Shown: positions 1 through 12,976 of the stretch, piece by piece
Layout: the number at the start of each line of letters is the position of its first letter
Position numbering within the stretch: the first letter of the stretch is position 1
Assembly (NCBI GenBank): GCA_000004985.1
Contig: GG738998.1
Length of the DNA: 12,976 nt
DNA from: Naegleria gruberi
Lineage: Eukaryota
Strand: one strand, 5' to 3'
The notes under the pieces: generated by a model
What the model was told of the DNA's origin: nothing
The model's input: the letters and a program-made list of their open reading frames with translations, nothing else
The model's database searches: none
Translations under genes and position numbers: made by a program

Positions 1-241
1 GTGTCACTTCTCTCCCTCGTTTCTCAGCAAAAGTGACACCTTTGGAATGTTTATGAACATCATCCAATTCTACTTCAACTGCATCCACAGCCACCTCCAT
101 TTCATTATCATTCCTTATTGTCATCTTGTTGGGTGAACTAGAATCATGTTGTTGTTGTATATGATGATTATTCATAGCACTCGACATTGTCTCCTCATCC
201 AGCGACGAATTACTTGTAGTACTTCCATTATTTGGCTCCAT
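1..241 (-). CDS. 5' portion of a gene running off the left window edge (ATG at 241-239); N/S/Q/H-rich low-complexity N-terminus, product unknown
   Basis: Reverse-complement reading from ATG at 241 is open for 80 codons to the window edge (MEPNNGSTTSNSSLDEETMSSAMNNHHIQQQHDSS...). The 6-frame track omits it because it has no in-window stop. An 80-codon open frame is unlikely by chance at this AT content. No domain recognised. Confidence 0.35.
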   Translation of the reverse strand, partial: MEPNNGSTTSNSSLDEETMSSAMNNHHIQQQHDSSSPNKMTIRNDNEMEVAVDAVEVELDDVHKHSKGVTFAEKRGREVT

Positions 242-891
242 TGGCAGCAACAGTGTTGTTGTTTGTTTTTTTCTTCTTGGTTTTCATGATCGCTCAATGA
301 TGATGATTGATAACAAATTGGCACAAAATAGTTGTTCGTCCTTCCTAGTTGAGTTTTTTGAGGTTTTATCAGTGGGTTTCATTTTTTTATGAGGATGTAG
401 AAAGAGCGGGAAAATTTGTTTGTTGCTTATTGGGGAGGATTAGTTGACCTATTAGAAGAATGTTCTGAAATGATGGTAATGGGATTGAGTTTTTTCATTG
501 CACAACAAATTAATAGTATGAAGTTCACCCGTTTTGTGCTGCACAGCTTATCATTGGCTTTCTGAAAAATGTCAAATGATGTTAAGTCCACACCAGTATG
601 CGATACTGGGGTCCGAGCCATACCAAATCATACCACTAGCTTGCTGTGCGTGGAATTACAATGCATCTATTGTAGTGGAATATTGTCGAAAAGTTGAAAA
701 TTTGTTTGAAAATGAAAAATGATTGAACAATTTTTTGTAAACCACTACAGAAATACCCAATTAATAGGCATTCGTAATAAAAATCTAGTATTTGTCATTG
801 ATTTTTACATGACACAATAGTGTCAACGGAAGGGAATTATTAACTCCGAATTTTAAACATCCCTCCGATAAAGAAAAAAACTGTAAAAAAA

Positions 892-1746
892 ATGCATCAA
901 CACGGAAAGCTCAGACGGGTGGTTATTTTGTTCACCTTCACTCTCATCATGATGTTGGTCATGGGACAAGAAACAGCCAAGACCAAACTCTTCAAGAATA
1001 TGATTTCCCGAACTCAAAATAATCAAAATTATAAAGGAAGTACTAAAATCGGAAGTGTTCAAGATGGAGTTTGGACCAATGTTTTCCAATTATTTGGATT
1101 CCGTTCAGCAAATAATCAAACAGATACTGATAATAATCCAAAATTTATTTCATTATTCTATGATGGAATTCATCAGAGAATGAGAATGGATGGAGCTGGT
1201 TTGGGAGGCCCTGCAGCTCAACTCTCTTCCACATCAGTTTTGTTTGAAATTTTGAGATATTATATGAATGTTGTGAGTGTTGATTTTTGTATCTTTGAAC
1301 ATTTGCATCCTAATTCTACTGCTTATGGAGCTAGAGTTTTCCCATTCAGTGGAAAGGGTACTGTGGCTGAAGGAGGATTCACTGTTGCCAAATATTCTGG
1401 AGCTAAATTGATTCAAAGTAATGCTATTCTTGAACCATCCAATTTGATTAATGGAATGCAAAAGAGAGTTTGTAATGTCTATAATTTGGATGGAAAGTCT
1501 GATCTTGCTATTGGTCTTGGATTTTACTTGTTCAATTATCAAGGACCTACCTATGTTGACATGACTTATTATGAAGATGCCAAGACAGGACAACCAGTAA
1601 GATTTGAAATGAAAGATTTGGGAGGTTTTAAGGGAATTACCTCTTGGGATGTATTGAATTTCCAATTCTTTAGTGATAAGGATGATTCTGCTAATGTATT
1701 TTCCAAAGATTTATTCTACTGGAATGCCAAACCAACTTGTCATTAA
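892..1746 (+). CDS. Secreted/membrane-anchored protein of unknown function (284 aa) with an N-terminal hydrophobic signal/anchor
   Basis: 284-codon uninterrupted ORF with an A-run start context (aaaaaaaATG). Residues 9-25 (VVILFTFTLIMMLVMG) are hydrophobic, consistent with a signal peptide. The stop overlaps an AATAAA motif (1744-1749). No recognisable family motif. Confidence 0.6.
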   Translation: MHQHGKLRRVVILFTFTLIMMLVMGQETAKTKLFKNMISRTQNNQNYKGSTKIGSVQDGVWTNVFQLFGFRSANNQTDTDNNPKFISLFYDGIHQRMRMDGAGLGGPAAQLSSTSVLFEILRYYMNVVSVDFCIFEHLHPNSTAYGARVFPFSGKGTVAEGGFTVAKYSGAKLIQSNAILEPSNLINGMQKRVCNVYNLDGKSDLAIGLGFYLFNYQGPTYVDMTYYEDAKTGQPVRFEMKDLGGFKGITSWDVLNFQFFSDKDDSANVFSKDLFYWNAKPTCH

Positions 1747-1983
1747 TAAAATATAACCTGAATTATTTCAGATATCTTACTCTTTTATTTAAGGAATACT
1801 TTCTGCTATTACACATAATTGAAATGTTGCTCTACTAGAAGAGCTTTAGGATATTCAAGTGTAAAATTTTACTTGTATGGGGGTTTGTTTTTCATCAATT
1901 ATCCAACTTGATTATCCGAAAGTTTGAATTTTCTTTAAATAGCTGAAGAATAGTAGAGATCCTCAACAATAACAACAAAAAGA

Positions 1984-2181
1984 ATGCAAGCCTTGGTTAT
2001 TGAAGATTACTGTATCCAACCAAATTTTAAACTAGTTTCGGATTTTGAAAAACCATCCAAGTTGAAAGAAAATCAAGTTTTGGTCAAGTTGAAAGCAGCT
2101 TCGGTCAACCCAGTCGATTACAAAATGAGAAACGGAGCCACAAGGAAAGCAACTCCAGTCAAATTTCCAACGACGCTATTG
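1984..2181 (+). CDS. Exon 1 of MDR-superfamily (zinc-type ADH / quinone oxidoreductase-like) gene; GroES-like N-terminal segment
   Basis: MQALVIEDY...QVLVKLKAASVNPVDYKMRNG matches the N-terminal consensus of MDR quinone-oxidoreductase-like enzymes (eVLVkv.AaslNpvDyk.r.G). A GTAAAA donor at 2182 ends the exon in phase 0. Confidence 0.55.
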
Positions 2182-2258
2182 GTAAAATATTAGATCAAGA
2201 GGGTGAACATTCGTTTAACAATCAACCTTTGACTCCTCCATTCGAAACTTCCAAAAAG

Positions 2259-2930
2259 AAAGAGTTGAAAATTCTCATATTAGGTGCTTCTGGAGGAACT
2301 GGTTTGAGTGCTTGTTTGATAGCTAAACAATTCCTTTCCCTATATTTCCAAACAAAGGTTTATGCTGTTTGTTCTGAGAGAAATATTGACATTGTTACAA
2401 AAATGGGAGCAGATGTTGTCATTGACTATACAAAAACATCATCCAAACCTAGAATAGATGGTGAATCTGAAAATCTGAAGAGTATTTGTCAAACCATTAA
2501 GGAAGACCATGGAGATTCTTATGTGGATATTGTATTGGATTGTGTTGGTGGAACTGAAATGTATTATCGTGACGTTTGCAATAATTTTGAGTGTAAGAAA
2601 GCAAGAGATGGTGTTGCATTCACAACCATTTCACCAAATGTTCCATTCGAACCAAATATGGGACTTTCTTCTTTGATGAAAATTGGATATTTTGTAGTTT
2701 CTAATAAGATTAAGTCATTATCGAGTGCTTATCCATCCTTCCACTTTGTTTTCATGGATAAGAACGTAAAAGATATGAATTTACTGATGAATCATATTGT
2801 AATTTCGAATCAAGTTTACAATCAACTTCCACTGATGGAATTTGAATTTTCTGCTCAAGGATTAAACGATGCACATAAACAAATGGAATCTCAAAGAACA
2901 GTTGGTAAAATCGTTATCAAAATTCAATAA
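2259..2930 (+). CDS. Exon 2 of MDR-superfamily oxidoreductase; Rossmann-fold NAD(P)-binding domain through C-terminus
   Basis: KILILGASGGTGLSACLIAK...MGADVVIDY is the classic GxxGxxG Rossmann motif of MDR enzymes. The C-terminal TVGKIVIKI is also typical. Acceptor AAAAAG at 2257-2258 keeps phase 0, giving a 77-nt intron (2182-2258). Stop is TAA at 2928-2930, with AATAAA immediately downstream. Confidence 0.6.
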   Translation, partial: KELKILILGASGGTGLSACLIAKQFLSLYFQTKVYAVCSERNIDIVTKMGADVVIDYTKTSSKPRIDGESENLKSICQTIKEDHGDSYVDIVLDCVGGTEMYYRDVCNNFECKKARDGVAFTTISPNVPFEPNMGLSSLMKIGYFVVSNKIKSLSSAYPSFHFVFMDKNVKDMNLLMNHIVISNQVYNQLPLMEFEFSAQGLNDAHKQMESQRTVGKIVIKIQ

Positions 2931-3135
2931 ATAACATCTTTGTTCAAGTTGACTTTGTGTGTAATCTTCACAGTAACGGAATTGGATTATATTCCAAACA
3001 ACTATTTCCAAATCAAGAAGGAATTGTTAAATTCGAATAATTTCATTGGCTTGAAAGTTAAAAATTGGTAATTCCAATCATTCGTTTGTAAGTAAGCGAA
3101 GGCAAGTTAATCTTTCAGTAGTTTCCCATTATTGT
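2926..3135 (-). pseudogene. Degenerate fragment homologous to the 3' (kinase C-lobe) part of the ankyrin-kinase gene at about 4722-4910
   Basis: Roughly 80% nucleotide similarity with indels to 4722-4910. Shared strings include 'ttggattatattccaaacaactatttcc', 'cttcattggcttga', 'aattccaat.attcgtttgt', 'gcaagttaatctttca' and 'ttcaataaat'. The minus-strand reading gives ERLTCLRLLTNE then a stop, versus the intact ERLTCFLSTNELLELF in the real gene. Confidence 0.5.
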
Positions 3136-3197
3136 GAACACCAATGAACAAATTCACCTTTAATTTTAATGATGCTGAATAATTCTTACAAAAAAAA

Positions 3198-4171
3198 ATG
3201 GAAGCAACAAGTGCACAATTAAATAATCCTTTTAGTGTTTTTGTTTCATCAAATAATGAAGTTTTTATTGCTGACTATAACAATCAAAGCATTAGAAAAG
3301 TATTACAAAATGGAAATATTGTAACAATAGCTGGAAATGGAGATAAAGGATTTAGTGGTGATAATTGTCTAGCAACAAGTGCACAATTAAATAATCCTAT
3401 TGGTGTTTTTGTTTCATCAATGAAGTTTATATTTCTGACTATTGTAATCATGTAATTAGAAAGATTTTACAAAATGGAACTATTGTAACAATTGCTGGAA
3501 ATGGAAAACCTGGATTCGGTGGTGATAATGGCCTAGCAACAAATGCACAGTTGAATTACCCTAGAAATGTATATGTTTCATCAAATAATGAAGTTTATAT
3601 TGCTGACTTTTGTAATCAAAGAATTAGAAAAGTATTACAAAATGGAAATATTATAACAATAGCTGGAAATGGAACTAAAGGATTTAGTGGTGATAATGGT
3701 CCTGCAACAAATGCACAATTAAATGGTCCTGCAGGCGTTTTTGTTTCAAATAATGAAGTCTATATTGCTGACTATAGTAATCATGTAATTAGAAAGATTT
3801 CACAAAATGGAACTATTGTAACTATAGCTGGAAATGGAAAACCTGGATTCAGTGGTGATAATGGACTTGCAACAAATGCACAATTATATAATCCTTCAGG
3901 CACTTTTGTTTCATCAAATAATGAAGTTTATATTTCTGATTGTTTTAATCATGTAATTAGAAAGATTTCACAAAATGGAACTATTGTAACAATTGCTGGA
4001 AATGGGAAAGGAGGATTCAGTGGTGATAATGGTCCTGCAACAAATGCACAATTATATAGTCCTTTAGGTGTTTTTGTTTCCTCAGATAATGAAGTTTATA
4101 TATCTGACTGTTTTAATCATAGAATTAGAAAAGTATTACATAATGGAAATATTGTAACAATAGCTGGAAAT
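3198..4171 (+). CDS. NHL-repeat (six-bladed beta-propeller type) protein; at least 6 tandem 55-56 aa repeats; 1-nt frameshift near 3419-3421; 3' end lost in N-gap
   Basis: Repeated unit ATNAQLxxPxGVFVSSNNEVYIADxxNHxIRKIxQNGTIVTIAGNGxxGFSGDNG recurs every 165-168 bp. The Y/F-V-(A/S)-D ... I-R-K-I ... G-x-I-x-T-I-A-G pattern is the NHL-repeat signature. Start context is aaaaaaaaATG. A single-A deletion in 'tcatcaaatgaagtt' shifts frame 0 to frame 2 (ORFs 3198-3455 and 3551 onward). The ORF runs into the 450-N gap. Confidence 0.6.
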
Positions 4172-4621
4172 NNNNNNNNNNNNNNNNNNNNNNNNNNNNN
4201 NNNNNNNNNNNNNNNNNNNNNNNNNNNNNNNNNNNNNNNNNNNNNNNNNNNNNNNNNNNNNNNNNNNNNNNNNNNNNNNNNNNNNNNNNNNNNNNNNNNN
4301 NNNNNNNNNNNNNNNNNNNNNNNNNNNNNNNNNNNNNNNNNNNNNNNNNNNNNNNNNNNNNNNNNNNNNNNNNNNNNNNNNNNNNNNNNNNNNNNNNNNN
4401 NNNNNNNNNNNNNNNNNNNNNNNNNNNNNNNNNNNNNNNNNNNNNNNNNNNNNNNNNNNNNNNNNNNNNNNNNNNNNNNNNNNNNNNNNNNNNNNNNNNN
4501 NNNNNNNNNNNNNNNNNNNNNNNNNNNNNNNNNNNNNNNNNNNNNNNNNNNNNNNNNNNNNNNNNNNNNNNNNNNNNNNNNNNNNNNNNNNNNNNNNNNN
4601 NNNNNNNNNNNNNNNNNNNNN
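4172..4621. other. Assembly gap (450 N)
   Basis: Run of n characters. ORF-track proteins containing X-runs across it are artefacts. Confidence 0.99.
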
Positions 4622-5028
4622 AAAATTGATCTTTTTTCATTAGTTTGAATTGTTTGTAATGTTGGAACTAATTTCCTTTTTTTGGAAGGTTGTTCTTTTT
4701 GTTCATTTTGTAAAATGTTTGCTGTTAATTTCAATAAATGTTTTTGTAATTCCGCAAATGATGGTCTTGATTTTGGATTATATTCCAAACAACTATTTCC
4801 TATTCTAATAACTTCATTGGCTTGATTGAGTGTTAAACAAGGAAATAATTCCAATAATTCGTTTGTTGAGAGAAAGCAAGTTAATCTTTCATTATTTTCA
4901 ATGTGTTTTTGAGAAAATAATTCATACATTGTAACTCCAAAACTGTAAACATCCAATGCCGTGAGAAGATATTCTTTTTGGAAATCTTTCGGTTTGTGTT
5001 GCATTCGTTTTTCATAAATTTCAGGAGC
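4622..5028 (-). CDS. Ankyrin-repeat Ser/Thr protein kinase, exon 3 (kinase subdomains VIII-XI and C-terminal tail; 3' end in gap)
   Basis: After splicing the protein reads ...TIGGTFQYM|APEIYEKRMQHKP...DVYSFGVTMYELFS..., the canonical GT..YMAPE and D.WS.G subdomains. Acceptor TTCTAAAG ends at 5029-5030 on the minus strand. The ORF continues into N-gap 4172-4621. Confidence 0.7.
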
Positions 5029-5076
5029 CTTTAGAAAGTAAATTCTTAGATTGAATTAAATGAGACAAAACTTACC

Positions 5077-6050
5077 ATGTATTGAAAGGTTCCTCCAATG
5101 GTTGCTGAATAGGTTTCCACTTTATCAACAGAAACTGAAACATCAAAATCAGCAATTTTCACATCTTTTACCAATTTCAATCCATCAATTTCAATCATAT
5201 TAATTAAAATATTAGCAGGTTTAATATCATAATGAATAATCTTCCTTTCATGAAAATATTTCAAAGTTTCACAACATTTCATGCAAATAAATAAATATTG
5301 AATTAAAATTCCAAAATTATTCACTCCAAAATTAGTCAATTTTGTTGAACACTTATCCAATGAACTATTCATCAATTCCAAAAATAAATGCGTAGTTCCA
5401 GATTCGTCAATATAATGATACAATAATTTAACTGTTCCTTCACAAGTGTTGATTTTCTTCAAGATTTCCAATTCATTTTCTCCAGTATTATTCGAAACCT
5501 TCTCTAAAACTTCCAATCCATTCAATTTAACAATTGCCAGTGCATTCTTTTCAGTATTCGAAATGGGTTTTCTACAACTTCTATCAATCATTGGATTTTG
5601 TAATTCTTGAATTTGAATCATTGTTGGAATTACAATTGGACAACTGTTTGCTACTCGTTCTGCAAATGTTTTCACAACGTATTCTTCCCAACATTCAGGG
5701 ATTGCTTGTTTAAATGCAAGTATTTTGCTTACTGACATGGGATTTGGAATTAACTGATTGCTGACACTTTCTAATAATGATTTGAAAGCAGAAGAATATT
5801 CGAAATATTGACAAAATACATCTTGTGAATTTGACGGATGATTCCCAATGTTGAAATGAATTCCACCAGAACCATCAATTAGAAATCCATCGAAACAATT
5901 AGAATGATTGTAAAGTAATTTCGAATATAAATATTTGATCCAATATTTCCTTCGTAGTTCAGTGGAAATGTGGTTATTCTTCATTAACAGTGTTGCAGTT
6001 TCGTATTGTTCGTTTCTAATAGCTACTTCTAATAGAGTTTCTCCTTCTCG
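5077..6050 (-). CDS. Ankyrin-repeat Ser/Thr protein kinase, exon 2 (ankyrin repeat end and kinase N-lobe through the activation segment)
   Basis: Contains AIVKL (beta3 Lys), ENELEILKKI (alphaC Glu), HYDIKPANILI (catalytic loop; HYD instead of HRD), KIADFD (DFG replaced by DFD) and GTFQYM. The GTAAGT donor is reverse-complement at 5071-5076, giving a 48-nt intron (5029-5076). The exon begins after a CCAG acceptor (6051-6054 reverse-complement). Confidence 0.75.
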
Positions 6051-6147
6051 CTGGTCATTAGTTTAGAATTCTGCTTTCGAATAAAACTTACATTTCTCTT
6101 TAATACAAAACGATGATTAATTATTATGATTAACAATAATTACATAC

Positions 6148-6453
6148 AACATTAAAATCAATATTCGGAACCTGTGTCAATAATTCTATAATTTCGTGTG
6201 CGCTTTCTTTGACAGCTGTCATTAATATTGTTTCTCCCAGTACCGAATTATTATTGATGATCAAATGAAGTTTCAGACTTTTCAAAGTTTCCAAATCCTG
6301 ATCACAAATGGCAGCTCTAGCAGTATAAATAGAGTGAAATATTTCATCCGAAACATTATTGGAAAGTGTAGGTGAGTTAGCAGTTGGTGATGAGCTTATA
6401 TTGAAAAGTGAAGGAAGTGCAGAGGTTGGTGATGAAGTCCAATTATTGTACAT
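6148..6453 (-). CDS. Ankyrin-repeat Ser/Thr protein kinase, exon 1 (N-terminal S/T/N-rich region and ankyrin repeats)
   Basis: Start context aaaaaaaaATG (reverse-complement of 6453-6461). ...GETILMTAVKESAHEIIELLTQVPNIDFNV joins REGETLLEVAIRNEQYETATLLMKNNH in exon 2 (ankyrin consensus G.T.L..A....n.e....LL). A GTATGT donor at 6147-6142 and the CCAG acceptor give a 97-nt phase-0 intron (6051-6147). The unspliced ORF hits a stop at 6130. Confidence 0.65.
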
Positions 6454-7117
6454 TTTTTTTGTACTTGGCCTTCAAAAAAGTTCAGAAATAAATTCAATAT
6501 TATTCTAGTTCGAAACGTTTCGAATGTACATCTTCTCCTTGAGCATTCTTAAATAATTGAATCAATGTTAAAAAACTTTTCGAAAAGACATCATCTACTA
6601 ATTTTATTATTTAAACAATGAATGGTGGAATGTGAGCAAAGCAATTTAATGTAGATTGAAATAAACACACCAAGAATAAAACAAATTGAAAATTTATTGA
6701 AAATTGTTGTGTATCAAGTTTGAAAATCAGCAAGATTTCCTACCTTGAAATTTACCATGTTGGAAAATTCACTGTTAGTGATGGTGTGATGATGATGACC
6801 ATTAAGATATTGGCCTTAATGATCGGAAGCGAACTTGCTGATGATAAAAGATATGATGAAGTGAAAATTCCACAACTCTATGAATACAAAGTGGAACAAT
6901 TCCAACTCTCTTGATGGTGATATTAGACATCCCTACTAATGATACTATGTTGTTGAAATTCAATCATCATGATGAAAATATATGGTGAATGATGAATACA
7001 CCAACAAGGTGAAAACTCACCAAAATTAAAAAGGTAATGAATTTATTAGACAGGAATTTATAGGTCATAAAGACAAACGTTACTTTCCAGCTCACAAAAA
7101 TCGTCAAAAGTCAACCT

Positions 7118-7540
7118 CCCGCTCATTTTTGTTGACGCATGTTTTGACGATTTTATAGTCATGAATGACGCCTTTGTTTATGCTTGTTAAGGTGTCATTG
7201 GGACGGTGTTGTGGACGTCAAAATGACGTTTTTTTTCGTCATTTTGACGGTGTCAATTTGAGAGTCATTAAGACGTCAAAAAAAGCGTCCTCAATGACGT
7301 CTCAAAAAGTGTCTCCAATGACGTTGCAGAATGATTATTAATTTTTGATAAATTGAAATTTTATTGAACTATTCATAATTCTTACAAGTTGGAAATCTTT
7401 CATCTTGAACCATTTCACACTGAGTGAAACTCAATGCTGTGAAAGATTCACACCGTGTGAATTAATATTGTAAAAGATTTCACACCATCAAAGATGACAA
7501 GGAAATTGACAAGAGTTTCTTTAAAAACGGAAATAAAATT
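7118..7540 (+). repeat. Copy A of transposon left arm (begins with the 12-bp terminus CCCGCTCATTTT; truncated by N-gap)
   Basis: 7118-7499 is base-for-base identical to 8079-8460 (offset 961) through 'gagtttctt'. The last roughly 20 bp differ by small indels before the gap at 7541. Flanks upstream of the two copies are unrelated, so this is not a tandem duplication of locus sequence. Confidence 0.85.
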
Positions 7541-7590
7541 NNNNNNNNNNNNNNNNNNNNNNNNNNNNNNNNNNNNNNNNNNNNNNNNNN
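7541..7590. other. Assembly gap (50 N, conventional unknown-size gap)
   Basis: Run of n characters immediately after repeat copy A. Likely a repeat-induced contig break. Confidence 0.99.
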
Positions 7591-7937
7591 TTTAATAATT
7601 TACTGTATGGATTATTTTCCAAATTTTTCGAATGTTTTGGATTATTTCTAATAAGATACATGGCAATCCAATTAATCGGATCGATCTTTGAGTAGATAGT
7701 ACTCTTTAATTTTTCATATTCTTGTTCCTCTTCCGATTTCGGATCAACTGTTGAATACTCCTTTAATAAGGATTGAAAAGCAGGAATCAGCACTCCCAAA
7801 ATATTTTCCTCCAAATAAAACGACAGCTCATCGCCACCCTCCCGAGCCAATCTAATGGTTGTTTCATCCTCTCCGAGCGATTCCTCAACATGAAAATTGT
7901 ATTCGTGATGAAGAGGCGAAGCAAAGTGCTTTTTCAT
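7591..7937 (-). CDS. Dpy-30/RIIa-like dimerisation-docking domain protein (3' end in gap)
   Basis: ATG at 7937 in an aaaaaaATG context. SFYLEENILGVLIPAFQSLLKE plus DPINWIAMYLIRNNP resemble the two helices of the Dpy-30 motif (YL...V.P.L..GL..L ... DPI.FLA.YLL.N), with about 25 aa inserted between them. The ORF is open into the gap at 7590. Confidence 0.5.
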
Positions 7938-8078
7938 TTTTTTAAATTATTTTTATCGTAGTTATTTTTGGCGCCATTTTAGTCAATCTGAATGGTAATT
8001 AGTTTAAGATCATAAAATATTAGAATTCAAAGAAGTAAGCGAGCGAGTGATAAATATTTTCATTTTGTTTGCCCACTA

Positions 8079-8501
8079 CCCGCTCATTTTTGTTGACGCA
8101 TGTTTTGACGATTTTATAGTCATGAATGACGCCTTTGTTTATGCTTGTTAAGGTGTCATTGGGACGGTGTTGTGGACGTCAAAATGACGTTTTTTTTCGT
8201 CATTTTGACGGTGTCAATTTGAGAGTCATTAAGACGTCAAAAAAAGCGTCCTCAATGACGTCTCAAAAAGTGTCTCCAATGACGTTGCAGAATGATTATT
8301 AATTTTTGATAAATTGAAATTTTATTGAACTATTCATAATTCTTACAAGTTGGAAATCTTTCATCTTGAACCATTTCACACTGAGTGAAACTCAATGCTG
8401 TGAAAGATTCACACCGTGTGAATTAATATTGTAAAAGATTTCACACCATCAAAGATGACAAGGAAATTGACAAGAGTTTCTTATAAAAACGTGAAATAAA
8501 A
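8079..8501 (+). repeat. Copy B of transposon left arm (terminus plus TGACG subterminal array plus TTTCACAC motif cluster)
   Basis: Identical to 7118-7499. Contains the palindromic core AAAATGACG-T8-CGTCATTTT (8185-8210) and six GTGAAA/TTTCAC(AC) motifs in both orientations at 8375-8450. Confidence 0.85.
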
Positions 8502-8665
8502 ATTTGAATTGATATGTCTTGTAAATGAATTGAAATGATGTAATATAATTGATAACTGATACGACTTACTAGTATGTTGAGGTATTTTTTTTGAAAAATA
8601 TTTTAAACTGGTTGCAAAAATAGAAAGTGTTTATTTTAGAGATGAAGCCAAATATGGAAAGACAT

Positions 8666-10840
8666 TTAATATAATGTAAAGGCCATTTTGTGAATTGGTT
8701 TGAAGTGAAAAGAGCCATTAATTTGCTGGCATATTGCTGGTATGAAATCTTGTTTGATAGTGTCTTGTGAGACGGTGATTGTTGTGCCATTAACAGCATG
8801 TCGAATCTCAATTTGTGAATAATTTGGAGAAAATGAATTGACTTGATAAATTTCTTTAGAGGGAGTGTGTAACAAGTAATCTCTTTTGCTATTGATTATA
8901 TAATTACCACAGACACATTCTAGTTTACGATTGGGAGGTTTCAAGTTCAATAATTGTACCAAATTTACCATATCAAAGAATAGAATTGAATATCTTAAAG
9001 AATTGGCACATTTGAAGGGTTTTGAGAGAATGTTATTCATTGCCTCAAAAATAAATGCGTTATTGCACCACAATGGACCATATAGACGGCAGTTCATTAC
9101 CATTTCAGCTGCTATGTGAAAATTTGGAGAGCAAAAATTAGCATCCTTCTTTTGAAAAAAGTACAGAACTGAGTTTAGCTGTTTCTGCAATAATGGAAGA
9201 TCTTCTAATTGAAATGAGTCCATTAGCTTATCAATAATTCTCACATATTGAATAATGTGTTGAACTATTTCTTGAATTTCACTATAGCTCGGAATTTCCT
9301 CAAATAATTCGAGATAATAATGACACAAAATGTAAACTTCAATGGATTTCAGGTGATTGATATTTTTTGCAATGGATCTTGGGTGCTTGTGAAAAAAGGA
9401 GGGAAACTTCTGTTTTAAATAAATGACATCAAATTCTTTCCAATATCGTTCATCAATTAAATTGAGAAATTTCACCAAAATACCTTCATAATTGTAATGC
9501 ATGTTATCATATGAACAGAGACATGTTGGATTAGGATTGAATGGTTGTAATAGGATTGGAGAAACACTATCCATTCCGGGTGGTAGATTTGAGTTTGGAA
9601 AATTGTTAATGAGAGAAATCTCATTGTGATATTCTCTGTATTTGAATTTTTCAAAAACCTCAATGAGTTCTGATTTTCCATTCAATACTACTAATCTTGT
9701 TCGAAACTCCAATGGATAAACTTTGTGAGAACCAGATGTATCTTCACCCTTAGTGTTACACAAGTGACAAAAATAAAATCCTTGGCGTTTAAAGAATAAA
9801 ATCTCTGATCTTGCAGGAAGGTCAGCAATTACTCGTTCAATTATCATTTCCAAATTAAGGTTTTTTTGATTTGAATTTAGACAATTCAGATCATTCATTA
9901 TTACTTTGAGTCCAATTTCAATATCTATCTTATCAGGTTTCCTTGGTAAAATGGCCCATAGAAAATTATTGGTAGATTTCTTTCGATCAGAAGGACTCAT
10001 TTCATTAAACTGTACAATGAAATTATAGAAATTATTCAAGCTCTTTTTAAATGGTGAAACTCCATCACCATTGAGAGTACCAGTGAGTCTTTTTGTTGAA
10101 ATGGTTTCATCAATCCAAGGTTGGTGAATTTTTCTAAATATTTCACCTCCTTGACGATCAGAAATTGTTGAGCTATCATTATGACCTTGGTAATTGAGTG
10201 TTTCATTAATAAAGTTTGGTTCAAAAGCTATTCTTTCTTGGAAAGCATATTCTAAAGGGCGCCAAAATAAATAATCATCTTTTTGCCAAATCTTTTCACA
10301 AGAACAATGAGTGTGTTGATTATCATGTTGAAAATCTTTACATTCTCTGCAATAGTGTATCTTTTTGGTCTTGCAATTCAAGTTATAATGTCCATAAAAT
10401 CCATTCAATGTTAGCATCTGCGAGAAATCTTCTTGGGGTGCCTCTTTAACCAAATTAGCACATTTTCCAATTAACTGGAGCATACTTTCAAGATTACTTT
10501 CTGATAATTGAGCTGAGGTTGTAAATTTCAAAATCTCGTTCATTATACGCTTTATAGGAAGAGAGAGATTATTCCAATGGTGAAGATTAAAATCAACTTG
10601 AGTAGAAGACCATTCAGATTCGCTTGTTAGTGTGTCTTCTTCTCTAATATCTTGAATTGGATCTATGTCATCTGTTGTATAACTTGACTCATCATCCTCA
10701 TCACTAATTTCTAATCTTTCTTCAATGTCATCACTCATTTTGTCATTACTGTTTGAAAAGTTGGTGGAATCTTGGTTATATCGAATATTGGCTAAGTATA
10801 TTGAGTTCTTGTTGGGCATTTCTTTTTGTTTAAGAAACAT
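8666..10840 (-). CDS. Transposase, Transposase_21 (Tnp2/En-Spm TnpD/KDZ) family, 724 aa
   Basis: GTLNGDGVSPF...FNEMSPSDRKK...FLWAILPRKPDKIDIEIGLKVIMNDLNCL aligns by eye to the Transposase_21 core (lSlStDGfnPF ... YNLPP..R.K...fl..LIPGPk.P.d.IDVYL.PLieEL..LW). The N-terminal Cys/His cluster IHYCRECKDFQHDNQHTHCSCEKIW resembles the transposase-associated zinc domain. The C-terminal LYGPLWCNNAFIFEAMNNIL resembles the GPV..RWMYPFERYM motif (DUF4218) of CACTA transposases. Single uninterrupted ORF. The reverse-complement region around 8629-8634 ('tttatt') supplies an AATAAA near the 3' end. Confidence 0.8.
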   Translation of the reverse strand: MFLKQKEMPNKNSIYLANIRYNQDSTNFSNSNDKMSDDIEERLEISDEDDESSYTTDDIDPIQDIREEDTLTSESEWSSTQVDFNLHHWNNLSLPIKRIMNEILKFTTSAQLSESNLESMLQLIGKCANLVKEAPQEDFSQMLTLNGFYGHYNLNCKTKKIHYCRECKDFQHDNQHTHCSCEKIWQKDDYLFWRPLEYAFQERIAFEPNFINETLNYQGHNDSSTISDRQGGEIFRKIHQPWIDETISTKRLTGTLNGDGVSPFKKSLNNFYNFIVQFNEMSPSDRKKSTNNFLWAILPRKPDKIDIEIGLKVIMNDLNCLNSNQKNLNLEMIIERVIADLPARSEILFFKRQGFYFCHLCNTKGEDTSGSHKVYPLEFRTRLVVLNGKSELIEVFEKFKYREYHNEISLINNFPNSNLPPGMDSVSPILLQPFNPNPTCLCSYDNMHYNYEGILVKFLNLIDERYWKEFDVIYLKQKFPSFFHKHPRSIAKNINHLKSIEVYILCHYYLELFEEIPSYSEIQEIVQHIIQYVRIIDKLMDSFQLEDLPLLQKQLNSVLYFFQKKDANFCSPNFHIAAEMVMNCRLYGPLWCNNAFIFEAMNNILSKPFKCANSLRYSILFFDMVNLVQLLNLKPPNRKLECVCGNYIINSKRDYLLHTPSKEIYQVNSFSPNYSQIEIRHAVNGTTITVSQDTIKQDFIPAICQQINGSFHFKPIHKMAFTLY

Positions 10841-10872
10841 GATGGATCTTGATCAAGGTAAACTTTAAAAAA

Positions 10873-12303
10873 ATGGCTCCAAAGAAAACCAAGAAAGCTA
10901 AAGAGCGAGCTATTTCTATCAAATGGAAAGTTCAAAAAAGTAATACCAAAACTTCTTCTAGTACTGATGAAAATTCATCCATTCTCACAAATTTGAAAGG
11001 AAGTGCCTATAGTGCCTATCAAACCTATTTCGCAAAGGAAGAGGCAGAAAAGTCTTCTCTTGTTAAAGAATTTGTTCAAATAATTAATTATTGGTGTATT
11101 TCAAGAGAGAGAGATAGAAAGTTAGTTAATTTTCAAAGTGAATCCTTAGCTAATTTGGTCCAATTTTTGAAAACTGATACATTTTACCAAGAATTTAAAA
11201 TAGATATCAAAGATTTCACTCTGAATCTGTTGGCAACAAAGGATCTTGCAACAAAGAATCATAGATTAGAAGTTGATTCAGTCCAAGAACCAAAATTAAA
11301 TGATTTCGTAAACATATTAGAAATGGATGATACAGATGTCAATTACTATATCATTCCAGCAATTGGTAAAGTAGTGAACGAAGATCCATTCCAAGTTTCA
11401 ATCGAACACCACAATCACATCCACTATGAGAAAAAGTATTCCAAAAAAACTCCAATCTCAGTATCGAAGGACATGACGAGCGTAATAGAAGCCTATGAGG
11501 AGACAGAGCCAAACTTTTCAACCATGCTACCTAGTAATAGAATTTCTGTTAACATTACCCCATCTAAAAGAAAGTCAAAAGCAAAGAAACCGTCTTGTAA
11601 TGAAATTTCAGATAATAACTCAGAACCAACCAATAAGATGTCAACTAGAAAAAACAAATCTAAAACAGCTGCTCCAAAGAGGAAGAATCAATCTGATGAA
11701 GATGAATCAAGTACTGATACAGATAATGATTCTGAACCAAGCAAGAAAAAACAATTTAAACCATCTTCCAGTAAACAACTAGTGAAGACAGTGAAGAAGA
11801 CCATGTCAGTTCATGATTCAGATAGTGATGAATCCACCACTGAAGATTCAGAAAATGGTACTAGTGACTCCACAGAATCTGTCTATTTTCAAGTTCGTCA
11901 CGTTAATGGAAAACGGGAATATGTGATTGTTCCAGAGCATGTCGATTACATCTTTGATTTGATAGATAAGGACAAAGCTTTTCCAGAGTTCATCAATGCC
12001 ATTATCCAATGTGAAAAGGTATTAACTGACCTCACAAAAAGGTTTGCTCATCTATTTTCAGGGCTTGCATTCAACACTACCGTAAATGGTATAACTTATT
12101 CAATTCCTCCAGACATTATCAAAATGCTTATTGGTAATGTGACTCAAAAACAGTGCTTGGAATTGTTAGCACATCATCACTTCAAGAAACCTATAGGAGA
12201 ACTCACAACTGATCAAAGAACAGTATGTAGAAAGTTCTTTGAAGCAAGGGGATGGGATAAAGAAAGTGTTCGGAAGGCAATCAATAGTTTGATCAAAGAA
12301 TAA
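10873..12303 (+). CDS. Transposon ORF2: 476-aa lysine/serine/acidic-rich protein with a structured C-terminal domain of about 150 aa; function unknown
   Basis: The ORF track starts at a TTG (10849). The first ATG is 10873, in a ctttaaaaaaATG context matching other genes here, and is only 32 bp from the transposase ATG (10840) on the other strand. The basic N-terminus (MAPKKTKKAKER) and poly-acidic/Ser tracts (SDEDESSTDTDNDSE, SVHDSDSDESTTEDSENGTSDSTES) suggest a nuclear, possibly DNA/chromatin-binding protein. No known motif in the C-terminal VYFQVRHVNGKREYVIVPEHVDYIFDLI... region. Confidence 0.6.
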   Translation: MAPKKTKKAKERAISIKWKVQKSNTKTSSSTDENSSILTNLKGSAYSAYQTYFAKEEAEKSSLVKEFVQIINYWCISRERDRKLVNFQSESLANLVQFLKTDTFYQEFKIDIKDFTLNLLATKDLATKNHRLEVDSVQEPKLNDFVNILEMDDTDVNYYIIPAIGKVVNEDPFQVSIEHHNHIHYEKKYSKKTPISVSKDMTSVIEAYEETEPNFSTMLPSNRISVNITPSKRKSKAKKPSCNEISDNNSEPTNKMSTRKNKSKTAAPKRKNQSDEDESSTDTDNDSEPSKKKQFKPSSSKQLVKTVKKTMSVHDSDSDESTTEDSENGTSDSTESVYFQVRHVNGKREYVIVPEHVDYIFDLIDKDKAFPEFINAIIQCEKVLTDLTKRFAHLFSGLAFNTTVNGITYSIPPDIIKMLIGNVTQKQCLELLAHHHFKKPIGELTTDQRTVCRKFFEARGWDKESVRKAINSLIKE

Positions 12304-12520
12304 TTTCTAGACATGATGTTAAGCTTGATGAACAAGTCAAGCTTGTGAAATTTGTATTTTTTTTTTAAAATTTTCAAAAATATTCACAAGTCTGAAATAC
12401 GTCACCTCCTCCTTCACTGATTTTCATCATCAAAACAACACAAAACAAACAACAACAAATAAACAACACATTACAACATCAAGTAGAACACAACAGAATA
12501 TCGATAATTAACTTTGGAGT

Positions 12521-12600
12521 AACTTTATGCAAAATCGTCAGCGATGACGTCAAAAAAAGCGTCAATCCACCATCAGGAATGACGAAATAAAATGAGCGGG
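12521..12600 (-). repeat. Transposon right arm (inverted terminus AAAATGAGCGGG plus TGACG/CGTCA subterminal repeats)
   Basis: Reverse-complement of 12589-12600 is CCCGCTCATTTT. Upstream motifs are aatCGTCAgc, gaTGACGTCaaaaaaaGCGTCaat and gaaTGACGaaat. The subterminal sequence is related to, but diverged from, the left arm, as is typical for CACTA-like elements whose two arms differ. Confidence 0.7.
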
Positions 12601-12693
12601 CTTTAGCGTTTTAAAAAAAAAACCATCACAACCAAACTGCAGCAAAATCTGTTGTACATATTTCGGGTTACCCAAAAGCTGTAATTGATAAAA

Positions 12694-12976
12694 GATGAAT
12701 CCACATCAACAAACACCACAACAAAATACTGAACAAAGTGAATCAGTAAATTACTATTACAATTCGAACAGTGATACAAATACCACAAGTAATTCCATTG
12801 CTAGTAAGACAAATCTCTTTATGTATGGTGGAGGTACATTGCTATTACTCCTTTCATTGGCATTGTTTGGAATTGGTGCACTTCTCTATGGAGTTGTAAA
12901 TTCAATTTCTGTTTCGTATGTCCATCAAGGATGTTGTAATGTTACTGTTTCTAGTGGTGCTCTAGTTATGATGATG
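12694..12976 (+). CDS. 5' part of a gene for a small membrane protein (N-terminal Q/N/T-rich region then a transmembrane helix), running off the right edge
   Basis: ATG at 12694 (aaaagATGaat). The frame is open for 94 codons to the window end: MNPHQQTPQQNTEQSESVNYYYNSNSDTNTTSNSIASKTNLFMYGGGTLLLLSLALFGIGALLYGVV... The hydrophobic stretch GTLLLLSLALFGIGALLYGVV is helix-like. The gene lies 94 bp outside the transposon's right terminus. Confidence 0.4.

Follow-up and report, generated by a model that had tools for sequence, protein, structure and literature searches.

The ankyrin-kinase and NHL-repeat genes of a 12,976-nucleotide stretch of Naegleria gruberi contig GG738998.1 (assembly GCA_000004985.1; hereafter the window) converge on a scaffold gap, and a damaged copy of part of the kinase gene lies on the far side of the NHL gene. 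This arrangement raises the question of whether the locus preserves a kinase-NHL sensor module, as the original prediction suggested by analogy with bacterial PknD, or brings together genes with separate histories. Our analysis indicates that the window probably holds two independent, convergent N. gruberi genes together with a stranded remnant of the kinase 3' coding region that no longer functions, left by the local rearrangement described below.

The kinase gene has three exons on the minus strand and encodes ankyrin repeats and a Ser/Thr-kinase domain (Table 1). It looks intact: its introns are canonical GT-AG introns and its product is collinear, over residues 26–540, with its nearest paralogue, N. 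gruberi XP_002680160 (P0001; 631 aa, 59% identity over 522 aa), the N-termini of the two proteins aligning. Residues 270–524 matched positions 23–260 of the 263-position Pkinase profile (Pfam PF00069; 104.2 bits, cut-off 31.7), and residues 48–128 matched Ank_2 (36.2 bits, cut-off 27.3). The LEKV lysine and the HYDIKPAN, DFD and MAPE motifs are all present when read from the sequence, the GxGxxG loop is missing (ISNTEKNALAIV), as it is in P0001, and the kinase may be atypical. Exon 3 contains no stop codon before the gap and its ORF remains open there; up to that point the tail is hydrophilic (QNEQKEQPSKKRKLVPTLQTIQTNEKRSI), with no apparent transmembrane segment. P0001 has Ank and Pkinase domains only, its kinase domain being followed by a 92-aa low-complexity tail and no NHL repeats. 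The window gene apparently belongs, as an unannotated third member, to a small ankyrin-kinase family specific to N. gruberi.

Table 1. Positions, strands and supporting evidence of the features at the kinase-NHL locus (window coordinates).
Feature	Position	Strand	Evidence
Quinone-oxidoreductase/zinc-ADH-like gene, upstream neighbour	1984-2930	+	Pfam, alignment to PDB chain 5a3j_A
Possible further remnant, collinear with kinase tail 4628-4663	2935-2968	-	Local alignment, weak
Relic of kinase gene, 144 nt, 42 codons	2982-3125	-	blastn, codon-strand alignment
NHL-repeat array, 5.75 blades of 56 aa (168 nt), open into gap	3198-4171	+	Pfam, unit table, ORF list
4-nt deletion in blade 2, TCATCAATGAAG in place of TCATCAAATAATGAAG	3417-3424	+	Unit 2 is 164 nt versus 168 nt
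Scaffold gap, 450 N, hiding the 3' ends of the kinase and NHL genes	4172-4621	.	Sequence
Kinase exon 3, APE motif to C-lobe end and 42-aa hydrophilic tail	4622-5028	-	Translation
Parent segment of relic (ENNERLTCFLSTNELLELFPCLTLNQANEVIRIGNSCLEYNP)	4773-4899	-	blastn, codon-strand alignment
Kinase intron 2, 47 nt, GTAAGT...AG	5029-5075	-	AG acceptor at 5030-5029
Kinase exon 2, second ankyrin repeat, family-specific middle region, N-lobe to activation loop (HYDIKPAN, DFD)	5076-6050	-	Translation, Pfam, alignment
Kinase intron 1, 97 nt, GTATGT...AG	6051-6147	-	
Kinase exon 1, ATG at 6453, Ser/Thr-rich N-terminus, first ankyrin repeat	6148-6453	-	ORF list, translation, alignment to P0001

The NHL gene lies on the plus strand, with repeat units starting at 3213, 3381, 3545, 3713, 3878 and 4046. 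As assembled, its ORF ends at 3455, the frame having been shifted by the deletion in blade 2, and no ATG was found in the downstream frame of the array; the blades that precede the gap thus fall short of a complete six-blade closed propeller in one intact ORF. The frameshift may reflect faulty assembly and not a genuine lesion. After frame correction, the translation scored 105.8 bits against Pfam NHL (cut-off 20) and 124.8 bits against TEN_NHL (cut-off 27.1). The kinase, ankyrin and NHL assignments of the original prediction are right, all of them lying above the Pfam cut-offs. Inter-blade dN/dS values of 0.3–1.2 (median about 0.5) are compatible with either a living or a dead gene. The N-terminus, MEATSAQLNNP, contains no signal peptide as read from the sequence. 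The closest paralogue, N. gruberi XP_002670610 (P0066; 75% identity), is an NHL-only protein that starts in the same register, and a literature search for NHL in Naegleria gruberi returned nothing relevant.

Both ORFs run open into the 450-N gap, as had been noted from the sequence. Blade-to-blade nucleotide identity in the NHL array is 80–90%, and the gap is most likely the result of tandem blades this similar being left unresolved by the assembler; we infer that it probably contains the end of blade 6, a short stretch of spacer and as many as ~70 kinase-tail codons. The open ORFs at its edges, in a poorly assembled region that contains two gaps and a 400-nt exact repeat, could be taken to mean that the kinase and NHL sequences are one PknD-like gene split by a misoriented contig. 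However, each ORF lies on a different strand, and if the right-hand contig were flipped, the P0001-homologous kinase N-terminus and its ATG, not the C-terminus, would come to lie beside the NHL array. The NHL ORF moreover has its own ATG, in the register of the stand-alone P0066, the low-complexity tail of P0001 is devoid of NHL repeats, and the visible kinase tail lacks a transmembrane segment. With the genes on opposite strands and a separate N-terminus for each, a mis-scaffolded single gene is very unlikely indeed.

Comparing the kinase region with the window by blastn, we found that 4773–4899 aligns with 2982–3125 (150 columns, 29 of them gapped; 70.7% identity with gaps counted; E = 1.3e-17), a segment corresponding to C-lobe codons 471–512, and that the whole window contains no further kinase copy. 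The Smith-Waterman score of this relic against the kinase was 103, compared with 21.5 ± 2.8 for shuffled sequences (maximum 35, n = 500) and 28 for the next-best segment of the window. In a codon-strand alignment, 110 of 119 ungapped columns were identical (92.4%), or 72.4% over all 152 columns. The similarity of about 80% originally given for 2926–3135 and 4722–4910 is therefore a fair figure, but it is supported for 144 of those 210 bases only; the common minus-strand orientation and the premature stop were borne out. In the right flank, 3126–3135, homology was not significant (44 of 500 shuffles equalled its score), and 2926–2930 is the ORF end of the upstream gene, the alignment column matched there continuing into the conserved C-terminus of that gene. 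Between these, 2935–2968 aligned with the kinase tail with a score of 35, versus 22.5 ± 3.7 for shuffles (2 of 500 equalled it), and may be an extension of the copy toward the tail, which would imply a deletion of ~96 nt in the copy.

Relative to its parent, the relic carries nine substitutions and eight indel events amounting to 33 nt. Matches by tblastn covered kinase residues 471–503 and 503–512, and the translation reads ERLTCLRLLTNE, a stop, LELPIFNFQANEIIRI and a second stop, after which the frame shifts to GNSCLEYNP. The first stop is a TGA at 3080–3078 where the kinase has TTA. With these two stops, at least one frameshift, and no overlapping minus-strand ORF of 50 aa or more in the ORF list of the window, the segment shows what characterizes a duplicated pseudogene fragment: significant homology with its parent at the nucleotide level, disabling lesions and the lack of an ORF. 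Its residues ERLTC, TNE, LEL, QANE and LEYNP are those of the window kinase, while P0001 has ERLES, AKE, LET, QARK and LEADP; given these shared derived residues, copying from this gene postdates the split between the paralogues. Homology breaks off sharply at 3125/4899, in mid-exon and at no domain or intron boundary, which indicates breakage at the DNA level and not exon shuffling. As the relic has diverged from its parent, it is not an assembly duplication. A 26-mer common to both copies had no match in a metagenome scan.

Since the relic is a direct-orientation, DNA-level copy of the kinase's own 3' coding region, some local duplication took place, and to this extent the proposed origin by tandem or inverted duplication stands. 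The duplicated unit was not a kinase-NHL module, as only the short kinase segment is duplicated and the window holds no second NHL copy. Descent from a functional kinase-NHL gene pair, with one kinase copy now reduced to the relic, would account for an NHL gene lying between direct repeats, and both genes have paralogous families in N. gruberi. Yet there is a single NHL array in the window, with none to the right of the kinase, and a simple tandem duplication should have left similar sequence beyond the repeat, whereas homology ends at once at 3125/4899. The closest paralogue of the kinase and that of the NHL gene map to separate scaffolds (665 kb and 236 kb), none of 51 kinase matches carries NHL (PF01436), and Pkinase occurs in none among the 120 NHL matches listed. 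Within the window, neither does the gene pair recur nor are both members duplicated together. We consider such a descent unlikely; the relic is most likely ordinary debris of local duplication, and not evidence for a kinase-NHL sensor module. Nor do both kinase pieces point at the NHL gene, as had been thought: the relic, on the minus strand to its left, has its 3' end toward the upstream gene, and only the intact kinase converges.

The relic and its parent form direct repeats on either side of the NHL array, and the most economical history that we can infer is that NHL-bearing DNA arrived within the 3' part of the kinase locus and that its arrival duplicated the target. Equivalently, the 3' end of the kinase might first have undergone a short tandem duplication, the two copies later being separated by the NHL DNA. 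The copy joined to the kinase body would have remained under selection, and the copy stranded by the oxidoreductase-like gene would have decayed neutrally, accumulating substitutions and many small indels. The relic lies in a 267-nt spacer between the oxidoreductase-like stop codon (2928–2930) and the NHL ATG (3198), and begins 52 nt past that stop codon, so the target-duplication model needs a later deletion of at least 100 nt there. The gap hides the junction, and the order of events is not reconstructable from one window. In its present state the relic codes for nothing, and would at most have a passive role, as spacer or promoter sequence of the NHL gene.

Located 5 kb from the relic is a transposon-like element that carries terminal inverted repeats of 12 nt together with a Transposase_21-like ORF; one of its ends is duplicated, and it includes a second gap. 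Its proximity, the shortness of the patch and a template only 1.8 kb away would suit capture of the relic by a transposon, or its insertion as templated filler during double-strand-break repair, in either case with no historical tie to the NHL gene. We regard this origin as quite unlikely: the terminal-repeat motif (CCCGCTCATTTT) is absent from the flanks of 2900–4700, being found beside neither the relic nor the NHL gene, inverted repeats in the surroundings are no more than chance would give, and the possible second collinear block is easier to reconcile with duplication of a longer segment than with a small patch of filler. Inverted repeats of 17 nt between NHL blades and the kinase tail (e.g. 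3460–3476 versus 4704–4720) were considered and rejected, being at about chance expectation for the base composition.

The plus strand of the relic is antisense to the kinase mRNA, with which it has perfect-match runs of 28 and 24 nt. With the upstream stop codon so near, read-through from that gene, or transcription from the NHL promoter region, might yield a putative pseudogene-derived siRNA or antisense regulator acting on the ankyrin-kinase of N. gruberi by RNAi-type regulation. We hold plus-strand transcription with such a function to be highly improbable, as eight indels in 150 columns resemble neutral decay, the upstream gene itself looks dead, and comparison of the window with Rfam gave no match. 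A scan for tRNA genes in the window likewise found nothing.

The neighbourhood bears other signs of disturbance. In alignment with 5a3j_A, the oxidoreductase-like gene has a frameshift near 2170–2180 and lacks about 55 aa. The ORF at 892–1746 identifies the species, matching N. gruberi NAEGRDRAFT_82316 at 283 of 286 residues (99%), compared with 60% identity in N. fowleri and 56% in Willaertia. When all window proteins were searched by tblastn around the orthologue of this ORF in N. fowleri and Willaertia magna, only the orthologue itself matched and no synteny was found; the ancestral gene order is therefore not recoverable from these species there. The region surrounding the relic is damaged and rearranged, with lesions in the oxidoreductase-like gene, the NHL frameshift, a transposon-like unit and no synteny.

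The importance of the locus extends little beyond annotation: a kinase family member, a frameshifted NHL paralogue and a short relic record a local rearrangement. The relic should not be annotated as an exon, the kinase and NHL genes should not be merged across the gap, and the NHL and upstream oxidoreductase-like models should be treated as possible pseudogenes pending re-sequencing of the scaffold.

Compared with known systems, the window kinase resembles its paralogues P0001 and P0002 in its ankyrin repeats, family-specific middle region, degenerate glycine loop, HYDIKPAN and DFD; unlike them, it has no matching protein-database model (best match 59%) and its C-terminus is hidden in the gap. 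Like other duplicated, non-processed pseudogene fragments, the relic has a nearby parent, disabling stops and frameshifts, only part of a gene, a mid-exon break and no ORF. It differs from the usual case in its very short length and in that it and its parent, as direct repeats, enclose an unrelated gene, an arrangement suggestive of target duplication and not of a whole-gene duplicate. The NHL gene shares 56-aa blades with P0066 and with bacterial YvrE-like and teneurin-type propellers, and its start register with P0066; bacterial NHL proteins match it at 44–56% identity. Unlike these propellers, the window copy is thrown out of frame by the 4-nt deletion in blade 2 and is truncated at the gap. 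PknD-type sensor kinases of M. tuberculosis consist of a Ser/Thr kinase, a transmembrane helix and an extracellular six-bladed NHL beta-propeller, and the likeness of the window to them is that a Ser/Thr kinase domain and NHL blades lie less than 2 kb apart. In contrast to PknD, the window kinase begins with ankyrin repeats and its tail is hydrophilic; neither a transmembrane segment nor a signal peptide is visible in the sequence up to the gap, and the closest homologues of the two genes, among the matches listed, never unite both domains. The analogy fails on the single polypeptide with a transmembrane segment between kinase and propeller, as the kinase and NHL repeats of the window belong to separate genes on opposite strands.

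A blastn search of 4622-6500 against the window returned a single non-self match of note, in which 4773-4899 of the kinase gene aligned with 2982-3125 on the same strand over 150 columns, 29 of them gapped (E=1.3e-17; 70.7% identity with the gaps counted). The Smith-Waterman score of this pair was 103, compared with 21.5 +/- 2.8 in 500 shuffles and 28 for the second-best segment of the window. Aligned on the coding (minus) strand, the fragment and the kinase gene shared 110 matches, with 9 mismatches and 8 indel events amounting to 33 nt (92.4% identity over ungapped columns, 72.4% over all columns). The parent segment translates as ERLTCFLSTNELLELFPCLTLNQANEVIRIGNSCLEYNP, and the fragment as ERLTCLRLLTNE, a stop, LELPIFNFQANEIIRI and a second stop, followed by GNSCLEYNP in another frame. 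The original prediction of a degenerate kinase copy at 2926-3135 is sound as to the similarity, the shared orientation and the premature stop, but the extent supported is 144 nt, not 210. On the side of the kinase 5' end the flank yielded nothing significant (44 of 500 shuffles reached its score), and on the kinase-tail side it yielded one weak collinear block, 2935-2968 to 4628-4663, whose score was reached by 2 of 500 shuffles. Similarity left of 2931, which falls in the conserved C-terminus of the upstream gene (VGKIVIKIQ and stop), was read as AT-rich chance and set aside. No ORF, Rfam family or tRNA overlapped the fragment in the ORF listing and the Rfam and tRNA scans. As a minus-strand piece to the left of the NHL gene, the fragment points away from that gene; the idea that it and the kinase both point at it was mistaken.

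The kinase gene (see table) encodes a protein that exceeds the Pfam cut-offs for Pkinase (104 bits) and Ank_2 (36 bits). Its best database match was the 631-aa N. gruberi paralogue XP_002680160 (P0001), with 59% identity and a collinear alignment across query residues 26-540; a second paralogue, P0002, followed at 35%. Since the 5.8-billion-cluster database contained no near-100% match, the best being only 59%, the gene is without a matching model in the database searched. Past its kinase domain, P0001 has a 92-residue low-complexity tail and no NHL domain. As 22 kinase residues are visible in the window beyond the last position aligned to P0001, up to ~70 more codons may, judging from this tail, be hidden in the 450-N gap. 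The VAIK-type Lys, HYDIKPAN, DFD and APE motifs are kept. In both the window kinase and P0001 the glycine-rich loop is absent and DFD replaces DFG; the more distant P0002 retains GKGGYG. On their motifs, the window kinase and P0001 may belong to a subfamily of kinases that is atypical or has weak activity.

Features of the kinase gene, the transposon-like unit and the assembly gaps (window coordinates)
Feature	Position	Strand or location	Remarks
Kinase exon 1	6453-6148	minus	begins at ATG 6453
Kinase intron 1	6147-6051	minus	GTATGT...AG
Kinase exon 2	6050-5076	minus	
Kinase intron 2	5075-5029	minus	GTAAGT...AG
Kinase exon 3	5028-4622	minus	open at 450-N gap
N run	4172-4621		450 N
N run	7541-7590		50 N
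Transposon-like unit	8079-12600	downstream	perfect 12-nt terminal inverted repeats, CCCGCTCATTTT (8079 plus strand, 12600 minus strand)
724-aa ORF in unit	8666-10840	minus	weak Transposase_21 match, E=0.005, under cut-off
484-aa ORF in unit	10849-12303	plus	no family

The plus-strand NHL array extends from ATG 3198 in 168-nt (56-aa) units starting at 3213, 3381, 3545, 3713, 3878 and 4046, and scored 106 bits for NHL and 125 bits for TEN_NHL in Pfam. Its closest eukaryotic relative among the matches listed was the NHL-only N. gruberi paralogue XP_002670610 (P0066, 75% identity), which starts in the same register (MSSLVTRAQLFNP versus MEATSAQLNNP). Unit 2 measures 164 nt rather than 168 (TCATCAAATAATGAAG to TCATCAATGAAG); because of this 4-nt deletion at 3417-3424, the ORF from ATG 3198 ends at 3455, and the frame downstream has no ATG. 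Otherwise all blades are free of stop codons. In blade 4 the matching position has lost 3 nt in frame, and the AAT-AAT site seems to be indel-prone. The gene is broken as assembled, with which a true lesion and an assembly error both fit. Inter-blade dN/dS was uninformative. The blades are 80-90% identical to one another in nucleotides, which we infer to be sufficient cause for the assembler gap at 4172-4621. The 5.8-billion-cluster database contained no near-identical protein (best 75%), and it seems that neither the NHL gene nor the kinase gene has been annotated in N. gruberi, for which the 450-N gap and the NHL frameshift may be responsible. Among the matches listed, the top NHL scores other than that of one N. 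gruberi paralogue belong to bacterial proteins (44-56% identity over the whole query), namely metagenomic YvrE-like and Streptomyces RICIN-NHL proteins. Repeats close to the consensus may account for this resemblance, or the Naegleria family may be bacterial in origin.

Residues that are derived in the window kinase, unlike those of P0001, are present in the relic, so it was copied, once the paralogues had separated, from the window kinase or a very recent twin of it. An assembly duplication was ruled out because the relic has diverged from its parent. Homology ends abruptly mid-exon at 3125/4899, and the two copies form direct repeats either side of the NHL array. The sequence to their right differs at once, which rules out that a larger unit was simply duplicated in tandem. 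Either NHL-bearing DNA would have been inserted and the kinase 3' end duplicated in the same event, or a short tandem duplication of that end would afterwards have been split by NHL DNA; the window alone fits both, and the single event is favoured.

The surrounding window is AT-rich (about 32% G+C). ORF 892-1746 (plus strand) is identical at 283/286 positions to N. gruberi NAEGRDRAFT_82316, which lies on a 40,673-bp scaffold. This near-identity places the window in N. gruberi. One substitution (T to A) and an indel of 2 aa at the signal-peptide-like N-terminus set the ORF apart from the database protein, so the window represents a different allele or haplotype of this species, or another version of its assembly. 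Orthologues occur in N. fowleri (60% identity) and Willaertia magna (56%), and within 6-10 kb of them on the respective contigs we found no other window gene. Synteny is confined to this single orthologue, and compared with these two loci only N. gruberi has this gene neighbourhood. The quinone-oxidoreductase/zinc-ADH-like gene upstream of the relic (1984-2930, plus strand) reads KFP and DAIGKILD in different frames, with the switch near 2170-2180, and lacks ~55 catalytic-domain residues of PDB 5a3j_A; it is probably a pseudogene or carries assembly errors. The transposon-like unit has GACG-rich subterminal repeats. Its left end recurs in identical form from 7118 to about 7520, at the 50-N gap, and this duplicate is a second element or else an artefact of assembly. 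A small minus-strand ORF (7594-7937), which resembles the Dpy-30 motif weakly (E=4.5e-4, under cut-off), also runs into that gap. Overall, the region looks young and rearranged, partly decayed and badly assembled.

Both gene 3' ends do run into the 450-N gap, which cuts the sixth NHL unit, and the original prediction had considered a single mis-scaffolded gene. The two ORFs lie on opposite strands, however, each with an N-terminus homologous to that of its own stand-alone paralogue, and turning the right-hand contig round would place the kinase 5' end, not its 3' end, beside the NHL array. For a duplicated kinase-NHL module the window offers nothing beyond the 144-nt repeat. P0001 and P0066 are on separate scaffolds (665 kb and 236 kb), PF01436 was listed for 0 of 51 kinase matches, and neither PF00069 nor PF07714 for any of the 120 NHL matches listed. 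The observation is real and its interpretation mostly without support: this is an ordinary gene-fragment relic adjoining two independent genes. The analogy with PknD, a bacterial sensor kinase combining kinase and NHL domains, fails on that protein's defining feature, since in the window the kinase and NHL sequences are on opposite strands with separate N-termini, their domains do not co-occur among the matches listed, and neither has a visible transmembrane segment or signal peptide.

Follow-up and report, generated by a model that had tools for sequence, protein, structure and literature searches.

Why should the left arm of a DNA transposon appear twice in direct orientation, with one copy running into an assembly gap and a piece of a host gene lying between the two? 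The question is raised by the window analysed here, an entire scaffold (12,976 bp) of the Naegleria gruberi NEG-M draft genome. The scaffold consists of three contigs (1-4171, 4622-7540 and 7591-12976). Contigs 1 and 2 are separated by a gap of 450 N (4172-4621) and contigs 2 and 3 by a gap of exactly 50 N (7541-7590), both lengths being multiples of 50. An initial annotation of this DNA had reported that 7118-7499 equals 8079-8460 without a mismatch. This is true, and the identity is even longer: 7118-7521 and 8079-8482 agree over 404 bp with zero mismatches. The reported start-to-start spacing of 961 bp and the unrelated upstream sequences were both confirmed by sequence comparison, as no identity exists between the two flanks leftward of copy A and copy B. 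Copy A (7118-7540, plus strand, with a terminal inverted repeat at 7118-7129) forms the final 423 nt of contig 2 and does meet the 50-N gap at 7541-7590, as had been described. Just before the gap, at 7522-7540, it tracks copy B minus three single bases within 19 nt (TTTCTT-TAAAAACG-GAAATAAAA-TT, compared with TTTCTTATAAAAACGTGAAATAAAAATT in copy B). Because 404 bp are perfect and three deletions then fall at the very end of the contig, this pattern would suit a low-quality contig end or read tail better than a divergence between copies. The final 14 nt of contig 2 were also considered as the start of a right terminus, such as that of a miniature deletion derivative. Judged by eye, this gave a fit no better than three read-tail deletions and was rejected.

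The repeat had been called the left arm of a transposon, and rightly so: in copy B the arm opens a complete DNA transposon of 4,522 bp (8079-12600, plus strand). It starts with CCCGCTCATTTT (8079-8090) and ends with AAAATGAGCGGG (12589-12600), which are inverted repeats of each other over 12 bp without a mismatch. The subterminal regions contain many short direct and inverted repeats and are rich in GACG/CGTC: the density is 67 per kb over 8079-8301, the first 223 bp, and 60 per kb over 12520-12602, the last 83 bp, compared with 1-2 per kb in other parts. The coding capacity consists of two divergent ORFs. On the minus strand lies a transposase of the CACTA/Mirage/Chapaev clade (8666-10840, 724 aa), which is 100% identical to the N. 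gruberi predicted protein XP_002668619.1 (annotated with 690 aa) and is annotated only once in NEG-M. The plus strand carries ORF2 (10873-12303, 476 aa, XP_002668617.1), for which a Pfam scan gave no match even at E values up to 1. The C-terminal 221 aa of ORF2 have a second copy (XP_002673305.1) on a 339,217-bp NEG-M scaffold, with 219 of the 221 residues identical (99%). Since a further copy of ORF2 exists at this identity, the element family can be called multi-copy in NEG-M.

Assigning the element to a superfamily required the help of its relatives. The direct Pfam match of the window transposase to Transposase_21 (E 0.005, 16.4 bits) is below the cut-off of 28.6. A profile built from the transposase and six relatives found 7,313 cluster representatives. 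Among 49 scanned sequences, made up of 48 sampled relatives and the window protein, Transposase_21 matched in 44 (best E 3e-16) and DUF1258 in 45. When the profile was compared with the sequences of solved structures, nothing meaningful was found. In the transposase alignment D259, D340, E599, C361 and H575 are invariant and C358 is nearly so, the C358-x2-C361 pair being present and conserved. At position 579, 90% or more of the aligned sequences have a histidine, and the window protein has a glutamate. Close relatives occur in N. lovaniensis, in which three 5.9-kb copies, mutually 99.5-99.9% identical, share the two-ORF layout and have CCCGC...GCGGG as their termini, and all three are flanked by 2-bp target duplications (AA, GA and TG). 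Termini with CCCGC occur in a metagenomic relative too. The relatives likewise carry a divergent second ORF; no similarity was detectable between ORF2 and the second ORF of the N. lovaniensis element. Not every relative is informative about its ends: one (L010) has two candidate right ends, leaving its target duplication ambiguous, and three others (L005-L007) share a single left flank, so that their left end is undefined. A scan for the element terminus in metagenome, genome and viral contigs matched only one contig (L008), which was rejected as an element copy and regarded as a chance match in a GC-rich contig without other similarity.

Taken against the CMC superfamily (CACTA/EnSpm-Mirage-Chapaev), and especially its Mirage- and Plavaka-like lineages, the window element is alike in its DDE transposase, whose relatives match Transposase_21 (tnp2) and DUF1258, and in its short inverted termini, subterminal repeat arrays and second ORF. 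It also agrees with the Mirage- and Plavaka-like lineages that make 2-bp target duplications, as its relatives show 2 bp and the window itself CT/CT. Within the CMC range of 2-5 bp, the window element and the N. lovaniensis copies fit at 2 bp. It differs in several respects: the termini are CCCGC...GCGGG instead of 5'-CACTA or CA..TG-3', the window protein has a glutamate in place of the second histidine of the H-x3-H motif, its own Transposase_21 score lies under the Pfam threshold, and its ORF2 has no detectable family. The CCCGC termini argue against a classic CACTA/EnSpm element; they do not bar CMC membership, because the CACTA/CA..TG rule holds only 'in most cases'. By these comparisons we place the element in the CMC clade, as a young transposon whose termini are not of the CACTA type and whose target duplications are 2 bp long; in this it is like Mirage and Plavaka. 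It is a very young cut-and-paste element, recently active and probably still mobile. By title and abstract, the literature retrieved on N. gruberi transposable elements and genome assembly, and on Naegleria together with CACTA or transposase, contained no paper about Naegleria transposons, and the Naegleria papers covered by a term search do not describe this family. The element is a new representative of a known clade.

What lies between the two arms is host DNA with a traceable origin. The segment 7591-8078 (minus strand, 488 bp) comprises 141 bp of upstream sequence and codons 1-115 of a gene of 156 codons. The ATG is at 7937, the reading frame runs down to 7591, where it is cut by the gap, and the edge at 8078 abuts copy B at a TA target. 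The gene had been introduced as a Dpy-30-like gene between the copies. A gene is indeed there, with 115 of its 156 codons; the name, which we keep for convenience, is weak, since the match to the Dpy-30 motif (Pfam PF05186) reaches 18.2-20.3 bits where the cut-off is 22, and extends over just the final 15 of the 42 profile positions (28-42). A metagenome contig from ENA (L001, 2,903 bp) is 99.4% identical to exactly 7591-8078 (L001:38-526), and the left end of contig 3 matches it perfectly up to the gap. The homology stops exactly at the element terminus, at 8078, and at the gap edge. Past the 8078 point L001 reads AATAATTAACC... (more fully AATAATTAACCAAAAAAAATGACTC...), a sequence found nowhere in the window; it represents an empty target site, CCAC-TA-AATAATT. 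On its other side L001 contains the remainder of the gene and a convergent gene for a 563-aa IQ-motif protein (Pfam IQ match), both absent from the window. This IQ protein is 100% identical to NEG-M XP_002669079.1, which shares a 195,009-bp NEG-M scaffold with a full-length Dpy-30-like protein of 156 aa (XP_002669106.1). The same convergent Dpy-30-like/IQ gene pair is found in N. lovaniensis, where the synteny is conserved. The site is thus seen empty in L001, and the gene intact on the 195-kb scaffold. From these alignments we conclude that 7591-8078 is a displaced, truncated copy of another locus, hereafter Y. Because the homology to the empty site ends at the first base of the inverted repeat, the junction of the fragment with copy B can be taken as a genuine insertion junction. 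A third copy of the 5' part of the gene is annotated on a 502,116-bp NEG-M scaffold (XP_002678381.1, 111 aa, 'partial'); it ends 4 codons before the point at which the window stub meets the gap.

Both left junctions are genuine insertion junctions, and the remaining matter is which of them belongs with the right end of the element. The scaffold's own locus, hereafter X, has on its left the upstream region of an ankyrin/kinase gene, a flank that ends with GTCAACCT. Its last two bases, CT at 7116-7117, are the putative 2-bp target-site duplication partner of 12601-12602. The right flank (12601-12976, plus strand) starts with CTTTAGCG, and thus with CT, and extends for 376 bp to the scaffold end; a homologue search with the ORF that starts at 12695 and runs to the scaffold end gave no match. 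Under the 2-bp rule of the relatives, the copy A junction and the assembled right end would form a matched pair at X. The CT/CT agreement is only 2 bp long, and its chance probability is roughly 1 in 12. The dinucleotide on the left of copy B (8077-8078) is TA, with no match to the right flank, and the right flank CTTTAGCG does not match the continuation AATAATTAACC of the empty site in L001. Because of these two differences, the junction at copy B is left unpaired with the assembled right end and belongs to a different insertion. It follows that contig 3, which is made of a left stub of 488 bp, the element of 4,522 bp and a right stub of 376 bp, joins a left junction from Y to a right junction that is not from Y through one body. 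A predicted empty X site (TCGTCAAAAGTCAAC..TTAGCGTTTTA) was also scanned for in metagenome contigs and in contigs of prokaryote genomes, without a match.

How such a contig came about can be accounted for by an ordinary property of assemblies. Collapsed repeats and forked contigs are known artefacts in draft shotgun scaffolds, and the window resembles them in that contig 2 halts part-way into a high-identity repeat, contig 3 holds a whole repeat with short flank stubs from different loci, and the gap between them is of minimal size. We lean towards the view that two identical insertions were collapsed and that their tandem arrangement is a scaffolding artefact. Within this explanation, NEG-M would carry at least two insertions of the element with identical left arms, one at X with CT on both the 7117 and the 12601 side, and one at Y, 141 bp upstream of the Dpy-30-like gene, with TA as its target. 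The assembler would have merged the identical bodies into one contig (7591-12976), keeping the 488-bp stub of Y on the left and the 376-bp stub of X on the right. The true left flank of X would then have ended up in a separate contig, contig 2, whose low-quality tail would lie 423 nt into the arm. Linked by mate pairs that reach from X into the element, contig 2 would have been put ahead of the merged contig, and as the two contigs would really overlap by about 0.9 kb, a minimal gap of 50 N would have been written. The apparent direct repeat with a gene between would be one arm shown twice, together with a displaced fragment of the other locus. This account assumes shotgun reads with mate pairs, and the platform, the assembler, the read length and the use of 50 N as a floor for negative gaps are assumptions too. 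The only sign of such a floor in the window is that both gap lengths are multiples of 50. The 488- and 376-bp stubs and the 423 nt of arm are taken to be shorter than one sequencing read.

If the bodies were collapsed, X would read GTCAACCT, one 4.5-kb element and CTTTAGCG, without 7591-8078, and an uninserted X would be GTCAACCTTTAGCG. The IQ/Dpy-30 locus would enter the element at CCCACTA and exit into TAAATAATTAACC. According to PMC9928731, Naegleria is for the most part diploid and heterozygous, with plastic ploidy, which makes a hemizygous insertion at Y plausible. Of the three readings offered in the initial annotation, one held that a repeat-broken contig with the Dpy-30 gene had been placed inside the repeat. 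It is this reading that is best supported, and with somewhat more confidence than doubt we adopt it, because the stub is a truncated copy of a locus that is intact elsewhere in the same genome, because the independent contig of the stub continues differently on both sides, and because the left junction beside the stub is unpaired with the right end and that of copy A is paired. The junctions and the anatomy of the element are direct observations, and so are the facts that the stub is foreign and that junction B does not match the right end; to these a history of the assembly has been fitted. Two features fit less well. Against a collapse, contig 3 starts at the gap with clean sequence, unlike a low-quality read tail. 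Moreover, a second large scaffold carries a copy very similar to the inner stub and cut off at nearly the same position, which a plain collapsed-repeat artefact does not require; that two contigs should break some 14 nt apart in a unique gene hints at a real boundary near 7591, which a pure collapse does not predict.

These two features are the starting point for taking the scaffold at its word. Cut-and-paste elements can carry host fragments, as in the macrotransposition of Ac/Ds, in CACTA elements and in Pack-MULEs. It is possible, if doubtful, that the arrangement is real, as a composite (macro)transposon or as a product of gap repair that carries the gene fragment. The order would then be left flank, CT, left arm (of a full or partial element), 488-bp fragment, complete element, CT and right flank. 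A composite could have formed from two insertions in direct orientation 488 bp apart at the Dpy-30 locus, whose outer ends were used jointly, moving the host fragment. Alternatively, gap-repair synthesis could have copied the element at the Dpy-30 locus, run 488 bp past its left end and joined a partly copied arm. As in macrotransposons and captured fragments, two element ends in direct orientation enclose host DNA, the outermost ends (7118 and 12600) are flanked by a matching CT, as expected of a single mobile unit, and the enclosed fragment is a truncated copy of a gene whose intact form is found elsewhere. On its right, the fragment ends in a true insertion junction of the ancestral Dpy-30 locus. 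On its left, it ends in mid-coding sequence that is clean up to the gap, and the copy on the 502-kb scaffold stops within 4 codons of this edge, as if a fragment with a fixed boundary had travelled with the element. Identical inner bodies would also collapse in assembly and leave the same gap. Here the likeness stops, as the join is hidden by the gap, an inner right end is not to be seen and the window offers one readable candidate. The contig might be expected to reach right-arm sequence at 7591, where there is none, and the loss of three bases where contig 2 ends resembles read-tail errors, not a junction. The right flank stops after 376 bp, as it does in a repeat contig, and with the transposase annotated once in NEG-M, no second body is assembled either here or by the 502-kb copy. 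The 2-bp match of CT is weak and would be equally expected from a simple insertion at X. Were the scaffold right, a CACTA/Mirage-clade element would have taken a host promoter and the 5' two-thirds of a gene between two left arms and moved them to at least one locus, perhaps two, which we consider unlikely.

The other ways of obtaining this order from real DNA fare worse. A second insertion with its body hidden in the gap had been put forward as one of the three readings; in its simple form, a full element would have entered the Dpy-30-like coding sequence, leaving 4.1 kb of its body in the gap. Copy A does enter the gap in the right orientation, and the Dpy-30 coding sequence is interrupted there. 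In that case, the left flank of copy A would be expected to consist of the 3' portion of the Dpy-30 gene and then the IQ gene; the window contains nothing of this kind, and the CT flank pairs with the far right end. In its simple form this reading is refuted, and we find it scarcely credible. The third reading, that of a nested or tandem pair, has to be divided. Nesting is ruled out, as the inner piece comes from the host and not from the element, and the tandem pair survives in the composite or gap-repair form discussed above. Finally, ectopic recombination between the copies at X and Y, or a comparable structural or haplotype variant, could have made contig 3 a real molecule (left side of Y, element, right side of X), with the join to contig 2 wrong or allelic. 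Junction B and the right end do come from different targets (TA and CT) and do not match the empty site of L001, and the heterozygosity and plastic ploidy mentioned earlier would favour such variants. Such an event nonetheless seems quite improbable, as the Y side stops after 488 bp instead of running into the rest of the gene, nothing specific supports it, and more events are needed than for the collapse of two identical insertions, which we continue to prefer.

A further suggestion concerned the sequence just outside copy A, which had been likened to an element end and taken as a hint of an older insertion at the same site, that is, of an insertion hotspot. The motif AAAATCGTCAAAAGTCAAC (7097-7115, plus strand) is similar to bases 14-37 of the left arm in reverse complement, apart from 5 nt that it lacks. 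The resemblance stands: the window has 4 copies of a 10-mer of the motif, where 0.07 would be expected, at 7097-7106 and 12531-12540 on the plus strand and at 7145-7154 and 8106-8115 on the minus strand. Two of these positions had been given as 7095-7110 and 12533-12542, and are corrected here to 7097-7106 and 12531-12540. The flank motif also holds the sole CGTC of the 664-bp flank. The older element end is a different matter, as it comes down to one 13-mer plus a hexamer resembling the inverted left terminus in one flank (BLAST E 0.037), and when a similar motif was sought at the Y junction and at the N. lovaniensis junctions nothing alike was found. We would therefore treat the flank motif as a single observation and not as evidence for a hotspot.

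Most likely, the arm is duplicated through an ordinary artefact of draft assembly around a young transposon. The scaffold should not be read as a tandem pair of elements, or as a Dpy-30-like gene disrupted at this locus, and 7591-8078 should be left out of gene counts until the join has been checked. What the locus does document is a transposon of the CACTA/Mirage clade in Naegleria, with unusual CCCGC termini and 2-bp target duplications. Additionally, it shows two insertion junctions, for one of which a near-identical strain shows the empty site. If the arrangement were true after all, it would be a case in which such an element captured a fragment of a host gene in a heterolobosean amoeba, a member of a little-studied eukaryotic lineage.

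A further trace of the 4,522-bp transposon is found on a NEG-M scaffold of 339,217 bp, where the 221-aa protein XP_002673305.1 is identical at 219 of 221 positions (99%) to the C-terminal half of ORF2, the second open reading frame of the element (window 10873-12303, XP_002668617.1). This protein marks a further copy of the element, slightly diverged or truncated. ORF2 itself is labelled 'SPK domain-containing' in UniRef; a Pfam search of the protein returned no domain, even with E-values up to 1, and BLASTP detected no similarity between ORF2 and the ORF that occupies the corresponding position in the element from N. lovaniensis.

In N. lovaniensis, the element copy at positions 8410-14256 of contig PYSW02000069.1 is followed directly on its right side by two genes, adh_short and nSTAND1/ATPase, that each occur twice in an inverted duplication. 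Another relative, 5.1 kb in length, was recovered as the same element from three samples in metagenome and Logan contigs (L005-L007), with identical left flanks and three different right flanks. Either the left end of this relative lies further out, or the contigs represent branches of an assembly graph.

The Dpy-30-like piece between the two left arms (window 7591-8078, minus strand) also has a counterpart elsewhere in NEG-M. On a scaffold of 502,116 bp, the partial protein XP_002678381.1 (111 aa) represents the 5' part of the Dpy-30-like gene for a third time, again truncated. Its sequence matches the copy in the window without difference and stops four codons before the gap edge of the latter.

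Upstream in the window, a tandem array encoding NHL-type repeats with a period of ~166 nt occupies 3087-4171 and ends directly at the 450-N gap. Since the array runs into this gap, the true array is probably longer than the assembled one. Array and gap are flanked on both sides by blocks resembling the 3' exon of the kinase gene (2982-3125 and 4773-4899), a fragment repeated upstream of the NHL-repeat ORFs. Comparison of repeats within the window showed these blocks to be in direct orientation, with a spacing of ~1.78 kb and 87-94% identity (n = 3; repeat families D3, D5 and D6).

Finally, a short direct similarity was noticed by eye between ACGTGAAATAAAAAT, in the left arm ~410 nt inside the left end of the transposon (8488-8500), and ACGAAATAAAAT, at its extreme right terminus (12583-12593). 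Recombination between these two sites would yield a miniature element of ~430 bp.

Follow-up and report, generated by a model that had tools for sequence, protein, structure and literature searches.

The stretch of DNA that we analyzed (hereafter the window; 12,976 nucleotides, the whole of Naegleria gruberi contig GG738998.1) contains an open reading frame (ORF) with Transposase_21-type motifs between short inverted repeats that begin with CCCGCT rather than CACTA, raising the question of whether these sequences form a genuine transposon and, if so, to which superfamily it belongs. We conclude with considerable confidence that a cut-and-paste DNA transposon, intact and probably autonomous, occupies positions 8079 to 12600 and that it is a member of the CACTA-Mirage-Chapaev (CMC/EnSpm) superfamily, in a variant form with CCC ends and a 2-bp target duplication. 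The window holds one full and one partial copy, whose features are listed in Table 1.

Table 1. Features of the full element and of the partial second copy, in window positions
Feature	Position	Strand	Remarks
Second left end, partial copy 1	7118..7540	+	different outer flank; cut off by scaffold gap 7541-7590
Complete element, apparently autonomous	8079..12600	.	4,522 bp; both ORFs intact
Left terminal inverted repeat CCCGCTCATTTT	8079..8090	+	
Left subterminal array	8091..8290	.	10 TGACG/CGTCA sites, including TGACGTC cores and the 18-bp unit GACGTCAAAAAAAGCGTC
DDE transposase, 724 aa	8666..10840	-	N-terminal zinc-ribbon-like Cys cluster; catalytic D259/D340/E599; C358-x2-C361 / H575 signature
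Divergent intergenic region	10841..10872	.	~53 bp with M8 as the transposase start; presumed bidirectional promoter
ORF2, 476 aa, divergent accessory gene	10873..12303	+	no known domain
Right subterminal array	12400..12588	.	6 TGACG/CGTCA sites; 18-bp unit GACGTCAAAAAAAGCGTC again at 12546-12563
TGACGTCA palindrome	12545-12552		within right subterminal array
Right terminal inverted repeat AAAATGAGCGGG	12589..12600	+	

Consistent with the original prediction, the 12-bp termini CCCGCTCATTTT and AAAATGAGCGGG are perfect reverse complements. The window contains 51 perfect inverted pairs of this length compared with 18.8 ± 5.9 in shuffled sequences, and a 12-bp inverted pair alone is not significant; we therefore validated the termini through the boundaries of the element. 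On the left side, identity between the partial copy (copy 1) and the full copy (copy 2) begins exactly at 7118, which is equivalent to 8079, and the flanks beyond this point are unrelated. On the right side, an 82%-identical relative (L007) ceases to match exactly at 12600, terminating in ...TTGAGCGGG at the equivalent point before diverging. Related elements (39 to 82% related) from N. lovaniensis, an environmental Naegleria-like organism, and other assemblies also end exactly in CCCGC[T/A]...AGCGGG. This terminus is kept in N. lovaniensis family 1 (L004, L005, L006, L012, and L013) and family 2 (L009, L014, and L015), which end at CCCGCT/CCCGCA...AGCGGG, in L008, and in a metagenome element that ends in CCCGCTCCT...AGGAGCGGG with three different right flanks directly adjoining. 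A scan of the metagenome with the clade alignment found no contig beyond that of this known element. The terminal hexamer is conserved between families whose proteins are only ~40% identical. CCCGCT...AGCGGG thus constitutes the true termini, which at least five families of the Naegleria clade have in common, and the non-CACTA ends first noticed at this locus are genuine.

The seven complete N. lovaniensis insertions, which belong to the two families, occupy unrelated loci and are 99.5 to 100% identical within each family. All but L012 are flanked by a 2-bp target duplication (AA, TG, GA, GA, TT, and AT), and the probability of obtaining six of seven such duplications by chance is ~1e-6. A 5-bp duplication (AACAA in L004) was considered and rejected because the remaining copies share only 2 bp. 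Sequence comparison of these near-identical insertions with target duplications thus indicates that the lineage has moved recently. Recent activity had previously been argued from the second left arm in the window, which is indeed 100% identical to the first over 404 bp (7118-7521 and 8079-8482). That argument is now weakened because the arm abuts a scaffold gap and the full copy is flanked by TA on one side and CT on the other, but mobility of the lineage is upheld by the N. lovaniensis insertions.

As assembled, the full copy lacks a target duplication (TA|CT), rendering it uninformative for this character, and the outer left flank of copy 1 ends in CT, identical to the right flank of the full copy. 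These observations give an appreciable, albeit lesser, chance that the arrangement with two left ends was produced by chimeric assembly and not by two nearby insertions. The left flank at 7591-8078 would then derive from one locus, and the right flank from 12601 onward would pair with the flank up to 7117. Copy 1 stops at the scaffold gap, and its last ~20 bp before the run of N at 7541-7590 contain three single-base indels, as expected for a low-quality contig end. Furthermore, 2-bp duplications do occur in six of the seven relatives, and the metagenome relatives show the same kind of repeat-induced flank swapping. However, two bases match by chance about once in 13-16 cases, and L012 likewise lacks a duplication, as do half of the copies of SmTRC1, a Schistosoma mansoni member of the Transposons Related to CACTA (TRC; DeMarco et al. 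2006, PMC1636069). Whether or not the assembly is chimeric, at least two sites of insertion are needed to account for the two distinct left flanks.

The 724-aa ORF was found where the original prediction placed it, with Transposase_21-type motifs (NGDGVSPF and LPRKPDKIDIEIGL), a Cys cluster (C164-x2-C167...C179-x-C181), and the motif GPLWCNNAFIFE. The protein is 100% identical to an N. gruberi predicted protein, and comparison with the L007 orthologue suggests that it likely starts at M8 (position 10819). N. gruberi also encodes a second transposase paralogue (P0009). Assignment to Transposase_21 by direct profile search fell below threshold for the window protein (E 0.0053; 16.4 bits compared with a cut-off of 28.6) but was borne out by its relatives. 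A profile of the clade proteins retrieved 7,313 proteins (E <= 1e-3); of the distant matches, 59 were sampled, and 55 of these contained Pfam Transposase_21 (best 3.3e-16) and DUF1258; the intact N. lovaniensis family-2 protein has a weak precomputed PF02992 match. The nearest transposase matches outside Naegleria include one from the spider Oedothorax gibbosus. D259, D340, E599, C358, C361, and H575 are invariant in all 60 aligned sequences. In the CMCT group, transposases carry a C(2)C / H(3-4)H signature, and target duplications span 2-5 bp (Kojima 2025, PMC12730594). At position 579, the place of the second His in the H(3-4)H signature, 59 of the 60 sequences carry His; the window protein instead has Glu, and its Naegleria relatives have Asp or Glu. 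The transposase core is confidently predicted and has strong fold similarity to RAG1, which reflects the wider CMCT relationship. A profile search of PDB sequences with the transposase did not detect RAG1 and yielded only a weak similarity, to the zinc ribbon of eL43 (E 0.05).

Both ORFs are under purifying selection: compared with L007, dN/dS is 0.20 in the N-terminal part of the transposase and 0.38 in ORF2. A divergent ORF of 411 to 506 aa is present in the ORF2 position in all related elements. ORF2 matched no Pfam domain and had a single homologue in a word-indexed search, and its similarity between lineages is slight and not significant (BLASTP E 0.007-0.15; hhalign E 0.013). The structure model of ORF2 was unusable (pLDDT 37.6). 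We also confirmed the TGACG-rich subterminal arrays. TGACG occurs at 33 sites in the window, compared with 8.5 ± 2.9 expected and a count reached in none of 200 shuffles, and 26 of these sites lie in three arms (10 in 8094-8284, 10 in 7133-7323, and 6 in 12400-12584). The ORF2-side arm is also enriched for TGACG in both N. lovaniensis families. The first TGACG, at element position 16, recurs at one end in three families, but we did not build on it as a conserved feature because the end concerned is that of the transposase in N. gruberi but that of ORF2 in N. lovaniensis.

A more far-reaching reading, which we consider unlikely, is that the CCCGCT-ended Naegleria elements form a deep, separate CACTA/Transib/RAG1 branch in Discoba and are not merely cousins of TRC elements, with their own ORF2 reading CRE-like TGACG(TCA) sites and with 7118...12600 acting as a composite unit. 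If true, such a composite (two left ends, one right end, and CT flanks) would have carried as cargo ~0.5 kb of host DNA that contains the beginning of a Dpy-30-like gene.

The original prediction had grouped CACTA elements with the KDZ elements (Kyakuja/Dileera/Zisupton), a lumping that our data do not sustain. Membership in KDZ instead of CACTA/CMC would accommodate the non-CACTA ends and the weak direct match to Transposase_21, and KDZ ends are themselves poorly catalogued. This assignment is nevertheless highly improbable and largely refuted: none of seven clade sequences (E <= 1) or of the 59 relatives (E <= 0.001) matched the KDZ Pfam models, whereas 55 of those relatives match Transposase_21, and the predicted transposase fold is RAG1-like with a CMC/Transib C(2)C...H signature. 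In addition, Kyakuja elements duplicate 7 bp of target and Zisupton and Dileera elements 8 bp (Kojima 2025, PMC12730594), compared with 2 bp in the relatives of our element. Because these relatives combine CCCGC[T/A]...AGCGGG ends with 2-bp duplications, we place the element in CACTA-Mirage-Chapaev and not in KDZ.

An equally improbable explanation is that the locus is a domesticated or immobile gene pair beside a chance inverted repeat and is no longer a transposon. In favor of this reading, only one full copy is visible in the window, 12-bp inverted pairs are common by chance, and both ORFs are under purifying selection. However, the second left end begins at exactly the same base within another flank, and the terminal hexamer has persisted at only ~40% protein identity between families. 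The relatives also exist as multiple copies that are 99.5-100% identical, sit at unrelated loci, and show target duplications, and a single syntenic locus without extra copies would be the opposite of what is seen in N. lovaniensis. Least probable of all is a canonical CACTA element with true ends further out. In its favor, CACTA at 8074-8078 directly adjoins the left CCCGCT, and 3 bp beyond the right terminus is TAGCG, which differs from TAGTG at one base. However, copy 1 is preceded by GTCAACCT and not CACTA, and in L007 and every one of the eight N. lovaniensis copies, similarity stops precisely at CCCGC/GCGGG and gives way to unrelated flanks without CACTA.

For the CMC transposon that we favor, the transposase would recognize the CCCGCT termini, cut there, and insert with a 2-bp stagger. 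We infer that the TGACG subterminal sites may be protein-binding sites that bring both ends together and that they could be read by the N-terminal zinc ribbon of the transposase or by ORF2 acting like the En/Spm TnpA of maize. A TnpA-like role for ORF2 is an analogy because of its weak similarity across lineages, its lack of a known domain, and the unusable structure model. The two genes would be transcribed divergently from the short central spacer, which is presumed to be a bidirectional promoter.

The element is a heterolobosean representative of a known CCC-ended, 2-bp-duplicating kind of CACTA-superfamily transposon and does not constitute a new class. The suggestion of an undescribed lineage therefore narrows to a new host group for a CCC-ended variant that is known from TRC elements (PMC1636069). 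CMC-EnSpm repeats had already been reported by RepeatModeler in N. lovaniensis (PMC6125883), and we found no published description of this family for Naegleria with Zisupton, EnSpm, or CACTA beyond that table line. The range of this variant now includes animals and a heterolobosean amoeba. Since Heterolobosea are a very distant eukaryotic branch, the CCC end type is either old or horizontally transferred. Naegleria repeat annotation also gains clean, apparently active reference copies with intact genes and defined ends. With its confidently predicted RAG1-like core, the transposase is a compact protist model, free of introns, in which to study the covariation of end sequence (CCC or CAC) with a RAG1-type active site.

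Compared with known systems, the element shares with KDZ a large eukaryotic DDE transposase, a Cys-rich N-terminal region, and non-CACTA ends, but differs by its 2-bp rather than 7-8 bp duplication and by the absence of a KDZ domain match. Transib and RAG1 have 5-bp target duplications and CAC termini, in contrast to the 2 bp and CCC found here. CCCGCT agrees with CAC at bases 1 and 3 only, and the transposase has about 10% sequence identity to RAG1, RAG1-like, and Transib proteins, with no HMM-level match to PDB sequences and no RAG2-like partner. With plant En/Spm (TnpD and TnpA), the element has in common the Transposase_21 superfamily, a two-protein organization, a small target duplication, and short inverted termini followed by subterminal arrays in which a short motif recurs in either orientation. 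Plant En/Spm elements have CACTA ends, a 3-bp duplication, and one spliced unit, whereas the Naegleria element has CCCGCT ends, a 2-bp duplication, and intronless divergent genes. ORF2 has no similarity to any Pfam family and therefore none to a TnpA-type family. Every lineage that we examined ends in CCCGCT...AGCGGG and not in CACTA...TAGTG, CAC...GTG, or CA...TG; short duplications of the CMCT type (2-5 bp) are present in the N. lovaniensis relatives and absent from the window copy as assembled.

It was too narrow to assume CACTA ends and 3-bp duplications for every plant or animal En/Spm element, as animal TRC elements (SmTRC1 and those of Tribolium, Aedes, and Hydra, the last named Spongebob) encode Transposase_21 and have CCC-initiated inverted repeats and 2-bp duplications (PMC1636069; PMC4298943). 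The Naegleria element resembles TRC elements in its Transposase_21-type transposase, in its CCC rather than CACTA ends (CCCGCTCATTTT here and CCCGC[T/A] in five related families), in the 2-bp duplications of six of the seven insertions of its relatives, and in size (about 4.5-9 kb). In contrast to TRC elements of animals, the element resides in a heterolobosean protist, its clade has a longer conserved terminal hexamer (CCCGC[T/A]), and its inverted repeats measure 12 bp compared with 54 bp in SmTRC1. Furthermore, the Naegleria element has TGACG-rich arms, unlike TRC elements, and carries a separate, divergently transcribed ORF2 where TRC elements have alternatively spliced products of one unit.

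The element at 8079-12600 is an intact transposon of the CACTA-Mirage-Chapaev (CMC) superfamily in Naegleria, of the type with CCC-initiated ends and 2-bp target duplications. It lies on a 12,976-bp N. gruberi scaffold, which makes up the whole window and contains two N gaps. The 724-aa product of its transposase ORF is 100% identical to the NCBI entry 'predicted protein [Naegleria gruberi]'. All motifs quoted in the original prediction (NGDGVSPF, LPRKPDKIDIEIGL, a Cys cluster, and GPLWCNNAFIFE) were found in this ORF, and our sequence check bore out the perfect reverse complementarity of the termini.

Features of the element and its surroundings on the N. gruberi scaffold
Feature	Position	Strand	Remark
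Left terminus, CCCGCTCATTTT	8079-8090		perfect reverse complement of AAAATGAGCGGG
Right terminus, AAAATGAGCGGG	12589-12600		perfect reverse complement of CCCGCTCATTTT
Transposase ORF	8666-10840	minus	724 aa
Transposase C-terminal tail	8702-8848	minus	residues ~665-713
ORF2	10873-12303	plus	476 aa counted from first ATG; divergent to transposase ORF
CACTA pentamer	8074-8078		directly outside CCCGCT terminus
Arm palindromes	8175-8182, 8233-8240, 12545-12552		TGACGTCA or GACGTC
ORF with weak Dpy-30 motif	7521-7937	minus	continues into N gap
NHL/teneurin-type repeats	3087-4171		continue into N gap
Kinase and ankyrin ORFs	4117-6453	minus	three collinear ORFs
N gaps	4172-4621, 7541-7590		

By itself, a single perfect 12-bp inverted pair is not significant; the window holds 51 such pairs (18.8 +/- 5.9 in shuffles). 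The termini are validated by copy boundaries, not by the inverted match. A partial second left arm (copy 1) starts at the identical base (7118, equivalent to 8079) and continues with 404 identical bp, while the outside flanks of copy 1 and the full copy are unrelated (GTCAACCT vs GCCCACTA). L007, a Logan contig from a different sample with 82% identity to window 9818-12600, stops matching precisely at 12600 (...TTGAGCGGG, then aactgtc). Similarity within each of two N. lovaniensis families started with CCCGCT or CCCGCA and stopped with AGCGGG in every case. A metagenome element has the termini CCCGCTCCT...AGGAGCGGG, with three different flanks in three assemblies directly past its right end, and another relative (L008) likely has a CCCGCA end. 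The CACTA pentamer appears coincidental, since it is absent both from copy 1 and from every relative.

Transposase homologues with 39-42% identity were found in N. lovaniensis, an environmental assembly, and another NCBI assembly. N. lovaniensis family 1 has copies at four unrelated loci (L004, L005, L006, and L012) that are 99.5-99.9% identical across ~5.9 kb, as well as a 5'-truncated copy (L013); family 2 has copies at L009, L014, and L015. The 2-bp flanks of seven insertions in these relatives were AA/AA, TG/TG, GA/GA, GA/CG, GA/GA, TT/TT, and AT/AT, giving a 2-bp target duplication in six (chance probability, ~1e-6). N. gruberi has another family as well (43% identity), annotated on a 712-kb scaffold as two neighbouring gene models (P0009, EFC49422; P0020, EFC49423); these represent a copy that has decayed or a single gene split in error.

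The right arm of the L014 copy contains a 422-bp nested insertion (12509-12930) that is not in L015 or L009; its TGGCGGCGCA... inverted ends and apparent TA duplication mark it as a small, non-autonomous element from a different superfamily. About 1 kb upstream of the element in L009, an 894-aa ORF (937-3621) encodes a tyrosine recombinase domain (Phage_integrase) and may belong to an element of the DIRS or Crypton type; the repeats listed for N. lovaniensis include DIRS (PMC6125883).

The second left arm, from which recent activity had been claimed, establishes a minimum of two left-end junctions. As evidence of recent N. gruberi activity it carries limited weight, because it lies at the contig end beside a gap and its flank pattern is ambiguous: the full copy has TA/CT flanks, without a duplication, and the outer flank of copy 1 ends in the same CT as the right flank of the full copy. 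The CT/CT against TA/CT pattern is about equally compatible with a repeat-induced chimeric contig and with two insertions side by side. The case for recent mobility is far stronger in N. lovaniensis.

The start of the ORF with the Dpy-30 motif (E 7.9e-4, under the cut-off) is 141 bp (7938-8078) from the left end of the element, so that either the full copy sits close upstream of where a host gene starts, or the Dpy-30-like fragment is carried as cargo with a left end on each side. Elsewhere on the scaffold, at least six tandem ~168-bp (56-aa) units form NHL/teneurin-type beta-propeller repeats (Pfam NHL, 7.6e-22); their number is probably under-assembled, because the array reaches the 450-N gap. 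The three collinear ORFs encode ankyrin repeats and a protein kinase domain in two halves; they are probably parts of a single host kinase gene that short introns or the gap have divided.

In Pfam, the window protein alone scored 16.4 bits against a Transposase_21 cut-off of 28.6. We built a profile from seven sequences, namely the window protein, two distant relatives, and four from the Naegleria clade; a search of 1.84 billion representatives with it recovered 7,313 proteins at E <= 1e-3, of which 2,882 reached E <= 1e-10. Among 59 sampled distant relatives, 55 matched both Transposase_21 (lowest E, 3.3e-16) and DUF1258, which overlaps it, and six matched DUF4218. D259, D340, E599, C358, C361, D445, H448, and H575 are invariant in a 60-sequence alignment; at position 579, the window protein has Glu where the other 59 sequences have His. 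Foldseek with an AlphaFold model built on this alignment (pLDDT 74, pTM 0.78) matched RAG1 (E 8.5e-7). Together, the profile relatives, invariant residues, and model match identify the protein as a RAG1-like DDE transposase of the CMC assemblage, not KDZ. The KDZ half of the proposed CACTA/KDZ placement was rejected, as none of the 59 relatives matched a KDZ model in Pfam and duplications in relatives are 2 bp rather than the 7-8 bp of KDZ elements (Kojima 2025, PMC12730594).

The zinc-ribbon region (C164-x2-C167...C179-x-C181) is weakly eL43-like. The C-terminal tail, conserved only in the Naegleria clade, is predicted to form a small beta barrel of five strands, for which Foldseek gave weak SH3/KOW-like matches (E > 1). 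Four of the 60 sampled sequences, ~1,000-aa distant relatives outside the window (P0006, P0010, P0011, and P0013), fuse an N-terminal SET methyltransferase domain to a Transposase_21-type core.

Each related element likewise has a divergent ORF (411-506 aa) located upstream of its transposase gene. ORF2 is 66-72% identical to its L007 orthologue, and dN/dS values of 0.38 for ORF2 and 0.20 for the transposase N-terminus indicate that both are real genes under constraint. Across lineages, ORF2 is nearly unrecognisable (BLASTP E 0.007-0.15; hhalign E 0.013); a Pfam search found no domain in it, and its structure model was unusable (pLDDT 37.6).

The predicted TGACG-rich arms were evident, with 33 sites in the window (8.5 +/- 2.9 expected; 0 of 200 shuffles attained 33), 26 of them inside the three arms. 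The sites occur in both orientations, some as TGACGTCA palindromes, and an 18-bp unit containing them, GACGTCAAAAAAAGCGTC, is common to both arms. The arm palindromes have the core of the CRE/bZIP site, and host bZIP factors could bind the arms.

A DDE transposase, defined ends, motif arrays, and, in relatives, 2-bp duplications and a near-identical multicopy state form the observed basis for a mechanism. The transposase would bind and cleave the CCCGCT ends and integrate with a 2-bp stagger. TGACG sites may recruit its zinc-ribbon region or ORF2, pairing the ends; by analogy with maize En/Spm, ORF2 might be a TnpA-like binder of these sites. The transposase gene and ORF2 may have a short bidirectional promoter in common.

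For N. lovaniensis, RepeatModeler reported 38 CMC-EnSpm pieces totalling 69.8 kb (PMC6125883), about what would be expected if the families described here had a dozen copies of ~6 kb. The premise that plant and animal En/Spm elements end in CACTA with 3-bp duplications proved too narrow, because several elements depart from it. Transposons Related to CACTA (TRC; SmTRC1, Tribolium, and Aedes) combine a Transposase_21 domain with CCC-initiated inverted repeats and 2-bp duplications (DeMarco et al. 2006, PMC1636069), Hydra Spongebob was assigned to the TRC group by the same criteria (PMC4298943), and Ciona CACTA elements have CAC ends with 2-bp duplications. The Naegleria elements have both TRC hallmarks, CCC-initiated ends and 2-bp duplications. 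They differ from TRC elements in host lineage, a conserved CCCGC[T/A] hexamer, short inverted repeats, and a separate divergent ORF2. The Naegleria element is thus a further member of an already known CCC-ended, 2-bp-duplication type.

Follow-up and report, generated by a model that had tools for sequence, protein, structure and literature searches.

A candidate DNA-binding accessory protein encoded head-to-head with the transposase in a probable CMC-type transposon of Naegleria gruberi

We analysed an entire Naegleria gruberi scaffold of 12,976 bp (the window) and found that ORF2, an open reading frame placed head-to-head with a DDE transposase gene, is carried by a complete transposon copy (Table 1). 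The evidence leans towards ORF2 being the second gene of an autonomous CMC cut-and-paste element that encodes a nuclear DNA-binding accessory protein, with a fast-evolving helper of this kind as its most likely identity. That ORF2 is borne by the element, which an earlier sequence-only reading had left conditional, is supported by its position inside the terminal inverted repeats (TIRs) and by a check of co-occurrence, in which a partner gene was found beside the transposase gene in all copies examined, namely one at a related locus (L001) and seven in N. lovaniensis. The arrangement departs from the usual layout of a well-known type of two-gene transposon and is not a new category of system.

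Table 1. Features of the transposon and of ORF2 in the window
Feature	Position	Strand	Remark
Complete transposon copy, 4,522 bp	8079..12600	.	perfect 12-bp TIRs; encloses transposase gene and ORF2
Left TIR, CCCGCTCATTTT	8079..8090	+	direct sequence reading; reverse complement of 12589-12600
Right TIR, AAAATGAGCGGG	12589..12600	+	direct sequence reading; L001 counterpart AAATTGAGCGGG, then unrelated flank
Second copy of element left end, 100% identical	7118..7541	+	truncated by 50-N scaffold gap
Left subterminal cluster, 10 TGACG/CGTCA motifs	8094..8284	.	motif count; repeat families D1 and I19 here
Right subterminal cluster, 6 TGACG/CGTCA motifs	12400..12584	.	motif count
DDE transposase gene, 717 aa from conserved start	8666..10819	-	N. 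gruberi NAEGRDRAFT_54699
Divergent spacer between start codons, 53 bp	10820..10872	.	contains CTTGATCAAG at 10848-10857
ORF2, candidate accessory protein gene, 476 aa	10873..12303	+	NAEGRDRAFT_82336; first ATG 10873; stop 12301-12303
ORF2 residues 1-35, basic NLS-like tail	10873..10977	+	9 K and 1 R, net +7; dN/dS 0.17
ORF2 residues 36-215, predicted helical N-terminal domain	10978..11517	+	dN/dS 0.25
ORF2 residues 216-335, low-complexity K/S/D/E linker	11518..11877	+	KRK patches, S-D/E tracts; dN/dS 0.52
ORF2 residues 336-476, C-terminal domain	11878..12300	+	sole part conserved across both Naegleria element lineages
Candidate BEN-like DNA-binding module, ORF2 residues ~398-476	12064..12300	+	beta-hairpin and four helices, low-confidence model

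The similarity between the window and L001 ends exactly at 12600, after ...TGAGCGGG, with unrelated flanking DNA beyond, which confirms the right boundary of the element at this position. A repeat search within the window showed that 7118-7417 is identical to 8079-8378, and the left flank of this additional left end reads ...caacCT, unlike that of the copy at 8079. From a check for target-site duplications, the window copy is flanked by the dinucleotides TA/CT; pairing the 7118 left end with the right end at 12600 would give matching CT/CT flanks. In N. lovaniensis, four of seven copies have matching flanking dinucleotides (AA, TG, GA and TT; about 0.4 copies expected by chance), and the duplication appears to be 2 bp long. 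Subterminal repeat arrays, a trait of CMC transposons, are present in the window element. The concentration of TGACG at both ends that had been noticed earlier stood up to counting, with 33 motifs in the window against 8.5 ± 2.9 expected (none of 200 shuffles gets to 33) and 26 of them within three end regions. The right subterminal cluster is the best-conserved non-coding stretch between the window and L001, and related T[TG]/[GA]ACG motifs are borne by the ends of the N. lovaniensis element.

The transposase bears D, D and C(2)C motifs, with ADLPA, CHLC and D.MH..YEG conserved, as well as a CxxC...CxC zinc-ribbon-like motif of its own. It is 40% identical to its N. lovaniensis homologue P0003, in which the motifs GDGV[SA]PF, ERVIADLPARSEIL, YFCHLC and CSYD.MH..YEGI recur, and its dN/dS between the window and L001 is 0.20. 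Its assignment to the CMC type is probable: the motifs and a sub-threshold match to Pfam Transposase_21 (tnp2, PF02992; E = 0.005, 16.4 bits, cut-off 28.6 bits) favour it, but the termini do not, since 5'-CACTA / CAC...GTG-3' ends are absent and CCCGCT...AGCGGG is found instead in the N. gruberi window element, in L001 and in the N. lovaniensis element. A Pfam scan of the N. lovaniensis transposase homologue gave no Transposase_21 match, profile matches of the transposase in PDB were noise, with neither RAG1 nor Transib among them, and a metagenome scan with the transposase gave no match. CMC-EnSpm repeats have been listed for the N. lovaniensis genome, not tied to this element (PMC6125883).

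The two start codons had been placed 32 bp apart. The ATG on which this distance was based (10838-10840, minus strand) does exist, but it is not conserved: L001 has no counterpart, and a 1-nt indel there breaks the frame. The conserved transposase start (MPNKNS) lies at 10819, and the conserved spacing is thereby 53 bp in the window and 55 bp in L001, while the NCBI gene model begins further downstream, at M35. The spacer of the N. lovaniensis element measures 171 bp. Between the window and L001, 46 of 56 aligned spacer columns are identical, which exceeds the conservation of synonymous sites (pS 0.27-0.32), and the palindrome CTTGATCAAG is found in both spacers. Since the AT-rich window holds 18 ten-bp palindromes, only the conservation of this one is notable, and we down-weighted it as a special operator. 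No TGACG motif occurs in the N. gruberi spacer; the N. lovaniensis spacer has three subterminal-type motifs (CGTTAA twice and TTGACG once).

The earlier description of the ORF2 protein was accurate: its N-terminal tail is basic (MAPKKTKKAKER), it contains the acidic/Ser tracts SDEDESSTDTDNDSE and HDSDSDESTTEDSENGTSDSTES, and its C-terminal part of about 140 aa is non-repetitive. The program-called open reading frame begins at a TTG at 10849. A frame of 476 codons at 32% G+C, which is also open in L001 at a dS of about 0.4, is far beyond chance, and the dN/dS of 0.38 over 466 codons (window versus L001) indicates that ORF2 is under purifying selection. The N-terminal domain is the more constrained of the two folded domains, and no secondary structure is predicted in the linker. 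The C-terminal domain has the highest dN/dS of the protein, 0.56, a value that one would not expect of a conserved DNA-recognition domain if it were not co-evolving with the sites it binds.

The L001 homologue (P0001) is 66-72% identical to ORF2 and is likewise paired head-to-head with a transposase gene, but at another insertion site. A further N. gruberi ORF2 entry (P0004), 99% identical, lies on another scaffold of 339 kb (NAEGRDRAFT_58999). Apart from P0004, all homologues found belong to copies of the element. In N. lovaniensis, a 5.9-kb element occurs in seven copies at seven sites with 99.5-99.9% identity, four of them full-length and three representing an internally deleted derivative; the divergent partner gene is present in all seven, and the derivative, although amplified, still has the C-terminal half of the partner. 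Copy number is low in both species. The N. lovaniensis partner likewise opens with a basic tail, MKRTKSHPGKNATKKTK. BLASTP and tblastn comparisons of ORF2 with this partner gave nothing significant, and their homology was detected only when the C-terminal domain was taken alone and assessed by a shuffle test: local alignment to the partner yielded z = 5.0 for the window protein and 8.4 for that of L001, with cross-controls at z ~0, and hhalign gave a co-linear match of the C-terminal domains at P = 0.012. The N-terminal domain of ORF2 has no similarity to the partner (z ~0). We show that the C-terminal domain and the transposase have been co-inherited from the split of the N. gruberi and N. 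lovaniensis element lineages onwards.

Beyond these relatives, ORF2 stands isolated. P0001 and P0004 were the only homologues among 1.8 billion representative proteins searched exhaustively with phmmer and among 5.8 billion proteins searched through a word index, a metagenome scan gave no match, and the N. lovaniensis partner has relatives only among its N. lovaniensis paralogues. Pfam searches at E ≤ 10 with ORF2 (whole and as three fragments), P0001 and the N. lovaniensis partner produced only noise, the sole entry for ORF2 being Ndc1_Nup at E = 4.8; the BEN (PF10523), SPK and Myb models did not match ORF2 or its C-terminal fragments at this threshold. Searching PDB by sequence, whether with the whole protein or with a profile of the C-terminal domain, gave no match, BEN chains included. 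AF2 gave an unusable model of the single full-length protein (pLDDT 37 overall, 25-39 in the N-terminal domain) and a mean pLDDT of 52 for the C-terminal domain alone; a Foldseek search with the latter model, of low pLDDT, an approach the sequence-only reading had suggested, gave no match in PDB and BFVD at E < 0.07. UniRef labels ORF2 (D2W4Y1) an 'SPK domain-containing protein', yet Pfam-A SPK (PF04435) is unmatched at E ≤ 10. The label offers a hint at the fold, as a Myb-like structure is reported for the SPK domain (SMART SM00583; bioRxiv 10.1101/2025.03.25.645221). The searchable literature (SPK with transposase, BEN with transposon or transposase, and the locus tags) contains no earlier description of the system, nor of a BEN protein as an accessory protein of a eukaryotic transposon.

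We propose a model in which transcription of the two genes would run outwards, away from the very short spacer at the centre, and the ORF2 protein would act in the nucleus, as its KRK patches and the basic, NLS-like tail suggest. A small helical, possibly BEN-like, C-terminal domain would recognise DNA of the element itself, with the TGACG subterminal repeats as the likeliest target, while the remainder of the protein may multimerise and/or contact the transposase, so that both ends would be brought together and the transposase recruited; the acidic/Ser linker may serve as a regulatory or flexible tether. The job of ORF2 would then be that of TnpA in En/Spm or of the Myb-like protein in PIF/Harbinger. 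The transposase might also bind the repeats unaided, given its own zinc-ribbon-like motif. A more specific version, with a BEN-type accessory factor, an ultra-compact bidirectional promoter and a module of about 50 residues that ORF2 would have in common with the C-terminal tail of the transposase (residues 662-709), which would make this the first such eukaryotic element, seems doubtful to us.

The main role of an element-borne ORF2 could also be transcriptional, in that the protein would regulate or repress the element by binding the divergent promoter and/or the ends and would thereby limit copy number, instead of being a cofactor that transposition requires, a role for which BEN-solo factors, being sequence-specific repressors, provide a precedent for regulation. 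The spacer, conserved above synonymous sites and with a palindrome retained in L001, the three subterminal-type motifs in the N. lovaniensis spacer and the low copy number in both genomes are consistent with it, but palindromes of this length are frequent in the window, the N. gruberi spacer is devoid of TGACG and the fold assignment is weak. We regard regulation as an unlikely main function, although the two roles are compatible with each other, En/Spm TnpA serving as both regulator and transposition cofactor.

Readings in which ORF2 contributes nothing to transposition fare worse. The sequence-only reading had also considered a captured host gene, which is disfavoured by the lack of any free-standing host homologue among the 1.8 billion representative proteins. 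A passenger captured by an ancestral element, without a transposition role, would fit the finding that ORF2 resembles no known transposon accessory protein in Pfam and protein searches, and the unrelated N-terminal halves could have been acquired separately and each joined to a shared C-terminal segment. However, no donor gene was found in N. gruberi, N. lovaniensis or other database entries, position, orientation and C-terminal domain were retained while the transposases diverged to 40% identity, selection on ORF2 is purifying, and even the N. lovaniensis deletion derivative keeps the C-terminal half of the partner, which makes a mere passenger improbable. Least plausible by far is an ordinary host gene next to a possibly domesticated transposase: while N. 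gruberi has a single annotated transposase protein, ORF2 lies within the TIRs, the L001 pair sits at a different site with unrelated flanks, a second identical left end is found on the same scaffold and a second ORF2 copy on another, the seven near-identical N. lovaniensis copies are dispersed, and the flanks of L001 and of the N. lovaniensis copies are not syntenic. The nuclear DNA-binding accessory protein remains the reading we prefer.

A divergent, lineage-restricted accessory protein would extend the two-gene transposon theme to a heterolobosean, a deep-branching protist. En/Spm, PIF/Harbinger and MuDR are models for how accessory proteins assemble transposition complexes and for the origins of host regulators, and the near-identical multi-copy element of N. 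lovaniensis, probably recently active, offers a system for studying accessory-protein function. Two 'hypothetical' Naegleria genes, one with an unconfirmed 'SPK domain' label, can be re-annotated as transposon genes. If the BEN-type reading were true, transposon accessory genes would be a possible source of BEN-solo chromatin factors, and two divergent genes with CCCGCT termini would constitute a new architecture in the CMC superfamily.

Among known systems, one of the closest counterparts of ORF2 is TnpA of En/Spm (CACTA), likewise a second element-encoded protein accompanying a DDE transposase of the CMC type (probable in Naegleria), in an element with arrays of short subterminal repeats at both ends as candidate accessory-protein sites. 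Accessory proteins of the TnpA type typically evolve fast and contain low-complexity regions. As anticipated, ORF2 is unrelated in sequence to TnpA (no meaningful Pfam match at E ≤ 10, e.g. to Transposase_24) and the layout is unlike that of En/Spm: TnpA and TnpD arise from one transcription unit by alternative splicing, whereas the Naegleria genes lie start to start on opposite strands across the 53-bp spacer. En/Spm termini are CACTA with a 3-bp target-site duplication, those of the Naegleria element CCCGCT with apparently 2 bp. In PIF/Harbinger, a Myb/SANT-like protein brings the transposase into the nucleus and onto the element ends; here, too, a DDE transposase is accompanied by a separate small helical (in Naegleria predicted) DNA-binding protein, and both genes are independent transcription units. 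Its transposase is PIF/IS5-like, in contrast to the probable CMC transposase of Naegleria, and its accessory protein has a recognisable Myb/SANT domain, whereas ORF2 has no Myb match. The BEN-solo DNA-binding factors comprise Insv, Elba1/2 and Bsg25A, and BEND5/6, with BEN domains also in BANP and NACC1; BEN proteins are either viral or chromatin factors of the host. ORF2, with its low-confidence model, matches neither Pfam BEN nor any PDB BEN chain. The N. lovaniensis element (transposase of the C9374_004752 type, partner C9374_006471 / C9374_011720) belongs to the same family as the window element. It differs in about 1.9 kb of extra sequence past the partner gene, in its longer spacer, and in a partner whose N-terminal two-thirds are unrelated to ORF2 and which has a clear leucine-zipper-like coiled coil preceding the C-terminal domain; it shares the related transposase, CCCGCT termini, TTGACG-type repeats, the head-to-head layout and the homologous C-terminal domain of the partner.

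The reading frame that the sequence-only reading had proposed for ORF2 is borne out, as are all the features it described, namely a basic tail of sequence MAPKKTKKAKER, acidic/Ser tracts and a non-repetitive C-terminal domain. By exact look-up, ORF2 is NAEGRDRAFT_82336 (EFC35873.1, UniProt D2W4Y1) and the transposase is NAEGRDRAFT_54699; the database entry 'predicted protein [Naegleria gruberi]' matches the transposase-like ORF at 100% identity. The proposed 32-bp spacer holds only in part: an ATG is indeed present on the minus strand at 10840, yet it is not conserved, since the related element copy L001 lacks a counterpart and has the frame interrupted by a 1-nt indel. MPNKNS is the start common to both copies; measured from this conserved start, the two start codons lie 53 bp apart in the window and 55 bp apart in L001, and those of the N. 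lovaniensis pair are separated by 171 bp. Since host head-to-head pairs in the N. lovaniensis loci are spaced by 195-1125 bp, the element spacer is genuinely short.

The window is an entire small N. gruberi scaffold of 12,976 bp with two runs of N; the genes that it carries outside the element, which encode NHL-repeat proteins, a Dpy-30-motif protein and a protein kinase, are ordinary for a eukaryote. Where the composition profile shows a G+C dip (4001-5000) lies one of the N runs, and the dip is thus an assembly-gap artefact rather than biology. Immediately inside both element ends lie clusters of TGACG/CGTCA, a motif present 33 times in the window against 8.5 +/- 2.9 expected (at least 33 in 0 of 200 shuffles), with 26 of the 33 falling in the end regions. 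Outside N. gruberi, ORF2 has a single sequence homologue, P0001 (66-72% identity), which is encoded on L001, a 2,967-bp Logan contig (SRR28981358), head-to-head with a transposase 86-88% identical over 334 aa. The alignment of both copies 3' of ORF2 extends to ...TGAGCGGG, beyond which only 42 of 207 columns match; this abrupt end pins the right terminus and identifies window and L001 as two different insertion sites. The L001 flank looks like a fragment of a trypsin-family (S1) serine protease, judging from its translation, so the element might have inserted within or beside a protease gene here. A second left end is also found in the window. CT stands both at the end of the flank before 7118 and at the start of the one after 12600, so on one reading these positions are the true ends of a single insertion with a 2-bp target-site duplication, 7592-8078 (the Dpy-30-like gene) being mis-scaffolded; on the other, two separate insertions lie 1 kb apart.

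Coordinates of features in the window, in the related copy L001 and in the N. lovaniensis loci L003 and L004
Feature	Position	Observation
Inverted repeat CCCGCTCATTTT / AAAATGAGCGGG	8079-8090 and 12589-12600	perfect, 12 bp
ORF2 (+)	10873-12303	ATG 10873, stop 12301-12303, 476 aa
Transposase start MPNKNS	10819	
Second left end of element	7118-7541	100% identical, left flank differs; cut by 50-N scaffold gap (7542-7591)
NHL-repeat ORFs, kinase gene C-terminal part	3198-4648 and 4117-5004	interrupted by N run (~4125-4640)
Transposase ~662-709	8690-8830	resembles ORF2 ~390-445 (12040-12210), first half of C-domain
Flank at right end of L001	L001 2815-2967	frame +2, stop-free, reads ...VQKTLTHPAYSAKTLDNDI
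Partner stop codon to element terminus	L003 4497-6423	~1.9 kb without long ORF; first ~230 bp dense in TTGACG/TTAACG repeats
171-bp spacer	L003 7830-8000	three subterminal-type motifs: CGTTAA 7863 and 7960, TTGACG 7917
Host genes beside element (10410-16779)	L004 (PYSW02000069)	in large inverted duplication
Second element right end	L004 16800-16837	at contig edge

Protein database searches found no free-standing host homologue of ORF2; the refuting condition that the sequence-only reading had set thus comes out for an element-borne gene, and the captured host gene that had been considered as the alternative is disfavoured. N. gruberi holds at least one further copy, P0004 (NAEGRDRAFT_58999; annotated 221 aa, two substitutions), on a 339-kb scaffold. 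Nei-Gojobori estimates between window and L001 (dS 0.33-0.42) give a dN/dS of 0.38 for whole ORF2, with 0.17 for the basic tail, 0.25 for the N-domain, 0.52 for the linker and 0.56 for the C-domain (residues 336-476), and 0.20 for the transposase. ORF2 as an element-borne accessory protein is supported.

In N. lovaniensis, identical genes at several loci encode a transposase 40% identical to the window's (P0003). The unit measures 5.9 kb, has the termini CCCGCTACTCGCGG...CCATGAGAAGCGGG, and its copies are 99.5-99.9% identical with unrelated flanks (pairwise BLASTN). Seven copies were retrieved, four full-length and three of an internally deleted 4.7-kb derivative, and a gene divergent from the transposase is present in all seven. 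Flanking dinucleotides match in four of the seven (AA, TG, GA, TT), which would fit a target-site duplication of 2 bp that has since changed in part. The derivative (L006, L007, L008; element ~4,675 bp) has been amplified to at least three loci; the deletion has cost transposase and partner their N-termini, along with the original spacer, and the remaining gene models, 587 aa for the transposase and 257 aa for the partner, have 108 bp between them.

Whole-protein BLAST detected no homology between ORF2 and the lovaniensis partner. The single hhalign match is the co-linear C-terminal region (P = 0.012), and C-domains alone give local scores of 52 (window, z = 5.0) and 70 (L001, z = 8.4), where shuffles score 28-29 +/- 4.7-4.9 and N-domain comparisons and cross-domain controls stay at z about 0. 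It follows that the C-terminal domain already belonged to the accessory gene in the ancestor of the element family, the N-terminal parts having either been replaced or diverged past recognition. Pfam, PDB-sequence and database searches with ORF2 returned no homologue that indicates function. AF2 gave no usable model of the full-length protein (pLDDT 37); a C-domain model from a three-sequence alignment reaches a mean pLDDT of 52, residues ~399-476 forming a beta-hairpin and four helices (pLDDT 50-76). Foldseek gave no match with it; listed with the model are BEND3 (5.8), Bsg25A with DNA (5.7), NACC1 with DNA (5.1), BANP (4.3) and BEND6 (4.3), alongside other small helical DNA binders. Independently of the model, UniRef names ORF2 'SPK domain-containing', and a Myb-like fold is reported for SPK domains (bioRxiv 10.1101/2025.03.25.645221). 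Pfam-A at E <= 10 did not reproduce the match, and the label, which may stem from a marginal SMART match, is possibly unreliable. From model and label together we infer that the very C-terminal end of ORF2 forms a small helical module that binds DNA. The transposase tail (~50 residues) and ORF2 have in common the pattern F.P..S......VNGT..T.....K......C.QI....HF.KP (z = 4.8 against shuffles for the window ORF2, z = 8.7 for that of L001), and a small profile places the transposase first among 4,003 sequences with a lead of only ~2 bits. The likeness, undetectable in the N. lovaniensis pair, may go back to a partial duplication or reflect a common module for interaction or DNA contact.

We favour a TnpA-like or Harbinger-Myb-like role, in which ORF2 would bind the subterminal repeats and recruit the transposase or synapse the element ends, since it carries an NLS-like tail, a coiled coil directly precedes the C-domain in the lovaniensis partner, subterminal TGACG-type arrays are kept in both lineages, and the transposase has a zinc-ribbon-like motif of its own, plausibly the TIR reader. 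The main alternative is that ORF2 autoregulates the compact divergent promoter. The gruberi spacer contains zero copies of the subterminal-type motif; those in the lovaniensis spacer hint that the end-binding factor might also bind the internal promoter, and autoregulation is compatible with the TnpA-like role.

Neither the Naegleria element nor any transposon accessory protein of BEN type was found described in the searchable literature. Assignment of the transposase to the CMC group is no more than loose: its Transposase_21 match is sub-threshold, although the motifs D, D and C(2)C are conserved, and the Naegleria termini differ from those of CACTA elements. ORF2 falls outside the TnpA family, from which it differs in sequence (no similarity), strand (opposite) and splicing (none), while in function the two would be analogous. 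Like the Myb-like protein of PIF/Harbinger elements, ORF2 is a separate transcription unit.
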